Virus record (IMG/VR): IMGVR_UViG_3300008255_000099
Location: 64,001-128,000 of that record
From: a virus
Length of the DNA: 64,000 bases
Reading direction: 5' to 3' (one strand)
In this document: positions 1 through 64,000 of the stretch, one piece after another
Layout of the letters: every line of letters starts with the position of its first letter
Position numbering within the stretch: the stretch's first letter is position 1
Made by a program: the position numbers and the translations under genes
The notes under the pieces: model-generated
What the model was told of the DNA's origin: nothing
Seen by the model: only the letters and a program-made list of their open reading frames with translations
Database searches by the model: none

Positions 1-75
1 AACAAACAATATCGAAGACCATTTCTAAAAAATAATTTAGCAAATGAAGATCTTATAAACAATTTTTATAAATGA
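1..75 (+). CDS. 3' end of a gene truncated by the window edge
   Basis: Frame 1 is open from base 1 to TGA at 73-75 (NKQYRRPFLKNNLANEDLINNFYK) and is followed by a terminator-like palindrome. Confidence 0.4.
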   Translation, partial: NKQYRRPFLKNNLANEDLINNFYK

Positions 76-90
76 TTTGAAAATAATTAG

Positions 91-128
91 AAAAATAACC
101 CAGAGAAAATTTTCTCTGGGTTATTTTT
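91..128. terminator. Perfect 38-bp palindrome, probable bidirectional intrinsic terminator
   Basis: aaaaataacccagagaaaa|ttttctctgggttattttt with A/T tails, directly after the stop at 75. Confidence 0.75.
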
Positions 129-181
129 GCTTTGCATAATTTAATTCTACCAAAATTCCAGCCAAAGGACAGAGCTATCTA

Positions 182-190
182 TGGTATAAT
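182..190 (+). promoter_or_regulatory. Extended -10 sigma70-type promoter
   Basis: TGG-TATAAT about 80 bp upstream of ORF 267. Confidence 0.5.
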
Positions 191-266
191 AGCTACCAAG
201 AGCAAGTATTAATTATTCTCTCGGTGACAGAATCTAGATAGTGGAATTCTTCGAAAGAAAAAAATC

Positions 267-617
267 ATGTTAACACCAAGTCAAGTCGAACAAAAATACC
301 ATGAAGTAAAAAGAAAACTTGTCGAAAAAGTAAATTTGCCAGGTAAATTTCAAGAAAGCCTTGATCAACAATTAATCAACAATTTTAAAGATAGACGCAT
401 ATTTTCGTTTACTTGGCTTTACTTCATTCCTGTCTATTTCCCAAGTCTCAACCTTTCAGAACTTCAAGAAGAAATTAGTTTTGATGAAATCATCAAAATT
501 TTACAATTGAGCGATTATGCAAATTATTGGAAAATTTCGACAAGATATTTCAATGACACGAATGGTGCTTCAAAAAAAGTGATTGGGTTTGAACCAATTT
601 TTGCGCCAAAAGGTTAG
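267..617 (+). CDS. Hypothetical protein
   Basis: 116-aa ORF downstream of a promoter, first of three co-oriented ORFs. Confidence 0.6.
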   Translation: MLTPSQVEQKYHEVKRKLVEKVNLPGKFQESLDQQLINNFKDRRIFSFTWLYFIPVYFPSLNLSELQEEISFDEIIKILQLSDYANYWKISTRYFNDTNGASKKVIGFEPIFAPKG

Positions 618-652
618 AAATCAACAAAAGCTAGAAACTGTGAAGAATCCTC

Positions 653-1132
653 TTGGAATGGTATTGTATGGTTTTTTTAAGTAAAAAACAAAATTTACGA
701 ACACTTGCGAGAATGTTTTATGATCTTGGGTTGAACCCAAGAACAAATTCGCAAGAATCGGTTGAAAATGTCTTAAAAATTTTAGATAATTACAATCAAT
801 CAAAATATATAATAACAAATCCGTCTGTTTTTGAAAATTCAATCCTATTTCGTAGATCTATTATTTATCTTCAACCTTTTCAAGAGTTTAAAATTACTTT
901 TCTATATTTTTTAGATAGAGAATTTATTCATTATTTAGCGTGGGCTAATGAAAAATACTATAAATATCTTGATGTAATCGATTTTTATCACAAAAATCTA
1001 AAAAAATTTGACAGAGAAACAAGCGGAAAAAGACTCAAAACAAACCGGCAAATAAGCCTCGCAAGAGTTCCAGAAGAACAACCAAATGAAAGAAGTTGTT
1101 CGTTTGCTAAAGAAAAAGCAAAAGGAGATTAA
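653..1132 (+). CDS. Hypothetical protein
   Basis: 159-aa ORF abutting the next ORF; its 3' end supplies the AAGGAG RBS of 1133. Confidence 0.6.
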   Translation: MEWYCMVFLSKKQNLRTLARMFYDLGLNPRTNSQESVENVLKILDNYNQSKYIITNPSVFENSILFRRSIIYLQPFQEFKITFLYFLDREFIHYLAWANEKYYKYLDVIDFYHKNLKKFDRETSGKRLKTNRQISLARVPEEQPNERSCSFAKEKAKGD

Positions 1133-1537
1133 ATGAATAAACTAATAAGAGATTCAAGAATGAGTCTAAATAAACATGAAGCTGAATTTATAATTATTAG
1201 AGGCAAAGAAGTTATAGTAGATTTAAATATAATACCTCTAATTAAATATCTAAATAAAGACATGAATATAGAAACTATATACTCATGTGAAGGTGACGAT
1301 GAGTATAAGGATGGACAAATTGCTACACCATATGTCCTTTTAAAATGCTTAACTTTAACTTCTTTTAAAAATCTTCTAAAAATATTTAGAGATGCAAAAA
1401 AAATAGAAACTTTAGAAGATTTAGAAGACTTATCAAATCGTTGTCATGTTAGATTAGACGACGATGATAATTTGATAGTTAATGTTAATTTTGATTCTAA
1501 AAAAGATCTATTAGAATTAATAAACACTCTTAAATAA
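1133..1537 (+). CDS. Hypothetical phage protein with a TYW3-like N-terminal motif
   Basis: AAGGAG RBS; VDLNIIPLIKYLN...IETIYSCEG resembles the ID..I.PL...LN...T..SC.G pattern of TYW3-like phage proteins; the family call is tentative. Confidence 0.55.
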   Translation: MNKLIRDSRMSLNKHEAEFIIIRGKEVIVDLNIIPLIKYLNKDMNIETIYSCEGDDEYKDGQIATPYVLLKCLTLTSFKNLLKIFRDAKKIETLEDLEDLSNRCHVRLDDDDNLIVNVNFDSKKDLLELINTLK

Positions 1538-1547
1538 ATAAACAAAT

Positions 1548-1964
1548 CTAAATTTCCGGCCACAACCCACGACGATGTAAATCAAGAAGAAATTCTGATG
1601 CTTTTCGTTTTGCCGAGACAATGCCCAAAGTTCTTTCTGTGGCTTTATCTAATTCGGCCATAACACGATCTGGGAAAATATGTTCATCCCTTTCTAAAAC
1701 ATCAATTCTACGCTCAATTGCCTGTTGCCTAATTGGTTCAGAATCGTTTGCTTGAATCAACTGATTTAAAATTTCTTCAAAAGAAGAATGATTTGCCATT
1801 TCGACTAAATGATTTGCTCTATCATAAGCTACACCGCTTGAAAAGAATCCCTTCTCAATCAATGGCTCAAAAAAAACCTTGAAAACTTCATTACGAATTT
1901 CAAGTAATGTCATTTTTTCGTGTTTGTTATTAAAATTTTCATCAATTGCAAGTTTAAACCACAT
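1548..1964 (-). CDS. Hypothetical protein with MW(F/L)KLA N-terminal leader (putative head-targeted protein)
   Basis: 138-aa ORF beginning MWFKLAI; the leader is shared with 30804, 33090 and 33764. Confidence 0.7.
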   Translation of the reverse strand: MWFKLAIDENFNNKHEKMTLLEIRNEVFKVFFEPLIEKGFFSSGVAYDRANHLVEMANHSSFEEILNQLIQANDSEPIRQQAIERRIDVLERDEHIFPDRVMAELDKATERTLGIVSAKRKASEFLLDLHRRGLWPEI

Positions 1965-2406
1965 TTTTTCTATTTTTATATCTAATTCCTAGATCTAATA
2001 AGGCTTCTATTTGATCTAAAATAAAATCTGTGGATTTAAATCGGATCAATAAATGTATTAATTTATCTAAAATCTGTATTTTTTCTAATATAACATTAGG
2101 ATCTGGGATTTGACCAATCTCAAGTTTTGTCCTAATATCATAAAATAAATCAAATATTTCAACTAATTTATTGATAAATATCTCTGATGCATTAGATATA
2201 ACTTCGTTTTTAAACAACTTAAAATTAAAAATATCTTCTATTTCTTTTAATAAAATTTTTGTTTGCTGGTTATCATTAGAATTTAAAGAGTTTACAACTT
2301 TTAATGATAACTCTTTTATTGTTTCAATAATATTAATCGCATCATCCACTAATTTAATAGCTTTTTCTGTTAAAATTTTTTCTTGATTATGCATATCTCC
2401 CTCCAA
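1954..2406 (-). CDS. Hypothetical alpha-helical protein
   Basis: 150-aa ORF; SigH-type promoter motif at 2425-2451 upstream. Confidence 0.65.
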   Translation of the reverse strand: MEGDMHNQEKILTEKAIKLVDDAINIIETIKELSLKVVNSLNSNDNQQTKILLKEIEDIFNFKLFKNEVISNASEIFINKLVEIFDLFYDIRTKLEIGQIPDPNVILEKIQILDKLIHLLIRFKSTDFILDQIEALLDLGIRYKNRKNVV

Positions 2407-2424
2407 GTTTCATTTCTCTGTTTC

Positions 2425-2451
2425 ATTTCTCTTTTGATTAATAAAAAACCT
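2425..2451 (-). promoter_or_regulatory. SigH-like promoter (variant)
   Basis: Minus strand AGGT-N18-GAAAT. Confidence 0.4.
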
Positions 2452-2637
2452 TCTGATCAACAAAAAATCTTTAAAATTTTTAAAATCATATGACTAACAT
2501 CACCACAGAGAGGTATAGTCACAAGAGCAAGCCACAACCAGCTAAGAAGGAAGAAAAAACACCAATGATAAGGGAAAGATATATAATTTGTTCAATAATA
2601 TAGGTCTGGCGGTGTGCCGGGGCAGCTAATCAACCAC

Positions 2638-2666
2638 TTGACAAAGACGCCTTGGGGTGGTAGCCT
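2638..2666 (+). promoter_or_regulatory. Sigma70 promoter of the CRISPR mini-array
   Basis: TTGACA (2638-2643), exactly 17 bp, then TAGCCT (2661-2666) preceded by TGG; predicted start near 2673. Confidence 0.75.
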
Positions 2667-2672
2667 AATGCT

Positions 2673-2781
2673 GTTGCCCCGAGGGCAACTGGCCCTCGGG
2701 GCCAAAACCACTATATCTAGTGTTGGACCAAACGACCACAACAGGTTGTGGTTTGAGTGGGAAGACGCTCTAGATGTTGGG
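2673..2781 (+). ncRNA. GC-rich structured leader transcribed ahead of the first repeat
   Basis: 11-bp stem gccccgagggc/gccctcggggc (2676-2702), alternative stem gttgccc/gggcaac, hairpins cacta/tagtg and accacaa/ttgtggt. Confidence 0.45.
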
Positions 2782-3043
2782 GTTGGCTCTCTGCCCGCAG
2801 ATCTAGATCGTGTTTGACGGACAGGATGTCTTATCAGGAGGCGTTGGCTCTCTGCCCGCAGAGCTAGATCCCGCCTAGAGGCCAGCAAGGCCACAGGCAA
2901 AAGGTTGGCTCTCTGCCCGCAGAGCTAGATCGTTCGACACGAGGTTCGGCAACATCTGCGAGCAGTTGGCTCCCTGCCCCCGCAGGGCTAGATCACCGTG
3001 GTCTCGCAGCAATTCGTCGATGTCGAGGTTGGCTACTTGCCCC
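2782..3043 (+). CRISPR. CRISPR mini-array without cas genes: 4 full repeats plus 1 degenerate, 4 spacers of 33 bp
   Basis: Repeat GTTGGCTCTCTGCCCGCAGAGCTAGATC (28 bp) at 2782, 2843 and 2904, a 30-bp variant at 2965, and a truncated copy at 3028; unique spacers at 2810-2842, 2871-2903, 2932-2964 and 2995-3027; internal hairpin CTCTG/CAGAG; 61-bp period as in type I-E-like arrays. Confidence 0.92.
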
Positions 3044-3205
3044 AAACGGAGAATTAATAATAGAAAATAAATTAATCCAATTCGACGAAGAATTAGGTGT
3101 GTTTATTAATTAAATTTAATTTTTTAGAAATATACACAAAAAATGTGTAATTCCCCCACAATTTGTGAAAATTTGTTATATAATTGGTTTATGAGGTGAT
3201 GAATT

Positions 3206-3802
3206 ATGATTCAAAAATGTAAGAGATATAATTTGATGCTTGATGAAGAAGATCAAAATCTTCTAGCTGATGAATGCTCAAAAATGCAAACATCAGTTTC
3301 ATGTATGATTAGGAATTTGATTAAAGATTTTTTGAATGATTTTAAAAAGGAGGAAAAAATGGCTAATTTTAATATTGTTAGAAAAGACTTTGATTCATTA
3401 TTCGACAGAATATTTGATAATAGAATGTTTTCTTTGATAGGGGACGATGCCTTGAGTTCTTTTAATTCATTCCCTGTCGAGGTGAAAGACTGTGGGGAAT
3501 TTTTTGAAGTTTTAGCTGAGGTTCCAGGGGCAAAGAAAGAAGAGATTGATCTTTCAGTTGATAAAAATAATTTGTCAATAATTGTCAATAAATCATCTGT
3601 TGAAACAAAAGAAAATGAAAGAATCCTTTTCTCTGAACTTAGAACAAATTCAAGAATCAGCAGAACATTGCACCTCCCCCAACCCATCGACGAAAACAAA
3701 ATCCAAGCATCGTTGATTTCTGGGTTTTTAAAAATTGTTTTGCCAAAACTTGAAGAAATCCATCTGAAAAGAATAGAAATCAATGAGGTTGAGACAGAGT
3801 GA
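3206..3802 (+). CDS. RHH (CopG/Arc-like) domain fused to small heat-shock protein (Hsp20/alpha-crystallin); internal start at 3359
   Basis: C-terminal EVLAEVPGAKKEEIDLSVDKNNLSI...ISRTLHLPQPIDENKIQASLISGFLKIVLPK is Hsp20; N-terminal KRYNLMLDEEDQNLL...SVSCMIRNLIKDFL has the RHH pattern; GAGGTG RBS before 3206 and AAGGAGG before in-frame ATG 3359. Confidence 0.85.
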   Translation: MIQKCKRYNLMLDEEDQNLLADECSKMQTSVSCMIRNLIKDFLNDFKKEEKMANFNIVRKDFDSLFDRIFDNRMFSLIGDDALSSFNSFPVEVKDCGEFFEVLAEVPGAKKEEIDLSVDKNNLSIIVNKSSVETKENERILFSELRTNSRISRTLHLPQPIDENKIQASLISGFLKIVLPKLEEIHLKRIEINEVETE

Positions 3803-3807
3803 CTTCG

Positions 3808-3839
3808 AAAACTCCCCGGAGATTTCTCCGGGGAGTTTT
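3808..3839. terminator. Bidirectional intrinsic terminator between convergent genes
   Basis: aaaactccccggaga-tt-tctccggggagtttt. Confidence 0.85.
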
Positions 3840-3852
3840 TAATTAAATTCCC

Positions 3853-4806
3853 TCAATCTGCCATTGAAATAAGACCAATTTTTCTAGAATCACGCAAAAC
3901 CATACAAATTTCCTCACAAACAACCATAGCATATTCTTCAACCTCATTCGTTAAAGAAGTATTGCATGTCCATAATTCATTTCTGTCAATTTTGATATCA
4001 ATAAAACCTAATTGAGAAGATTTCGGCAAAACCAAAATCTTACGCTTTGGCATCAATGTGCTCTCAACAACATCGCCAAAATCTTTGAGCCTCTCACTAA
4101 ATTTAAATTCAGTATTAATTAAAAACTTGTCAACATTTCCACCATAACCCTCAATAGTTTCAGAAATTGTTTTGATAATCATATCAAGATCTTTTTCACA
4201 CGCATCCTCCCAACGATGATACTCAGGTTTTTTACCGTTTTTTGCAGCTAAATCTGTAAGAACAGAAGAATAAAGCAACACAATCACTTTCAAATCTTCT
4301 TGCTCATTCAAGCGATTGTTAGCCCTAAACCTTGCTAACTGTGAATAACAAAAACCATAATCTTTCTTCCAACGAGGATTCGTGGCTAAATGAAAATAAA
4401 CAGGTTCAAAAGATTTGTCCGAAGTTGGCCAAAATTTTGGCACGTTAGATGAAGAACAATATTGATAACTTGAAATAAAATCTTCCTCAATTAAACTCTT
4501 AAGATCTGTTTTTGTTGGAGATTTAAATTGAATTCTTTCAGTTTGATTTAAAAGAAGCCCATCCTCATAAACATCAAAAATCTTTCTTGCTAAATTTGGT
4601 GTTTGATCTTGAACTTTCTTTGCTTCTTTATCAGTTAATAAAAAACATCTAATTGAATTGCGAATCAATTGGCTAACTGGCACATCAAATTTTTCAGAAG
4701 ACTTTTTTAAATCATTAAGATAATTTTGCTCAATTCTAAAATTATATTGAACAAGCTCATCATCCTCAATCGCCTCAAAACCTTCAACATTTTCAGCTTC
4801 CGACAT
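3853..4806 (-). CDS. RHH domain fused to a diverged major-capsid-protein paralogue
   Basis: N-terminal VQYNFRIEQNYL...VPVSQLIRNSIRCFL (RHH). The remainder aligns by eye, in order, with MCP 6151-7005: FHLATNP/FEIACNP, RANNRLNEQEDLKV/RAKDSIQRQEDLEV, DVVESTLMPKRKILVL/DIHVSTMVPKNSIYVL, VVCEE/VIYEE. Confidence 0.78.
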   Translation of the reverse strand: MSEAENVEGFEAIEDDELVQYNFRIEQNYLNDLKKSSEKFDVPVSQLIRNSIRCFLLTDKEAKKVQDQTPNLARKIFDVYEDGLLLNQTERIQFKSPTKTDLKSLIEEDFISSYQYCSSSNVPKFWPTSDKSFEPVYFHLATNPRWKKDYGFCYSQLARFRANNRLNEQEDLKVIVLLYSSVLTDLAAKNGKKPEYHRWEDACEKDLDMIIKTISETIEGYGGNVDKFLINTEFKFSERLKDFGDVVESTLMPKRKILVLPKSSQLGFIDIKIDRNELWTCNTSLTNEVEEYAMVVCEEICMVLRDSRKIGLISMAD

Positions 4807-4852
4807 GATTAATCACCTCTTTCTTAAATCCAAACATAGATGAACACAAAGA

Positions 4853-4930
4853 TATAACCAGAGCTATAACCAAAGCTATAACTAAAACTATAACCAGAGC
4901 TATAACCAAAGCTATAACTAAATCTATACA
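4853..4930. repeat. Tandem array of six 12-bp units (2 x 36 bp), candidate operator or iteron array
   Basis: tataaccagagc tataaccaaagc tataactaaaac tataaccagagc tataaccaaagc tataactaaatc; intergenic, between the -10 box and the RBS of the RHH-capsid gene. Confidence 0.85.
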
Positions 4931-4935
4931 AGTGA

Positions 4936-4947
4936 ATTATACACCAA
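4936..4947 (-). promoter_or_regulatory. Sigma70-like -10 promoter of the RHH-capsid paralogue
   Basis: Minus strand TTGGTGTATAAT; an identical 12-mer occurs at 61688-61699 upstream of nrdJ. Confidence 0.6.
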
Positions 4948-4960
4948 TTGCAAAAAACAA

Positions 4961-4995
4961 ACAAAACCCACAAGGAAATTCCTTGTGGGTTTTGT
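4961..4995. terminator. Intrinsic terminator after the homing endonuclease gene
   Basis: acaaaacccacaagga-aat-tccttgtgggttttgt. Confidence 0.8.
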
Positions 4996-5002
4996 TTTTC
5001 AA

Positions 5003-5923
5003 TTATTCTTTATCTAATTCTTTATTTTCTGTGCCATCATCTATAAACTGTTGAATGTTATCAATAATTTCATTTGCCGAATTATTATTCTCAATATTTT
5101 TTGCTAAATCTTTTATTTGTGATAATAGTAAAAATGTTTTTTTATTAATCTTATTTTTAGTTTTAACATGTTTATTTTCTTTTATATCAAATTTATATTC
5201 CATACCCTCTGGTGCAATTAAATTAGGTGATAAAATTTTATAATCTTCTGATGGTATAAACAAAAACCAATGATCTAATGATTGTCTATATTTTTTTTCA
5301 AATGTAACACCAAATTTATCAGAAAAAAATTCACACATTAATGTATGTTCTTCTTCTGTAAAGCAATAAGTAGATATTCTACATCCTTGCCCATGCCTAC
5401 CACCATCATCTGATATTGCCATAGAAAGACCTAAATAATCAATCTTATTTAACCAATATTCAGTAACAACTTTTTTAGTAGAAGATTCATATATTTCATC
5501 ATAAATATTTTTCCAAATTTTATGATATGGAGTATATAATTCCGTTCGTAAACTATCGCCAGATTGCGTGTCATATAGTTTGGGATTCCATCTTTTTAAT
5601 AAATTTGCTTTAAATTCTAATAATGGTCTCTGAACTCTTGTGTGACATTCTCTATAATTATATTCAGTCCCCTTTTGAAGATTTATAGTTCCATCACCTA
5701 ATAAAGAACCATAAACAACTTGTTCTTCTTCATAATTTAATTCGGTTGGTAAATTAAATCTATAAACACTCTTCCTATCTCTTGATGGAAAATCTAAAGT
5801 TTGTAATTTACTTTTAAGAGATATCTTACTTCTACCAAGTTCGGTAGCTATATCTTCTAATGGCATACAATCATCCCACATTTCTCTAAATTTTTTCAAT
5901 TCTTCCTTTGTCCATTCAGCCAT
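5003..5923 (-). CDS. Free-standing two-motif LAGLIDADG homing endonuclease with N-terminal HTH
   Basis: VVYGSLLGDGTI and LGLSMAISDDGG motifs, RISTYCFTEEEH; N-terminal WTKEELKKFREMW...LEDIATELGRS is HTH-like; own TATAAT at 5964-5969 (minus strand). Confidence 0.85.
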   Translation of the reverse strand: MAEWTKEELKKFREMWDDCMPLEDIATELGRSKISLKSKLQTLDFPSRDRKSVYRFNLPTELNYEEEQVVYGSLLGDGTINLQKGTEYNYRECHTRVQRPLLEFKANLLKRWNPKLYDTQSGDSLRTELYTPYHKIWKNIYDEIYESSTKKVVTEYWLNKIDYLGLSMAISDDGGRHGQGCRISTYCFTEEEHTLMCEFFSDKFGVTFEKKYRQSLDHWFLFIPSEDYKILSPNLIAPEGMEYKFDIKENKHVKTKNKINKKTFLLLSQIKDLAKNIENNNSANEIIDNIQQFIDDGTENKELDKE

Positions 5924-6017
5924 AATAATTCACTTTCAAGGACCACTGTCGTGTCCTATTTGGATTATACCTCAATCCTCGGAAAACACCGTAGTCATAA
6001 TTATATTTTTTTTGTTC

Positions 6018-6062
6018 TATGAGGGGATTGGTATGGCTGTTATTAATGATTACCCAAAAGGT
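6018..6062 (+). other. Inverted fragment homologous to the 3' end of the major capsid gene
   Basis: The plus strand reads YEGIGMAVINDY versus MCP YEELGIAVINDY; 27/36 nt identical to the MCP coding strand (6178-6213), with 7 of 9 differences at third codon positions. Confidence 0.85.
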
Positions 6063-6076
6063 AGTTCGTGGTAACA

Positions 6077-6110
6077 AAGAAATCCCCCGGAAGCTTCCGG
6101 GGGATTTCTT
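6077..6110. terminator. Perfect 34-bp palindrome, terminator after MCP
   Basis: aagaaatcccccggaag|cttccgggggatttctt. Confidence 0.85.
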
Positions 6111-6150
6111 ATTCTTTTCAGTCATTGCTTGTTATAAATGATAACATCTT

Positions 6151-7005
6151 CTATCCAATTACTATTTTAGCTGTTGCATAATCATTTATCACGGCAATTC
6201 CAAGCTCCTCGTAAATTACCCATCCTAGTCTTAATGCTTTTGGATCATCTGCTGGAAGAACGGTAATGTCCTGTCTTACCGGCATTGCTCCAACGAATTC
6301 ACCTGGGGCTAAAACATAGATTGAGTTTTTTGGAACCATTGTTGAAACGTGAATGTCTGCGGTCCATAAGTGTCCGTAAAGACCTGACATTAAAACATCT
6401 CTCTGAGTTGCCTCATCGAAAAAGTCTTTCCCCCATGCTCTCACGTCCTTATATCTAAATGGATGGCAAACAATTTTTGCACCGACAAGCTCGTGCTCTT
6501 CGATAAGAGCTAATGCGAGATTTATGTTGTCGGGTGAAAGGTTCCCCGAAACGGTTACTGTATGATCTGTTGATACAGCGACAGAGATTGCTTTGAAAAC
6601 TTCGAGGTCTTCTTGGCGTTGGATGCTGTCTTTTGCTCTCACTTGGGCACGATCTACGATGTAGTATCGTCTTGCTCTGATTTCATTCAACTTGATAGTT
6701 GGATTGCAGGCAATTTCAAAAGTGGGAACTAACAGTTCCTCTGCTTCTACCATCATATCAGGCACAGAACCACGTTTTGGAATAACGTAAGAAGTGACTG
6801 CGATATCTCTTTCATATCTTGGCAAAGCGCCTTGCGGCAGTTCGTCAACCATCAAAAGCTTGCGCCCGATGGCCTGATACTCAAGAGAAATCTTGATTGG
6901 TTCAACCATTGCTTGCGCCAGGGCAACACGGCCTTCGCCGGTTTCCAAAGCTTGTGCAATGATCTCTTCCTTTTGCTCATTGATATTTCTCTTGACAAGA
7001 CTCAT
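6151..7005 (-). CDS. Major capsid protein (HK97 fold)
   Basis: GRVALAQAMVEPIKISLEYQAIGRKLLMVDELPQGALPRYERD, FEIACNP, QEDLEVF and YEELGIAVIN resemble jumbo-phage MCPs; last gene of the protease-scaffold-decoration run; strong AGGAG RBS; followed by a terminator. Confidence 0.85.
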   Translation of the reverse strand: MSLVKRNINEQKEEIIAQALETGEGRVALAQAMVEPIKISLEYQAIGRKLLMVDELPQGALPRYERDIAVTSYVIPKRGSVPDMMVEAEELLVPTFEIACNPTIKLNEIRARRYYIVDRAQVRAKDSIQRQEDLEVFKAISVAVSTDHTVTVSGNLSPDNINLALALIEEHELVGAKIVCHPFRYKDVRAWGKDFFDEATQRDVLMSGLYGHLWTADIHVSTMVPKNSIYVLAPGEFVGAMPVRQDITVLPADDPKALRLGWVIYEELGIAVINDYATAKIVIG

Positions 7006-7048
7006 TTTATTTTCCTCCTAATTCTTTAATTCTTTTTAAGCCTTATTT

Positions 7049-7711
7049 TTAAAGTAATGTAACTTCCAGAAGTCCGTTTGTGACACTTGGTCCGATTATT
7101 TTTGCTACTTCGTAGCCATAACCAGCAGCACCACCGGCGTATTGGACTGTATTAGCTTTTGCAATTTTGATAAATTGTCCAACATTAGCGGTAATACCGA
7201 ATGCCAAACTATCATTAACTGCGAAAGTTGGTGCAGCGCCACCGTCAGTTGTGGCTGCGTCAACGCTTGCATCTGATACATATTGATCAGTTAAGAAGCG
7301 TCCACCGTGTCTGTAAACTGCGATTCCTCTTCGTGCTGTTGATCTATTATTGCTATCAACGTCGGTCCAGTTGGTTGTGTTAGTAATTCTCTCGTCGATG
7401 TAATCATTAAGTCTTCTTGCTGGTCGAGCCTCTGGGGTTGGGCCAGTATAAAGGGTTGGATCGTCACCGTCGCCAGAACTATGTGAATAGTTTCCTGGTG
7501 AAACTGGATCGATTATAGCCATAGTATTTCCAGATGTTGAGGTGTCGTCGCCTGCCATCCCCCAGAATTCGTGACTTGAATCTGAGCGATCTGCTGCAAC
7601 TGCTTGCGCTTTGCCGCTTGTCTGGATTAGAGCAACAGCCATTCCGGCTAGGATGCTGTTATCAGCATCGAAGTTATCGAATAAAACATGTTGTTTAACA
7701 TGGATAGCCAT
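7049..7711 (-). CDS. Putative capsid decoration / minor head protein
   Basis: Gly/Ala/Thr-rich 220 aa immediately upstream of MCP; AAGGAGG RBS. Confidence 0.55.
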   Translation of the reverse strand: MAIHVKQHVLFDNFDADNSILAGMAVALIQTSGKAQAVAADRSDSSHEFWGMAGDDTSTSGNTMAIIDPVSPGNYSHSSGDGDDPTLYTGPTPEARPARRLNDYIDERITNTTNWTDVDSNNRSTARRGIAVYRHGGRFLTDQYVSDASVDAATTDGGAAPTFAVNDSLAFGITANVGQFIKIAKANTVQYAGGAAGYGYEVAKIIGPSVTNGLLEVTLL

Positions 7712-7737
7712 TGTAATTCCTCCTTAATTTTTCGCTT

Positions 7738-9828
7738 TTAGCGAATTTTTTTCCTTCCGTATTCATCAAAGTCGTCTTCTTTTAAGACGCTGAATACGTT
7801 CTTTAACATTTCTGTTGTGTTAACAGGTTTTGGGTCTGTTTTAATATCATACATTTGAGTTAAGCCTTCGCTTCCAGAGGTCTTTTGCATAGATCTTGAA
7901 ACGGATGCTTCCGCAATCCTTTTCTTTTGTTGATCGTTTGCGAACAAGACTGCTGTTTCCTCAAAGTTCTTTATTGCGTGAACTGTCATATCACCTTGCA
8001 TAAATTTGGCAACTTGGTCTTTAATTTCAGCGGCTTTAATTAAACCAGCGTCAGCCATAGAGCTTGCTGCGTCATAAGCTGCTGCAACCCTTGCCATTTT
8101 TGTTTTTTCTTCTCGCAGTGCGTTTGATAGTTTTTCGATAGCGGCTTCTTTATTTTCGAATTGTCCTTTGTCGAGTTCCATATCACGGGCATTTTGTTTT
8201 TTAGGTGCCTTCCCTACTTTACCTTGTGTCCTGAAACCACCGTCGCCATTTGGATCTTCTCCACGTTCATCTTTGCAAAGTTCGTTGCCGTAATCGGCCA
8301 TTGATGCTTCTTTTGCTGGTTTATTTTTGGCTAATGCTTCTCTTGCGATTCGCTTGGCTTCTTCGTCAATTGCTGCACAGGCTGGACAATAGCCTTCATC
8401 CTGAGCTTTTGTGCTTAAAACTACAAGAGTATTACATTCGTCGCATTGAACTGCTTGAACAGGATCGTTATTTCCTTCAATTGCATCACACTCATTGAGT
8501 GCAATCTTTTTAAGTATATTCTCTTTTTTATAGTTTTCAGCAAAAACTTTTTTACCATATTCTTTCTTAATTAAATCCTCTCTCTTTTGTTCAAGGAAAA
8601 TATTTAATTTTTCTGCTGTTAGGGTTTTCTTTGTACCTTGGTTTTTTGCAACGATACCTTTTCTTTGCTTGGTTATTTTATCAAGCTGAGTTGGTACATC
8701 AAACTCTAGAAAATCTTCTCCACCTTCAGTTGGAATTCTTTGATCAGCACTTTCAATATCTTGTTTTAATAGATCTCCATATTGACCTTCAAACCCCATT
8801 GTCCCACGAGCATTTCTATTTAATAGAAATTCTTCATTTTCTGTTGGAACATCAAAGAAATCAAACTCTGGGTCTGACTTTAATGAATTTCCACCGTCAT
8901 TTTGAAGATTTACAGTTTTACCATCTTCTCCAGGTCCAGCGACCATAAGTCCATCTTCCATTGTAAACGGTTTTGTTGAAGCGGTTCCTCGTCCATCTCC
9001 AGAATGGGCAGTATCCTCACCGAAACCACGACTAACAGGATCTTCATTATTATTATTTGCGAGTTTTTGAAGGATTTCTCTTCTTTTAGCTTTTCTTCGA
9101 GCTAAAAATCTCTCTTTTTCAACATCCATATCTTCTGGCATGTCTTTTTTACCTCCTCCTAATAATTCATCATCTAAACCTCCGTTTAATTCCCCTAATG
9201 GTTCATCTTCTTCAAGTGAAAGGTCATCAAGTTCAGATCCTGGTGCAACAGGGCCTAAATCTTCATCACCCATTTCTTCACCGAATTTTTCATCGAATGA
9301 TGAATCAGATGGTCCTTCAAGGATTAATCGGAGTATTTCTTCTTCGCCCGAGTCTTCTTTGATTGAGATTTGCAATTCTTCGCCTTCTCTAAGATCGATT
9401 GACTTCTCTCCAGGCGTTTCGTTTTCGAACTCGTCAGCAAATTCGTTGGATTCTGGCTCTATCTCAAAATCACCTTCAGCATCGTCTTCAACATCCTCAG
9501 TCCATTCCTCAACGGTATCACTGAATCTGCCTTTTTCTTTGCCTTCTGATTCTTCTGAGTCGTCACCATCATCATCTGGTTCATGATCGACTTCATTAGC
9601 GTCCTCTTCATATTCAGCATCTTCACCGGCAAGAATTTTTTTTCTTAATTCTTTTTGCCATTTTGATTCAAGAGCGCTTGCAACTAACTTTTTGGTATTA
9701 TCATCATAATCCATAGCTTCCAAAAGTTCCTCTGCTTGCTTTCTGCTTTCATCTCTTGTAGCTTCTGCAAGGTCGAGTTTTGCTGCAACTCTTTTATCCT
9801 TGATGCTGTTCTTCCTAGAATCAGCCAT
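7738..9828 (-). CDS. Putative capsid scaffolding protein with a zinc ribbon
   Basis: Very acidic, coiled-coil-like 696 aa; CDEC...CPAC; position between protease and MCP; AAGGAGG RBS. Confidence 0.65.
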   Translation of the reverse strand: MADSRKNSIKDKRVAAKLDLAEATRDESRKQAEELLEAMDYDDNTKKLVASALESKWQKELRKKILAGEDAEYEEDANEVDHEPDDDGDDSEESEGKEKGRFSDTVEEWTEDVEDDAEGDFEIEPESNEFADEFENETPGEKSIDLREGEELQISIKEDSGEEEILRLILEGPSDSSFDEKFGEEMGDEDLGPVAPGSELDDLSLEEDEPLGELNGGLDDELLGGGKKDMPEDMDVEKERFLARRKAKRREILQKLANNNNEDPVSRGFGEDTAHSGDGRGTASTKPFTMEDGLMVAGPGEDGKTVNLQNDGGNSLKSDPEFDFFDVPTENEEFLLNRNARGTMGFEGQYGDLLKQDIESADQRIPTEGGEDFLEFDVPTQLDKITKQRKGIVAKNQGTKKTLTAEKLNIFLEQKREDLIKKEYGKKVFAENYKKENILKKIALNECDAIEGNNDPVQAVQCDECNTLVVLSTKAQDEGYCPACAAIDEEAKRIAREALAKNKPAKEASMADYGNELCKDERGEDPNGDGGFRTQGKVGKAPKKQNARDMELDKGQFENKEAAIEKLSNALREEKTKMARVAAAYDAASSMADAGLIKAAEIKDQVAKFMQGDMTVHAIKNFEETAVLFANDQQKKRIAEASVSRSMQKTSGSEGLTQMYDIKTDPKPVNTTEMLKNVFSVLKEDDFDEYGRKKIR

Positions 9829-9924
9829 TTTATTCCTCCTTAATTCCGAAGATATTCTAATACCTTCGAGTTATTAATTTGTAATTCTCATTATTGATAA
9901 GAATCCAAAATTCCTTTTTTACGA

Positions 9925-11022
9925 TTAAAAAATATTATCTTCTATGTCTTCAGCTTGTTCTGAACCACAATTTCTACATCTAAACCATTGTTTTGAGCCT
10001 AATTTTCCAAGTTCTTGTAATTCTCCACCACATTCATGACATTGTTTTAGATCTTCTTCAAATTCATCTTCTTGATCATCTTTATCTAAAAGATGTTTTA
10101 ATAAACCTTCAAGATCTGAAGATTCATCATCTTCATCATCAGAAAAAATTTGAGATAATTTAATTGTTTTAAATTTGCTTAATTTATTTGAAGATAATTT
10201 GTTGCCACCCAACATATCTTTGTTATTATTAAATCTATCTTTGTGGTTTTTAATTGGCAAATCATTATTAAATTTAGGTTCTAGAATTGGTGAATCATTA
10301 TTAAAATAATCAGCTTCTAAATCAGGGCCAAGGTTTGCATCATCTTCTAAATCAGGGCCAAGATTTGCATCAGCTTCTAAATCAGGGCCAAGATTTGCAT
10401 CAGCTTCTAAATCAGGGCCAAGATTTGCATCAGATTCTAAATCAGGGCCAAGATTTGCATCAGATTCTAAATCACCTTCTAAACCATCGCCCAAACCCTC
10501 TGCTGCTAATTCTTCTCTTAAAATATCAAAAAATTCTTTATTTTGATCCATTGGTGAAAACAAATCACCCAGATCACCCGAATCTTCTAAATCTTCTGAA
10601 ATCTCTGGATCATCAGCATATTCTAATCCCCCCTCATCTAAATAATCTTCTGAAGCACCAAGATCACCTAGATCATCAATATCTTTTGGTCTATCAGGGA
10701 TTTCTGGGTCGTCGGCGTATTCTAATCTCCCTTCATCTAAATAATCTTCTGGAAGCCCATCATTCCCAAATTGAGAAATTTTTGTAAATTTTGTTTTAGA
10801 ATAACTTTTAATTATTTTTTCTGCATTTTTTTCTATTTCTTTTTCTTTAATTTCAAGAATAGCTTGAAGTTTTTTCTTTCTTTTGTCAAGATTAGCTAAA
10901 ACATATGGAGTTTTAATTTTCCATTTTAGATTTTCTATATCTTCCATTTCTTCAAGAATATCTTGTTTTGTTTTTGGTTCTTTTGAAGATAATCCCATAA
11001 TTAAATGTTGTATATCTGACAT
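9925..11022 (-). CDS. Acidic repeat-containing head-associated protein with C-terminal zinc ribbon
   Basis: (E/S/A/D)DANLGPDL repeats, EDYLDEG.LEYADDPEI twice, C-terminal CHEC...CRNC. Confidence 0.7.
   Translation of the reverse strand: MSDIQHLIMGLSSKEPKTKQDILEEMEDIENLKWKIKTPYVLANLDKRKKKLQAILEIKEKEIEKNAEKIIKSYSKTKFTKISQFGNDGLPEDYLDEGRLEYADDPEIPDRPKDIDDLGDLGASEDYLDEGGLEYADDPEISEDLEDSGDLGDLFSPMDQNKEFFDILREELAAEGLGDGLEGDLESDANLGPDLESDANLGPDLEADANLGPDLEADANLGPDLEDDANLGPDLEADYFNNDSPILEPKFNNDLPIKNHKDRFNNNKDMLGGNKLSSNKLSKFKTIKLSQIFSDDEDDESSDLEGLLKHLLDKDDQEDEFEEDLKQCHECGGELQELGKLGSKQWFRCRNCGSEQAEDIEDNIF
10309..10474. repeat. In-frame 30-bp tandem repeat, five full copies
   Basis: atcagggccaagatttgcatcagcttctaa and variants at 10321-10470. 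Confidence 0.95.
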
Positions 11023-11035
11023 AATTTTCTCCTAA

Positions 11036-11073
11036 TATTTATGGCTGGGTGAATATTCACCCAGCCATAAATA
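11036..11073. terminator. Perfect 38-bp palindrome after the protease gene
   Basis: tatttatggctgggtgaat|attcacccagccataaata. Confidence 0.7.
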
Positions 11074-11075
11074 AT

Positions 11076-14000
11076 TTAATATAGAGCTATAATTTCACTG
11101 ATTACCTTACCGTCTTCAGCCTTAGTTTTAGCTACTGCAACATTAAAGCAAGAATTGCAATAGATTTTAGTTTTATCTTTTCCTGCAACTCTTCTTAATT
11201 TATGTCTTTCTCCACAATATGGGCAAACATGACCAACACTCATTGGTTTCCCTGGTTGGGTTTTTTCACCATAATTCATTGCTGTCTTGATAAAATCGTC
11301 AGGGTTTGTGACCCATGAGATTTTAACAGCAAGTGGATTCTCACCAGCTAAAACAGTTCGTCTTTCACTCTTAGCTAATCCTGGTAATGGTGCCCCGCCT
11401 GGGCCTCCGGCCCCTGGTAAACCACCGCCCATGCCACCGGCTGCTGCTCCTGGGGCTTGTGCGCCCATCTCTGCGCCTCCCGGCTCGGCTCCTGGGTTAA
11501 GTTCTTCTCCTAGCCCAAGGCCCTCTTCTGGGACTTCCTCTTCTGACATTGAATTTCCGCCAGATTCGAAGTTCTCTGGATTTATGATTTTAATATCGAA
11601 TGTATATTCAAATTCTGTTGAACATGAATTACATTGTCCATGACCTTCTGCTAAATCAACATCTGTTGATCCACAAGCAGGACAAATAGAGCCGGGTGGA
11701 GCAATTTCTCCTGGTGTGGGCAAAGATTCCTCTGGGGAAACTTGACCTTCTTCTCCCACTGGTTCACCGCCGCCACCACCTGTTATTGCTGATAAGCCAT
11801 CTCCACCTAATGCGCCTGCTGCCGGATCTGCGCCCGGACCAGCCGCCATCGGATCTCCTCCCATTGGTGCGGCACCTTGCATTGCTCCTGGCATTGCTTG
11901 TGCTGCTTTTAATAAATCTCTTCTAGAAGAGCTTCTCTTTTTTAACATTCCGTCAGAAAAGATATCAATTTTATTATCTGCAACTACACCAAGCGCAACG
12001 CCTTCTTCTGGTGCTGGATCACTTTGTAAAGTTCTTGTTATGCTACTTTTTATAACTCCACAAACATCACCATTTTCTGAGATGTTTAATTCTGTAAATG
12101 TCAGGCTATCTGGATCTGAAAGTTCATAGCCTCTATTGGCAAAAAGTTGAATAACGTATGGTTTAACTTTACTTTCTAATTCAGAATCATCTTTTCTACA
12201 ACCACATTCATTTAGATTAAAAGAAACTCTAAATTCTCTATCTGATCTATCTGTGATTGTGGCTGCGTTTTTAATAAAATTAATTTTTGCTTTTGTAGCA
12301 TCAGAAATTAATTTCTTTGATGTCGCTGGATACGCTGATAAGCATTCAACAGCCTTTGCGATTGTTGGACTTGAAATATCATTTTGATTAGCAACATCAG
12401 CGATATTTCCCACAAGATTCTCTATGACAGATTGTTTATCTGTTATTTCAGCGAGTTTTATATTCCAGAAAGAAGCTCTTTCTTTTATTGCAACACGCTT
12501 ATTTGTCGCATCTTCTGTCCTTGCAGATTCAATTTCTCTTGAGAGGTCTTCTGTTTTCAAAGAAGCAACAACTTCAAGAATGTCTTGGGCTGTGCTTTCG
12601 GTATCAAAAACAGTATCAGCAAGAGCAACAACACTATGCTTTAAGTGCTCACTACTAAGTTTTTCTTCTTTACCAGGATCAAGAGAGCCAACAAATGCTT
12701 TTTTAATATCATCTGTTCTATTACCCCTTTGAAGAATAGTATCTTTTGAGATATTGTTATCAACTATTAATTCTTTTGCTAATTTTTCAATAGTTTTTAC
12801 ATATTTATCTTTATCAATTGATGCAATTAACTTTATACCTTCTGAAAGATCTATTGGCATAACTTCTTCTGAAGCTACATCAGCTAAAGATCCAACAATA
12901 TAATCTTCTAAAGCTTTATCTGAAACAGAGGCAATCTTTTGGCCGATGGATCGGTTAAATGATTGTCTTTCTCTCCAATCTCGTCTTGCTTTTTTGAGAT
13001 TTGGAGTTGTATTCTCTGAAATCTTTTCATTTAAATCTTCAGTTGAAGATAATTTAATTGCAGATTCTATTATTTCCATTGGGCTTACAGCAGCATCCAC
13101 AATAGCTTTCGCAATTGCATTATTTAATGATGCTACAACTTCTTTTGCGGTTGATGAACCTGATCTTTTTGCTTCAAGTCTTTGCTCGTGAACAGTGTTG
13201 TCTGTGCCTCTCCTTGAATCTTCGAGTTTATGCTCTTGGACATCAACTTCAAATCCTTGTCTACCCAATTCACCTTTTGGGTTATATTTTTCAAGTCTTT
13301 GTTCGTGAACTGTATTGTCCACACCCGTTCTAGAATCTTCAAGTCTTTGTTCGTGGACTGTATTATCGACTTCTTTTCTAGCTTCTCCGACATAATTCTC
13401 TTCTGGATATACTGGATTACCTAATCTACCAGTGGGATATTCTTCGGTTTCATCTTGAAATCTAACTTCTGTTTGTCTTTTAGGGACTTCTGCTTCTCTT
13501 TTAGCAGTTTTTATTGTTCCTTCTTTTTCAGCCATTTTTAATTGACCTAGTAATTCGCCAGTAACAGAAGATATTTCACCCTCAGCAAGTCTTTCGAGTT
13601 GTTCGTCGCTAATGGATGGAGTCCATTCAATTTCTGAACCCTTGAAATACCCTTTTATTTCTCCACGAGAAGAGATAGCAACTTTGAAAGAGCCTTGCTC
13701 TTTCTCATACTTATCTACGATCTGATCAGTGTACTGATCTTTAATGATCTGAGATAGTTTTACGAAATTATCCATATCTTTCTTCTCCTTGTCTGAATAT
13801 TTATTTTTCATTTTCTTAAATATTTCAAAACCACCTATTTTAGTTTTATCCATATTTTTAGATGCTGACATTTGTAATCCAACATCACCAGCAGGAGCAT
13901 ATTCTTGTATTTGTGGTTGTGGTGGTGGTTGTTGACCATTTGTCATTCCTGCTTGATCAGGACTTTGTGTTAACCCGATTGGAATATTAGTTCCAAATGC

Positions 14001-16625
14001 TTCTGGTTTAAATCCATCATCAATTAGATTGCTAACAACCTCTTGAACACCAGCAAGATGTTTTGTTAAATCGCTAACATGCTCCATATTAACATTTCTT
14101 CTCTTACCTATAAGATCCACAACAGTTGCTTCAAGAATTTTTTGAGCTAAATCCATCTTATTTAGTTCATCCAATCTTTGCATTAATTCAAATACAGATT
14201 GTTTGGTTTGTGCTTGTTCATCTCCAGCAGATGGAACTGGAACATCGGGGGCCATTCCTTCAACTCCCGGTGCTGTGCTACCATCTGCTCTTGAACTAAC
14301 AGGCTCAATATTCATAAATTGATCTGCTGGACTTTCCAAATCGTTTGTTGATAATGCCTGATTATTAAAATCGGGGATTGGTTCCTGAGACGATTTGAGC
14401 ATTTTAGATTTTGAGTTAGCTATTTTTTTAATGTCATCATTAATATTTATTACATCAATAATTACATTCCTAATTTCATCAACATCATTTATTTCAGGAT
14501 CATATAAAGCTTCTCTCGCTAAATTATTAATTTTTTCAGAAGTTTTAGATATTACACCAATTTTTTGAAGAATTTCTTCTGTGGGAAGAATCTCCTCAAC
14601 CTCACAAGCTTCAAAAGCTCCATCTGAAACTGCTGAAAGCTCTATGAATTTAACTCCATAGTTAATCTCATAAACTGGTGCGTCTTGAAATTTTTTGCCA
14701 TTGACAACCCCTGAAAATTTTCTGCCCTTGTGCTCTTTAACATGGGTACAATACTGATCTTCACTTTTTGCTTGATGACCACAAATTGAGCATTTTGAGA
14801 AGTCTACCGAGCAATTTTTTGTAGCACAATTTTCAACTATATAACTATGGCTATCATTTTCTGTTTCAAAGTTATAAACTATTCCCTCATAGTCATCTAA
14901 TTCTATGTTAGAAATTTTTCTTAATAAATAGTTCTCTATATCTCTGAAATATTTTTTGTTAGAAAAATTACCAACAAATCCTGTATATTCTGATATTAAA
15001 GAACAATAAGTTGAGGGAATAGATATTGTATAAAAAATCCTTTTACGATTTTCACCACGAAAACTATTTGGATATTCTTTACTATCTGAATATCTTACAA
15101 ATTTTCCTTCTATTCCGCTTGAGATAGTGTGATAAATACCACAAGAGTTTAGCATAAAATGTAATTGTTCTGCTAATTCTCTTGAAACTGTTACTCCTTG
15201 AAGTGTATCAGGATCTTTTCTGTTAACAAGAATTCTTATACAACCATCTCCATTTAGCCAAGCACCTATAATATGTTTTTTAATTTCAGAATTTGCAAAT
15301 AATAATTCATTTTTAAGTTTTTTATCACAGGAATATCCACCACAATTTACATATAAAAATTCTATTACTTCTTTCGATGAGGTATAAACATCGAAAGTAT
15401 TTTTATCTAATTTTTCTCTGGTACTACAATCAACATTAAATTGATTTTTTATAATATCAATAACTTCTTGTGCTAATGTGTTTTTTTCATCTAGTGCAAA
15501 TGTGAATACTGCTTGTGAAAGTTTATCTTTATACTTTGTGTAAGAACCTTCAGCTAGAAAATATCCTATTAATCTTGCAAGATCATTATTTATGTCAGAT
15601 TCTACTTGTTCTATCTCTTTTGGAAATAATAGGAAATCTCCTGGTTTCAATAATCTAGATTCTTTTTCATCTATTTCTATTTTACCTTTTAAATTTCGTA
15701 TTAATTTTGTTTTTAAAATTTCTTCATCAGAATATTCTGATATAGAATTATAAACATTTTGATGATGTCCGACTTTAAATCTTTTTTCATATTTCGTTGA
15801 TGGTTGATTAGAAACATTTTGGTCTAACTCTTCGCCACATCCACATAAACAATATTCTTGAACTTTTAAAGTTGGGAACTTATGATTTGGTGTACATTTA
15901 ATTGTTTCACCACCTTCAAGTTCTATTTTTAAAGTATCACCAATATAATATCTTCTTTGTCTATTAGTAATTTTTGAAAATTTTCCATCACCATCGACAA
16001 GGATATCTTCTATTTCTATGTCTTCAACATTTTTATATCCATTAGATGTTAAAATTCTTGTTCCGGGTAAAAAACATCCCATTGAAACATCATGAATATA
16101 TCCTTCTTTAACTCCTCTTGCTAAAGAAGGATAAGCTTCTGAGTCAATATAGAAAGTGCAGTAAACACACTTATCTTTATCGTCCCATTCTGCAAAAACA
16201 ACTTTTCCTTTAGCTTCCTCAATATTATCATTCTTATGATTTGTATAAATTGGAACGCCTTCAAAGGTTTTGAAGGCAGGAATTTTCCCCTTTTTTGGTC
16301 CAGCATCTACTTCTTCAAGTAATTGTTCTTCTTTGAACATATCTCCGTTTTCATTTGGAACGTTTGCATCAATAGATCTTGCCCTAACCCATAAAAATGA
16401 ATTAGGTCTTTTTTGCATTTCGTCTATTACAGGGGTGCCTTCATATCTTTTGATTAATTCTTCAACATCAACTTCCACATTGTTAGATGTAGATGTTGAT
16501 TTTGATATTTTAATCATTTTATTCTTTGAAGAATCTTCTTCAATGACACATACCACCTGCAATGGAATATTAGGTCCACGCTTAACTAACACAGGAGCCT
16601 CCTTGATTTTTAAAAAACTAACCAT
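11076..16625 (-). CDS. Prohead (capsid maturation) protease polyprotein, intein-containing
   Basis: NENGDMF, PIYTNH (His) and IHDVSMG (Ser) fit HK97-type/SH-clan prohead proteases; long C-terminal extension with repeats and zinc ribbons. Confidence 0.8.
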   Translation of the reverse strand: MVSFLKIKEAPVLVKRGPNIPLQVVCVIEEDSSKNKMIKISKSTSTSNNVEVDVEELIKRYEGTPVIDEMQKRPNSFLWVRARSIDANVPNENGDMFKEEQLLEEVDAGPKKGKIPAFKTFEGVPIYTNHKNDNIEEAKGKVVFAEWDDKDKCVYCTFYIDSEAYPSLARGVKEGYIHDVSMGCFLPGTRILTSNGYKNVEDIEIEDILVDGDGKFSKITNRQRRYYIGDTLKIELEGGETIKCTPNHKFPTLKVQEYCLCGCGEELDQNVSNQPSTKYEKRFKVGHHQNVYNSISEYSDEEILKTKLIRNLKGKIEIDEKESRLLKPGDFLLFPKEIEQVESDINNDLARLIGYFLAEGSYTKYKDKLSQAVFTFALDEKNTLAQEVIDIIKNQFNVDCSTREKLDKNTFDVYTSSKEVIEFLYVNCGGYSCDKKLKNELLFANSEIKKHIIGAWLNGDGCIRILVNRKDPDTLQGVTVSRELAEQLHFMLNSCGIYHTISSGIEGKFVRYSDSKEYPNSFRGENRKRIFYTISIPSTYCSLISEYTGFVGNFSNKKYFRDIENYLLRKISNIELDDYEGIVYNFETENDSHSYIVENCATKNCSVDFSKCSICGHQAKSEDQYCTHVKEHKGRKFSGVVNGKKFQDAPVYEINYGVKFIELSAVSDGAFEACEVEEILPTEEILQKIGVISKTSEKINNLAREALYDPEINDVDEIRNVIIDVININDDIKKIANSKSKMLKSSQEPIPDFNNQALSTNDLESPADQFMNIEPVSSRADGSTAPGVEGMAPDVPVPSAGDEQAQTKQSVFELMQRLDELNKMDLAQKILEATVVDLIGKRRNVNMEHVSDLTKHLAGVQEVVSNLIDDGFKPEAFGTNIPIGLTQSPDQAGMTNGQQPPPQPQIQEYAPAGDVGLQMSASKNMDKTKIGGFEIFKKMKNKYSDKEKKDMDNFVKLSQIIKDQYTDQIVDKYEKEQGSFKVAISSRGEIKGYFKGSEIEWTPSISDEQLERLAEGEISSVTGELLGQLKMAEKEGTIKTAKREAEVPKRQTEVRFQDETEEYPTGRLGNPVYPEENYVGEARKEVDNTVHEQRLEDSRTGVDNTVHEQRLEKYNPKGELGRQGFEVDVQEHKLEDSRRGTDNTVHEQRLEAKRSGSSTAKEVVASLNNAIAKAIVDAAVSPMEIIESAIKLSSTEDLNEKISENTTPNLKKARRDWRERQSFNRSIGQKIASVSDKALEDYIVGSLADVASEEVMPIDLSEGIKLIASIDKDKYVKTIEKLAKELIVDNNISKDTILQRGNRTDDIKKAFVGSLDPGKEEKLSSEHLKHSVVALADTVFDTESTAQDILEVVASLKTEDLSREIESARTEDATNKRVAIKERASFWNIKLAEITDKQSVIENLVGNIADVANQNDISSPTIAKAVECLSAYPATSKKLISDATKAKINFIKNAATITDRSDREFRVSFNLNECGCRKDDSELESKVKPYVIQLFANRGYELSDPDSLTFTELNISENGDVCGVIKSSITRTLQSDPAPEEGVALGVVADNKIDIFSDGMLKKRSSSRRDLLKAAQAMPGAMQGAAPMGGDPMAAGPGADPAAGALGGDGLSAITGGGGGEPVGEEGQVSPEESLPTPGEIAPPGSICPACGSTDVDLAEGHGQCNSCSTEFEYTFDIKIINPENFESGGNSMSEEEVPEEGLGLGEELNPGAEPGGAEMGAQAPGAAAGGMGGGLPGAGGPGGAPLPGLAKSERRTVLAGENPLAVKISWVTNPDDFIKTAMNYGEKTQPGKPMSVGHVCPYCGERHKLRRVAGKDKTKIYCNSCFNVAVAKTKAEDGKVISEIIALY
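14814..16076 (-). mobile_element. Intein (421 aa) with LAGLIDADG endonuclease in the prohead protease
   Basis: SMG|CFLPGTRIL...VYNFETENDSHSYIVENCATKN|C; LIGYFLAEG and IIGAWLNGDG blocks. Confidence 0.92.
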
Positions 16626-16656
16626 GCATGGGTTATTAAAGTTCTTTGGTTTTAGA

Positions 16657-16683
16657 TATTCACAAGTAAAAATTAAAAATCCT
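16657..16683 (-). promoter_or_regulatory. SigH-like promoter of the protease-scaffold-capsid operon
   Basis: CAGGA-N18-GAATA on the minus strand. Confidence 0.65.
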
Positions 16684-16713
16684 GCAAATTGTCTAAATTA
16701 ATTATATCAGAAC

Positions 16714-16739
16714 AGGATTTCTATGAGAGAATACGAATT
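16714..16739 (+). promoter_or_regulatory. SigH-like promoter, divergent
   Basis: CAGGA-N17-GAATT. Confidence 0.65.
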
Positions 16740-16761
16740 GAATAATTAATTTGGATGTTTA

Positions 16762-17227
16762 ATGAAAAATAAAGAATTACAACAACTAGAATATTTTGAC
16801 ATCTTTGAAAAGAGAGGATTCCACAAACAAGCAGAAAAAATTCTTGTAGAATCCTCTTTTTTGATTTGTGTTGCCCAGAAAAGATAATCGTAACACACTA
16901 TTTGGAATGAATGAAAGATGGCCATATTTCTTTGCTAAACATTTCCCAATTTTGAAAAACTATTTATCAGAAAAAGATTTAAATGAAATTTTAGATGAAA
17001 TTTTTGAAAGATTTATCAAAAAAGATAAAGTTTGGCAACATCCTAGTTTTGAAAAAATTCCTAAAGAAATTTGGGCAGAAAGATGGATGAGATATCTTAC
17101 AAAAAACATCAAAAAATTCCCAAGACATGATCGTTATATTAGAGGTGTTTTAACAGAGGAACAATATAATTATTTAAGAAAACTTTTCCTAGAAAGACAC
17201 GAATCAAATAAGACTTTCTTCTTCTAA
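16762..17227 (+). CDS. Hypothetical protein split by a +1 frameshift (16762-16887 and 16868-17227)
   Basis: A 41-aa ORF (MKNKELQQLEYFDIFEKRGFHKQAEKIL...VAQKR*) overlaps a 119-aa ORF that lacks an RBS; they join at CAG AAA AGA TAA. Confidence 0.5.
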
Positions 17228-17818
17228 TTCCAAACCTTCATTGGGGAGTGGGACATTTGCTTGATCTTCTGGCATTTCAATCGGTTGTTGAATTTCTCTA
17301 TATTTTTCTGGAAATTGTTCATCAAGATCTGTAGTTATCTGATCAAATTCTTCATCGGATCTTTCTGAAACATCTTCCCACATTTTGTTTAATTGATCGT
17401 TGTAATCAAGATTTTGCAAAATTCCTTCTGGGACAAAACCATCTCTTTTTCTAATTGTTTCTACAATTCCATCTTGATAGATCTTCTGCATTTGTCTTTT
17501 TCTTCTCTCTATCCCAGATTTTCTGTAGTTAATTACGGTTTGAAATCCGCCTCCCCCACCGGGGCCAACACCATATGGTGAAAGTCTTGAATATCCACCT
17601 TTATGATTTTTTTTGAAGACTGTGTTAAAGAAGGTCCCAAGAAATCCAGGTGGATTTTGAAAAAGTTGTGTCCAAATAGGATCAACATGAAAATAGACAT
17701 ATGCCACATCTTCTCGAATAAATACCACAAAAAGAGATAAATTTTCATCATCATACCACATCAAATTAGACATTGTACTTGGTGGTGTTTTAACTATCCA
17801 TCCTGATGTTTTTTCCAA
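17204..17818 (-). CDS. KTSC-domain protein
   Basis: STMSNLMWYDDENLSLFVVF...YVYFHV...LGTFFNTVFK follows the KTSC pattern (S...YD....L.V.F...Y.Y..V....G.FFN..IK). Confidence 0.6.
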   Translation of the reverse strand: MEKTSGWIVKTPPSTMSNLMWYDDENLSLFVVFIREDVAYVYFHVDPIWTQLFQNPPGFLGTFFNTVFKKNHKGGYSRLSPYGVGPGGGGGFQTVINYRKSGIERRKRQMQKIYQDGIVETIRKRDGFVPEGILQNLDYNDQLNKMWEDVSERSDEEFDQITTDLDEQFPEKYREIQQPIEMPEDQANVPLPNEGLELEEESLI

Positions 17819-17831
17819 TTTAAATCTCCAT

Positions 17832-20800
17832 TTATGAATTATATCTTGAATTTACAACTTCTTTTATAACCTCAATAACTTTATCAAGTTTTTGTTCAAC
17901 TTCTTTTTCTGTAAATCTTAAAACAATCCATCCTAACTCTGACAACACAGAATCTCGTTCTTTATCTTTAGCTATTTTTTCTGGATCGCTATGCCAAGTT
18001 TCACCATCTGCTTCAACTGCTACTTTAATTGTCGGGAAAGAACCATCAACACGATATTTCGGATTGCCACCAACTAAATATTGTGCAAAGAAGGGGACTT
18101 CAAGTTGTAGCTCGGCTATCCCTTTATAAAGTTGTTCTTCAATTCTTGTAAAGAATGTTTTTTTAGTATTATCTTGTTTTTTAGCAGATTGTTTGAAAAG
18201 TAATAATCTTTCTTTAAATTCATCGTCTAAATATTCTAAACACTCTTGTGAGGCAGTTGTCAAGAATCTATTCATTGATAAACCATTCGACAAAGGAAGA
18301 TCTTCTTGATCTAAATCAAAATAATTAAGATTAGATTCTTCTGGCATCTTTCCTCTAAAAGAGTTGCCAAAAATTTCATTCTCATGATTATTTTTATTAT
18401 ATTCAGCTAATTTTTCATTTAATTTATTAACAGCATATTTGTAATTTTGTTTCATAAAGGATGCTGCTAAAGGAGTCCCCATACCCATTTCTCCTCCACC
18501 TGGACCACCAGTCGGAGGCATTGGAACACCAGAAGCTTGACCACCACCTAAACCGCCACCAAGATCGGCTCCTTCTTCTGGTGGAATTCCCATTTGTGAC
18601 ATTCCGCCTGCACCACCGCCACCTAAATCTTCTCCTTCTGAAACACCCAACCCAAGATCGGGGCTTAACATCATTGAAGTAGCTTCTTCCTGTCTTATTT
18701 GTTCTACTTCCACGTCATAATCTAATCCTAGTTCTGTTAACAATGTCCGAAGGGAAATTTCGCCACGAGCACGGCACACCATCATATTAGAAATTCTTGC
18801 ATTATCATCTTTCAATGCTAAATCATGGAATTTTACTTTAGGATAAATCAAAGTTGTTGCTCCACGAGGATCTGTTGTTGTTAAGTTGTTAAATTCAGCT
18901 ATTGGTTTAAATATTTTTTGTTCAATAAATTCTGCTATTTCATTTCTGAAAGTGTTCAGTTTTGCAGCAAGAGCATCAAGGCCAACTTGAGCAGATGCGT
19001 AATTAGGTCCTTCACCGTGAAGTAGAGATTTGTTTAATTGAAGACCAGTTTGAAGATCTTCATTAATTAATTCATATTCATTGGTCAACTGAAGAACTTT
19101 TCCGGCTGCACCAATCCATTCGTAATCAAAACTATGGTGAGTTACAATTGTTTGTAGAGGGTCATTTTGGACAGAACTTAATTGTTCTAGAACATTCTGG
19201 ATGTCCTCGTCATTTGCGGGTCGGTTATCAGAACCTATTTTTACCACTTTAACAGGAAGGATATGTCTTTCTGCTGTTAACCATTGCGCTTGTCTTAATT
19301 TATCACGATAAGCCAAAGTTGGGAAAAGTCTTCTAACCAGAGAAATTCCATATGTTCTATAAGCAGAAGCCCCGAACTTTAGATGATGTGTTGAAAGATT
19401 ACTTAATTTAATAGGCTGTTTAGATTTTATCATCTCTCTAACTAATGGCGGAATATTTTGATAGATTGATTCTGGTTTTCCTTTGATGCAAACTTCAATT
19501 AATTGATCTGGTGGAACCCATTGAATCTCTGGGTCTCCCCCAAGAAAAGAAGGAGATACTTCCACTGTGTTAGGATCTAAAATATTTAATCCACCCCAAG
19601 TAGCTCCATAATGATTGCAAGCTGCACCTGTCTTTTTATCTATTCCCGTGCCGGAACATTGTTCACATTGAAGTTCAAGAAAAATAAAAACATCACCAAA
19701 AAGAAAATATTCATGTGCTATTTTTGTTAGCCATTTATTTAACTCAAGTTTTGAACATTCTTTTTCAAATACTTCTTTTATTTCACCATCTGAGCACTCT
19801 AAATCAAAACCATTCATTGAAAAATAAGCATAAAAGTCAATACCTGTAGCAACTATCGGCTCATTCTCAAACCAATACGAGCTATTGGAAACTGTTGAAA
19901 AATTAGCTAAATATTGATGACAATTTGTTTCATCATCGACATGAAAATCATAAACCAACCCTTCATACCATTCCTCTGAAATATCTTTAATTCGTGAAAA
20001 AACTTTATTTTCAGTTTGAAAGAATTGTGTGTTGAACTTAAGAATCTCTATTTGTTCTGTTTTGTAGTTTTCAATCGGAGACCATTCTTTTATTAAGTTA
20101 GAATTTAATTTATCCACCCACAGTGAGTAATATTTTCCTTCTTCTTTTTGATCTTTTGTGTCATTCCCTTGCCTTGATGGGATTCCCAAACCGAAAAGGA
20201 TAAATCTAATTTGTGATAGTAGATTATAGTTGATACTGGTTAATTTTATTTCTCCTTTTCCACGAAATTCTTTATTAACACTATGTCCATCACCGAGGTA
20301 ATATCCTATAATTAATTGTTTCAGCAATTCTTTGTTTTGGTTTAGAATAATTTCTGAAAGGACCTTCTCGTATGAATATCTACCACACAGATCTAAAATT
20401 TTTGATGCTAGTTCTTTAGAATAAATTTCAACACAAAGAACTGATGGCTTATTTATAACTTTTGCATCATAGTTAAATTCTTTTTTAATTATTTCACAAC
20501 AATCTTTGACAAGTGTTTCTTTTTCACTTTCTCCAAAAGAAAATGTTAGATAACTTGGTTGGTTATTTCTAAAAATAACTGAACCTTCTGCAAGATAATA
20601 TCCTAAAAATCTCATAAATTCAGGTGAGAAATCTTCTCGTGTCCCTTTTAGGACATTTGTTGGTGAATACAAAAAATCACCTTCTTCTAGTTCTCCTGCG
20701 TGGCAGTCTTTTATTTCTATTCTATCTTCTAATGTCGTATGATCGTCGCATTTTTTTGATGAGCAGGCATATTTTTCACGGCAGAATCTAAATGTAGATT

Positions 20801-21305
20801 TAAAATATTTGCAAGAGAATTCATCTTCTGGGGCGTAATAAAATTTATGTTCTGGGGTAGCTTTGATGTAGTCCACGGAGCCAATTGTTTGAATTTTTTT
20901 AAGATAACCAGAGAATTGTTTTTTATTAACATATTTAACTGTTCCTTCTGTTCCAGAACCTGTTAAAACTTTATCTCCTTGTTTAATTTCGGAGATTGGT
21001 TTTTGTGTAAAATCAAACATTGTGATTAATGTATCAGGATGTAAGCACCATGCATAAACTTCTTTTCGGTTGGTTGGGATTTGCCAAGCGGACGGTGTGT
21101 GATAGGGAGAATAAAAGCTTGGGGCAGTTGTAATAACACTATTTCCAGTAGCTTGTGCTGTAGAAACAAGACCATTGCTTTTTACATATCTGGTAACTCC
21201 ATCCATACTAAAACTTGGAGGATTAACAGGGAACGTAGCTGTATCTGGATAATTCCTTAAATTTTGATCAAACTGTTTGTAACCTTTTCTCTTAAACTTC
21301 GCCAT
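17832..21305 (-). CDS. Portal protein, intein-containing, with C-terminal DUF559/Vsr-like nuclease domain
   Basis: Portal-like core (AHEYFLFGDVF, YRTYGISLVRR, RHILPVKVVKIG); C-terminal YRVDGSFPTIKVAVEADGETWH...DKERDSVLSELGWIVLRFTE; position upstream of the protease. Confidence 0.8.
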   Translation of the reverse strand: MAKFKRKGYKQFDQNLRNYPDTATFPVNPPSFSMDGVTRYVKSNGLVSTAQATGNSVITTAPSFYSPYHTPSAWQIPTNRKEVYAWCLHPDTLITMFDFTQKPISEIKQGDKVLTGSGTEGTVKYVNKKQFSGYLKKIQTIGSVDYIKATPEHKFYYAPEDEFSCKYFKSTFRFCREKYACSSKKCDDHTTLEDRIEIKDCHAGELEEGDFLYSPTNVLKGTREDFSPEFMRFLGYYLAEGSVIFRNNQPSYLTFSFGESEKETLVKDCCEIIKKEFNYDAKVINKPSVLCVEIYSKELASKILDLCGRYSYEKVLSEIILNQNKELLKQLIIGYYLGDGHSVNKEFRGKGEIKLTSINYNLLSQIRFILFGLGIPSRQGNDTKDQKEEGKYYSLWVDKLNSNLIKEWSPIENYKTEQIEILKFNTQFFQTENKVFSRIKDISEEWYEGLVYDFHVDDETNCHQYLANFSTVSNSSYWFENEPIVATGIDFYAYFSMNGFDLECSDGEIKEVFEKECSKLELNKWLTKIAHEYFLFGDVFIFLELQCEQCSGTGIDKKTGAACNHYGATWGGLNILDPNTVEVSPSFLGGDPEIQWVPPDQLIEVCIKGKPESIYQNIPPLVREMIKSKQPIKLSNLSTHHLKFGASAYRTYGISLVRRLFPTLAYRDKLRQAQWLTAERHILPVKVVKIGSDNRPANDEDIQNVLEQLSSVQNDPLQTIVTHHSFDYEWIGAAGKVLQLTNEYELINEDLQTGLQLNKSLLHGEGPNYASAQVGLDALAAKLNTFRNEIAEFIEQKIFKPIAEFNNLTTTDPRGATTLIYPKVKFHDLALKDDNARISNMMVCRARGEISLRTLLTELGLDYDVEVEQIRQEEATSMMLSPDLGLGVSEGEDLGGGGAGGMSQMGIPPEEGADLGGGLGGGQASGVPMPPTGGPGGGEMGMGTPLAASFMKQNYKYAVNKLNEKLAEYNKNNHENEIFGNSFRGKMPEESNLNYFDLDQEDLPLSNGLSMNRFLTTASQECLEYLDDEFKERLLLFKQSAKKQDNTKKTFFTRIEEQLYKGIAELQLEVPFFAQYLVGGNPKYRVDGSFPTIKVAVEADGETWHSDPEKIAKDKERDSVLSELGWIVLRFTEKEVEQKLDKVIEVIKEVVNSRYNS
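19884..21047 (-). mobile_element. Intein (388 aa) with LAGLIDADG endonuclease in the portal
   Basis: YAW|CLHPDTLI...VYDFHVDDETNCHQYLANFSTVSN|S; FLGYYLAEG and LIIGYYLGDG blocks. Confidence 0.92.
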
Positions 21306-21369
21306 AAAAACACCGCCTATCTAATATTATACAAACTTATTTTTTAAAATGTTTTAAAAACATTTTTAA

Positions 21370-23223
21370 TTAAAAGGCCCATGCGTTTTTATCATCATTT
21401 ATAATATTTCTTATTTTTTCTAAAACTTTGTCATTAGCATTAGGGGCATTCATGTCTAATTGGCTATTAATCCCTGGTGCTGGCCCTCTAACTCCTGGAC
21501 CCATTTTTATAATTGGCGCTTCATCAACTTGTGCCATTGGTAATTGTTCTTCCTCTCTTGACAAAAGGTCCCCTCCCATTGGATCAAAATCTTGAGCAAA
21601 AAGATTTTTTGCTCGTTCTTTATCTAATGCCGTTAAAGATGCTTCAGTCCCTAAAAGTTGTGGCCTTTCAGAATTTAATCCTAATTGATCTACAATTCTA
21701 TCAATTTGTCTAGTTATTTCATCAAATCTATCATCATTTTCTCTTTCAAGATCATCTTCGTCCACATCTTCATCAGAAGATGATGTGAAAGGATCTTTAA
21801 GGATGCCACCACCAAAAGATGATGTTTTAGAAAGATTAGATTTATCTCTCCATTTTTCCAACATAGAGTCATAGACTTCTGTTTTATCAGGATTCCGATC
21901 TAAATCATCTTCCATTGTTCTTTCTGTTGTTTTTAAATCTTTTTGATCAGAGTGCTTATGTTTAGCTGCTCTTGATTCATAGTTTTGAGTCCATAGATCC
22001 TCCGGTGAATCGTTCTTTAATAATTTTTCTATATTACTTTTTTCATCAACTTCACGTCTTGCTGTTTTTCCTTCTGCAAGCTCACCAAGGAGAGTCTCTA
22101 TGCTTCTCTTTGGATCATATTTTGTGTCATTAACATTAGCTTGTTTCATTCTTCCTTCCAAACCTACACATTCTGGACTAAGTTCATTATATCTCTTATC
22201 ATCGGGAATTCTATAAGCTCTTTCTTCATTTAATGGATTTCTTTGTTCTTCAAGTCTTGACATAGCTTTATGATGGCTTTCGCCAACATTTTTTAACCAT
22301 TTTTCATAATTAGTTGGGATTGGTCCGGCAACACGTCTTTTATCATCTGTGTTTAATTTATCCATATCACCAATCATATAATAGGCTTCTTTTTTCATTT
22401 TATCTAAATGCCCAGAAGCTTTTGATAATCCAGAATCAGATATATCAACAAAAGCCTCAACAACTAAATTATTCATTTTTTCTGGAAGTTCAGAATATTT
22501 ACTTGGATCTAAAAGAAGCAAGATCTGTGTTTGATCTACTTTTTCAGAAGAATTCAGAATTTTATCAGCAACAACTAAATCTGCTGCTAATTTTATTATT
22601 TGATCTTTTTTAGCTTCGTGCCACATTTCTCCACCTTTTATTGTTGTTTGATTTTTAACTACTTTATCTGGTAATAAAGAATTATCATCAATTTCGCAAT
22701 CAAGACAACAGTCTCCTTCATTTATATCTTCAAGCGGCATTGGTTCTTCTGATTCACATGGGGTATCACTAAAATATTTTTCATGTTCAAACAAATCGAA
22801 TGGAGAACTTCCAATAAAACTATTTATAATATCAGTCATATGAGTTAATATCTGATTATTATTATGATATGGATTTTGTCCACCAAAATTTGGTATTAAA
22901 TCTTCACATTCTTCATCACAATCTCCAATCTCAATAATTGGATCCGTTGTTCTTTTAGTAATTGTTATAATAGCATCGACACCATCTCTTAATGGTTGGA
23001 GTTTAGCATCTGTTTCATCATTAATTTTAGCACCGCAAGAATCACTTAAATGATCCCTAGATAATTGACCAGAAATATTCTCAAGCAAATTACTAGAACT
23101 ATTTTTAATCAATCCCTTAACTTCATTTAATGATTTAACTAAATCACTTTTTGATGAATAGAGCTTATTTTTTTTAACTAAATTATTATAATTAAACATT
23201 TTATTTCCCCAACTATTTTTCAT
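21370..23223 (-). CDS. Putative head/internal virion protein
   Basis: 617-aa acidic ORF in the head module with K-x-A/S motifs. Confidence 0.6.
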   Translation of the reverse strand: MKNSWGNKMFNYNNLVKKNKLYSSKSDLVKSLNEVKGLIKNSSSNLLENISGQLSRDHLSDSCGAKINDETDAKLQPLRDGVDAIITITKRTTDPIIEIGDCDEECEDLIPNFGGQNPYHNNNQILTHMTDIINSFIGSSPFDLFEHEKYFSDTPCESEEPMPLEDINEGDCCLDCEIDDNSLLPDKVVKNQTTIKGGEMWHEAKKDQIIKLAADLVVADKILNSSEKVDQTQILLLLDPSKYSELPEKMNNLVVEAFVDISDSGLSKASGHLDKMKKEAYYMIGDMDKLNTDDKRRVAGPIPTNYEKWLKNVGESHHKAMSRLEEQRNPLNEERAYRIPDDKRYNELSPECVGLEGRMKQANVNDTKYDPKRSIETLLGELAEGKTARREVDEKSNIEKLLKNDSPEDLWTQNYESRAAKHKHSDQKDLKTTERTMEDDLDRNPDKTEVYDSMLEKWRDKSNLSKTSSFGGGILKDPFTSSSDEDVDEDDLERENDDRFDEITRQIDRIVDQLGLNSERPQLLGTEASLTALDKERAKNLFAQDFDPMGGDLLSREEEQLPMAQVDEAPIIKMGPGVRGPAPGINSQLDMNAPNANDKVLEKIRNIINDDKNAWAF

Positions 23224-24577
23224 GTAAGGTATTATCTAAAAAATATCTATCCTCTTTAATTCCTTCTGTTGCGTGTTTTAATTTTTCATCATCCCAACCT
23301 CTATTTTTTAGTGCTGTTTTTATTTTACCAAGTTCATTTGAGACTGAGCTAAGTGAACCTTTTGGTCCATTCTCGGATTTAAATGGGTCAAATTTCTGGC
23401 ATCCATCAAGATAAATTAATCTCATCATTAAATCTCTCGTTGATTTTTTGTTATAATTTTCATCAACAGCATAAACACCCATCTTTTCCCAATCTTTTTC
23501 AGCATTTTCAAAAGCAGTGCTTGATAAAACAGTTTTTAAATTAAATTTAGAAGATGTTTTTTCTGTTTCTTTTTTAGATCCTTTTCTTTTATTTTTCCTA
23601 TTATATTCTTTAACTATTTTAATACAGTCTCTGACAGTTTTAGAGTCAAATTTTGTAGCATGAGTCACATGTCTTGTGATATCTTGACCGTCCCAATTCT
23701 TATCCAATAATTTTTGAATAATACCCATTAAAACTTTAAAAGGATTTCCTTTTTTACCCTTATCTTTTTTAGATTCTTCTTTATCCTTTTTTTCATATGA
23801 GGTAGTTGGCTTATTAGTCTTCTCTTCTTTCTCTTCTTCAACTGGCTCGTCAACACTAGCAGGACTAGCGGACATCTTTTTAAGATTAAATTTATTTTTT
23901 GCCATAACATTACCTCCCGCATTATTATTTGTTTTTTCAATTTTAATTAATTCGTCTAATTCATTTATAAATGAATTAATTATATTTGAAATATATCCTT
24001 TCGAATCCTTTTCTTGTTTTGTATATTCTCTATCTAAATCTTTAAGTCTTGCTGTATTTATATTTTGAATAGTGCTATTAGCGAATCCTAATAATCTATC
24101 TCCTATAACTTTAAAATTTGGGTTATTAGATAGTTGTGTGGCAAGTTGTGTTAATTGTGATTTAAATTTTTGTAGAGATGATTCTACAATATCTTTGATT
24201 GGTTCTGCTTCCTTTACTTCTTGGTTTTGAGTGGAAGGATTTTGTGAAGGATTTTGAACTTGATTATTCTCAAACTGATATGAATTAATAGTTTGAGATA
24301 ATTTTGTTACAGAACCATTAATAGATCTTAACATTTCAGACAATACTTTTTTAACACTTTCAAGCAATTGGATATCAGATTGCCCACTTCGTTGTGGTTG
24401 AACAGCTTGGTTGCCCTCTGAAAGATTTACAGCATCTTGCAAAGGGATATTTCCTGGCCCACCCGTAGAAGCAGGGTGTGCCGAAACACGCCCCTGAGTT
24501 TCGCCTAATTCTTGTGTGGCAACCCCAGGGGCGGTTATTGAAGCGCTAATTTTCTCTAAATTGAATTTTTTATTCAT
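23213..24577 (-). CDS. Putative head/internal virion protein
   Basis: 454 aa; repeated KFNL.K.S motif (KFNLEKISAS, KFNLKKMSAS, KFNLKTVLSS). Confidence 0.6.
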   Translation of the reverse strand: MNKKFNLEKISASITAPGVATQELGETQGRVSAHPASTGGPGNIPLQDAVNLSEGNQAVQPQRSGQSDIQLLESVKKVLSEMLRSINGSVTKLSQTINSYQFENNQVQNPSQNPSTQNQEVKEAEPIKDIVESSLQKFKSQLTQLATQLSNNPNFKVIGDRLLGFANSTIQNINTARLKDLDREYTKQEKDSKGYISNIINSFINELDELIKIEKTNNNAGGNVMAKNKFNLKKMSASPASVDEPVEEEKEEKTNKPTTSYEKKDKEESKKDKGKKGNPFKVLMGIIQKLLDKNWDGQDITRHVTHATKFDSKTVRDCIKIVKEYNRKNKRKGSKKETEKTSSKFNLKTVLSSTAFENAEKDWEKMGVYAVDENYNKKSTRDLMMRLIYLDGCQKFDPFKSENGPKGSLSSVSNELGKIKTALKNRGWDDEKLKHATEGIKEDRYFLDNTLHEK

Positions 24578-24592
24578 TTTTATTTCTTTTAA

Positions 24593-25471
24593 TTATCCGC
24601 CTCTTAAAAGACTTCCAAGATTTGTAATCATATTAGATTCAGATAAAGAATCTTGTATAGTTTTAGCTCTACTTGTTTCAAGATTATTCATCTCTCTCAA
24701 ATAAACATCGTCTTTCTTTTCTATTCTAGAAATTATTTCTTTTTCTATTTTTTTATCTGCAAGAACTTTAGCTTTTCTTTCATCTCTTCTTTTTGCTTGT
24801 TCCTCATCAACAAGACCGAAATCGCTTGCTGCTGGGGTTTCGTGAGCAATTGTTCTTAATTTATTAGATCTTAAATCGGAAGAAGTCATTCCAGATAAAG
24901 AACCAGAAAATGTTTCATCCATTTCCGTACTTTGTCTCTGTTCTCTTTCTTTTTTGAATTCTTGATTAGATGCTCCAAGTTTTCTTGCTTCATTAGCAAT
25001 CCACGCTTCTTTTTCTTTGAGTGCGGATTCTACCATTATATTTTTCAATTCCTCTTCACCAGGGCCAAAAATCCCTGGATGATATTCTGGATAATCACCA
25101 GCATATCTTAGATCTCTTACTTCCGAATCATGATCTTCAGCAGAGGATGTTCTAGAGATTCCCATGGAAGATGCTAATCTTGGATTTAATTCACGATAAT
25201 CATCCTCAGAAGTAATTCTACTAAAACCACCATATCCCTCTGCAACATTAGATTTCATACTGGATGAATAATCATATTCTTTATTAGCTGTCCTAATTTG
25301 TTTTTTATTATAAGCCTCTTTTTCTCTTAGAATTTGATTTCTTCTTTCATCCAATTCTCTTAATTGCATTTCTGCAACTTCAGATTCTGACAATCTATTA
25401 GAAGCAAAATATCTCGTGGAAGCATCCATTATTTCCAAATCTTCATTGGATATTTTCTTAAATTTAGCCAT
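24593..25471 (-). CDS. Putative head/internal virion protein
   Basis: 292 aa, AGGAG RBS, starts MAKFKKIS. Confidence 0.6.
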   Translation of the reverse strand: MAKFKKISNEDLEIMDASTRYFASNRLSESEVAEMQLRELDERRNQILREKEAYNKKQIRTANKEYDYSSSMKSNVAEGYGGFSRITSEDDYRELNPRLASSMGISRTSSAEDHDSEVRDLRYAGDYPEYHPGIFGPGEEELKNIMVESALKEKEAWIANEARKLGASNQEFKKEREQRQSTEMDETFSGSLSGMTSSDLRSNKLRTIAHETPAASDFGLVDEEQAKRRDERKAKVLADKKIEKEIISRIEKKDDVYLREMNNLETSRAKTIQDSLSESNMITNLGSLLRGG

Positions 25472-25500
25472 AGCTTAACTCCTATCTAAAAATTTTTAAA

Positions 25501-25977
25501 TTATAATTTAAAAATTCCTCTTCTCTCTGCTTCCTTTAGTAACCTTGCTTTAAGATCTGCTTTTGTCTCTTTTTTAGACGCAGTTTTCTTCAAAGAATCT
25601 TTTTTAGAAGCCAGACTCTCTTTTTCTCTGTATCTATCAGCTAATCCAAGAGGGCCTTCTGTTTCAATTAATTCATTAATTACGCTTCCAATGTCGCTTA
25701 ATGAAAAATCGTCATCTTCTTTTGAAAGATTAGTTTGAGCTTCAACTATTTTGTTTTGACTCTCATCTAAATCTCTTAAATTGATAGCATTCATATAGCT
25801 ATAAACCATTGGATGGTTTTCTCTATCAGATTCGTTGAGCGCAGCAATATTCTTTGCTTGTTTTTTTAATCTTCCAGATTCAACTGTAGGTCCATGTTTT
25901 TCTTCTAAAATTTCAGCATATCTTTCTAAAGAAGCAGTTCTATTATCTGACCTTACAACTTTTGTTTCCTCTTTCAT
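25501..25977 (-). CDS. Putative head/internal virion protein
   Basis: 158 aa; RTAS, KKQA and KKTAS motifs. Confidence 0.6.
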   Translation of the reverse strand: MKEETKVVRSDNRTASLERYAEILEEKHGPTVESGRLKKQAKNIAALNESDRENHPMVYSYMNAINLRDLDESQNKIVEAQTNLSKEDDDFSLSDIGSVINELIETEGPLGLADRYREKESLASKKDSLKKTASKKETKADLKARLLKEAERRGIFKL

Positions 25978-25980
25978 TGC

Positions 25981-26868
25981 TTATCCTCCCTTTACAGGAT
26001 CGACATCTGCAACAAGATCATCAGACCAATCTGCAACATAACCTAACTCATTTTTCCAATAATCTAGGATTCTATTCTTATCTCCAGGGGTTAATTCTGC
26101 TTCTTTAATAAATTCACGCAAAAGATCTTCTTTTGCAGATCTTTCAAGTTTATCATTTTTAGCTAATTTAACTACTAAACCTGGGATTCCAGATGCTGAT
26201 TTTGCTTTTAAAACAGATTCGGTGTAATATTCAGCTACTTTCCCATCAAACCCTAATGAAGACAATCTTTCTTGAATTGCTTGTCTTTCATTGTCATCAA
26301 GTTCTGATGCTTTTTTAAATCCTTCTTTTGAAGCGACTTTTTCTTCTTTCTTTTCTAATTCAGCAAGAACTTTCTTTCTCCAATTTCTTCGTGCTTCAAT
26401 TTCCTTTTTATTTTCTGCTTCTTCAACAGAGGCTAAAACTTCTTTTCTCTGTGAAGATCTTTTTGCTAAAACTTCCTTTTTCTCTAAATTCTTTTCAAGA
26501 GTTTCTGCTTGTTTTAACAACATTTGTCTAAATTGAGAACGAGCTTCAAGAGCTTTAAGATAAGATTCTTCATCTCCTCTGTCTAAAGCAGCTTCTAGGA
26601 ATTTAGCAGAAGGCACACGGACCTTGCCGTCAATCACTGATAATTCTGGTGAAGTATCCGATTTCTTTTCCTTGCTTGTTCTAACTGTTTTTTTGTCCAT
26701 AGAATCGACACAAGCTTCTTTATCTTCTGTTGATTCCTCTGATTTACTGGCTTGCTTTGTGAGTTCTGGGACCATAGTTTTAATTATTTCACCCATGTCA
26801 ACAAAAGACATTCCTCTTGTATCTTCAAGCTCATCGCTTTTTCCAGTAGGATAAATTCTTCCACTCAT
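25981..26868 (-). CDS. Putative head/internal virion protein (coiled coil)
   Basis: 295 aa, AAGGAGG RBS; KQAS, KVAS, KKAS and IKEA motifs. Confidence 0.6.
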   Translation of the reverse strand: MSGRIYPTGKSDELEDTRGMSFVDMGEIIKTMVPELTKQASKSEESTEDKEACVDSMDKKTVRTSKEKKSDTSPELSVIDGKVRVPSAKFLEAALDRGDEESYLKALEARSQFRQMLLKQAETLEKNLEKKEVLAKRSSQRKEVLASVEEAENKKEIEARRNWRKKVLAELEKKEEKVASKEGFKKASELDDNERQAIQERLSSLGFDGKVAEYYTESVLKAKSASGIPGLVVKLAKNDKLERSAKEDLLREFIKEAELTPGDKNRILDYWKNELGYVADWSDDLVADVDPVKGG

Positions 26869-26922
26869 TTAATTCCTCCTTAAAGTTCGAATGATCATTT
26901 ATAACAAACTTTAGTTATTAAA

Positions 26923-27309
26923 TTATTCGTTATGATCAGATAATCCTTTCTTTATAATAATTAAAAAATTATCTGGATCAAAATCTACTTGATCATCTAC
27001 TTCTACTCCATTTGATTCTAAAATTCCTTTATTTGTTTCTATTACATACTTAACCTCACGATTTCCTGGGTATTTAACGTTTTCAGATGTGGCTTCTAGA
27101 TCAAAAATATCAACAATTATAAATTTATCATTAATAAAACAAACATCTATTGGATAGTCAACATCTTTATTCCAAAATCCGTGACATCCTCTGTTCGGGA
27201 AAATAAAAAAAGCACATTCAGAATCTGAAATCTTTTTTTTCATTAATCCTTTTTTTCTTTTTTCATCAGAGTCACATAGATATTTAATTTTTAATTTAAT
27301 TTTACTCAT
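26923..27309 (-). CDS. DUF192-family protein
   Basis: KRKKGLM...FFIFP...GFWNKDVDYPIDVCFI...YVIETNKG matches the DUF192 pattern. Confidence 0.8.
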   Translation of the reverse strand: MSKIKLKIKYLCDSDEKRKKGLMKKKISDSECAFFIFPNRGCHGFWNKDVDYPIDVCFINDKFIIVDIFDLEATSENVKYPGNREVKYVIETNKGILESNGVEVDDQVDFDPDNFLIIIKKGLSDHNE

Positions 27310-29842
27310 CGTTTTCTTCTAGTTCTCCGTCTTGTTGTAATCCACCGTAATCACTAATCGGGACAAGCTCATAGGGATTATCCTCTGGTGCTCTTGTTCT
27401 TCTGATAGTTGAATAATCTGGATCTAATGGCATTGGGTGATGGAAAAGATATCTACCTTTTCTACCCACTCCAGAATAACCAGTGAAGACAGGAGTAAAC
27501 GAAGTAATAACTCCTCTAGATTGAAGCAATGATAAATCAGCCATACTAAGAAGTCTTGGTTCTCCGTGGGTTGAGGCAAACATTAATGCTGTAAATGCAT
27601 CTCTTGGAGTCAACGAAACTTTGACCCAATTCTGTCGATCATTTGTCATCCCACCTCTTGGCATATATCTATATCTTTTAATTAGATCATCATCAGACGA
27701 TCCTATAATTTCACCAGAATACAAATCATAATACCCGCCATTATTTTCCACCAAGAAACTCTCTCTTTTTGAATTAATAAAATTAACAAAAACACCAGCG
27801 TCATCTGGATAGTTTTCCGCATTTTGAAGCATCCTAGAAATTCTTTCAACTTTAGCACCGAAATGCTCAACTAAATTAAGATCTTCATCTGAACTTTCTG
27901 ATTTTGATTGTAAATCTTGGATTATTCTATGATGGTTATTTAATTGATCTTCATAAATTCTCTTAAATTCTACAATTGTCATATCTGAAATTTGATCTTT
28001 TTGTATAGAATCTGATCTAGAAATAATCAAGGATGTCATTGGGACTCTTCCGAGTTTATCCATCATTGCATCTTGCAACATATCCATTACAACCTTTTTA
28101 TTAGCTGGTCTATCATCACCCTGTTGTTGTAATCCAGATTTTGTTGCAGCCATTAATATTTCAATTTGTTTATTAACATAAGCAAGTTGAACTGCTTGAA
28201 TTATAGCTAATATTTTTTTACGATTAGCTGTCCCACCGCCTATAATTGATGAGATATCAGTGATTGAATTTACATCTCCTTTAAAAAGAGCATTTAACAT
28301 TTCTGTTAGATATTGAACTCCTTTCGCTTCTGATAGTCTCTTTCGGACTGCTGGTGGAAGATCTTCTGATGATAACCATTCTATAAAACTAGGAACAATC
28401 ATACTTGCTCTTAAAGAATTCAATAGAGAATCTTTTATAAATACTTGTTCTTCAATATTTTCTTTTGGAGTATTTGTCAAAATTGGATTTATAACTCCTC
28501 TCTCATCAACTATTGGAATTTCTTTACTATTCAATGAAAAAGTCTTATATCTAAAAATAGGAATAAATCTTTCATGTATTTTATTTGGAGATGCAAAAAT
28601 TATATCTTTGAGCAATCCTCTTTTAAGAACATTCCTTGCTCTTAGTCTATCAATTATAACAGATTCAAGATGTCTTCTTTGTGATCTTCCAGATTGAGTT
28701 GTATATAGTTTTTTTCTTAACTCATTTATTTCATTTGTTAATTCTATATACATAGGCGTTTTTGAAAGAAGCCCATCAGTTTGTTCTGCAATTGTAATGG
28801 GGTTTCTTTCTGTATTTGGAACAGAGTAAATATAATCAATCAAAATATCTTGAATTGAAGCTTCTGTCCCATTAAGATGAGATTCTGCTGTTAATTCTTG
28901 TTCCAAAACAGATAAATCATCTGCTGGCATTCGTGTCATCATTTGTTCTAACATTGATTCGGATGCAAAAGCAGATGTTTCAGGATGAGTTCCTGGCTCT
29001 TCGAATCTTTCTGGCTCCATCTGTAAAGAAAGAGCGTCTTGGACATCTTCTCGTGATTGTTCGTCTTCATCTACAGGCGCAGTTATTGTATCATTTCCAC
29101 GTTCTTCTAACCATCTAATCAATCCCTTTTTATCATCAGGCCCACTTGACCTTCTTTCACCGTTCAATATGGTTTTTATAAAAGAAAATAGCAAATTGAA
29201 TGTTCTTGAAGTAGCTTTAAGTTTTGTTCCATCTTCATATCTAGCCCCTTCAATTCTACTTATAAATTTAACAGAAGCGTCACCAACCCTATCGAAAATT
29301 TCATCCATTATTGTTTGATTGCCTTGGAATGGGATGCGACGCTTTAAAAGATTAACAAAAATAGAACCTGCTAAAAAAACTTCTACAGCAGGAATTAAAA
29401 AGCTTAGATATTGTGGAAAAACTGTAAATAAATTTTCCCCATGATTACCTGTTGAATCTCTATACCTAATCATTTCATTAATCATTTCTGAAATTCTATT
29501 TCTCATATTTTCATTCTGATACATAATATTAGCAGCATTAATTATTTTATTTATATTTTTTGATATAAATGCATTTGTACAAATCTCTCCATATTTATCA
29601 AAATCATTATTCTCAATAATACGATTCCCAATTTCTATTAATTGATTTTTAGTTGATGGTCTTGCTGTCGATAGTGACAACCCATGATCAATATAACCCA
29701 TTGGTTTTTGAGGTTCAATTTCTTCTTCACCCTCATCCTCGTCTTCAACATCATCATATTGTGAAAAAACTCGAATCGGTTTTTTGTTTTGATTGTTTTG
29801 ATTATTTATGCTTTTTACAAAAATATCTGAAAATCTTTCCAT
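27302..29842 (-). CDS. Large hypothetical protein
   Basis: 846-aa ORF with GGGAG RBS; no family recognised. Confidence 0.75.
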   Translation of the reverse strand: MERFSDIFVKSINNQNNQNKKPIRVFSQYDDVEDEDEGEEEIEPQKPMGYIDHGLSLSTARPSTKNQLIEIGNRIIENNDFDKYGEICTNAFISKNINKIINAANIMYQNENMRNRISEMINEMIRYRDSTGNHGENLFTVFPQYLSFLIPAVEVFLAGSIFVNLLKRRIPFQGNQTIMDEIFDRVGDASVKFISRIEGARYEDGTKLKATSRTFNLLFSFIKTILNGERRSSGPDDKKGLIRWLEERGNDTITAPVDEDEQSREDVQDALSLQMEPERFEEPGTHPETSAFASESMLEQMMTRMPADDLSVLEQELTAESHLNGTEASIQDILIDYIYSVPNTERNPITIAEQTDGLLSKTPMYIELTNEINELRKKLYTTQSGRSQRRHLESVIIDRLRARNVLKRGLLKDIIFASPNKIHERFIPIFRYKTFSLNSKEIPIVDERGVINPILTNTPKENIEEQVFIKDSLLNSLRASMIVPSFIEWLSSEDLPPAVRKRLSEAKGVQYLTEMLNALFKGDVNSITDISSIIGGGTANRKKILAIIQAVQLAYVNKQIEILMAATKSGLQQQGDDRPANKKVVMDMLQDAMMDKLGRVPMTSLIISRSDSIQKDQISDMTIVEFKRIYEDQLNNHHRIIQDLQSKSESSDEDLNLVEHFGAKVERISRMLQNAENYPDDAGVFVNFINSKRESFLVENNGGYYDLYSGEIIGSSDDDLIKRYRYMPRGGMTNDRQNWVKVSLTPRDAFTALMFASTHGEPRLLSMADLSLLQSRGVITSFTPVFTGYSGVGRKGRYLFHHPMPLDPDYSTIRRTRAPEDNPYELVPISDYGGLQQDGELEENDE

Positions 29843-29860
29843 TAATTTTCTCCCGTCTAA

Positions 29861-30700
29861 CTAATCATCTAAAATCTTTTTAAATTCAACACTAAACTTT
29901 TCAATTTTACCTCCATCTTTTAAAGCATCAAATTCAATTAATTCATCAATTTTACTATAAATTTTTGTGAATTTCTTTTTTGAAGAAATTTTTTCACCAC
30001 TCATTGTTTGATTAAACTCATTGATTAAATTAGGATCTTCCGGTGGCTCTTCCGGGGTAAAAACATTATTAAATTTACCGATTATATCTTCAACTGTTCC
30101 TAAATCTTCTTGTCTTTGTTCAAGTTCTTCTTTTCGACCTAATCCTTTTTCATATAAATCGTAAAATTTTTGTATTTCAGGACCTAGTTCTTGTTGTTGT
30201 TCTTCCATAGATTCTTGATCTTGTTTTATTCCCTCACTATCAATTTGATCTATAGCCATTGTTTGTGAAAAAACAAATTTTTCTTTTTTTCTATTCTTCG
30301 AAAATTCATTTTCTTGATCCATAATAATTTTCCCAAGAACTTTTTTACCATAATCTGTTAAATTGGCTAAATGTTCTCCTTTGTGAACTAAAACACCATC
30401 TTGAACCATTTGATAAATATCATAGCTTGTTGCCTCACTTGGGATTTTGAATGTTGGTTCACCATTTAAAGTTTTTTGTGCTAAAATTATATTTTCATCT
30501 CTGTCTCTCCACATAGTAAAAAGAAAATCTTTTGTTTTTGAACAGACTTCTTTTTTAGCTGATGTTGTTGTCAGATGATTTGACTGCTCCAAAATAATTC
30601 TTTGAGCATCGCTCATTGGTGTTAAAGAGATCGGATCTGAAAAAACAGAGCCTAAGCTCCCTTCTTGCGAATCTCTAGTTGGTCGTATTGGAATTGGCAT
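29861..30700 (-). CDS. Hypothetical protein
   Basis: 279 aa, AAGGAG RBS, SigH-like promoter upstream. Confidence 0.7.
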   Translation of the reverse strand: MPIPIRPTRDSQEGSLGSVFSDPISLTPMSDAQRIILEQSNHLTTTSAKKEVCSKTKDFLFTMWRDRDENIILAQKTLNGEPTFKIPSEATSYDIYQMVQDGVLVHKGEHLANLTDYGKKVLGKIIMDQENEFSKNRKKEKFVFSQTMAIDQIDSEGIKQDQESMEEQQQELGPEIQKFYDLYEKGLGRKEELEQRQEDLGTVEDIIGKFNNVFTPEEPPEDPNLINEFNQTMSGEKISSKKKFTKIYSKIDELIEFDALKDGGKIEKFSVEFKKILDD

Positions 30701-30728
30701 TTTAATCTCCTTTTAAATTATTTTATCT

Positions 30729-30793
30729 TCTTCTCACACCAAAAACAAAAACCCTTGTTCCAAATCAAGGGTTTTTGTTTTTAGTTAAGAACA
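30729..30793. promoter_or_regulatory. Back-to-back SigH-like promoters forming an inverted repeat
   Basis: Plus strand AAGGG-N17-GAACA (30768-30793); minus strand AAGGG-N18-GAAGA (30729-30755). Confidence 0.55.
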
Positions 30794-30803
30794 TAGCCAA
30801 ACT

Positions 30804-31808
30804 ATGTGGTTAAAACTTGCTATTTTCGAAAAGGAACAAGAAGAAGGCGAAAAAATCAAACAAGAAGCCATTGAAATTAGGCGTTGGTGGGATGAGAACG
30901 AATCAAAAGTTATAAGAAAAATGGTTAGGACAAATCCAAAAGATTGGTGCTATAACCCAGATTTTTATAATGGGAGTGGAGTTTATACTGAAATTGATGG
31001 CGAAGAAAATAATATGTTGGGGGCATTATACATATCTGGTTTACTAGGTTTCCCCGATCAATTTAGCAGATATTTTAATTTGACAAATTTAATAGAAAAT
31101 AATTCTTCCTTTATTTCAATTGATTCTATAGTTTTATCATCAAGTCTAAAATGCCATCAAAATAAATATAAATATCTTGTTGTAATTGATACAGCAAAGC
31201 AATATATCAAAGAATTAAAAGAATGGTTAGTAAAACCTCCAGTTTATACATTAGATGTCCAAGATGAAAATTTTAAACAAATAACATTAAAGGCAACACA
31301 AAAAATTATTGAATTAATAGATTCTATTGAAAAAGACCATCCAGAATTAAAACAAAAACTTCAATATTTTAAATTTAGGTTAGAGTTTTTCTATGATTTC
31401 GGTTTAAAAGACAAATGGATAGATCTTTTATTAAAATATATTCATTTAATTTATGAACTTTCAAAAATAGATATTTTACTTGATATCCCAGATGTTTTTG
31501 ATGCCCTACAAATAATAAACAAAGAAAAAAGAGATGGTTTTTCAGAAAAATATCTAGAACAATTTGAAAATTCAATTAGACAAATAGAAAGAGTTAAGAA
31601 TGTCATTGGGAATCATGATGAATCTTATTTTAATAATAAATTCAGAGAACTAATTGGGATCTCATCTCTTTTAAGAAAATCTTTTAAAGAATTTAACGAA
31701 ATAAAATTTAATAATGTATTAGAAAAATTGAATAAATTAATAAAAGAAATTATGTTTATTCCATCATTATCTGATGAAGAGAGAATGTATTTAGATATTG
31801 GAGTTTAA
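30804..31808 (+). CDS. MWLKLA-leader protein; paralogue of 33764-34207
   Basis: Shares AI.I..WW....SK...KM.RT..K.WCY with 33764-34207. Confidence 0.75.
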   Translation: MWLKLAIFEKEQEEGEKIKQEAIEIRRWWDENESKVIRKMVRTNPKDWCYNPDFYNGSGVYTEIDGEENNMLGALYISGLLGFPDQFSRYFNLTNLIENNSSFISIDSIVLSSSLKCHQNKYKYLVVIDTAKQYIKELKEWLVKPPVYTLDVQDENFKQITLKATQKIIELIDSIEKDHPELKQKLQYFKFRLEFFYDFGLKDKWIDLLLKYIHLIYELSKIDILLDIPDVFDALQIINKEKRDGFSEKYLEQFENSIRQIERVKNVIGNHDESYFNNKFRELIGISSLLRKSFKEFNEIKFNNVLEKLNKLIKEIMFIPSLSDEERMYLDIGV

Positions 31809-32596
31809 AGGCCAAGAATAATTCTTTTCTTTTCTATCAATCCTTCATAACTAGGATCATGAATTCTATCCTCTTCTTCTTTGACAAGTTTTAAGAATTT
31901 ATTAGGAAAAATTTTATCTCTTTCTTTATCTGAAGTTCTTTCAATTTCAACCACAACGACATCTTTATATTTTTCTTCAATTAATTTAAACTCATCAATT
32001 CCAAGTGCTGATTTACACATACTTAAAACAATAAATTTAGGTGTTGATCTTCCTAGATCTATAGAATCGTCAGATCCCCATCTTCTTCGATAATTTCTCC
32101 AAAGGACTTCATTAATATAATCCCTCATTGGGGATCCTTCAGGTTTTGTAAATAAAATAGCAATTGATTCAACTGGTGTTTTTGAATATCTAGTTATCTT
32201 TCGAACATTCTCTCTACTTTTTCTTCCAAGATTAGTTGCATCAAAAATCACATCTTGATAATTACCCCAATGATTAATCATATCATTTCTTAATGGATTT
32301 AATTTATCAGAAAAATTAAAGATTAAAGTATCTAATTGAGACACGGTTTCTATTGGCTCAATATCAAATGCGTCTCTGATGTTTTGTAAAACAACCTCGT
32401 CTTTGATTGAGCAAACAGGTCTCCTAAAAAATGAATCATAACTAAAATCAGCTTCGCTTGAGTTTTGGTATTGTGGGACAAGTTTAGCTCTAAGAATGTC
32501 GGGACTTACTGTTTTAGCGGTCGGGAATTCGCTATCCAAATAGGTACTTTTCCCAACCCCTGAAGGTCCGATGGGAAAAATGAGTTTTGGCATCAT
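31805..32596 (-). CDS. P-loop kinase (AAA_33 / polynucleotide-kinase-like)
   Basis: GPSGVGKST Walker A, VSPDILR, VIFDATNLGRKSR. Confidence 0.8.
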   Translation of the reverse strand: MMPKLIFPIGPSGVGKSTYLDSEFPTAKTVSPDILRAKLVPQYQNSSEADFSYDSFFRRPVCSIKDEVVLQNIRDAFDIEPIETVSQLDTLIFNFSDKLNPLRNDMINHWGNYQDVIFDATNLGRKSRENVRKITRYSKTPVESIAILFTKPEGSPMRDYINEVLWRNYRRRWGSDDSIDLGRSTPKFIVLSMCKSALGIDEFKLIEEKYKDVVVVEIERTSDKERDKIFPNKFLKLVKEEEDRIHDPSYEGLIEKKRIILGL

Positions 32597-32611
32597 ATGT
32601 TCCTCTCTCTG

Positions 32612-33064
32612 TCAAAATTTTACGATATCACACATTAAAAAAATTTCTGAATTTCTTTTATAATTAAGCATTTCTATTTTTAATCTATCAGATCCGAACA
32701 ATGAAAAGCTAGAAGTATATTCTTTTTCACTTCTAAATGATGCCACAAATGGCCGAGGAATTTGACAAAATCTTTCATATCCATTTTTTAAAAAACTATT
32801 GTCATCTATTTCTCTTGTTTGAGAGAAATTGTTGCCGTTCCCACGATTCCAACCAAAACCATTCCTACGGCCCCTGTTCATTCGGCTTATATCTCTTTCA
32901 CGAAGAGAATAACCACCGAACAAAGTGGCTAGACCTGGGGCATAAGCATAATTAAGTTTAATTGTTTCATATCTTTTTGCAGAAATTGTTGGGGCACCAA
33001 CTTCTTGTGCTTTTGAACCACAAATTAAACCCAAAATCAATAAAATAATAAATAAATTTTTCAT
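32612..33064 (-). CDS. Secreted/exported hypothetical protein
   Basis: Sec-type signal peptide MKNLFIILLILGLICGSKA|Q. Confidence 0.55.
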   Translation of the reverse strand: MKNLFIILLILGLICGSKAQEVGAPTISAKRYETIKLNYAYAPGLATLFGGYSLRERDISRMNRGRRNGFGWNRGNGNNFSQTREIDDNSFLKNGYERFCQIPRPFVASFRSEKEYTSSFSLFGSDRLKIEMLNYKRNSEIFLMCDIVKF

Positions 33065-33089
33065 TTTGAAATCCTTTTATCTAAACCGT

Positions 33090-33761
33090 TTATCTAAACC
33101 CAACAACACCACCAGGGCTATCAACACTTCTCCAGTTATTCCAAAGATTTTCTGTTAAATCACCGTGTTTATTATTAGAAGGTGTAGCAGAAGGTCCATC
33201 TCTCCAAATATAACCAAATCCAGGTGTCGAAGGATTTCCATTAACCTCAAAAATACCTTTCTGATCACCAGCGGTATCTTTAATCCTTCCCATTATCTTA
33301 TACCCATTTTCTCCATTCTGAACAATTACAAATTGCCAATTTCTTATTTCTTTGACAACATCATCGAATTCAGATGGCAATTCTTCTGCTCTTATTTCGT
33401 TTGAATTTTCATCAAAAAGCAACAAACAAGCTTTTTCTTTTCTTTCTGGAACAGTTATTATCTTTATTTCATTGGGGTTTTTCCCATAAAATAAATCCTT
33501 AACTTCTTTAACTGTTTGCCATTCCCCATCATCTGAAATCTCTGCTGCTTCTCCGATTGGAACATATTCTGGATGATACCTAAATTGGTCCCTAATAAAC
33601 TCCCCCATGTTATCATCTTCGCTGTAAGGATACCATCTTGGACCGCCGTATTTTGCGCTTAAACTAAATCCATAGAATTGACCACCACCAGACGGACCCA
33701 ATCCGCCAAGACTCTGTGCTTCTTTTATTCTAATTTCATTTATTGCTAATTTTAACCACAT
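33090..33761 (-). CDS. MWLKLA-leader protein
   Basis: 223 aa starting MWLKLAINEIRIKEAQ. Confidence 0.7.
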   Translation of the reverse strand: MWLKLAINEIRIKEAQSLGGLGPSGGGQFYGFSLSAKYGGPRWYPYSEDDNMGEFIRDQFRYHPEYVPIGEAAEISDDGEWQTVKEVKDLFYGKNPNEIKIITVPERKEKACLLLFDENSNEIRAEELPSEFDDVVKEIRNWQFVIVQNGENGYKIMGRIKDTAGDQKGIFEVNGNPSTPGFGYIWRDGPSATPSNNKHGDLTENLWNNWRSVDSPGGVVGFR

Positions 33762-33763
33762 AT

Positions 33764-34207
33764 TTATTCCTCAATCGTTGGGAAACCGAATGGTGGGGCT
33801 GATAAATCAATATCTTTCATTAACCAATCGCTTAAATGATCTTTATACATTTCAGCCTCTGTTAAAAATATATCATTTTCAGATATATCAGAATCTATTA
33901 ATTCTAATGGCTCATCCAATAACTCATCAATATAATTGTTAAAAATTGTTTTAAATTTAGAATAATCACTAAAAAAATCATTATTAAAAGAAATATTATT
34001 ATCATATCCATGAGTAATTAACCGATTGATTAACCACTCCAAATCTTCTTCTGTGTAACACCATTCTTTCAATGGTGTTCTTTCCATTTTTTCTTCTATT
34101 TTAGATTTATACAAACTCCACCAGTTAGAAATTCTAATTGCTCTTTTCTTTATTTCATTCGCACTTTCATATTGACTTAATTTTACGAATGCTAATTTTA
34201 ACCACAT
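33764..34207 (-). CDS. MWLKLA-leader protein; paralogue of 30804-31808
   Basis: 147 aa starting MWLKLAFVKLSQ. Confidence 0.7.
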   Translation of the reverse strand: MWLKLAFVKLSQYESANEIKKRAIRISNWWSLYKSKIEEKMERTPLKEWCYTEEDLEWLINRLITHGYDNNISFNNDFFSDYSKFKTIFNNYIDELLDEPLELIDSDISENDIFLTEAEMYKDHLSDWLMKDIDLSAPPFGFPTIEE

Positions 34208-34240
34208 ATTTCCACCATAAAAGATACTTCTTATTTTTTT

Positions 34241-35299
34241 TCAAGAATCCTCCTCAACCATCTTTAACATTTTTTCATATGAATCAACTGAAATTTCTTC
34301 TGACTTTTCAATTAACTCTTTTACTTTAGGCCAGTTAGGATTTCCTTTTGATTTTTTACCCATGGTTTTAATTATGTTCTCCGTTGCAATACCTTGAGAT
34401 TTTAAAAAATTAAATTGTTCTGCATGGGAATGTCTTTCTGTTAAGATGTTATAATATTCTTTAGAATATTCATCAAGTTTATTTGTCACAATTTGGATTC
34501 TTTTCAACAAAGAGGTTGGTAACCCAAGAGCTTTTGCTATTCCATCCAAACCATCATATTTTTCATACCCTTCAATAATTGCAGCTAATTCTGAAAAGTC
34601 TTCTTTTGTCATTCCGGTTTCATCAGGTGTTAAAAGAATTTTTTTCTGATGTTGGAAATGGTGGAAATATTCGTGGACGGCAATACAATTGGACCAAGGA
34701 GTCTCATAGTTCTCTCTTGCAGGGAAAACCATATGTAATTTGCTTGGGCTATAATAGGCATAAGCATTTACTAGTCCATATGTAGCCCACAAAGGTTCTG
34801 GAATTGATAAAACGGAAAGATTCTCATCAACGCCAGAAGTCTCACCATATTTTTCAACTAAAACTCTCTCAAGATATTCTTTTGCTTTGGGGTACAAAGT
34901 TATATTTGTCTCTAAGACATCTTTTGAGTAAAGATATATTTTATGTTGTTTTAACTCATTGATAAATTCTTTTTTGATTGAATTCGTTAATTCTTTAGGG
35001 GATTCTGTGGCTGTCTTTATTTCTGGCCCACATAAAAATTCTACTTCTATAATTTTAAATGTATAATTTAATTTAATCTTTATCCAAGCAATAGCATCCC
35101 TATGAATTGGTTTATCTATGATTTTAAAAGTATCTGTATCATAGTAATAATCTCGCCAAACGCTATAGGTCTCCTCCAAATAATCGCTTGAAAAACTCCA
35201 ATAGAAACGAAACATTGAGTTTGCGCTTTTGATTGGGATGATGATGTCAGTGACTTCCATGGTGGCTCTAAACCTCGACTCCCGAGGGGATTCTACCAT
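34241..35299 (-). CDS. Putative zincin metallopeptidase
   Basis: AYAYY...IAVHEYFHHFQH (HExxH) with downstream Glu candidates. Confidence 0.6.
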   Translation of the reverse strand: MVESPRESRFRATMEVTDIIIPIKSANSMFRFYWSFSSDYLEETYSVWRDYYYDTDTFKIIDKPIHRDAIAWIKIKLNYTFKIIEVEFLCGPEIKTATESPKELTNSIKKEFINELKQHKIYLYSKDVLETNITLYPKAKEYLERVLVEKYGETSGVDENLSVLSIPEPLWATYGLVNAYAYYSPSKLHMVFPARENYETPWSNCIAVHEYFHHFQHQKKILLTPDETGMTKEDFSELAAIIEGYEKYDGLDGIAKALGLPTSLLKRIQIVTNKLDEYSKEYYNILTERHSHAEQFNFLKSQGIATENIIKTMGKKSKGNPNWPKVKELIEKSEEISVDSYEKMLKMVEEDS

Positions 35300-35335
35300 A
35301 GAATCGTGGGGATCGTGCCCCTAGAACTGGTGGAA

Positions 35336-36796
35336 TTAAAATCTTGAGTGAGAATGCTCTGCAAAACCAGGGATTTCTGATTCTTCGTCATTTATGTCAA
35401 TTGTTTCATCCCTTATTTTTCTTTTATCATCGTCAAAAGAATGCAACATCTCCATAGCCTTCCCTAATGGAATATCTTTAAGAGAAACTCCTTCCAACAT
35501 TTCAGGGACATATTTACTTCCAATACCCGATTGATTATTCTCATTATCTGGATCTTCTTGATTCATCCTCAAGCTATGTGGGCCGTCAAAAACATTTACA
35601 GATGGTGAATCTTCTGTCTTATAAGACAATTCCTCATGTGAGGCACCAGTTTCATTCCCCTTTGATTCGGAATCAAAGAGGTGATCAAACCATCCTTTTG
35701 GAAGAGAGGCCGAGGCTGCTTCCCCTGGTGTTGGTGGCCTTCTCCATTCGTTTTCATCAAATCTTGAATAAGGGCTTAAATCAGGATCGCTAGGAGAAAG
35801 ATTTCTTCTGGATGGTGCTTCTGTGTCAATCATTGGTGAATGACGTGCAATTTTTCTTAATTTTGAATTTAATTCATCTTTTTTAGAATGTTGTCTTAAT
35901 GTTGAAAGATTAGCATACCAATCTGGAAGTCTTTCATGTTGTCGTGTATAATTCATTGCAAATTCAGAAGGATCTGTTTGCCGTTTGCTTTGCATCCTAT
36001 TCTCAAGATTGTCATAATGAATAGCACTTTTTTCTTCATTCATTCGAATAAATTCAGGTGAATTTTCCTTTTCTTTTTTTCTTTCATTAGCTTGACTTTC
36101 TAATAATCTTTGAAGTCTATGTAAATTTTTCTTTTTTATTCTTTCAGACCAAGTTAAATTATAATTATCTTCAGAACGCTCTTTGTCTTTATGTCCTAAT
36201 CTTTCTTCTGGTCTTTCATGTAGAGATTCTTCTGTTGATTTAAACCAAGAATCTTTTGGCCCTCTAACAGTATCCAACATCGTATCAAAAGTTACATTTG
36301 CTGGATAACGACCCCATTGGTTAATATCCCCTTTTTCTAATCCAAAAACTGTTTCACCACGGCCTTTTGCAGAATCCGGCATGTTCCCCATGCCTCCCCA
36401 TTGAGCAAATCTTAAAGTTAAAAGGCCATTATCATCGAAATCATTTTTAATCATTTGAGAAAGTTTAAGGATAGAAGAAGTATCTAAATTTGGTTTCTTT
36501 TCTTCCGAAAGCTTCAAAAGAATAGATTGAACTCTTTGTTGAAGATCTCCCTCTTTTTCATTTAAGGCTAATTTTTTAAGAGAATCATCACTATAAAGAC
36601 AAGAATTATCACTAACTAAAACAAGATCTAAATTTTCTTCTTTATTTGCTGTTTTTATTTTTGGATTCATAATTTTTGCGAACAAAGAATGATTATCTTC
36701 ATCAAGAATTTTAATAATATTACCTTGTTTTAGAATTATTTTATTTTCTTTATTATGGAAACCATCTGAAAGTTTCATTAAATCTTCAAGTCTCAT
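35336..36796 (-). CDS. Putative head/internal virion protein
   Basis: 486 aa, many K-x-A/S motifs, SigH-like promoter upstream. Confidence 0.6.
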   Translation of the reverse strand: MRLEDLMKLSDGFHNKENKIILKQGNIIKILDEDNHSLFAKIMNPKIKTANKEENLDLVLVSDNSCLYSDDSLKKLALNEKEGDLQQRVQSILLKLSEEKKPNLDTSSILKLSQMIKNDFDDNGLLTLRFAQWGGMGNMPDSAKGRGETVFGLEKGDINQWGRYPANVTFDTMLDTVRGPKDSWFKSTEESLHERPEERLGHKDKERSEDNYNLTWSERIKKKNLHRLQRLLESQANERKKEKENSPEFIRMNEEKSAIHYDNLENRMQSKRQTDPSEFAMNYTRQHERLPDWYANLSTLRQHSKKDELNSKLRKIARHSPMIDTEAPSRRNLSPSDPDLSPYSRFDENEWRRPPTPGEAASASLPKGWFDHLFDSESKGNETGASHEELSYKTEDSPSVNVFDGPHSLRMNQEDPDNENNQSGIGSKYVPEMLEGVSLKDIPLGKAMEMLHSFDDDKRKIRDETIDINDEESEIPGFAEHSHSRF

Positions 36797-36816
36797 AGTT
36801 TTCTCCAGTAAATGTT

Positions 36817-36842
36817 ATTTCTTATGATTTTTATATTTTCCT
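36817..36842 (-). promoter_or_regulatory. SigH-like promoter
   Basis: CAGGA-N17-GAAAT on the minus strand. Confidence 0.55.
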
Positions 36843-36844
36843 GC

Positions 36845-36886
36845 AAAACAAAAAAGCTGTGGCAATTGCCACAGCTTTTTTGTTTT
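36845..36886. terminator. Perfect 42-bp palindrome, terminator
   Basis: aaacaaaaaagctgtggcaaa-type arms around CAATTG; perfectly self-complementary from 36845 to 36886. Confidence 0.8.
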
Positions 36887-36901
36887 TTTGAGATGTCTTA
36901 A

Positions 36902-38449
36902 TTAGATATCTAACCCAATTAGTTGAAGTTCAACAGTTGCAAGAGCGTCTGTTTCGGCTTCTGTTTCTCCAACATGGAGATTGAGATAATCACTTGCTTC
37001 GATTGTTTGATTTATAGGAACAAAATATTCTCTAGGAATAGTTGCGCTATAAACAACACCAAGTTGATCTAAATCAACACCAGCGGTTAGAGTACCACTA
37101 ACTTCAACCCTTGTCCAATAAAGGTCTTCGGTTGAAATTGTGGTTGGGGGTGTTGCACCAAGCAAGGTTGAACTTGCTGCTACTCTTCTCCAATCTGCGG
37201 GAATTGCAAATGTTATGGCACCATCAATAGCGAGCATTGCTCCACCACTAGCTGTTCCATCAGTTGCGCTTGCATCAACCCATTCAAAACCATTCCAATA
37301 ACTTAAAGTTATTGTTTCTGCGGCTGCGTTTGGAGTTGTCCCGACATCAACTACAATTCCACCATAAATGCTTGAATGACCTATGTAAACATAGTCAGAT
37401 GTTGTCCATTGAGTGACAATGTTAGAAACACCGGCACCACCATCAGCAAGAGCAGAAGTAATATCAGCTAAAGTGGCATTATCGCTGCTAACAACAGCAT
37501 CAAAATCTCCACCATAACCAATTGCTTCAATCCCCACTAATGGCTCTTCATCTGGAATAACAATTCTTTCTATTTCAACATCGGCGTCAAAGTTTGCAGA
37601 TGACACAATTTGAATCCAATAAGCTTCAGCAGTCCCCGAGAGTTTAGTTAATTCCCAATCGCCTGGTTTTTCGTACCAAGCAATCCAACCGCTTTGAGCT
37701 AATGTAATTCCTCCAGCAGTTGTTAAATCATCAACATTATCGAAATCGGTCCAAGCTGAACCATTCCAATATCTAATTGTTAATGAGCTTGTTGTGCTGT
37801 TAACACTTGCTGTCATATCAACATAAACACCAGCAAATTTTCTTGTTGGAGATCCAAGATAAAGAGCATTATCTTCATCTGCGTTCCCCACAAAAAGGTC
37901 TAATGTTGTTGTTGTGTCTGGGAGACCGATACTTGTGACAACATCATATTCATCAATATAACCAAATGTTGTGATCTGTTCAAGATATTCTCCTGGGTTT
38001 CCCTTTGTTAATAACATATGAACTTTGTTGTCAAGGTTTAAAACACCAGAACCATCGTCAACTGCTGGCAATGTTGTGGCTTTCAAAACAACTTTTGTCA
38101 AAGCTAAAGATCGTCTTGGTCTTAAATAAGCTAATGGCATTCTTGAAGCTGTATCAAAAGCGGTATCAGCTAATTGGATATCTAATGTGACTAAAGGTAA
38201 ATAATTTCTTTTAACAGCATCAGATTTCCCAAGGCGATAACTGGCTGCATTTGATGAGAAACCACCAGTTTCTGAATCATCAATTTCGCCAATATGCTGA
38301 AGTTTACCGGCTCTAATGTGTGGGATAACTAATTCCACCTGATCGGCTGGTAAAACAAATGTTTCACCATAACCGAAGTTGTTGCCTTTAACTCCAACTT
38401 TCCCTGGTCCTCTATGTGTTACTTGAAATTTATGTAGGTTCACTGACAT
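36902..38449 (-). CDS. Virion structural protein (beta-rich, fibre/decoration-like), tandem paralogue 2
   Basis: 515 aa, collinear with 38462-40021; internal YWNGxxW duplication; AAGGAGG RBS. Confidence 0.65.
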   Translation of the reverse strand: MSVNLHKFQVTHRGPGKVGVKGNNFGYGETFVLPADQVELVIPHIRAGKLQHIGEIDDSETGGFSSNAASYRLGKSDAVKRNYLPLVTLDIQLADTAFDTASRMPLAYLRPRRSLALTKVVLKATTLPAVDDGSGVLNLDNKVHMLLTKGNPGEYLEQITTFGYIDEYDVVTSIGLPDTTTTLDLFVGNADEDNALYLGSPTRKFAGVYVDMTASVNSTTSSLTIRYWNGSAWTDFDNVDDLTTAGGITLAQSGWIAWYEKPGDWELTKLSGTAEAYWIQIVSSANFDADVEIERIVIPDEEPLVGIEAIGYGGDFDAVVSSDNATLADITSALADGGAGVSNIVTQWTTSDYVYIGHSSIYGGIVVDVGTTPNAAAETITLSYWNGFEWVDASATDGTASGGAMLAIDGAITFAIPADWRRVAASSTLLGATPPTTISTEDLYWTRVEVSGTLTAGVDLDQLGVVYSATIPREYFVPINQTIEASDYLNLHVGETEAETDALATVELQLIGLDI

Positions 38450-38461
38450 AATTGACCTCCT

Positions 38462-40021
38462 TTATACATCAATTCCAATTAATTGCAATTCGACTCCTGA
38501 AAGTGCATCGGTTTCAGCTTCTACTTCTCCGACATAGAGATTAAGATAATCACTTGCTGCGATGTAAGTATTAACTGGTGCCTCAAATTCGATTGGCATC
38601 TGTGCGCTTCTAGCAATTCTTATTAGATCCAAATCAAAGCTTGGGGTTAGGTTCCCGTCAACCACTAATTTTAACCAATAAAGTTCATCAGTTGAAATTG
38701 TAGTTGGGGGTGTTGCACCTAAAACAGTTGAACTTGCTGCTGCTTTTCTCCAGTCTGCTGGAATTGCAAACGTTACAGTTCCGTCAACTTTCATTGTATC
38801 TGCAACAGAATTTGTTCCGTCAGTTGCACTAGTATCAACCCATTCGAAACCATTCCAATAACTAACTGTCATTGTTGAAACAGCGTCGTTAACGGTTGTC
38901 CCCACATCAATTGTTAGTCCACCATGAGCTGCTGCTGAACCAAAATACATTGCATCGTCTGCCGCTGCCCATTGGGTGCCAAGCATATTTTGCAAACCAG
39001 AGCCACCAGTCGCTAAATCTGAAGTGACATCAGAAAGGGTTGTATCATCTTCAAGAACGATAGCATCAAAATCGCCACCATTCAAAACAACATCCATACC
39101 TACGACTGGTTGATCGTCTGGGATAACAATTCTTTCGATTTCAGTGTCAGCGTCAAGGTTGCCGGAAACAACAATTTGAACCCAATAAGCTTCTTCTGTC
39201 GTTCCAGATACTGAACCACTAACAGTTGATTTTTCCCAGTTGGAAGGGAATTCATACCAAGCAATCCAACCGCTTTGTGCCAAAGTGGCTCCTGCTTTTT
39301 GTGTCAGGTCATTGACATTATCAAACTCAACCCAAGTAGAACCATTGTAATACTTAATTGTTGAGATAACTGATGCATTTGAGTTTGGAGTTGCTGTCAT
39401 ATCAACATAAACACCTGAGAATTTTTCAGAGTTTCCAAGATAAATCTTGTCTGTTGCTGCAACCATTGCGTCGATAACAGTACCTGTGTCTGGAAGACCC
39501 AAACTTGTCATAACACCAGCATCATCAAGATAACCATAAGTTGTAATCTGAGTTGGTGTTGCTCCTGGGTCGCCTTTTGTTAACAACATTGAAACTTGGT
39601 TGTCAATGTTGAGTGTTCCAGAGCCGTTTCCATCAGATGGAAGAACTGCTGCTTTTAACGAAACTTTATGTAAAGCCATTGATCGTCTTGGCCTTAAATA
39701 AGCCAATGCAACAGTTGCAGGTGTGTCAAAAGCTGTATCATCTAGGTCAATATCTAAAGTGACCATCGGCCAGAAGTTTCTTTTAACAGCATCACCCTTG
39801 CCTCTAATATAGTTTAACATTGCAGTTGAAACAACTGAATCATTATCATCAACTTCACCACGATAGGCGATTTTTCTTGTAACTATATCATTGACTTTAA
39901 CTCGTTGGAGTTGATCTGCTGGCAAGTAAAAAACATCTCCATAAGATAGAAGCTTACCACCAACATTAGTGTTGCCTGGGCCTCTAAATACACATTCAAA
40001 TTTATGAATATTTGTGGACAT
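38462..40021 (-). CDS. Virion structural protein (beta-rich, fibre/decoration-like), tandem paralogue 1
   Basis: 519 aa; shares blocks such as LAYLRPRRS, LAQSGWIAWYE and TPPTTIST with 36902-38449. Confidence 0.65.
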   Translation of the reverse strand: MSTNIHKFECVFRGPGNTNVGGKLLSYGDVFYLPADQLQRVKVNDIVTRKIAYRGEVDDNDSVVSTAMLNYIRGKGDAVKRNFWPMVTLDIDLDDTAFDTPATVALAYLRPRRSMALHKVSLKAAVLPSDGNGSGTLNIDNQVSMLLTKGDPGATPTQITTYGYLDDAGVMTSLGLPDTGTVIDAMVAATDKIYLGNSEKFSGVYVDMTATPNSNASVISTIKYYNGSTWVEFDNVNDLTQKAGATLAQSGWIAWYEFPSNWEKSTVSGSVSGTTEEAYWVQIVVSGNLDADTEIERIVIPDDQPVVGMDVVLNGGDFDAIVLEDDTTLSDVTSDLATGGSGLQNMLGTQWAAADDAMYFGSAAAHGGLTIDVGTTVNDAVSTMTVSYWNGFEWVDTSATDGTNSVADTMKVDGTVTFAIPADWRKAAASSTVLGATPPTTISTDELYWLKLVVDGNLTPSFDLDLIRIARSAQMPIEFEAPVNTYIAASDYLNLYVGEVEAETDALSGVELQLIGIDV

Positions 40022-40201
40022 ACTTTGCCTCCTATTTTCTTTCTAACGAACAATATTGCTCACTATCCAGTCAATTATATATGGATTTCAAAAACTCCTT
40101 CTTTTTTTCAAAAAAATTTTGGTTTTTTGGGTTTGGCTACGGTAAAATATTCCAATTTTTCAAAAAAGGTGAAAATCTATAGATTTAATAAATTAAGAAT
40201 T

Positions 40202-41032
40202 ATGATTTCATTAAAATTTTCAGAGAAACTAGATCAATTTGGGATGAACAAAGAAAGTGATTTCTTTATGAAAATCGCTATGTCAGACAGAATTTCAAGG
40301 CTTGCTGATAAAGATTCAACTCAAATTATTAAAAAAATTAAAGAACACATTCTAAAACGCAATGAAGCTCAACCATATTTTTCTGAAAATTCATTTTCGC
40401 TAAAATACATCTCGGAAACAATTGGAAAAATCGGAATTTATGTAGATACAGTTTTTCAAAGTGTTAAAAAATTTGATGATATTGCCGTTGTTGATGGCAG
40501 ATCTAGTGGAAAAAGAGATGAGGACGAGGAAAATATTATAGAACTAAAAATAGAAACACATAGAAATAATTTTTTAAAAAGTGAAGTTTTAATTAAAAAA
40601 TTAATGTTTAGGATTTCTTTCACGGTAAGGCATGAGGTTGAACATTTATATCAAGTTTATTTTGGTATAATTGATAAAGATTATGAGCCAGAACATTCAG
40701 CCACCGAAAAATATTATTTAGATTCAATAGAAATAAAAGCTAACGCCGCAGCATTAGCCTTTGTTTCTGGCCTGATTAAATCAGAAGATATTATTTCATA
40801 TGAAGAGTTTTATACAATAATGAAAAAAGAATATATGAATTTATATAATGAGCTTCCAGATCTTGAATATGTTAGGGGGAAATATAAAGAATTTATTTTT
40901 GAAAAAACCCCAGAAATAGTAGAGTTAATTCAAAAATTTGTAATTCATTTTTCAGATCAATTTTTAAGAATAGCTGTCTACAATGAAATATTAGATGAAT
41001 TAAAAAACAGATTCCCAGAATTATTTGAATAG
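40202..41032 (+). CDS. Putative zincin metallopeptidase, probably virion-associated
   Basis: Start moved to MISLKFSEK; VRHEVEHLYQ (HExxH) plus YYLDSIEIKANA; N-terminal LD..G..KE.D...KIA motif. Confidence 0.6.
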   Translation: MISLKFSEKLDQFGMNKESDFFMKIAMSDRISRLADKDSTQIIKKIKEHILKRNEAQPYFSENSFSLKYISETIGKIGIYVDTVFQSVKKFDDIAVVDGRSSGKRDEDEENIIELKIETHRNNFLKSEVLIKKLMFRISFTVRHEVEHLYQVYFGIIDKDYEPEHSATEKYYLDSIEIKANAAALAFVSGLIKSEDIISYEEFYTIMKKEYMNLYNELPDLEYVRGKYKEFIFEKTPEIVELIQKFVIHFSDQFLRIAVYNEILDELKNRFPELFE

Positions 41033-41044
41033 ATCAATTAAAAT

Positions 41045-43105
41045 TTAACCATTTTTACTTTTTCTGGTTCCGTAAATTCTTTGACCATTCCCTTGTGTCA
41101 TACTTGAAGCGAGCATTCTTTCTGCTGGATCTGCATAAAGTCTAGCGGTAACTGTTTTAGGTAATCTAATACTCCCAGAGCCACCTTTTAATGCTTGATA
41201 TGCAGCAGAAGCAATACAATCTGGGATATCATCGAATTGCCCAGATGCTGCTTCAATTCTAAATCCATTTCTAGAATATTTCTTTTGAAGATATTTAAAT
41301 TGTTGTTTTGCATGTTTTGCGTTATCGCCGAATTCATAGATATCAATTAATCCATCTTGAAAAAGATTGAGAAGAGTTGTGTAAATTTCTTGGATATAAT
41401 TACTTGTAAATTTTGTTTCACGACAAGGGAGACCTAGTGATTTCATTTTTTGTAATGATGTGGTGGAGCCCCATTGATCATATGTCAAACTTATGATGTT
41501 AAATTTATTGACACAAGCATCTATTATATATTGATCCACATCGTTGATAATAACTTGTCCTGTTTTTTTAGGTTCCCATAGTTTTATATGATCTACAATT
41601 ATTTTTTTCTTCCATCCGAATTTTGGATGTCTAATATCAGAGTTTTCGACATGGAGAACAACAAAAGCATAATTATCTGAGGTGTGTGCTGGGTCAGCAT
41701 GTGCAAAATAAATCTCATCAGGAATTCCATACTCTTTTCTTGAATAATTTTTAAATGCCATATCTATGAGAACAGAAGGAATTAACGGTTCTTTTGCACC
41801 ATCGTTGAATTCCGCACCATACTGCATCGCCCAAACGTCTGAATCTTTTTCTTTTTCTTCTTCTAGGAATTCACTGGAAATTGCTGGGTTGCAAATTTTT
41901 GTTGGCAACTGAAACATTAACGGGTTTTTCATGGTAAAACTATCATTATAAAGTTTCCACAAAAGGCCCTCTTGAGCGAGCGGGTTAGAGATTGCAATAA
42001 CACGTCCATCATTGCCGAATGTTGAAATTGATGGCTTTAGTTTATTATAAAGTTCAAAATCACTACTTTTTGAATCTTCTTTAGTAATCATTTCTGCAAC
42101 TTCGTCCATAATCACAACAGCTACAGTTTTACCTACCTGAGATGCTGAGTTGGATGTTCCTGAAAGAATTTGAATTGAACCATCAGTTGTAGGAAGTCCA
42201 GTTGCTATTAATTCTTTATTCCTTTCAATATCTTTTTCTGTAAAAAGCCTCATTGATTGAACACCCATTTTTTTGGGATTTATTTTTGTTTTAAAATAAG
42301 CAGAATCCAAGGCAAGTGTTTTTATCTTTTCAAACACAGATTCTTTTGCCTGATCTTCAGCCACAGCAACATTTAGGATGGTGATGGGTTCACCAGAAAG
42401 CAACTTTTTCTTTGCATGGGGATCGCCCATTTCTATCAAGCGATATGCTTCATAAAGAGCTATTGTTGCAGTTAGTAACGATTTCCCCGAGCGTCGTCCC
42501 AGGACTAAAACCAGTTCTTTGAATGATTTCCCGACTTTATCAAGAATCTGTTTTTTAACATCTGGTTTATCTGCTAAATCTCTTTCAATTAAATCAACCT
42601 CATTAATAAAATTATCATTAAACTCAATTATATCAAGCCAATCCGAAATCTCTTCTTTTGTTAATTCTCCATCAGAAATCTGATTGATGAAAAAGTCCTC
42701 TCTCATTTTTTCATTAAAATTAATACAACTTAAGCATGGTGATTCAAATTTTGGAAGTTCTATATTATTCCAGACACAATTAATACATTTATGTTCTTGT
42801 GAGTCGTTGAGTTTTACATGTCTATTCCCAGATGCCCCCATATAAAAAATTTTAAGAATTAATTTTTGCCATGGTCTAAGAGTTAATCCAAGAAAATATG
42901 AGCTTTCACAGAATGTCTCAATATCTACATATCTAAAAGGGTTATCATCAGAAACATCACCGACATTTCTTTTTTGTTGATCTTTTACAATCTCTTCTTC
43001 AAAAAACGAATCAAAAACATCACCTGCTGTATTTGCTATTGATCCTTTATCTATATTTTTTCTCATTTTATTTTCCTGAAAGCTACACATTCCGTTTTTG
43101 ATCAA
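41045..43105 (-). CDS. terL: Terminase large subunit
   Basis: LVLGRRSGKS Walker A, VVIMDEVAE Walker B, nuclease motifs AHADPA and DDIPDCIA. Confidence 0.9.
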   Translation of the reverse strand: MIKNGMCSFQENKMRKNIDKGSIANTAGDVFDSFFEEEIVKDQQKRNVGDVSDDNPFRYVDIETFCESSYFLGLTLRPWQKLILKIFYMGASGNRHVKLNDSQEHKCINCVWNNIELPKFESPCLSCINFNEKMREDFFINQISDGELTKEEISDWLDIIEFNDNFINEVDLIERDLADKPDVKKQILDKVGKSFKELVLVLGRRSGKSLLTATIALYEAYRLIEMGDPHAKKKLLSGEPITILNVAVAEDQAKESVFEKIKTLALDSAYFKTKINPKKMGVQSMRLFTEKDIERNKELIATGLPTTDGSIQILSGTSNSASQVGKTVAVVIMDEVAEMITKEDSKSSDFELYNKLKPSISTFGNDGRVIAISNPLAQEGLLWKLYNDSFTMKNPLMFQLPTKICNPAISSEFLEEEKEKDSDVWAMQYGAEFNDGAKEPLIPSVLIDMAFKNYSRKEYGIPDEIYFAHADPAHTSDNYAFVVLHVENSDIRHPKFGWKKKIIVDHIKLWEPKKTGQVIINDVDQYIIDACVNKFNIISLTYDQWGSTTSLQKMKSLGLPCRETKFTSNYIQEIYTTLLNLFQDGLIDIYEFGDNAKHAKQQFKYLQKKYSRNGFRIEAASGQFDDIPDCIASAAYQALKGGSGSIRLPKTVTARLYADPAERMLASSMTQGNGQRIYGTRKSKNG

Positions 43106-43808
43106 AAACGTCCTTCAATTCAAGGACTTTTCGATCAATTAAATCTCTTGTGTCTTCGTCTTTAATTTCCTGTTTTAATTCTAACATTTTCCCAAGAAAC
43201 ATTTGTGTCACTTCTGAAATTGCTTGTTCTGTTTCATCTTGTAATCCAGAAATTTCATATTTTATTTTAACAAAAGAAACAATTGTTTTTAAAATTCCAT
43301 TGACCGTGTTTGCTACTTTTTCTGTTGTCCCAAGATCATCAGATGTGTCAAACCCTTTAACCTCACCAACCAATTCCCAAAGTGCCGCCATACCATAATC
43401 AATTGATTCTTTTTGAAATTCTCGCATATCATTTTTTGCGTTTTTTACTTTTTCTAACCAATCTATCTTAATCGGAGACCAATCACAATGTTTCCTTAAA
43501 TGATTTGAAAGAGAAGGATAAGTATAAGTCAATCCTTTTTCATTAAAATATTCTTTAATTTTATTAACATTCCATCCACGTATATACATCTCTTCTATTT
43601 GTCTTGCGTGAGGGCAATTGCAAATCCTGCATTGACCAACTTTCTTTACATCATAAGGAACTTTTTCAAAATTATCCAACAAAATAGTTTCAGAATCAGG
43701 AGTCAGTGCTTCAACATCTCTTTCAAACTTTTCTATGTCTGACATCATGCTAGATGTTTCTTTCAAATTTGAAAGTAAATCTTTTACATCATCTTCTTGT
43801 TCTCTCAT
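43083..43808 (-). CDS. Putative terminase small subunit
   Basis: Overlaps the terL start; CRICNC...HLRKHC zinc/HTH region followed by helical region. Confidence 0.55.
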   Translation of the reverse strand: MREQEDDVKDLLSNLKETSSMMSDIEKFERDVEALTPDSETILLDNFEKVPYDVKKVGQCRICNCPHARQIEEMYIRGWNVNKIKEYFNEKGLTYTYPSLSNHLRKHCDWSPIKIDWLEKVKNAKNDMREFQKESIDYGMAALWELVGEVKGFDTSDDLGTTEKVANTVNGILKTIVSFVKIKYEISGLQDETEQAISEVTQMFLGKMLELKQEIKDEDTRDLIDRKVLELKDVFDQKRNV

Positions 43809-43843
43809 TTTAGGTCTCCAATCTTTAAAGGTTTATAGGTTAC

Positions 43844-43902
43844 AATTCAAACTTTTTCTTAATATTCCTTTTTTGAAGGAAAAAGCAAAACTTTATAGAA
43901 TA
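43844..43902. promoter_or_regulatory. Divergent pair of SigH-like promoters
   Basis: Minus strand AAGGA-N17-GAATT (43844-43869); plus strand AAGGA-N17-GAATA (43877-43902). Confidence 0.7.
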
Positions 43903-43929
43903 AAAATAGAAAAAATTGGAGTTAAATTC

Positions 43930-44679
43930 ATGGAATTAGAAAGAGATGATATAATTGGAACTAATTTAGAATCATTAATCGCAAAAGTTAGAAAAATGAA
44001 GGTTTTATCTCAGGCTTTTGAATATGAGACAGATTCCCCAGGGGCTGTTGATGAAATTTCACAAAACATTGGTGAATCAAATCCCTCTGGTGTTCAAACA
44101 CAGGGCCTTTTTGTTAAACTTAATGAAATCCCTCAATTCCAATCAACAGTTGAGAATTTAAATCAACAATTAAATGTTGATGAGATTCTTCAAAAAGTTA
44201 TGGCTGGTCAGGATGTTAATAGCGTTCTTCAACAATCATGGGTGGATCTTGGTGTGATTATAAATTGGGCAAAATGGTTAAGAGATAATTTTGGGATGAA
44301 AGATTATAAGAAATTTATGCAAGTTGTTCAAAATCCTGTATCTGAATTTGTTATTTATCCACAAGGGAGAGAAGATATTAAACAACATGAACTTTCAGAG
44401 CAAAGAGGCGATAAAGTAAATAGTGGCTTTGTCAGCAATTTAGCAAAACAATATTTATCTCCTGATATTCCTGATGAATGGAAGCAATATTATTCTGATT
44501 ATTTCCATAAATTGCAACAACAAAGACTTTATGATATGGGATATTCAGATAATTTAGATCAAGAATTTGCAGCAAGATATAATCAAGGCGGGGACGAGGG
44601 ATTAGATGCAGCAGCAAAAGAATATTCTGATATTGTTAATTCTGAATATAAAAAATTTATGGAACAAAAAGACAAATAA
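43930..44679 (+). CDS. Hypothetical protein
   Basis: Start moved to MELERDD, downstream of the promoter with GGAG RBS. Confidence 0.65.
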   Translation: MELERDDIIGTNLESLIAKVRKMKVLSQAFEYETDSPGAVDEISQNIGESNPSGVQTQGLFVKLNEIPQFQSTVENLNQQLNVDEILQKVMAGQDVNSVLQQSWVDLGVIINWAKWLRDNFGMKDYKKFMQVVQNPVSEFVIYPQGREDIKQHELSEQRGDKVNSGFVSNLAKQYLSPDIPDEWKQYYSDYFHKLQQQRLYDMGYSDNLDQEFAARYNQGGDEGLDAAAKEYSDIVNSEYKKFMEQKDK

Positions 44680-44700
44680 ATAAAATATTCCAGTTGATGC

Positions 44701-44751
44701 CTCTCTCGATTCTGTGTTAGCCTTTTGGTCGGATGGCCACGGCCGAGGGAG
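44701..44751 (+). promoter_or_regulatory. GC-rich leader structure pairing with the RBS
   Basis: ctctctcg (44701-08) pairs with cgagggag (44744-51, contains the SD); inner stem ctgtg/cacgg. Confidence 0.5.
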
Positions 44752-44759
44752 TCCTAATC

Positions 44760-45137
44760 ATGTCCAGTGAACCGGAAGAAGCACAAGGCGGAAACACGAG
44801 CAAAGATGAAGCCACAGATAAATTTCTCGCCGATATTACGAAATCTTTGAATGCATTAAAAGAAAAAGAAAAATCTATCACAAAGATTCTTATTATTGAA
44901 AAGGTTCTTCGAAGAATTAGTTATATTGTGATGGGCGGGGTAGTCGGTTATGCCGTTTCTAAATTGGCTAATCTTGGGACGATCTTTAAAATTATCTGCA
45001 CCTTATGCGGTTCGCAAATTTCTGAAGATCTTTTAATTAGAATTGAAAAGGAAGAGAGAAGAGCTTATCAATCAGATCAAAAAAATGAAGAAATAATGGA
45101 TTTTATGATAGGTAAAACACAAGAAAGACTCAATTAA
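44760..45137 (+). CDS. Small membrane protein (holin-like candidate)
   Basis: Start MSSEPEE after GAGGGAG; hydrophobic stretch ISYIVMGGVVGYAVSKLANLGTIFKIICTLCG. Confidence 0.5.
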   Translation: MSSEPEEAQGGNTSKDEATDKFLADITKSLNALKEKEKSITKILIIEKVLRRISYIVMGGVVGYAVSKLANLGTIFKIICTLCGSQISEDLLIRIEKEERRAYQSDQKNEEIMDFMIGKTQERLN

Positions 45138-45138
45138 T

Positions 45139-45348
45139 CTAATTTTGTTCTTCAAGTATTTGATCTAATTCATCTGCTAAACCGAACCATTCAAAAAGTT
45201 CCCTTATGGGGGGTTGATGAAGATCCCTGTTGGCGTCGTCGAGCGCCAACGGGGACCTTTTTTTTGACATCATGTCTGTTGGTTTATAGGTTAAAAAACC
45301 TTCTTCAAAAACAGCAGATATCTTTATTTTTTCAAACTTTTTCTTCAT
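45139..45348 (-). CDS. Small hypothetical protein
   Basis: 69 aa starting MKKKFEKIKISA; overlaps the upstream stop. Confidence 0.55.
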   Translation of the reverse strand: MKKKFEKIKISAVFEEGFLTYKPTDMMSKKRSPLALDDANRDLHQPPIRELFEWFGLADELDQILEEQN

Positions 45349-46151
45349 TCCTGTTTATATCCTATCATTTCGTCAATATTTTGATCATAAAATACTTCGT
45401 TCACAATAATCATATGTTCGCATGGCAACCCTATCTTTTCAAAGTTACCTTTAACAAATCTATCACAATTACATGTTTTTATATTAGGATCAACTGTTAC
45501 TACCTTCTCATCATCTAAAATATTATAAGAATTAACTGATAAATCTGTGCTGAGGCGTGAGATTTTTACCTTGTCTTTTTTAATTTTAGCGTTAAGAGAA
45601 GATCTCAAAAGTTCTTCTTCAACGAAAGGTCTTATTTTTTCATGAATTTGAGTCCATGCCGCAGGATGATTGTCGTTCTTTGCGATACTTGCAAGTTTTA
45701 CCAAATTAGTATAAGATTCTTTTGTCGCTAATTTAACTATCCCATTTTTTGCATTATCATTAGATGTTATAAATTTAATAGAATCTTTAGGCAATTCGCT
45801 TTTAATTAAATCTTCTATATTCTCTTTTAAGTCATTATAGCTATTAGCAATTATATTCTTTTTATTTGAATTAGCAGAAAAAATTAATGAAATGTTTTCT
45901 TTTGAAAATCCATCAGACAAGAGGACTTCTTCTATTTCTTCTTCATTAAGACCTAGTGCTTTATTCTCAACTATAATCGAGGCAATTTTTGATAATTCTT
46001 CTTGCCTAGAATCTTTTTTTGGTTGAGCCCAATTAAGAGCAATTAAATTGGTAGAAACAGATGGTAAATTTGCCTCTCTTTCCCTGTTGGAATCAATTCC
46101 TGATTTTTGTATAAAATCCAATATAGCATTATCTGTTTGTATTTCTCTCAT
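45345..46151 (-). CDS. SWIM zinc-finger protein
   Basis: C-terminal CNC...PCEH (CxC-xn-CxH). Confidence 0.7.
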   Translation of the reverse strand: MREIQTDNAILDFIQKSGIDSNREREANLPSVSTNLIALNWAQPKKDSRQEELSKIASIIVENKALGLNEEEIEEVLLSDGFSKENISLIFSANSNKKNIIANSYNDLKENIEDLIKSELPKDSIKFITSNDNAKNGIVKLATKESYTNLVKLASIAKNDNHPAAWTQIHEKIRPFVEEELLRSSLNAKIKKDKVKISRLSTDLSVNSYNILDDEKVVTVDPNIKTCNCDRFVKGNFEKIGLPCEHMIIVNEVFYDQNIDEMIGYKQE

Positions 46152-46182
46152 TTAGAACCTCCGAATTATTGATTAAATCTAA

Positions 46183-46500
46183 TTAATCTTCTTCTTGTGT
46201 ATTATTTCTATACTTAATTGGATAATTCCTTTGTTTAATAACATCAATATACCAAACGGCTCCACATATCGGACATCCAATCTGCCAAAACATTACTCTA
46301 ATCTTTTGATCTTTACCTCTTTTTTTAAAATCTACAATATCAAAAAATTTACTATGCCTATTTGTACACTTGGGATTTATGCATTCTTTAACCACTGGTT
46401 GTCTTATTCTTTTATTGCCATCTAAAAAAATAAAATCATATTCTACTTCTGAATAATTATTTTTTGTTGGTTTATTCATCTTGAATTTTTTTCTCCTCAA
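46183..46500 (-). CDS. Zinc-ribbon protein
   Basis: ECINPKC...CPICG. Confidence 0.6.
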   Translation of the reverse strand: MRRKKFKMNKPTKNNYSEVEYDFIFLDGNKRIRQPVVKECINPKCTNRHSKFFDIVDFKKRGKDQKIRVMFWQIGCPICGAVWYIDVIKQRNYPIKYRNNTQEED

Positions 46501-47146
46501 TTTCTAATATTTCAAATTCTATTTCTATATCATTAGCATAACAAAAAGCCACACAAAAACCTATTGCGTCGGCTTCATGTGTGAACTTTCCTGTTTTACT
46601 AACTCTTCTATCTTCTAGTTTTTTACCAAAAAGATATTTAGCCATTTCACATGTTTCTGTTTTTTTAACACTTCTGCGTTTGCTTCCACTGTCACTAAAA
46701 AGTAAACTCATAGAAGTAGTCATAACTGGTTTAGCAATTGCATTGTTATTAAAAGCTACCTGTTTAATTACACATTGATTTTCACCTAATGTCTCTCTTA
46801 CAAAAATATTACCTCTCCCCAACGCCCTTTCAAAAGAAAATATTTTTAAAGGTGAATATTTTTCACATAAATCTTTTAAAAATTTTTCTAATTCTTTTAA
46901 TCTTTCTTTTTCATTGCTTCCTGATTTTAATTTTTCTGTTAAAGATTCAATATAAAAAGCCTTTTTATCTTTGTATTGAAAAATGCACCAACCAAGATTT
47001 GTTGTTGTTGGCGGATCAAGTCCGATGATGTAATCACCATCTGAAATCTCAGATCTATCAATTAAAAATTGTTTTTTAGCATTTTTTATTTTTTCGTCAT
47101 AAGGGACTGTCTTTTTAGCAGGTCTCTTCTTTTTTTTGTAAGCCAT
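46472..47146 (-). CDS. ruvC: RuvC-like Holliday junction resolvase
   Basis: IIGLDP...LGWCI, FSFER, HEADAIG catalytic pattern. Confidence 0.75.
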   Translation of the reverse strand: MAYKKKKRPAKKTVPYDEKIKNAKKQFLIDRSEISDGDYIIGLDPPTTTNLGWCIFQYKDKKAFYIESLTEKLKSGSNEKERLKELEKFLKDLCEKYSPLKIFSFERALGRGNIFVRETLGENQCVIKQVAFNNNAIAKPVMTTSMSLLFSDSGSKRRSVKKTETCEMAKYLFGKKLEDRRVSKTGKFTHEADAIGFCVAFCYANDIEIEFEILEIEEKKIQDE

Positions 47147-47202
47147 AATTTATTTACCTTTGGAAACAATTATATAAAAAAGTTAGTAAAAGAAGAAAAC
47201 CA

Positions 47203-47244
47203 AAAAAACAAGGCGTGGACGAATTCGTCCACGCCTTGTTTTTT
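47203..47244. terminator. Perfect 42-bp palindrome, terminator after ligA
   Basis: aaaaaacaaggcgtggacgaa|ttcgtccacgccttgtttttt. Confidence 0.85.
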
Positions 47245-47274
47245 GAAATATATGTTTTAGTTGTTTTAGTTGTT

Positions 47275-49317
47275 TTAGTTGTTTAACATTCCAATAAATT
47301 CTTTCTCTGTAATTATTTTAACCCCTAATTTCTGTGCTTTTGATAATTTTGAGCCGGCTTTTTCACCAGCTAAAACATAGTCCGTTTTAGCACTGACAGA
47401 AGAGGATGTGCGCCCCCCTGCTGCCTCGATGGTGGCTTCCGCACCCTTCCTATCAAACTCTTCTAGGGTGCCTGTTACAACGAACGTGAGACCTTCTAGT
47501 GGACGTTCTGACAGCCCTTCAATAGTGTCTTCAACTCTCTGTGGGGCAACCCCAACTTCTATTAGGTTCTTAATAATTGATTTTCCATAATCACTCAACA
47601 TATATTTTTTAAATGATTCTATAATTTCTGGACCTATCCCATCTATTTCAGATATTTTGTCAAAATCGTTAAATTCAATAAATTTTTCAATTTTTTTGAC
47701 TTCTTCTGAAATTAATTTTGAGACTGTTTTTCCAACTAGCTCTATTCCTAATGAATATATGAATTTGTTCAAATCTGGTGTTTTAGAGCTTTCAATAGAA
47801 GAGAGGGCGTTGATTGCCGACTTCTCCCCTTGTCTTGGTAATGATGCAATTTCTTCTTTCGTTAGTTTAAATAAATCTGAAAATTCTTTAATCTTTCCAG
47901 AAACAACTAATTCTCTAATTAATTTTTGACCGACACCATCAATATTCATTGCATTTCTTGAAATAAAATGACTTATTCTTCCAATTATCTGTTCTTGACA
48001 ACCTTCTGAATTAGGACAGGTCCAAACTGATCCTTCTTTTCCAGTGCTTGTTTCATGTTTGACTAATTTTTCTCCACAAGAAGGACATATTTCTGGGAAA
48101 AACCATGGATAACAAGAACTATTTCTTTTTTCTTCGACAACACTAACAACTTTTGGAATAATCTCTCCTGATTTTTTAATAATAATTGTGTCACCAATCA
48201 AAACACCAAGTCTATTAATTTCACCTTCATTATGTAAAGTTGCTCTAGAAACCACAGATCCTGATAAAGTAACCGAATCAAAAACAGCGACTGGTGTTAC
48301 ACTCCCCATTCTACCGATTCCAAGCTCTATGTCTTTTAAAATTGTTTCAGCTTCTTCTGCTTGGAATTTAAATGCAATTGCCCATCTTGGGGATCTTGAT
48401 CTAAATCCTAAAACTTCTTGCTCTTTAAAATTATTTACTTTTATAACTACACCATCTATATCGTATGAAATTTTATTTCTCATTTGTGAAATTTGATTAT
48501 GATAACTAACAATTTCATCTAAATCACATAAAATCTGATTAAAATTACTTGTTTTAAATCCACACCAATCAAGCCAATTCATAAAATCAGATTGTGATTT
48601 TATTTCTAAATCATCACTATGAAAACCAAGAGAATATGCTATAAAATCAAGCCTTCTCAATGCTGTTACACTTGGATCCAATTGTCTCAATGCGCCAGAG
48701 GCTGCATTCCTTGGATTCGAATAAAGATCTTCTCCGTTCTCTTCTCTAATTGAATTAATTCTATCTAATTCTTCCCGAGTCATAAATACTTCACCACGGA
48801 TTTCCACTTCTGGAATATTTATTGCTGATATTTTGAGCGGAACTGATTTAATTGTTAAAGCATTTTTTGTTACATCTTCTCCAACTGTGCCGTCACCACG
48901 AGTAACCGCTTTAACCAAATAACCATCTTTGTAAATCAAAGATAAACCAAGACCATCAATTTTTGGTTCACCAAAAAATTCACAAGAAGGAATTGACTTT
49001 TTAACTCTATTGTAAAATTCTGTTATTTCATCATCATTCATGGCATTTGACAATGAAAGCATTGGTGATTTATGTTCATATTTTTCAAATTCATCAGATG
49101 GCTCAATACCAACTCTTCTGGTTGGGCTATCATCTTGAATCAAATGGGGGAAATTACTTTCAAGTTCTTGAAGCTCACGAAAAGAAGCATCATACTTTGC
49201 GTCCGAAATTGTAGGGCTTGATTTAACATAATAATCATAATTAGCCCTATTTATTTTATCTGTTAAAGATAAAATAATGAGTTTAGCATTGTCTTCTGTC
49301 ATGGTTTGTCTCCTCAC
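47275..49317 (-). CDS. ligA: NAD-dependent DNA ligase
   Basis: ISDAKYD, MLSL, EPKIDGL adenylation motif, TRGDG, SGEIIP, zinc finger, C-terminal BRCT (AGEKAGSKL). Confidence 0.97.
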   Translation of the reverse strand: MRRQTMTEDNAKLIILSLTDKINRANYDYYVKSSPTISDAKYDASFRELQELESNFPHLIQDDSPTRRVGIEPSDEFEKYEHKSPMLSLSNAMNDDEITEFYNRVKKSIPSCEFFGEPKIDGLGLSLIYKDGYLVKAVTRGDGTVGEDVTKNALTIKSVPLKISAINIPEVEIRGEVFMTREELDRINSIREENGEDLYSNPRNAASGALRQLDPSVTALRRLDFIAYSLGFHSDDLEIKSQSDFMNWLDWCGFKTSNFNQILCDLDEIVSYHNQISQMRNKISYDIDGVVIKVNNFKEQEVLGFRSRSPRWAIAFKFQAEEAETILKDIELGIGRMGSVTPVAVFDSVTLSGSVVSRATLHNEGEINRLGVLIGDTIIIKKSGEIIPKVVSVVEEKRNSSCYPWFFPEICPSCGEKLVKHETSTGKEGSVWTCPNSEGCQEQIIGRISHFISRNAMNIDGVGQKLIRELVVSGKIKEFSDLFKLTKEEIASLPRQGEKSAINALSSIESSKTPDLNKFIYSLGIELVGKTVSKLISEEVKKIEKFIEFNDFDKISEIDGIGPEIIESFKKYMLSDYGKSIIKNLIEVGVAPQRVEDTIEGLSERPLEGLTFVVTGTLEEFDRKGAEATIEAAGGRTSSSVSAKTDYVLAGEKAGSKLSKAQKLGVKIITEKEFIGMLNN

Positions 49318-50321
49318 GATTCACACAACTCATACAACAGGTTGGTTAAAAGATTTTCGTATGGTTTGCTTTGTCTTAATTCTATTAAACATCCCAAGGA
49401 ATAATTTAGCATGTTCTTAATTGTATCTTTGTTATAATTTTTGCTTATAAAAAACATCTTTTTAATTCTATAAGGGTGGTATTGTATTCTTGGTGTAGAT
49501 TCATCTGCTGTGACATTCATTAAATACTTATCTTTCCACACATTTTTTGACAATATTTTTATAACATCTCTTTCAGTATCTAAATCATATAATTCAACAA
49601 GATTCGAAACAACAAGCAATAGCCTTATTTCAGAAATTATCAATCCGACAATTTTCATAGCATCATCTAATGACGAAGAGCATAGAAAATAGTTTTTAAC
49701 AGCAATCAAATAGTTTTTTGAAAATATCCCATCTATTATTTTCCAATAAGATGATAAATACTCTCTCTCAACAAGTTCCTGAACTTCTTCTTTTTTTATT
49801 TCACCATTTGATGATATCTCTAATTTCTCTAATTCTGAGTATATTTTTTGAAGATTCCAAACTAATACATTCTTTTTATCTATCTTTTTTTCTATTGGAC
49901 ACATTCTACTTACAAATTCATTCAATGCAGCTTTTTCTATGTCCACAATTTGGTTTATGAAATTAAACAATGAATTTTTATCTGCATACTCCAAATAACC
50001 AGAGTTAATTATTTTTGTGTTGTTCTTTTTGTAAAAAGACATTCTGCCATCTGGTGCTGAACTATCTAATAAAATAGATATAAATTTTAAACTAGAAAAA
50101 GATTTTATATTTTTTTCAATAAAATCAAGGACTTCTTTTTTTGGGTCATGGATGATGTACATTGATCTTTCATCAAAAATTGATCCATCAAGCAAAGCCC
50201 CAATTTCTTCAAAATTTTCATATATGTTAAACGTGTTTTGAATTTCGTTCTCTTTCGAGAAGTTTTTAATTCTTGATTCTGATAAAAATTTATCTCCAAC
50301 ATAAATTTTTAGATCACTCAT
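49314..50321 (-). CDS. holA: DNA polymerase III delta-like clamp-loader subunit
   Basis: 335 aa between dnaN and ligA; NLQKIYSELEKL and YWKIIDGIF fit the HolA pattern. Confidence 0.55.
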   Translation of the reverse strand: MSDLKIYVGDKFLSESRIKNFSKENEIQNTFNIYENFEEIGALLDGSIFDERSMYIIHDPKKEVLDFIEKNIKSFSSLKFISILLDSSAPDGRMSFYKKNNTKIINSGYLEYADKNSLFNFINQIVDIEKAALNEFVSRMCPIEKKIDKKNVLVWNLQKIYSELEKLEISSNGEIKKEEVQELVEREYLSSYWKIIDGIFSKNYLIAVKNYFLCSSSLDDAMKIVGLIISEIRLLLVVSNLVELYDLDTERDVIKILSKNVWKDKYLMNVTADESTPRIQYHPYRIKKMFFISKNYNKDTIKNMLNYSLGCLIELRQSKPYENLLTNLLYELCES

Positions 50322-51537
50322 AATTTTCTTCTATTTCTTCTGTCTCTTCTGGTTGTGATTCTTCCTCTACTTTTTCAACAATCGGTAAAATCAAATGCTT
50401 CCAATCAAAACCATTGATATCTTTCCGTGGTTTAATTGAAAGAAAACTTTTTGCTGATTCTATATTTGTAGAGATTAATGCAATTTCAAGATAATCTGTG
50501 TCTATGACTTTTAAAGTATCCATAAATTCTTTGATTGGTATTGTAATTTCGATATCTTCTATAACTTCTTTAATGCAATCACTCATTACTATTGTCTCAA
50601 CTGTATCACCAAGATCTTGATTAGTTGAGATTGTAATATAACCATCACTGAATTTTAATTTTGCATTTATGTTTTTTGTAAATGTTTGGGCTAAAGATAA
50701 TACTTCTGACAAATCTTCCACATCAACAACTCCACCGATTTGAAGATCGCCGGACCAGAACTTTGAAAGCGATGGGAAATCTCTTGCCCCAACTTCTTGT
50801 GGACTGTAAAAAAAGAAATTATCACCACTCATCATATAAAACATTCTATCAGAAAATTTAATAGAAACACCTTCCCCATAAGGAAGTAATCTTGTCTTTT
50901 CAAAAATTGGTTTAGAAATTCTAAAAGATAATGGGGTTTCAACCAAATCCTCTGTCCGATATATTGTTTGAGTTACTCTCTTAACATCAGTTGAAGAAGC
51001 AACTAGTTTTTCCTTATCAATATAAACAGAAACACTTGTTAAAGGAACTCTAACACTAATAGGATGTACAGAAAAAATTGTTTGATTTAAGCATTCTCTA
51101 AAAATATCTGATTTCATTTGGATGTCAGATAAATCATCATATGAATTAAAATCAGGTGTTTCAGGGACATCTATGTTTGATAGATTAAATGTATATTTCC
51201 CACGTCTTCCCTTAACCCCAATGACCAATTTGGAACCTTCTAAAACAAACCCTATTTCATCTGAAGAGATAGTATTTATCAAAGTGTAAAATTGAGTGAA
51301 CGGAAGGCACAACGGATCTAACTCTTCATCGTTCTCCTCTACCATTTTAACTTTATCTATTGGACAAACCTCAGCATAGCATTGTTGTGTGTCTTGTGTG
51401 ATGAATTTAATTCTTTGATCTACACATAAAACCATCCAAAAAGTCTTTTGTGGTAAATATCCAGTTGACCCATCTGCTACTTTACTAATCGCATCTAACG
51501 CCATTTTGATGGCAGTCCTATTGTATATGAACTTCAT
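50314..51537 (-). CDS. dnaN: DNA polymerase III beta sliding clamp
   Basis: RVPLTSV, ASSTDVKRV, FPSLSKF and LILPI motifs; 407 aa. Confidence 0.8.
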   Translation of the reverse strand: MKFIYNRTAIKMALDAISKVADGSTGYLPQKTFWMVLCVDQRIKFITQDTQQCYAEVCPIDKVKMVEENDEELDPLCLPFTQFYTLINTISSDEIGFVLEGSKLVIGVKGRRGKYTFNLSNIDVPETPDFNSYDDLSDIQMKSDIFRECLNQTIFSVHPISVRVPLTSVSVYIDKEKLVASSTDVKRVTQTIYRTEDLVETPLSFRISKPIFEKTRLLPYGEGVSIKFSDRMFYMMSGDNFFFYSPQEVGARDFPSLSKFWSGDLQIGGVVDVEDLSEVLSLAQTFTKNINAKLKFSDGYITISTNQDLGDTVETIVMSDCIKEVIEDIEITIPIKEFMDTLKVIDTDYLEIALISTNIESAKSFLSIKPRKDINGFDWKHLILPIVEKVEEESQPEETEEIEENYE

Positions 51538-51597
51538 TTCAATAATTCCTTACTACAGATAACCATCATAGATTCCTGCACCATGATTATACCCCAG

Positions 51598-51645
51598 AAA
51601 CGCAAATGCTCCCGTGTGGAATTAAACACGGGAGCATTTGCGTTT
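51598..51645. terminator. Terminator after the sigma factor gene
   Basis: 20-bp stem aaacgcaaatgctcccgtgt / acacgggagcatttgcgttt with an 8-nt loop. Confidence 0.85.
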
Positions 51646-51654
51646 TTCAAAATT

Positions 51655-52326
51655 CTAATCATCTTCGAAATTAAAATCATATAAACCACCACAAACTGAT
51701 TTTAACTTTTTCCTAACCCTACCTAACGAATTATCAACACATTTTGTCGATATGTCAAGCTTTCTTGCAATTCCTTTATATGTTTTTTCTTCTTCTCTAG
51801 CCTCTAACACAGAAGCCTCTAAATCTGTTAACTTACCATATAAAGCTAATCTTAATTCATCTATCTCTTCTTCGTGAAGAAGCTTGTTTAAAGGATCCCC
51901 CTCTTCATCAACAATATAATCACACATGGTTGATGAATTATCGTTTTCATAATCCCCCCCTAATGGAGTATCTAAAGATTTTGCTGTATTTAAAGGGAGA
52001 TGCTTTTGTCTTTGAGTCCTATATATTTCTGTTATTAATCTTTTTCTAATACATATTTTTAATGCAAAATGCTCAAATGTTGTATTTTTATCATCTGAAA
52101 AATCTTGAACTGCTCTATACAAAGTTATTCTAGCAATCTGTAAAATATCTTCTTTGTCAAATCCAGGTAAATAATATTTGTGACACATGTTTTTAATATG
52201 TGGGTCTAAATGATTTAATAATTTATCAAACGATTCTTGGTCCCCATTTTTTGCTTTTCGAACTAATTTTAAAATATATAGGTTGTTTTGTTCAATGTCA
52301 TCACTAGATATTTCATTAATTGTCAC
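51655..52326 (-). CDS. sigH: SigH (Spo0H)-like RNA polymerase sigma factor
   Basis: YYLPGFDKEDILQ, CIRKRLITEIYRTQRQKHLPLNTAKSLD, LTDLEASV, KCVDNSLGRVRKKL; start moved to GTG 52326 after AAGGAGG. Confidence 0.88.
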   Translation of the reverse strand: MTINEISSDDIEQNNLYILKLVRKAKNGDQESFDKLLNHLDPHIKNMCHKYYLPGFDKEDILQIARITLYRAVQDFSDDKNTTFEHFALKICIRKRLITEIYRTQRQKHLPLNTAKSLDTPLGGDYENDNSSTMCDYIVDEEGDPLNKLLHEEEIDELRLALYGKLTDLEASVLEAREEEKTYKGIARKLDISTKCVDNSLGRVRKKLKSVCGGLYDFNFEDD

Positions 52327-52429
52327 TAATCCCTCCTTGTTAAAAAACAGAAGGTCGAGAACATTTAATGACAAATAACTACAGATACAATATAACCTTC
52401 TTAAAAATATTTCCACAACAAACTTTTTA

Positions 52430-52456
52430 AATTCTAATAATTAATCATAAGTTCCT
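52430..52456 (-). promoter_or_regulatory. SigH-like promoter upstream of the sigH gene
   Basis: AAGGA-N18-GAATT on the minus strand. Confidence 0.55.
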
Positions 52457-52466
52457 TTTAAAATTT

Positions 52467-53570
52467 CTATGAATTTATAATTGAATTCAATTCTATTAAT
52501 CCGGTCGATAAGACTAAATCTTGAGAGACATTTCTATAATTAATTGTATTAAAAAGTTCTAGAATAACCTTCGATCCTCTATAAATTTGTCCTTTTGATA
52601 ATTTTTCTTCAATTTCCTTGAGTCTATTAAAAGTTTCTGGCGAGACATCTACTTCAACCCCACATTTAATTTTTTGAATATCCCTAAAATTATTTGACAT
52701 ATATTTAAGAATTATCTGAATATCTTTCCCTTCTGAATTAACAGCATCTATTATCTGCATTATATCTTTTAATTTAGAATTTACAACATTTTCCAAAATA
52801 TCTAAACTTAATCCACGATTTGTTATTCCAATGATTTCTTCAACATCTTTAGCTGTGATTTTATCCGCACAAATTTGATCTAATTTTGTTACAGAGTCTC
52901 TTGGGGATCCATCTGCTGAAATAGCTATCATTTCTAATGCTTCTGGTTCATATTCCCATCCTTCATTGACACAAATTTCTTCAAGATTTGAGATTAATAA
53001 TCCCAATTCACATTTTTTAAATTTGAATTTGTGTGCTCTATTTAAAATGGTTCCTATCAAACTATCTACCTCTGTCGTACACATTATAAATCTGACATGC
53101 TCTGGCGGCTCTTCTAGCACTTTAAGTAAAGAATTTTGAGCACTTGAACTTAATTTGTGAGACTCATCAAGAATGAAGACCCGATATTCTCCAAACATTG
53201 GGAATAGATTGATAATATCTTTTATTTCAGTCTCAACATCTTGTTTGCCAGTTTTTTCAGATGAATTTATTTCAATCACATCACTATCTGGAGTCCTGTT
53301 GAGGATTTTTTTGCAACTAGGACATGATAAGCATGGCTCAATGCCATCTTTCTTTAAACAATTCATAGCCATTGAATAAATTCTAGCCATACTTGTTTTC
53401 CCACCACCAGAGCCACCCTCGAAAATTGTTAACGGGGGGACTCTTTTAAATTCTATCGCATTTGATAATGCTTTAACTATATGTGGTTGAAAAGTGTCTT
53501 TGAATCTTAATGGCCTATATTTTTGGTGTAGCGGTTGCAAACTCACGTCTTGCCTCTTTCTTTTTATCAA
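52467..53570 (-). CDS. dnaX: DNA polymerase III gamma/tau-like clamp-loader subunit
   Basis: KYRP, GGSGGGKTS Walker A, PCLSCPSC, VFILDESHKLS, LLKVLEEPP, GSPRD. Confidence 0.92.
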   Translation of the reverse strand: MIKRKRQDVSLQPLHQKYRPLRFKDTFQPHIVKALSNAIEFKRVPPLTIFEGGSGGGKTSMARIYSMAMNCLKKDGIEPCLSCPSCKKILNRTPDSDVIEINSSEKTGKQDVETEIKDIINLFPMFGEYRVFILDESHKLSSSAQNSLLKVLEEPPEHVRFIMCTTEVDSLIGTILNRAHKFKFKKCELGLLISNLEEICVNEGWEYEPEALEMIAISADGSPRDSVTKLDQICADKITAKDVEEIIGITNRGLSLDILENVVNSKLKDIMQIIDAVNSEGKDIQIILKYMSNNFRDIQKIKCGVEVDVSPETFNRLKEIEEKLSKGQIYRGSKVILELFNTINYRNVSQDLVLSTGLIELNSIINS

Positions 53571-53743
53571 CTATCTCGTTTGATTTTTTCTTTGTTGGCA
53601 ATTTCTTTAAATTTCTTCCATGCATTTTCACTTAAAAGTGGAAGTCTTTTTTCTAATTGGGAAAGGAAACCTTTTTCTGTACTATTAACTTCTTCTGGTC
53701 CTTTGATAGCTGTTTTATCTACTTTTGCCATTTTCCAAGCCAT
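53567..53743 (-). CDS. 58-aa hypothetical protein (below the ORF-track cutoff)
   Basis: MAWKMAKVDK...KIKRDS*, AAGGGGG RBS; stop overlaps the dnaX start. Confidence 0.65.
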   Translation of the reverse strand: MAWKMAKVDKTAIKGPEEVNSTEKGFLSQLEKRLPLLSENAWKKFKEIANKEKIKRDS

Positions 53744-53787
53744 GTTGTCCCCCTTTGCTAAAAGTTAATTATACAAAGAAGGACAAC
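53744..53787 (-). promoter_or_regulatory. RBS-sequestering hairpin with a -10 box in its loop
   Basis: gttgtccttctttg / caaagggggacaac 14-bp stem with two G-U pairs; loop begins TATAAT. Confidence 0.7.
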
Positions 53788-53797
53788 ACGCCTTTAA

Positions 53798-54331
53798 TTA
53801 TATTTTTATCGGGATTGGTTTTTCAACCAATTCATCCAATGGGTCTGCCTCTTCGTTCGGGTCAAACGAAGAATCTTCGTCGTCTTCCATCGGTACTGGC
53901 ATTTTAGCTATAGTGTCATCATCTGTCAACCTTGGAAGAACTGTTCCTTTTTCATTTGCTTCTCTCCAATTTGCGCCATACCCTATGGCATCAATGATAA
54001 AACTATAATCGAGGATGTCTTGCTTAACTTTTTTAATTTTAAGCATTGCCGTAAATAATTCCCATTCTTTTCTATCCCGATCCCAATCATACCAATCGTC
54101 TTGATAAATTGCAACCAGCCAAATCTGTTTTGCTGTTTCTTTGACCCAATCTTTTGTGATTGAATCTGAAATAACAGGGATAGCATTTTTCGCTTTTTCA
54201 CTTGTTATCAATGAGAATCTAATTAAATCTGGTTCCAATTCTGGAATCCAAGGTGTAACAAATTGCAACACCTCTTCTGCTAACTCTCTCATTTCAGGAG
54301 AATCTTGAAATTCTCGTCTTGTTCTTCCCAT
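53798..54331 (-). CDS. Phage metallopeptidase-like protein, apparently lacking HExxH
   Basis: WLVAIYQDDW...WELFTAMLKI..VKQDILDYSFIIDAIG follows the phage metallopeptidase-like pattern without the His ligands. Confidence 0.45.
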   Translation of the reverse strand: MGRTRREFQDSPEMRELAEEVLQFVTPWIPELEPDLIRFSLITSEKAKNAIPVISDSITKDWVKETAKQIWLVAIYQDDWYDWDRDRKEWELFTAMLKIKKVKQDILDYSFIIDAIGYGANWREANEKGTVLPRLTDDDTIAKMPVPMEDDEDSSFDPNEEADPLDELVEKPIPIKI

Positions 54332-54345
54332 TTTTATCTTCCATT

Positions 54346-54771
54346 CTACTCAAATTCTTTTTTGAGTTCTTCGAATTGTTTTTTTCTTTTTTCTTTTTCT
54401 GAATCTTTAAGATATTTTTTATATTCTATTTCCGAATCATTAATTTTCTTGATAAGATCTTTTGCGTTTAGTTTTACTAATTCAATTGACTCTTCAAAAT
54501 TTAAAACTTTTGATTTATCATCATCTATAATAACAATTTTTAAATCATTGATAGAATAAATATCTTCTTTATTCTGTTTTAAAAATATTTTTTTCATTTC
54601 ACCTTTTATTGAAAATGATTTAACATCTTTAATTTTTAAATAAAAATTTTCAACAAATTCTTTAAATTCTTGTGAATTTTCGTCAAAGCAGACACAATCA
54701 AAAGAAGTGATTCCAAACTCCATACATCCATCAAATGCATAAACAAAAATATATTTTTTCATTTTAGTCAC
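54346..54771 (-). CDS. Hypothetical protein
   Basis: 141-aa co-oriented ORF. Confidence 0.6.
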   Translation of the reverse strand: MTKMKKYIFVYAFDGCMEFGITSFDCVCFDENSQEFKEFVENFYLKIKDVKSFSIKGEMKKIFLKQNKEDIYSINDLKIVIIDDDKSKVLNFEESIELVKLNAKDLIKKINDSEIEYKKYLKDSEKEKRKKQFEELKKEFE

Positions 54772-54776
54772 CTAAA

Positions 54777-55670
54777 TCATTTTAATCCAGTTGTCCCAAA
54801 CCCGCCTCTGTTTTCATTTTGCGGTGGTTCTAATAATTCTTCCCAAACTATGTCTGGGGTTGGCAAAATAATCATTTGGGCTATTCTATCCCCTTTTTCA
54901 ATAGTAAATGGGATCTTGCTCCCACCGAAGCTGTGATTTACAACTATCACTTTTATTTCATCAGATGGACCGCAGTAATCACGATCAATTGTTCCTGGGG
55001 TATTTAAAACACTAATTCCATTTTTAACTGCTAATCCAGATCTTGGAATAATAAAAGCTCCATATCCATCAGGGACTTTAATGATTATGTTGCAAGGAAC
55101 AGCCTCATATTGTCCAGGTCTAATGGTTGACATTGTTCTTGCATAAAGATCAACTGCAACTGCTCCATTTGAGTTGTAAACAGGCAACGGAAGAGATTTG
55201 TCAATTCTATAAATTTGCAAATTAATAGTTGGAGTTGATGCCTGTTTCTTCTCTTCAACTACCTCCTCATCTAAATCGTCTAAATCATCTAAATCGTCTA
55301 AATCATCTAAATCTTCAGTTTCTGGGATTTCAGTTTTAGGTATATCTTTTTCATATTCTTCTTTCCACATACCCTTGACTAAATCCCTAATCCTTGACTT
55401 TTTGATTTGACAAACAATAGCAAGCTTTTCCAAATCTCTTTCAAAATCTTCACCTACTGAAAGATCAATAAAACTTTGTGCTAAATCAAGAAGATCCGAT
55501 TGTTCTATCTCTCTATCTCTTTTCTTAAAGATTGGTTCTTTTTTAAAAAGATGATATCTAATGTTTTCTTCTGTACATTCAAAACGCTCGGCTATTTCTT
55601 TTATTTTGGCTTCTTTACCATAATAAAGAAGCGCCAGATCACTATTTACAACTGTTGCCATATTTTTCAT
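54777..55670 (-). CDS. dut: Trimeric dUTPase with N-terminal HTH extension
   Basis: AVAVDL, PRSGLA, GTIDRDYCG, GDRIAQM and RGGFGTTG motifs; N-terminal IKEIAERFECTEENIRYHL; DLDDLDDLDDLD linker. Confidence 0.92.
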   Translation of the reverse strand: MKNMATVVNSDLALLYYGKEAKIKEIAERFECTEENIRYHLFKKEPIFKKRDREIEQSDLLDLAQSFIDLSVGEDFERDLEKLAIVCQIKKSRIRDLVKGMWKEEYEKDIPKTEIPETEDLDDLDDLDDLDDLDEEVVEEKKQASTPTINLQIYRIDKSLPLPVYNSNGAVAVDLYARTMSTIRPGQYEAVPCNIIIKVPDGYGAFIIPRSGLAVKNGISVLNTPGTIDRDYCGPSDEIKVIVVNHSFGGSKIPFTIEKGDRIAQMIILPTPDIVWEELLEPPQNENRGGFGTTGLK

Positions 55671-55675
55671 CCTTT

Positions 55676-56035
55676 TTAATCAATAATTACTTTTTCTAGA
55701 GAGGAAATATCTGCTGCTGATAGAACACAATTATCTCCTAATTCTGAAATATTAATTGGTGTAAATTCCATTTCAACTTCTTCTTGAAGTAATTCATTCA
55801 ATTCTTCTGTAAATTTCTTTATCTCTTCTTTTTTGACAGAGGTTTTCCCATCTTCTGTCTTTTCACCATATTTATTAACCAAATCAATTCTTACAGATTC
55901 AATTTGTGCATATTCTTCATTAAGTTTACTCACAAGTTTTTTTAACTTCCAAGCTGTTTTAATTGGCAAATCTTGCCTAATAAGTTTGGTTAACGCTTCA
56001 CTCATATTAAAAATTTCAACTAATTTTAATTTCAT
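55676..56035 (-). CDS. Conserved phage helical protein (DUF1617-like)
   Basis: LPIKTAWKLKKL...KYGEK...FTEELNELL...ISEL; start moved to MKLKL after AAGGA. Confidence 0.55.
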   Translation of the reverse strand: MKLKLVEIFNMSEALTKLIRQDLPIKTAWKLKKLVSKLNEEYAQIESVRIDLVNKYGEKTEDGKTSVKKEEIKKFTEELNELLQEEVEMEFTPINISELGDNCVLSAADISSLEKVIID

Positions 56036-56052
56036 GTTTTTATCCTTCCTTT

Positions 56053-59000
56053 TTATCCGCCACAAGTTTCATAATCTTCAAACTTGCATTGTCTACATCT
56101 AATTGCACAAGATCCTGGCAGTTTGACAGTATCACGGCTCCCACATTGAGGGCATGATTTCCCTGCTGGCTTTTCTCTTTTTGAAACACCATTTTGTGTC
56201 TTGTTTTTAGTTTTTATTGCATGAACAACTTTTGCCTCTTGTGGGTCTCTATCGTCATCATCTTCATCTGGGACTTCAACCGCATCTTTATCCCCAAGAT
56301 ATTCATAAGCTAAAACCCTTCCAATTACATCATACATAGATTTTGCCCATTTTATATTATCGTGAAGAACTTGCCCCCTCGGATCTTGTGTGATCGTCCT
56401 CATTGCATCAGTAAATTCTTCCAATGGGACATTGTACTGCAATGAGATGGAGACACACCTTGCAAGCAACCCTAATGTGGTTCTAGCAAAAGCATCTTCC
56501 TCTGCATAATCAATAAATATTTCACCAAGTCTTCCATCTGGATACTCACCTGTCCTCAAAAACATTTTATGTCTTGGTCCATTATACCCACCAATTTCAA
56601 ATTCGTGAGTATAACCAATCCTTTTTCTTGGTAATCTGTGCCGAATCGCTTCTTGGAAAGCTTCAACAGAAAACTCTGCATCTACCTGTTGATCTGTTAA
56701 ATCTGCATTTAACAACAATTTTTCATAATCAATTCCAGAGACAGAATTCAAAGGTTGTGAAAGTTTTGAACCATCACGATATAATGAGATGCATTTTAAT
56801 CCAGACTTGTGAGCTTCAAAATGACAATTTTCTACTTCTTTAATCGTTATTTCATTCGGTGCATTAATTGTATTGTGGTTTATTATTCCGTTTGATATAA
56901 AAGCATGACTATTTGGGACAGAAATATCGAAGACTTCTTTTATCCCATCTTGCTCAGAATATATAACCTTAGAGAAATGTATATTGTTTTCGACTATATC
57001 TATTAGGTTTTTTGGAATATCTATTTTATCATTAATCATATTTTTTATAGTATTAAATGATACATTAGACGTTCTTTTATCCGATAAATAATTATACTTT
57101 ATTCTTAATTCTTTTGGAACCAAACTATATAAATATTTCAAGTTTTGATTAGGAATTATATCAGACGTTGATGGAAAATAATTAGACTCTTTAATTTTTA
57201 TTAATTTTTTATTTCTATACTCTTCATTAAACATCATTATGTTAGATAATAATTGTGCATAATACCCAGAGCAATATAATTCATAATAATTTCTTTTATA
57301 TTTTTTATTATATTTTGCAATTATATTTGATAACACCCCAAGGTTTGATAATATATTTTTTAAATCTAATATTATAGATTTTGAGTTTAAGCAAATTCCA
57401 ATCTTTGAATTATATTTTTCATAAACCACATAACCATCTGACATCAATCCATTTATAAAATAAATTATATTATTTTTTGTTGATTGTAATATACAATCTG
57501 GAATTGTTTTTTCATATGATATATTGCCAATATTTATATTATTAAAAAATTCACAAAGATATTTAGACGAAATCCTAAGACAAGGGCATTTGTTTTCTGT
57601 CTCAATTATTTTACCATCTATATTAAATATGCTTTTAAACATATTGTTTGCTTTATCTAAAAGATCAATACAACTATTAGTAATTTGTATTGTATAGTTA
57701 GATTTTGAGATATTGCCTTCTGCCATATAGAATCCAATTAACCACGACAAATCATCACTCATTTTATCTGGAATATTTATTTCTTTTTGAGCCCCCCATT
57801 TTTTTGATAATTTAAAATTAAATTCATTTGATAATTTAAAATTAAATTCATTTGAAGACCATAAATCAGATCCTATTTTAGTCGCAACATAATCTTTGTT
57901 TTGAATATTATATAGTTGTTTCCATTCTAAATTTCCATCATCATTCATACAATACAAGGGGTGATTAAATGTTCCAGTAATTTCACTGCCGTCTTTTAAA
58001 ATTATTTTCTTAACTGGTTTAAATCCACCATAATAAAAAGAATCTGTATTTTCACGAGAATCAATTGAATCAATTTTAATATTACAATTAGAAAAGGTAT
58101 TGGGTAATTCATTGCTCCGCAGAGAACCTATTCTTAATAATCCTCTATCCGTAAATAAGAGACTTTCACCAGTTATACATTTTGAAATAGATCCACTTAG
58201 GAATGGTTGGACAGCACTAACAGCACGGATATGGGCTAGATAAGGGATATATCTAGTGCCATAATCCCCACACTTACTAGCACAATCAAAAATGACATAA
58301 TGATCTTCATTTAAGTATGGTGCCCCTTCTACTGTACCTCTACCACAAATGTAATCGTTAGCCTCTCTTATTTCTTCTTCTGAAAATCCTAGATAATTTA
58401 TAATTGAAAAATAATCATCTGCTAACATTTCTTCTGGTATTTTTAAAACATCCTTACAAAAACTTTCTCCAAGGACAAACTTGTTAAATGAATTAGAGAT
58501 GTGATAAGCTCCATCTAATGATTTATTTAATGATTCAATTTGTTCTATTGAGAATTTTTTTCTAATTAATGTTTCGATATTGATATTCGGACATTTATCA
58601 TCTATAATCTTTTTACCAATGATATAATCTATAATTTCTATTATCTGATTTTCTGTATAACCAAGATTTTTCAGAGCAATTGGGACACTGTTGTTAGCTA
58701 TTTTCATATATCCACCACCAGAAAGCTTTTTGTATTTAATTAAAGCAAAATCTGGTTCAATTCCCAATGTGTCACAATTCATAACAAGCCCAATTGTTCC
58801 GACTGGTGCAATCACAGAAACAAAAGAGTTCCTAAATCCGAATTCTTCGCCAAGTTCTAAAACCTGATCCCAAATTTGCCTTGCTTTAACCAAAAGGTAT
58901 TCTGGGCAATAATCTATATCTATTCCTCGTGGAGCAACATTTAAATCTTCATATTCTTCTGACAAAGAATTGTAAGAAGCCCTCCGGTGGTTTCTAATAA

Positions 59001-61587
59001 CCTTCAACATACAATCTTGGTTGTCTTCATATCTTGGGAAGGGACCAATTTCCTTTGAAAGCATTGCACTTGTTTTGTATGCTTGACTTGTCATCAATGA
59101 TGTAACAACACCCATCCAAGCTAAAGCCTCTTCACTATCATAAGGTATCCCTTGTCTCATTAGCAAAGCACCTAGATCAGTGTAGCCAACTCCGATTGTT
59201 CTATAATTATATGTCCCCTGTGCAATCCCAGGTGTTGAAAGAATAGCACCTTCGACAGACATTTCCAGTGCAATTGTTACTAAGTTGCATAGATGAAGAA
59301 ATTTTTCAATATCAAATTCTTCATCAAAAAACTTGGTCAATCTGATTGAACAAAGGTTACAGGCAGTATCATCCAAAAAATGATATTCTCCACAGTTAGA
59401 AACAACAATCCCATTAGCAACAAAATAATGTGTATAATTTTCAGTTAGATCATACACATCTTCATTGATATTATTATCTTCGAAAGAGACAATAACATCA
59501 GTTAAATCGTCTGAATAAAATTCATATTTCAATATTTCTTCAAGTTTGTTTTGTTTATCACTAGACTTATGTAAACTTATCTCATTATAAAACTTTATAA
59601 TATTTTCTTTATAAATTCTTAAAGAGTATTCTTCTGTTTTTAAAATTTTTGATTTTATTCCAAAAGAAAGAAGAAGTAGTTGAACTTGTTTTAATAAATT
59701 AAGAGATTTTAGATTTAATGAAACATCTATTACCCCACTTGACAAATTGAACGCAACTATTCCATCGGAGATAAATAAATCTGAGATAATAGACGCAACA
59801 GATTCTTTATTTAATGAAAAAACCTCATCTATAAAAGATTCTTGATTAATCTCAGAATTTAAAATTATGTATTCTTTTCGATTGTCAATTTCTTTTTCCC
59901 CGAATGGGGATCCTATTAGATTTATTTTGTCTTCTCCTAAAACTATTTCACTAGCTTTAACTTTTCCTTTGCCTATAACTCCTAATTTATGATCTTCTGT
60001 TAAATCAATTTCATAGCCACAACTTGTCGTTAATTTATATGTTCTCTTATTACCTGTTAAAACAATATTCGTAGCACGATGAAGTTCTCCATCAGAACCT
60101 ATGATATCAATCTCTTTCCCAATTATATCTTTAATTTTTTGTAGCCCATTTTCTGTCGCTACAAATGTCTCCCCACTAACACAAGGGTTACTTGACACAA
60201 TTCTTCCGTCGTTTGAACAAGTGTTCCAAGAATTAATTGTTGTGTCAAAGAAAACACCAGGATCTGCACAAGACCATGAGGATTGATTTATCTTATCCCA
60301 AAGACTTCTAGCCTTCATTGTCTTGAAAACTTTTTTATCAATCCTGTTAACTAAATTCCAATCAACATCTTGTTCAACTGCCTTTAAAAACTCATCTGTT
60401 AAACTAACAGAATTGTTAGAATTTTGTCCAGAAACAGTTCGATATGCATCGCCGTTAAAAGAATTGTTTAATTCACAAAAATCAAAAGATTTAACTCCTT
60501 GTTTTGCAAGAGATATCGCTCTAAATACATAATTAAGTTCAACTTCATTTTCTTTTGCTTCTTGAATTAAGTTAAGAATGTTAGGATGTTCTTCTGAAGC
60601 CTCTTCACCAAGATCATTCCATTCTTTAATTATTTTGTTCAAAATTCTGTTGTTAATTTTAGATCCTGTGATCAAACTAGCAACTTTCTGCTCTTCCTTT
60701 GATTTCCAATCAATAAATTCCTCAATCTCTGGGTGATCTACATTCAGAACAACAATTTTTGCCGCCCTGCGGCTTACTCCACCTGATTTTACAGAATCAG
60801 CAGAACGATCAAAAATCTTCAAGAAGCTCATTAATCCACTTGATTGTCCTCCACCACTCAAACCTTCATTAGCACCTCTCAACTTCGAGAAATTTGAGCC
60901 CACCCCAGAACCTCTTTTGAAAACTTTTGCTTCTGTTGATAATTGCTCATAAATGCTATTTTCTCCGAACATAGAATCTTCTATTGGAAGGATGAAGCAC
61001 GCTTGGCTTTGCTGTCTAACAATGGATTCTTCTGGATTTAAAGAAGCCTCTTTGATTGTTCCTGTTTTTGGATCAAAATAAAAATAACCAGGATCTTTAT
61101 TTTCAATTCCGTAAGCCCAACCCAATCCAGTGTTAAACCATTGAGGAGAATTCGGAGCCCACATCTGATGAATTAAACCATAAGCCAATTCATCAAAAAA
61201 ACAATCTGCCTCTTCAATTGTTTTCACTAACTTGCTTTTAATTAACCAATATGTCCAAGTCCCAACCATCCTGTCAATGCATTGTTTTAAAGAATTCTCT
61301 CCTGAAAATTCTGCTCCTTCTGCTGGGACAGAACGATAATATTTTTCAAATCCTTCAAGCTCTTTTTCTACGACTTTAATTGTTGAATTCGGAACTTGTT
61401 TTCTTCTGAAATATTTAGAAGCTAAAATATTGATTGCATTTTGTTCCCAAAAATCTGGGACTTCAACATTGTCTTGTTTAAAAATAATAAGACCAGATTC
61501 ATCCAACACCTCTGCAACACAGGACTTCCATACGACTTCATCATAAACACTTCCATCACCTTTTGTAAAAACTCTCTTAAACTCCAT
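56053..61587 (-). CDS. nrdJ: Class II (B12-dependent) ribonucleotide reductase with two inteins
   Basis: APNSPQWFN, QACFI, RRAA, SNP|CGE, IAPVGTI, SISK|TIN, YRDGSK, C-terminal TSCPD-like and zinc-ribbon region. Confidence 0.95.
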   Translation of the reverse strand: MEFKRVFTKGDGSVYDEVVWKSCVAEVLDESGLIIFKQDNVEVPDFWEQNAINILASKYFRRKQVPNSTIKVVEKELEGFEKYYRSVPAEGAEFSGENSLKQCIDRMVGTWTYWLIKSKLVKTIEEADCFFDELAYGLIHQMWAPNSPQWFNTGLGWAYGIENKDPGYFYFDPKTGTIKEASLNPEESIVRQQSQACFILPIEDSMFGENSIYEQLSTEAKVFKRGSGVGSNFSKLRGANEGLSGGGQSSGLMSFLKIFDRSADSVKSGGVSRRAAKIVVLNVDHPEIEEFIDWKSKEEQKVASLITGSKINNRILNKIIKEWNDLGEEASEEHPNILNLIQEAKENEVELNYVFRAISLAKQGVKSFDFCELNNSFNGDAYRTVSGQNSNNSVSLTDEFLKAVEQDVDWNLVNRIDKKVFKTMKARSLWDKINQSSWSCADPGVFFDTTINSWNTCSNDGRIVSSNPCVSGETFVATENGLQKIKDIIGKEIDIIGSDGELHRATNIVLTGNKRTYKLTTSCGYEIDLTEDHKLGVIGKGKVKASEIVLGEDKINLIGSPFGEKEIDNRKEYIILNSEINQESFIDEVFSLNKESVASIISDLFISDGIVAFNLSSGVIDVSLNLKSLNLLKQVQLLLLSFGIKSKILKTEEYSLRIYKENIIKFYNEISLHKSSDKQNKLEEILKYEFYSDDLTDVIVSFEDNNINEDVYDLTENYTHYFVANGIVVSNCGEYHFLDDTACNLCSIRLTKFFDEEFDIEKFLHLCNLVTIALEMSVEGAILSTPGIAQGTYNYRTIGVGYTDLGALLMRQGIPYDSEEALAWMGVVTSLMTSQAYKTSAMLSKEIGPFPRYEDNQDCMLKVIRNHRRASYNSLSEEYEDLNVAPRGIDIDYCPEYLLVKARQIWDQVLELGEEFGFRNSFVSVIAPVGTIGLVMNCDTLGIEPDFALIKYKKLSGGGYMKIANNSVPIALKNLGYTENQIIEIIDYIIGKKIIDDKCPNINIETLIRKKFSIEQIESLNKSLDGAYHISNSFNKFVLGESFCKDVLKIPEEMLADDYFSIINYLGFSEEEIREANDYICGRGTVEGAPYLNEDHYVIFDCASKCGDYGTRYIPYLAHIRAVSAVQPFLSGSISKCITGESLLFTDRGLLRIGSLRSNELPNTFSNCNIKIDSIDSRENTDSFYYGGFKPVKKIILKDGSEITGTFNHPLYCMNDDGNLEWKQLYNIQNKDYVATKIGSDLWSSNEFNFKLSNEFNFKLSKKWGAQKEINIPDKMSDDLSWLIGFYMAEGNISKSNYTIQITNSCIDLLDKANNMFKSIFNIDGKIIETENKCPCLRISSKYLCEFFNNINIGNISYEKTIPDCILQSTKNNIIYFINGLMSDGYVVYEKYNSKIGICLNSKSIILDLKNILSNLGVLSNIIAKYNKKYKRNYYELYCSGYYAQLLSNIMMFNEEYRNKKLIKIKESNYFPSTSDIIPNQNLKYLYSLVPKELRIKYNYLSDKRTSNVSFNTIKNMINDKIDIPKNLIDIVENNIHFSKVIYSEQDGIKEVFDISVPNSHAFISNGIINHNTINAPNEITIKEVENCHFEAHKSGLKCISLYRDGSKLSQPLNSVSGIDYEKLLLNADLTDQQVDAEFSVEAFQEAIRHRLPRKRIGYTHEFEIGGYNGPRHKMFLRTGEYPDGRLGEIFIDYAEEDAFARTTLGLLARCVSISLQYNVPLEEFTDAMRTITQDPRGQVLHDNIKWAKSMYDVIGRVLAYEYLGDKDAVEVPDEDDDDRDPQEAKVVHAIKTKNKTQNGVSKREKPAGKSCPQCGSRDTVKLPGSCAIRCRQCKFEDYETCGG
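56872..58179 (-). mobile_element. NrdJ intein 2 (436 aa) with LAGLIDADG endonuclease
   Basis: SISK|CITGESLL...VFDISVPNSHAFISNGIINHN|TIN; LIGFYMAEG and FINGLMSDG blocks; 24-bp duplication at 57803-57850. Confidence 0.93.
59395..60183 (-). mobile_element. NrdJ intein 1 (263 aa), reduced endonuclease
   Basis: NP|CVSGETFV...VYDLTENYTHYFVANGIVVSN|CGE; only one recognisable LAGLIDADG block (IISDLFISDG). Confidence 0.92.
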
Positions 61588-61687
61588 TTTTTCTCCTATT
61601 TTTATTTATCGACAATTATCACGTCAAAAAAATAAACTTAAAAATTGCAACACCTCGAACCAACGTCACACTACGAGAGGCACGCTC

Positions 61688-61699
61688 ATTATACACCAA
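61688..61699 (-). promoter_or_regulatory. Sigma70-like -10 promoter of nrdJ
   Basis: TTGGTGTATAAT, identical to 4936-4947. Confidence 0.55.
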
Positions 61700-61705
61700 G
61701 AAAAT

Positions 61706-62134
61706 TTATAATCCACTTGGTTTTTCTTCGCTCATATCTCTAATTTTAAAGCAAAATGCTTGAACAGCTTTTTTGGATTTTAGCTTTAAATATTCAATTG
61801 CTATGTTGATAAAAATTGTCAAACCCGTCAGATCCACACCTCGCCATTTAAAAGCAACACTAAACTCTCTAATTAAAAATAGTCCAGTAATAGTTAAACC
61901 TATGTTAATAACAGGAGAGATGGAAGGGATGCAAGACAGCAACAACATAAAAATATATGAAATAATACTACCTAAAAATCTTTTAGAAAAAATAACTAAA
62001 TCAAAATCATCAACTTCTGATGAAAATGCAATGTTATCTAATGCTGCGATTAAACTAATAATTGCAATTACAAATATTGTAAAAAATTGTGGTCTTAAAA
62101 AACTATCGACAATTATGCTAATATAACTATTCAT
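61706..62134 (-). CDS. Multi-pass membrane protein (holin-like candidate)
   Basis: Three to four hydrophobic segments and a basic C-terminus. Confidence 0.55.
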   Translation of the reverse strand: MNSYISIIVDSFLRPQFFTIFVIAIISLIAALDNIAFSSEVDDFDLVIFSKRFLGSIISYIFMLLLSCIPSISPVINIGLTITGLFLIREFSVAFKWRGVDLTGLTIFINIAIEYLKLKSKKAVQAFCFKIRDMSEEKPSGL

Positions 62135-62146
62135 TTAATAGACTCC

Positions 62147-62383
62147 CTATGCTAATTCGTAGCTAAATCTTTTAATATATTTTATTTGATCTATTGGGGA
62201 AGATTTTCTCATAGCCATCATAACTAATTGCTTTGGAAAATCACTTTCAAGTTCAACATCTTCTTCAAGTTCAATTTCTGTTTGTTTCTTTAGTGCAGCA
62301 GAATAAAGTATTTCTTCTTTTATATCTTTGGGGGCAGTTTTCATAGCATTCTCAAATTCTATCCAGGGTTTTGAAATCCTCAT
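62147..62383 (-). CDS. Hypothetical protein
   Basis: 78 aa with AAGGAG RBS. Confidence 0.6.
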   Translation of the reverse strand: MRISKPWIEFENAMKTAPKDIKEEILYSAALKKQTEIELEEDVELESDFPKQLVMMAMRKSSPIDQIKYIKRFSYELA

Positions 62384-62599
62384 CAGTCTCTCCTTCGAAT
62401 CATAATTCTAACTCATATCATTCTTTTTGTATCTTATTATTGCTACAATCAAAAAATTTATACCTCTTTGGTTTAATTAATTTTTGGAATTTTTTTATAC
62501 TTTTTTTGGTTTAGTGTATAATACATCAAACGACACCGAATATCATTTAAATTGTGGAAAAACAGATCGGCGTTAATGATTCTTGAAAGGAGCATATGA

Positions 62600-64000
62600 A
62601 TGAACATTTTTGATGTTATCAAACAAGAAAAAGGTAAGATAAATGAAGAAAGCAACAAACTAAAATGGTCTGGAACTATGGAAGAATATGTACAATTAGT
62701 TTTAGACAACCCTAACGTAGCAGCCCTATCACATAAAAGAATGGAGAATATGGTCATTAATAATGGTACGGAATGGGTTGATAAAGAAGACGGGAGAGGG
62801 AAAAGAATAAAATATAAATTCTTTGAAGATAAATTGTTTGGTGTCGAAGATACTATTGAAAAAATAGTTGATTATTTCAAGTCTGGTGGTCAAAGACTTC
62901 CGACTAGAAAAAGAATACTTCTTTTGATGGGTCCTCCTGGTGGCGGGAAATCAACAATTGTAATTTCCTTAAAAGAAGGATTAGAAGAATACACTAAAAC
63001 AGATGAAGGAGCTATCTATAAAATCAAAGGATGCCCAATGAACGAAGAGCCTCTTCATGCTCTTCCAAAATCAGTTCATGATATTTTGCTTGAAGAGCAT
63101 AAAATTTTCACAGAGGGAACTTTGTGCCCTGTCTGTAAATGGCGATTGGACAATGAGTTTGATGGTGATTGGACAAAATTCGAAGTCGAAAGATTTATTT
63201 TTGACGAACAAACCAGAAACGGGATTGGAACCTTTGCCCCATCTGACAGAAAAGTTCAAGACATTGCCGAATTGGTGGGTTCAATCAACCTTGCAAAAAT
63301 AGGTGATTTCGGAGATGAATCAGATCCAAGAACTTATGATTTCAACGGTGAATTAAACATTTCCAACAGAGGTATGGTTGAATTTATTGAGATGTTAAAA
63401 GCTGGTGATGAATTCCTTTATGCTTTGTTAACTCTTTCACAAGAAAACAACATAAAAACACCAAGGTTCTCTTTGATCTATGCAGACGAAGTAATCATTG
63501 CACATACCAACGAGACAGAATGGCAGAAATTCATTTCAAAACCAGAAAATGAAGCATTAAGAGATAGGGTTATTACAATAATTTCTCCTTATAACTTAAA
63601 ATTAAGAGATGAAGTTAAAATTAATGAAAAACTTCTTAATGAATCTGGGCAAAAAGATATTCATATCGCACCACATACATTAGAAGTAGCTTCTATGGTT
63701 GCAATTATGTCCAGACTCGATCTTCCGAAAGATACTTCAATTGATTTAATTAAAAAGATGAAAGCATACAATGATGAGGAAGTTGAAGGTTTAAGAAGAC
63801 AAGAAGTAGATGAAATGAAAAGCTCTTCTGAAAGAGAAGGGATGGATGGTCTTGGACCAAGATATATTTCTAACTGCCTCTCAAAAGCTATTACAAAATC
63901 AAGAGAAGAACTCAGAAAAAGAATATCTGAACAAGACACAAGTGATCTTTACGCTGTTAAGACAGAAGAGCTTGAGAAAATGAAGATTCCATTTGATCCA
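62600..64000 (+). CDS. prkA: PrkA/YeaG-family AAA+ serine kinase/ATPase (3' truncated)
   Basis: Translated by hand from ATG 62600 after GAAAGGAG: MNIFDVIKQ...RILLLMGPPGGGKST...GCPMNEEPLH...SNRGMVEFIEMLK; absent from the ORF track because no stop falls inside the window. Confidence 0.92.
   Translation, partial: MNIFDVIKQEKGKINEESNKLKWSGTMEEYVQLVLDNPNVAALSHKRMENMVINNGTEWVDKEDGRGKRIKYKFFEDKLFGVEDTIEKIVDYFKSGGQRLPTRKRILLLMGPPGGGKSTIVISLKEGLEEYTKTDEGAIYKIKGCPMNEEPLHALPKSVHDILLEEHKIFTEGTLCPVCKWRLDNEFDGDWTKFEVERFIFDEQTRNGIGTFAPSDRKVQDIAELVGSINLAKIGDFGDESDPRTYDFNGELNISNRGMVEFIEMLKAGDEFLYALLTLSQENNIKTPRFSLIYADEVIIAHTNETEWQKFISKPENEALRDRVITIISPYNLKLRDEVKINEKLLNESGQKDIHIAPHTLEVASMVAIMSRLDLPKDTSIDLIKKMKAYNDEEVEGLRRQEVDEMKSSSEREGMDGLGPRYISNCLSKAITKSREELRKRISEQDTSDLYAVKTEELEKMKIPFDP

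Follow-up and report, generated by a model that had tools for sequence, protein, structure and literature searches.

Capsid paralogues (T4 gp24), re-used capsid homologues (encapsulins and the satellite protein Ccm) and ribbon-helix-helix (RHH) autoregulators are each well known. The vertex protein gp24 of phage T4 is a paralogue of gp23 and takes the vertices of the gp23 lattice. Encapsulins with an N-terminal cargo domain, such as that of Pyrococcus furiosus (2e0z), join an HK97 fold to a foreign N-terminal domain. Ccm of SaPIbov5 and the capsid proteins of the capsid-forming PICIs (7rwz, 9gyi) are homologues of the major capsid protein (MCP) that act on the assembly of another element. For RHH regulators such as CopG, omega and ParG, the binding sites are tandem repeats close to the promoter of the regulator's own gene. 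We have not found a description of a capsid fold combined with a sequence-specific DNA-binding domain. The earlier note on this DNA knew of no RHH-HK97 fusion, and we found none in the literature either.

The window analysed here is the whole stretch of 64,000 nucleotides at positions 64,001 to 128,000 of IMG/VR record IMGVR_UViG_3300008255_000099, and the phage that it comes from is a giant phage, kin of Bacillus phage G. One of its genes encodes a protein of 317 residues, found in identical copies on 14 contigs from several samples, which are groundwater-type metagenomes. We are very confident that this protein is a lineage-specific, fast-evolving duplicate of the MCP in which an RHH domain replaces the N-terminal arm, and that its gene, judging by sequence signals, forms a single-gene transcription unit of its own between two terminators (Table 1).

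Like T4 gp24, the fusion is an additional and much-diverged copy of the HK97-fold capsid protein of its phage, with its gene close to the head genes. However, gp24 is a regular shell component with a cleaved N-terminal segment and no DNA-binding domain, expressed from the late head operon, whereas the fusion appears to have an RHH domain for its N-terminal arm and its own transcription unit, and is absent in most relatives. With the encapsulins the fusion shares a foreign N-terminal domain ahead of a body that is predicted to have the HK97 fold. In the encapsulins that domain is a cargo, either an enzyme or ferritin-like, and the product is a cellular compartment; the fusion carries a predicted DNA-binding RHH domain, and its phage also has a normal MCP. 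Ccm and the PICI proteins differ in being encoded by a satellite rather than by the phage itself and in having no RHH domain. The fusion resembles CopG, omega of pSM19035 and ParG in its small predicted N-terminal RHH domain and in the short direct repeats at its own promoter. Those proteins have 45-80 residues or short tails and no capsid fold, and in the fusion DNA binding is a prediction.

Table 1. Position of the fusion gene, its predicted parts and signals, and its neighbours in the window
Feature	Position	Strand	Basis
Gene for the 317-residue RHH and capsid-like fusion protein	3853..4806	-	ORF list; stop codon 3853-3855
Predicted RHH domain (approximately residues 17-57), with the beta strand Q-x-N-x-R ahead of a helix pair	4636..4758	-	Pfam, PHROG and PDB profiles; Atlas neighbours
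Capsid-derived body, residues 70-317, corresponding to about MCP 43-284 (E-loop, P-domain, A-domain)	3856..4599	-	Transitive homology, alignment, model
Ribosome-binding site GAGGTG, 7 nt 5' of the ATG of the fusion gene	4814..4819	-	Sequence reading
6.8 tandem copies of the 12-bp unit (R)GTTATAGCT(Y)T, between -10 box and ribosome-binding site	4847..4928	-	Tandem Repeats Finder
Promoter-like site: TTGTTT 4959-4964, 17-nt spacer, TATAAT 4936-4941	4936..4964	-	Sequence reading
Intrinsic terminator, 18-pair stem and T run; ends the homing-endonuclease transcript just upstream	4959..4997	-	Terminator scan and sequence
GC-rich hairpin between A run and T run; putative bidirectional terminator, common to the convergent RHH-Hsp20 gene	3808..3840	.	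Sequence reading
Parent gene: MCP, 284 residues	6151..7005	-	PHROG 2522 at 7e-68
Convergent neighbour, second RHH fusion: RHH and Hsp20, paralogous RHH	3206..3802	+	Pfam HSP20 6e-14; N-terminal ParG/RHH_9
LAGLIDADG homing endonuclease gene between MCP and fusion gene	5003..5923	-	Pfam LAGLIDADG_2 4.9e-19

The MCP of the window is 53% identical to gp27 of phage G, for which a structure has been solved (6wkk; family profile E 3.7e-134), and the family of gp27 is the parent family of the fusion body. The 317-residue protein gave no direct match to the phage G MCP. Against the MCP of its own phage, BLASTP aligns residues 111-185 with MCP 70-147 (E 9e-5 over 79 residues), and hhalign against the MCP alignment returns a collinear match of residues 113-311 with 72-279 at a probability of only 11.8% (E 0.0025). 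An HMM of the MCP scores the protein at 9.1 bits, a value reached by 0 of 5000 shuffled sequences; set against the genome's full list of 964 ORFs, its E value is only 0.077, and one non-coding frame scores above it. Taken alone, this direct match is only suggestive.

The decisive evidence is a protein of 330 residues (L015:15829-16821), encoded by the closest relative, whose MCP is 86% identical. Its match to the 317-residue protein spans the whole length (E 1e-7). Among 13,176 ORFs of related loci it is the top match (E 5e-5), still at E 3.9e-5 when the RHH part is removed. The same protein matches the MCP family at E 2e-26, and by hhalign at 99.6% (E 3.5e-24) across MCP residues 43-283. Because this intermediate matches both, we assign the body of the 317-residue protein to the gp27 family by sequence similarity (PHROG 2522 / Pfam Phage_capsid_4). 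The earlier note had read the protein as an N-terminal RHH segment followed in order by a diverged MCP copy, and had proposed a search of related phages for the same architecture; the first is upheld by way of the intermediate, and the search has one case, the 330-residue protein. Most of the motifs on which that reading was based also stand in our alignments (LATNP, A..RA, QEDL, ST..PK..VL....G and V..EE); the exception is IE......K, which MAFFT leaves unaligned and which is doubtful.

The N-terminal arm of the MCP (residues 1-42) is absent from the fusion, with the RHH domain in its place, and the full-length architecture of the family is not there. Near-invariant MCP positions are mostly not retained, with 26 of 108 kept in the 317-residue protein and 37 of 108 in its 330-residue relative. 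None of the 13 conserved positions of the N-terminal arm is kept, and in the A-domain the count is 1 of 20 (4 of 20 in the relative), which leaves that part of the body unrecognisable in sequence. The E-loop and P-domain are the best-kept region, with 12 of 28 conserved positions.

Three other identities for the gene were considered and rejected. The body is not a diverged Hsp20 with an insertion, since it has no HSP20 match in Pfam at E<=1 and the link to the MCP through the intermediate is far stronger. Nor is the gene a remnant or second exon left by splitting of the MCP, which is complete and can be aligned with its family over its entire length. Phage G gp28 has a like position after the MCP and a like length, but it has no similarity to the 317-residue protein or to the MCP and is not its orthologue.

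The predicted fold of the body points the same way. A model of residues 70-317 built from the homologue alignment has a pLDDT of 50, with residues 133-185 and 245-317 at 52-77. Compared with 48,161 PDB representatives, its top 50 matches are all HK97-fold capsid or encapsulin chains, including 2e0z (Z 8.2), 7rwz and 9gyi, at Z 6.1-8.2, where according to the search tool a Z below 8 may mean merely a common arrangement. Foldseek with this model gives no match at E<=0.001, and its weak matches are nearly all HK97-fold. Single-sequence AlphaFold2 (pLDDT 36) and ESM Atlas (0.43) models are both too poor for the body. The earlier note had staked its reading on an HK97 fold for residues about 90-317, and the 50 best PDB matches are indeed all HK97 chains; that agreement is a partial one at such a pLDDT and with MCPs in the input alignment, which makes the fold matching not independent of the MCP homology.

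For the N-terminus, about residues 17-57, several weak but concordant lines support an RHH domain, as the earlier note had proposed. PHROG 876 ('transcriptional repressor') matches it at E 0.0013, Pfam RHH_3 at E 0.013 (15.9 bits against a gathering cut-off of 21.6) and CopG_antitoxin in Pfam at E 0.13. A profile of three related N-termini against the PDB finds the RHH proteins AvtR (0.006), ORF56 (0.017), CopG (0.03), ParG (0.13) and Arc (0.93). All these sequence matches agree with each other, yet fall under the curated thresholds. In the ESM Atlas model of residues 12-66 the structural neighbours are all RHH families or clusters, with TM by query of 0.71-0.83, and a single-sequence AlphaFold2 model places, at low confidence, a strand at residues 22-24 and helices at 27-40 and 44-49. 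These models support a strand-helix-helix fold of about 45 residues. The strand pattern Q-x-N-x-R is kept in both fusions.

We believe that the two fusions have one origin, because in the tree they are sister sequences (support 99/97) nested inside the MCP clade of their own lineage (100/100) and sit on long branches, about 10 compared with about 0.1 for the MCPs, or roughly 100-fold longer. Both have the junction DQ-x5-RKIF, and at conserved MCP columns they share 11 derived states. The 330-residue protein scores highest against the MCP of its own genome, at 94.6 bits, with distant MCPs at 70 bits or less. This pattern in the sequences indicates a single recent duplication and fusion followed by rapid divergence. 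That frames of 317 and 330 codons have stayed open through saturating divergence, at a G+C content of about 30%, speaks for selection.

The fusion family consists of these two members only. A collection of 1.84 billion representative proteins contains no further homologue of the 317-residue protein at E<=0.001; protein searches with it, both word-based and exhaustive, return only itself, and tblastn against 50,697 phage records finds no match. Viral and metagenome contigs yield identical copies of the 330-residue protein and no further member; a word-based search with that protein misses even the MCPs that phmmer finds at 1e-26, and its blank is not counted as evidence. Within 10 kb on either side of the MCP, 80 related loci and another three contigs carry no fusion, and this holds for the close relatives whose MCPs are 83-89% identical. 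Five related whole records searched with the 330-residue protein contain no member, and an MCP-family-profile search of five more records (four of them 98-100% complete, the fifth the full phage G genome) shows no fusion. Phage G itself, searched over that full genome, has no such MCP paralogue.

The signals around the gene suggest how it may be controlled. The earlier note assigned a sigma70-type promoter to it. The gene has a promoter-like TATAAT box of its own behind a terminator, but the -35 hexamer is weak: only 3 of 6 positions match the consensus, and for this reason the site is missing from the consensus scan list. Downstream of the promoter lies a repeat array that is a duplicated 36-bp triplet, with 97% matches at period 36 and 6.8 copies at period 12. 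Exact copies of GTTATAGC number 6 in the 183-kb record, of which 4 are in the array; a second cluster of the 12-bp repeat is absent from those 183 kb, which represent a record 58% complete with 42% of the genome missing. The array is a likely candidate operator for the RHH domain. Upstream of the gene for the 330-residue protein, the relative has only a short stretch; it contains two half sites of the TATA(G/C) type and lacks the 12-bp array. Both RHH fusion genes of the window have repeats near their promoters.

Our best guess at function is an autoregulated, capsid-associating accessory protein. The explanation that we prefer as a whole, with a probability of about 0.45, is an RHH-armed duplicate of the MCP that represses itself and whose synthesis is tied to assembly. 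The mechanism behind it, assembly-coupled autoregulation through the RHH domain and the capsid body together, we hold tentatively and at somewhat less than even odds. The RHH domains of two chains would pair and bind the 12-bp repeats, and the occupied array would repress transcription of the gene. The body, with the E-loop and P-domain features that it keeps, would join assemblies of capsid protein or of itself. Protein pulled into such assemblies would leave the operator, and synthesis would track demand. The RHH-Hsp20 neighbour, with a paralogous RHH domain and repeats of its own, may apply the same logic to a chaperone. Whether the fusion would co-assemble with the MCP lattice is uncertain because only those 26 near-invariant residues survive and the A-domain cannot be recognised. 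In the HK97 fold the N-terminal domain faces the lumen, and if the protein enters the shell its own N-terminal domain would face the lumen too, where the DNA is. It is possible, though we doubt it, that a copy of a shell protein has here become a sequence-specific DNA binder, serving either as a lumen-facing anchor of a defined genome site on the inner capsid wall or as a one-polypeptide sensor from assembly to transcription; in this reading, the RHH-Hsp20 neighbour suggests that an autoregulatory RHH domain on cage-forming proteins is a design that the phage uses repeatedly.

If the protein is in the shell, it would be a natural capsid subunit that reads a DNA site from inside, which bears on how the half-megabase genomes of giant phages are organised or anchored and would be of interest for engineering nanocages that load DNA. 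Should it be an assembly-coupled regulator instead, head assembly would feed back on gene expression through a compact circuit. Either way it is a clear and datable case in which the most conserved gene of phages was duplicated, had a domain replaced and diverged very fast, beside homing endonucleases.

There are four rival explanations; between them and the preferred one they include the three functions that the earlier note put forward, a DNA tether, an assembly-sensing regulator and a capsid poison. The protein could be a minor structural subunit at special positions of the shell, as gp24 is in T4, with an RHH domain in the lumen that holds packaged DNA to the inner wall, possibly at the 12-bp array. 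In favour are the MCP ancestry of the gene, its place in the region of the head genes, and the E-loop and P-domain as the parts best kept. T4 gp23 and gp24 have diverged about as far from each other as the fusions have from the MCP, and domains fused N-terminally to HK97-fold proteins do face the lumen, as in the HK97 delta domain and the Pyrococcus encapsulin. Yet the fusion is lacking near the MCP in relatives with 83-89% identity and in five complete phage-G-like genomes, and what close relatives can lack is not a required part of the shell. Most lattice-invariant residues are lost, transcription appears to be separate from the head operon, and at five-fold positions pairing of all the RHH domains would be impossible. 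We consider a minor subunit unlikely. Still less likely, in our opinion, is a weapon between phages, a decoy subunit that would be built into the capsomers of co-infecting related phages, or cap them, and spoil their assembly, with the RHH domain serving dimerisation or self-control. An MCP homologue that redirects another element's capsid has a precedent in Ccm of SaPIbov5, and the Ccm procapsid appears among the fold matches. Very fast divergence and patchy presence fit a gene in conflict, and the gene adjoins homing endonucleases, which flank the MCP in several relatives. But a decoy should keep the residues of its target interface, and of the invariant positions three quarters have been lost; it would also endanger the phage's own capsid, and the need for a DNA-binding domain is left without explanation.

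A pure regulator would suit the disappearance of most MCP invariants, most notably in the A-domain. The capsid fold would then be an oligomerisation platform for the RHH domain with no link to capsids, and the protein would control its own gene and perhaps also targets in the part of the genome that the record lacks. The gene's own promoter and operator-like array agree with this, and an incomplete record leaves room for further sites. It is nevertheless as improbable to us as the decoy, since the repeat has no second cluster in the sequenced 183 kb, a shell fold of 250 residues is a costly oligomerisation module, and the best-kept parts are the ones that make contacts between subunits in HK97-type shells generally. 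The least probable explanation by far is a decaying relic: recombination driven by an endonuclease would have copied part of the MCP, the copy would have landed by chance next to an RHH gene and fused with it, and the product would now be heading for loss. Homing endonucleases adjoin the MCP, a complete relative has other short MCP-derived ORFs, and the sequence divergence is extreme. Against decay, both lineages have kept their long frames open although stop codons arise often in such AT-rich DNA, and they share the junction and derived residues; the promoter, ribosome-binding site and terminators are intact, and the protein is identical on all 14 contigs.

The neighbourhood offers some further observations. 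BLASTP between the RHH-Hsp20 protein and the 317-residue fusion gives a match at E 1e-4 that begins in the RHH domain and is weak past it, with a second segment at E 0.13. LAGLIDADG genes lie directly after the MCP in the relatives L015 and L104 as well.

Taken alone, direct comparison leaves the capsid similarity of the 317-aa protein suggestive. BLASTP against the HK97-type major capsid protein (MCP) aligns residues 111-185 to MCP residues 70-147 (E 9e-5), and hhalign against an alignment of 22 MCP sequences gives a collinear match (113-311 versus 72-279) with a probability of just 11.8% and an E-value of 0.0025. The MCP HMM scores 9.1 bits on this protein, a value never reached in 5000 shuffles. 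Set against all 964 open frames of the genome, however, the protein has an E-value of 0.077 and is outscored by one non-coding frame. The protein does not match the phage G MCP. It is an orphan, matching only itself in searches of 5.8 billion and 1.84 billion proteins; 14 contigs, drawn from several samples, encode it at 100% identity.

The argument is carried by an intermediate in the closest relative. The 317-aa protein was compared with all 13,176 open frames of 80 loci that surround related MCP genes. The best match (E 5e-5, or 3.9e-5 without the ribbon-helix-helix (RHH) part) lies in L015, the locus of the closest relative, whose MCP is 86% identical to that of the window; the next matches are MCPs of near relatives. 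This frame encodes a 330-aa protein with an RHH-like N-terminus (CopG_antitoxin 0.011, RHH_1 0.025). It matches the window MCP by BLASTP at E 2e-26 and the MCP family by hhalign at 99.6% probability (E 3.5e-24, MCP positions 43-283 covered); on this sequence evidence it is plainly an MCP homologue. Since the 330-aa protein matches both the 317-aa protein and the MCP family, the body of the 317-aa protein is, judged through this intermediate, a capsid-protein derivative in which an RHH domain and linker replace the first 42 residues of the MCP. The earlier note had proposed an RHH domain joined to a diverged MCP copy, and the intermediate confirms this on considerably stronger grounds than its reader could know.

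Features of the fusion genes and their surroundings (window coordinates unless a locus is named; L114 and L115 are loci of G006, a complete phage-G-like genome)
Feature	Position	Strand	Remarks
RHH-Hsp20 gene	3206-3802	plus	convergent with the 317-aa gene; HSP20 6e-14, N-terminus ParG/RHH_9-like
GC-rich bidirectional hairpin	about 3808-3840		between the convergent 317-aa and RHH-Hsp20 genes
317-aa RHH + capsid-like fusion gene	3853-4806	minus	open reading frame
GAGGTG			7 nt ahead of the ATG of the 317-aa gene
Tandem repeats	4847-4928		6.8 units of 12 bp, core GTTATAGCT
Promoter-like site	TATAAT at 4936-4941		weak -35 TTGTTT, 17 nt spacing
Strong terminator	4959-4997		closes the transcript of the endonuclease; overlaps the weak -35 of the fusion gene
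LAGLIDADG homing endonuclease gene	5003-5923	minus	Pfam 4.9e-19
MCP gene	6151-7005	minus	284 aa; PHROG 2522 at 7e-68
330-aa fusion gene	L015:15829-16821		aligns to residues 17 to 304 of the 317-aa protein, E 1e-7
230-aa 'mini-MCP'	L114:1005-1697	minus	G006
137-aa frame	L115:1089-1502	plus	G006; MCP residues about 4-79 only

In a maximum-likelihood tree the two fusions are sisters (99/97), nested in the MCP clade of the window lineage (100/100). Terminal branch lengths are about 10 and 9 changes per site for the fusions and 0-0.2 for the MCPs; the pairing as sisters could be exaggerated by long-branch attraction. A single origin is independently supported by the junction, where both fusions have D-Q, five residues and R-K-I-F (the MCPs have R-K-L-L there), and by 11 derived residues that they share at MCP columns that are near-invariant elsewhere. 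Scored against MCPs, the 330-aa protein does best with that of its own genome (94.6 bits), followed by near relatives (80-91) and distant members (70 or less). In the simplest history, the MCP would have been duplicated once in the ancestor of both phages; an RHH domain would then have taken the place of the N-arm, and the copy would have diverged very fast. Identity between the two fusions is 21-26%, versus 86% for their MCPs. Near-invariant MCP columns are kept at 26 of 108 positions in the 317-aa protein and 37 of 108 in the 330-aa protein; the E-loop/P-domain part is best retained (12 of 28) and the A-domain part is nearly erased (1 of 20 and 4 of 20, respectively). Lacking the N-arm and most of the invariant residues, the 317-aa protein counts as a derivative of the MCP family, not as a regular member.

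A single-sequence AlphaFold2 model of the 317-aa protein reached a pLDDT of 36. A model based on an alignment of the two fusions with 29 MCPs reached 50, with residues 133-185 and 245-317 at 52-77. Foldseek found only weak matches to this model, nearly all of them HK97-fold. The top 50 of 48,161 chains in an exhaustive VIA-align search with residues 70-317 were all HK97-fold capsids or encapsulins (Z 6.1-8.2), among them HK97 itself, the Pyrococcus particle and phage G gp27. This is the fold that the earlier note had expected of the body. The alignment behind the model contained MCPs, so these matches are consistent with homology and are not independent proof of it.

The evidence for the RHH domain comes in lines that are individually weak but agree. 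Residues about 17-57 have a strand-helix-helix pattern, with matches to Pfam RHH_3 (E 0.013, short of the cut-off) and PHROG 876 'transcriptional repressor' (E 0.0013). A profile from three related N-termini has RHH proteins as its top solved matches (AvtR 0.006, ORF56 0.017, CopG 0.03), with ParG (0.13) and Arc (0.93) weaker. Every named ESM Atlas neighbour of residues 12-66 is an RHH family, at a structural TM of 0.71-0.83. The neighbouring Hsp20 fusion carries a paralogous RHH (E 1e-4), and both capsid fusions retain Q-x-N-x-R on the presumed DNA-reading strand.

The repeats upstream of the 317-aa gene can alternatively be read as 2.1 copies of a 36-bp unit at 97%. Four of the six exact copies of GTTATAGC in the 183-kb record fall in this array, and the record has no second cluster of them. 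The 330-aa gene of the relative has an upstream region of only 50 bp, with TATAAT and two TATA(G/C)-type half sites; an array of the 12-bp type is absent there. The RHH-Hsp20 promoter has different inverted repeats, ACACA-N5-TGTGT and CACAA-N-TTGTG.

We take the architecture, origin, separate transcription unit and repeat array of the fusion gene as established. The reading we favor, at a probability of about 0.4 to 0.45, combines autorepression at the array, a body held in assemblies, and relief by sequestration. By analogy with the known behaviour of the RHH regulators CopG, omega and ParG, RHH dimers would bind the 12-bp array and repress the fusion gene. The better-kept E-loop/P-domain part and the parallel RHH-Hsp20 fusion suggest that the capsid-derived body may still join protein assemblies, and sequestration there would relieve repression. 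Comparable feedback is known for the P22 scaffolding protein and for chaperone titration.

We think it unlikely that the protein is instead a minor subunit of the shell that anchors DNA on the lumen side. A decoy subunit directed at related phages is decidedly doubtful, and we give the same low credence to a pure regulator that re-uses the capsid fold as a platform. A decaying relic is highly improbable: two long open frames survive in AT-rich DNA despite saturating divergence, and the expression signals are intact.

Satellite Ccm-type MCP homologues and small RHH autoregulators are among the nearest analogues of the 317-aa protein. T4 gp24 is likewise a capsid paralogue but lacks a DNA-binding domain. 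Encapsulins with N-terminal cargo fusions also join the HK97 fold to a foreign N-terminal domain, but they are cellular and the fused domain is not DNA-binding. That no RHH-HK97 fusion had been described was already supposed, and we found none in the literature on RHH with HK97, jumbo-phage capsid paralogues and exapted capsid proteins. This is a new domain architecture made from two known parts, so far in two uncultivated phages.

No further fusion was found within ±10 kb of the MCP in the remaining 79 loci, on the contigs of the three next-closest MCPs examined (89%, 83% and 82% identical to the window MCP), in five related whole records searched with the 330-aa protein, in phage G and four near-complete genomes (98-100%) queried by the MCP-family profile, or in IMG/VR or JGI metagenome contigs. 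The fusion gene is thus an accessory gene of a narrow lineage. Phage G gp28, which has the same position after the MCP, was ruled out as a counterpart; it is unrelated.

The viral record to which the window belongs is 183 kb long, an estimated 58% complete, with a G+C of about 30%. Its MCP shares 53% identity with Bacillus phage G gp27, for which there is a solved capsid structure (6wkk, matched by the MCP family profile at 3.7e-134), and has more than 1000 relatives in metagenomes. On the minus strand, a gene for a 1849-aa protease-like protein comes first, followed by those for proteins of 365, 696 and 220 aa, then the MCP, the LAGLIDADG endonuclease and the 317-aa gene. The 476-kb G006 holds two other short MCP-derived frames far from its true MCP; the mini-MCP, whose N-terminus is hydrophobic, keeps the E-loop region and a C-terminal ADDP...GYEE motif but not the middle. 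As in the window, LAGLIDADG genes come directly after the MCP gene in at least two close relatives, L015 (10969-13162, two copies) and L104 (4167-5297). Given these frames and endonuclease genes, the capsid gene region seems prone to duplication and insertion.

There are also several minor observations. At 2770-3045 (+), four to five direct repeats of about 28 bp (GTTGGCTCTCTGCCCGCAGAGCTAGATC) with unique spacers of about 33 bp lie in a GC-rich island (flank 2590-2770) within AT-rich phage DNA; the set looks like a phage-borne CRISPR mini-array, with no cas gene nearby. The window endonuclease has an additional N-terminal GcrA/D5-like DNA-binding segment. Between the endonucleases and the 330-aa gene of L015 are two adjoining genes of about 250 aa (13163-14651, +) with weak similarity to the lysyl-phosphatidylglycerol synthase C-terminal domain, and a SNF2-type helicase gene comes after the fusion gene. 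The 1849-aa protein (11076-16625, minus) has an N-terminal head-maturation-protease-like region (PHROG 18299, 3e-11) and appears to be broken by an intein-like insertion; its 1696-aa counterpart in the related locus L107 has Hint/intein Pfam hints.

What the first reader, a model, noticed from the sequence alone, without database searches (positions are those of the whole stretch)
6018..6062. Inverted, synonymously diverged piece of a capsid gene upstream of a homing endonuclease
Seen: plus-strand TAT GAG GGG ATT GGT ATG GCT GTT ATT AAT GAT TAC (YEGIGMAVINDY) versus the MCP coding strand TAC GAG GAG CTT GGA ATT GCC GTG ATA AAT GAT TAT (YEELGIAVINDY). That is 27/36 nt and 9/12 aa identical, with 7 of 9 differences at third positions; 6 of the next 9 nt also match. 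The third-position bias means it derives from another phage's MCP gene rather than from a local inversion. It lies between the MCP terminator and the endonuclease promoter. Known: free-standing homing endonucleases cut neighbouring genes of relatives, and T4 I-TevI represses itself through a target-like operator. Inference: (a) a target-mimic operator or decoy for this LAGLIDADG, revealing its target in rival capsid genes; (b) an antisense or guide-like small RNA against a competitor's capsid mRNA; or (c) a repair scar that captured cleaved rival DNA.
Basis: partly seen in the sequence, partly recalled or inferred. Interest (0 to 1): 0.82.

Follow-up and report, generated by a model that had tools for sequence, protein, structure and literature searches.

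The report
Capsid-site mimic before homing nuclease
A large groundwater phage keeps a flipped 36-base look-alike of the end of a rival's capsid gene just in front of a selfish DNA-cutting gene; a sister phage keeps the same piece, so it most likely marks the site the enzyme attacks and serves as a binding pad that limits the enzyme's own production.

Summary
Observation confirmed: 27/36 nt, 7 of 9 differences at third positions, best match in the genome, identical in four assemblies. It is not a one-off. The sister phage L189 (MCP 96% identical, same nuclease family) has an inverted 12-codon copy at the same place. The two copies differ at 9/36 positions, 7 of them third positions, with no indels, and the L189 copy has no start codon. 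Two more family members (L255, L087) carry inverted MCP-end pieces; five lack one. The nuclease is an I-SceI-like LAGLIDADG with an N-terminal helical domain, always 3' of this MCP. An unrelated Hef-like family in the same slot has shorter target-like motifs in 8/8 loci, against 2/63 non-nuclease loci. Best reading (0.55): a rival allele's MCP end, captured during homing and kept as a target-mimic binding site, working like the I-TevI operator but for a free-standing gene and upstream of the main promoter. Rivals: repeated functionless scars (0.25), RNA (0.10), decoy (0.07). No near-exact donor (best 29/36); binding and expression untested. This scan noted the same pattern on other genomes; I found no paper describing it.

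The parts
6018..6053 (+). 12-codon inverted mimic of the MCP 3' site (codons Y265-Y276); putative nuclease binding site
   Evidence: homologous 36-mer at L189:1006-1041
6054..6076 (+). 3' flank of the mimic; can fold back on it (15 of 17 pairs, 4 G-U); weakly similar to the L189 flank; possibly the decayed rest of the captured MCP end (not significant)
   Evidence: z -2.2; flank-flank p 0.086, flank-MCP p 0.23
6077..6110 (.). Perfect 15-17 bp hairpin, bidirectional intrinsic terminator between the MCP end and the mimic
6151..7005 (-). Major capsid protein gene, 284 aa (PHROG 2522; 53% identical to Bacillus phage G gp27)
6178..6213 (-). Resident allele of the mimicked site; inferred target region, presumably resistant to the phage's own nuclease
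   Evidence: resistance is inference
5003..5923 (-). Free-standing LAGLIDADG_2 endonuclease gene, 306 aa: N-terminal three-helix (HTH-like) domain, I-SceI-like two-motif core with D77 and D172/D173 invariant in the family, and a 55-aa C-terminal tail absent from homologues
5964..5969 (-). TATAAT (-10) box of the nuclease gene, 48 nt from the 5' end of the mimic (42 nt in L189); lies inside a small hairpin 5962-5978
   Evidence: consensus match only
6000..6005 (-). Second TATAAT box; the mimic would cover its -25 to -60 region
   Evidence: consensus match only
5940..5956 (-). Small hairpin in the nuclease leader, just upstream of the ribosome-binding region
4959..4997 (.). Perfect 19-bp hairpin (terminator) downstream of the nuclease gene

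Best explanation
The nuclease is a free-standing homing endonuclease that cuts rival phages' capsid genes in the last conserved codons (about V263-Y276). Shown: its family always sits right 3' of this MCP. Inferred: the target. During homing at this hotspot a rival allele's 3' end was captured and ended up inverted next to the terminator. Shown for other loci: displaced 3' ends exist. Inferred: the exact route to this inverted geometry. The 36-bp core has since been kept because the nuclease binds it. The protein reads mainly first and second codon positions, so third positions drift although the DNA is non-coding. Bound nuclease, sitting between the capsid terminator and the nuclease promoter, damps its own expression, either by occluding the upstream promoter region or by blocking read-through from the strong capsid operon (inferred; works like the I-TevI operator).
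For: (1) Same inverted 12-codon piece, at the same place and of the same extent, in sister phage L189, whose MCP third positions are only 49% identical and whose terminator is different. (2) The two mimics share 22/24 first and second positions with no indel; 7 of 9 differences are at third positions (p 0.008 if drift were neutral). They share four identical codons, including a 9-nt run found in 0 of 113 natural alleles, which favours one origin followed by constrained drift. (3) Not coding: an in-frame stop and no start codon upstream in L189. (4) Homing endonucleases tolerate changes at all wobble positions (PMC3159444). (5) L255 has an inverted MCP end directly before its nuclease start, with the two Glu codons deleted; L087 has a 16-nt copy next to a TATAAT box. 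(6) Unrelated Hef-like nucleases in the same slot: 8/8 have a target-like motif in the spacer, in both orientations and several registers, against 2/63 non-nuclease loci (Fisher p 4e-9; core mismatches 6/2/15 by codon position). Orientation independence fits a DNA site. (7) The second Glu codon is often the altered one (Gly here, deleted in L255, Gln in L035, L065, L236, L059). (8) A private Thr at codon 7 of the site occurs only in nuclease-carrying hosts L087, L090, L091, L093, as expected of a resistant allele. (9) Precedent: I-TevI operator, 15/20 nt identical to its homing site (PMC2988022).
Against: No binding, cleavage or expression data. The mimic lies about -61 to -96 from the main promoter and does not overlap it as the I-TevI operator does. 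Five of nine family loci (L090, L093, L095, L105, L108) have no mimic, and two other LAGLIDADG families in the slot have none above threshold (0/9 and 0/9). The L189 mimic keeps both Glu codons. In L087 the piece lies downstream of the nuclease gene. The window's and L189's nucleases are not clearly sisters (44% identity over 79 aa; L189 groups with L090 at 83/83 support on a partial sequence), so the mimic may track the phage rather than the enzyme. Five of the eight Hef-like motifs include a promoter-like heptamer that alone reaches the score in 8/70 control sites, and the Hef-like loci are kin. 36 bp is longer than an I-SceI-type site and needs the extra helical domain to explain it.
Confidence: 0.55

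Rival explanations
1. Functionless scars. Homing at this hotspot repeatedly displaces and flips MCP 3' ends, for example by recombination between palindromic terminators or fold-back at the quasi-palindromic V-I-N-D-Y codons. The window and L189 pieces are independent or refreshed captures from different alleles and are simply decaying.
For: Direct-orientation displaced 3' ends follow inserted genes in L051 and L004 (both LAGLIDADG), L009 and L221. The nuclease gene occurs in both orientations. L087's piece follows the nuclease stop codon and is identical to its own MCP. Each mimic translates to a different real allele of the sister clade (Met versus Val at codon 6). 40% of natural allele pairs differ by 9 nt or fewer and 12% share an 11-nt run. 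Many family members lack the piece.
Against: Same position, orientation and length in two phages with saturated synonymous sites. Shared codons absent from 113 natural alleles. No near-exact donor; the co-occurring phage L255 matches only 23/36. Enrichment of motifs before Hef-like genes.
Confidence: 0.25
2. The piece works as RNA: antisense in read-through capsid transcripts against a competitor's capsid mRNA, or a short sense-strand RNA (target copy, hairpin, terminator) acting as a guide or ligand for the nuclease.
For: The fragment-sense strand folds better than the other in both phages (-12.5 versus -7.0 and -10.7 versus -4.7 kcal/mol; z about -2.2 and -2.4). In L087 a TATAAT box lies 7 nt before the 16-nt copy and the terminator follows it. 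A CATAAT lies at 5996-6001 (+).
Against: The hairpin register differs between the two phages. Only 1-2 of 9 mismatches to the resident mRNA are G-U. No matching competitor allele, even in the co-occurring phage (23/36). No conserved promoter on the fragment strand. No Rfam family reaches its threshold. The protein is an ordinary protein-guided I-SceI fold. Motifs in the Hef-like loci occur in both orientations.
Confidence: 0.1
3. The site is bound but is not a transcriptional operator: it is a decoy or parking site that titrates nuclease (own or invading) away from the resident capsid gene, or an intragenomic repair template.
For: It lies away from the main promoter; it is always inverted relative to the MCP, which is stable against deletion; it may track the phage lineage rather than the enzyme.
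Against: One site per genome titrates little. Use as a repair template would put Gly at a position that is Glu or Asp in 280/280 MCPs. Three of four pieces lie in the nuclease's upstream region.
Confidence: 0.07

Closest known systems
I-TevI operator (T4 td intron; putative operators of I-TevII and I-TevIII), Edgell et al. 2004 as reviewed in PMC2988022
   Same: A homing-site look-alike upstream of the endonuclease ORF; about 75% identity to the target; proposed binding without efficient cleavage.
   Different: Here the gene is free-standing and LAGLIDADG rather than intron-encoded GIY-YIG. The mimic is 36 bp, inverted, derived from a foreign allele, and about 50 nt upstream of the main -10 box instead of overlapping it. 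Nothing is tested biochemically.
Free-standing phage homing endonucleases (T4 seg/mob, Hef; segD between capsid genes 23 and 24), PMC2988022; enrichment near capsid genes, PMC10448857
   Same: Intergenic nuclease gene beside an essential conserved gene, patchy among relatives, several nuclease families sharing one hotspot, sometimes in antisense orientation.
   Different: I found no target-like operator reported for free-standing genes in these papers; the target here can be read from the sequence.
Gene-end-replacement endonuclease cassettes of fungal mitochondria (e.g. Allomyces atp6; from my own knowledge, not checked in a paper here)
   Same: The cassette brings a new 3' end and leaves the old end displaced; this layout is seen at L051, L004, L009 and L221.
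   Different: In the window the piece is inverted and upstream of the nuclease, not direct and downstream.
I-SceI / I-WcaI monomeric LAGLIDADG endonucleases (PDB 1r7m, 6x1j)
   Same: Best fold matches (E 1e-11 to 1e-10); two acidic-motif helices.
   Different: About 20% identity; an extra N-terminal three-helix domain; free-standing in a phage.

Membership tests
Free-standing LAGLIDADG homing endonuclease | LAGLIDADG fold with catalytic acidic residues | tested here: met
   Pfam PF03161 E 5e-19; D77 and D172/D173 invariant; Foldseek I-WcaI and I-SceI
Free-standing LAGLIDADG homing endonuclease | Intergenic, next to a conserved essential gene, patchy among relatives | tested here: met
   All close homologues with upstream context lie 3' of the MCP; most of 123 MCP loci hold other genes there
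Free-standing LAGLIDADG homing endonuclease | Cuts the allele lacking it and spares the resident allele | not testable with these tools
   Only indirect: private Thr allele in four carriers
I-TevI-type autorepression operator | Sequence resembles the homing site | tested here: inconclusive
   It resembles the MCP 3' codons; that these are the homing site is inferred
I-TevI-type autorepression operator | Overlaps the promoter that drives the endonuclease | tested here: not met
   48 nt (window) and 42 nt (L189) upstream of the main -10 box; overlaps only the upstream region of a second TATAAT
I-TevI-type autorepression operator | Lacks the cleavage determinant | tested here: inconclusive
   Second Glu codon altered in the window and deleted in L255, but intact in L189
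I-TevI-type autorepression operator | Bound by the enzyme, and binding represses transcription | not testable with these tools
   Needs binding and reporter assays
I-TevI-type autorepression operator | Endonuclease is intron-encoded GIY-YIG | tested here: not met
   Free-standing LAGLIDADG
Gene-end-replacement cassette | Old 3' end left in direct orientation downstream of the nuclease gene | tested here: not met
   No such copy in the window; met at L051 and L004
CRISPR spacer / OMEGA-type guide | Flanking repeats or a conserved scaffold, and a RuvC or HNH effector | tested here: not met
   The genome's own 28-bp array repeat matches only 14/28 near the fragment; no Rfam hit at threshold; the effector is LAGLIDADG
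CRISPR spacer / OMEGA-type guide | A discrete transcript | not testable with these tools
   No RNA holder listed

The most novel reading that the evidence does not exclude
The slot is a single-entry memory: a short RNA or DNA element that is periodically overwritten with the capsid-gene allele of a competing phage and directs or tunes the neighbouring LAGLIDADG nuclease (or silences the rival's capsid mRNA), i.e. a captured-target guide for a non-RuvC, non-HNH nuclease.
Probability: 0.06. Interest if true: 0.92.

Novelty: new variant of a known kind. Interest (0 to 1): 0.55.

Why it matters
If true, target-mimic autoregulation, shown so far for intron-encoded I-TevI, extends to free-standing phage nucleases of at least two unrelated folds at one capsid-gene hotspot. 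It also gives a way to read an unknown homing endonuclease's target directly from its leader, which is normally hard for free-standing genes. It names a concrete 36-bp substrate for a new I-SceI-like enzyme, and shows codon periodicity preserved in non-coding DNA by protein recognition.

Tried and rejected
Misassembly: rejected. Chance: rejected. Recent local inversion of the resident gene: rejected; Ile and Met codons match other alleles, not the resident one. Small peptide from the + strand (an ATG at 6033 with a GGGG-like Shine-Dalgarno): rejected, because the L189 copy has no start codon and an in-frame stop upstream. CRISPR spacer: rejected. Donor search: pattern scans of viral contigs were empty; a scan for MCP-plus-inverted-copy pairs was empty; best natural allele 29/36. 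An apparent family-wide excess of short hits 100-200 nt behind the MCP is partly the reverse complement of a promoter heptamer; after controls it holds only for the Hef-like loci. 'YVYEEVG' hits 1-2.5 kb downstream in freshwater loci lie inside an unrelated conserved ORF. That the 23-nt flank is the decayed rest of the MCP end is not significant, so I do not use the core-versus-tail contrast as evidence. No RNA holder listed, which is no evidence on expression. The nuclease tree is unresolved at the relevant nodes. Phage G has no mimic behind gp27. Literature searches found no report of operators for free-standing LAGLIDADG genes; the library is incomplete.

Full report
Observation. Window 6018-6053 (+) matches the MCP coding strand at 27/36 nt and 9/12 aa, 7 of the 9 differences are at third positions, and 6 of the next 9 nt match. 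It is the longest inverted repeat of the region, the best match in the 183-kb genome (next 23/36), and beyond 2000 shuffles (maximum 24). Four assemblies are identical over the whole spacer, and contigs of three runs cover the fragment without variants or joints.

Anatomy. On the minus strand the order is: MCP (6151-7005; PHROG 2522; 53% to phage G gp27), a perfect terminator hairpin (6077-6110), the inverted piece, two TATAAT boxes (6005-6000 and 5969-5964), a leader hairpin, the 306-aa nuclease (5003-5923) and a second terminator (4959-4997). The nuclease is Pfam LAGLIDADG_2. Its model (pLDDT 86) has an N-terminal three-helix domain and a core whose best solved matches are I-WcaI and I-SceI. 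The acidic residues of both motifs are invariant in the family.

The nuclease family lives at the MCP 3' end. Every close homologue with upstream context sits directly behind the same MCP, co-oriented (L093, L095, L105, L189; L108 behind a second LAGLIDADG gene) or convergent (L087, L090, L255). Among 123 distinct MCP loci this slot holds several nuclease families or unrelated genes, so it is a homing hotspot. Some insertions left the old MCP 3' end in direct orientation behind the inserted gene: L051 and L004 (both LAGLIDADG), L009 and L221. These relics begin within about codons 263-273, which points to cutting in this region. A Thr at codon 7 of the site occurs in only four of 280 MCP sequences, all carriers of this nuclease family, as expected of a resistant allele, although these four form one clade.

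The piece is conserved. The closest relative, L189 (MCP 96% aa, 49% identity at third positions, different terminator), has the same nuclease family and an inverted 12-codon copy at the same place (L189:1006-1041). It differs from its own MCP at 9/36 positions (8 third) and from the window's copy at 9/36 (7 third, no indel; p 0.008 under position-neutral drift). It cannot be translated, having an in-frame stop and no start upstream. The two copies share four whole codons, including a 9-nt run seen in none of 113 natural alleles, which favours one origin; however, 12% of natural allele pairs share an 11-nt run somewhere, so this is not proof. Their peptides equal real alleles of the sister clade, but no DNA allele is closer than 29/36, and the related phage from the same samples (L255) matches the window's copy at only 23/36. 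L255 itself has an inverted MCP end (5207-5270) directly before its convergent nuclease gene, with the two Glu codons deleted. L087 has a 16-nt copy, identical to its own MCP, between the nuclease stop, a TATAAT box and the terminator. All four pieces are inverted relative to the resident MCP; three lie in the nuclease's upstream region. Five family loci have none.

A parallel case. An unrelated Hef-like family (PHROG 3339; 37-82% identity among members) in the same slot has a motif resembling the V-I-Y-E-E-V-G codons in the spacer in 8 of 8 loci, against 2 of 63 loci without a nuclease (Fisher p 4e-9; members are kin, so this overstates independence). The motifs occur in both orientations and at 11-93 nt from the start codon; core mismatches fall 6/2/15 on codon positions 1/2/3. 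Five of the eight include a promoter-like heptamer, which alone reaches the score in 8 of 70 control sites; L035, L037 and L041 do not. Two other LAGLIDADG families show no motif above threshold.

Mechanism. Shown: a non-coding, codon-patterned copy of the MCP's last conserved codons, kept at one position in two phages and recurring near related and unrelated nucleases. From established knowledge: homing endonucleases read mainly non-wobble positions (PMC3159444), and I-TevI represses itself through a homing-site look-alike (PMC2988022). Inferred: the piece came from a rival allele during homing and repair, was flipped (the nuclease gene itself occurs in both orientations, and the site and the terminators are palindromic), and is retained as a binding site. 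Because it lies about 50 nt upstream of the main -10 box and right behind the capsid terminator, repression would act on the upstream TATAAT or as a roadblock to read-through. I put this at 0.55. Repeated functionless capture is the main rival (0.25). RNA models (0.10) rest on a modest strand-biased hairpin whose register is not conserved and on the L087 promoter; pairing to the resident or the co-occurring capsid mRNA is poor. A decoy role gets 0.07.

Comparison and novelty. It works like the I-TevI operator but fails two defining features (intron-encoded GIY-YIG enzyme; overlap with the main promoter), so I do not file it as a member. The nuclease is an ordinary new member of the free-standing homing endonucleases, which are known to cluster near capsid genes (PMC10448857). 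I found no paper on target-mimic sites of free-standing genes. This scan has noted the same layout on other genomes; those notes are unchecked, came after my own analysis and are not counted as support. Verdict: real, a new variant of a known kind, directly testable, interest 0.55.

Noticed in passing
window 3853-4806 (-): RHH domain fused to a diverged MCP paralogue (hhalign to the MCP alignment: 170 columns, 26% identity, E 0.003). L108 has a similar RHH plus MCP-piece ORF at 6474.
   Followed up: partly
L105:5724-6631: Three small ORFs, each carrying a different piece of the MCP (middle, C-terminal, N-terminal), 3 kb behind the MCP gene.
   Followed up: no
L002:4960-5040: Direct-orientation 39-nt relic of MCP codons about 87-99 just behind the MCP terminator, a different site from the one studied here.
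   Followed up: no
window 4836-4931: Six or more tandem 12-bp units between the promoter and start of the RHH-MCP paralogue gene.
   Followed up: no
window 2782-3043: Orphan CRISPR-like mini-array (28-bp repeat, 33-bp spacers); a similar repeat pair near window 2860-2925 has a second copy elsewhere on the minus strand scan. Its repeat does not flank the fragment.
   Followed up: partly
window 5003-5170 (-): The nuclease has a 55-aa C-terminal tail (two predicted helices) absent from all homologues, suggesting a recombination junction after the conserved Y-K-F end.
   Followed up: no
L059:4880-5100; L053 and L058, same region: Two or three weak direct copies of the I-Y-E-E motif upstream of another LAGLIDADG_2 family; each is below the score threshold.
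   Followed up: partly
L042:5071-6903; L005:5066-7261: LAGLIDADG domains fused to N6/N4 DNA methyltransferase domains in the slot behind the MCP.
   Followed up: no
L254:3955-4887 (phage G gp28): The cultured relative phage G has a zinc-finger protein with a weak endonuclease-I-like hit in the same slot; no mimic was found.
   Followed up: partly
window 11076-16625 (-): The 1849-aa head-protease-like ORF contains an intein with a LAGLIDADG-like motif (read from the sequence).
   Followed up: no
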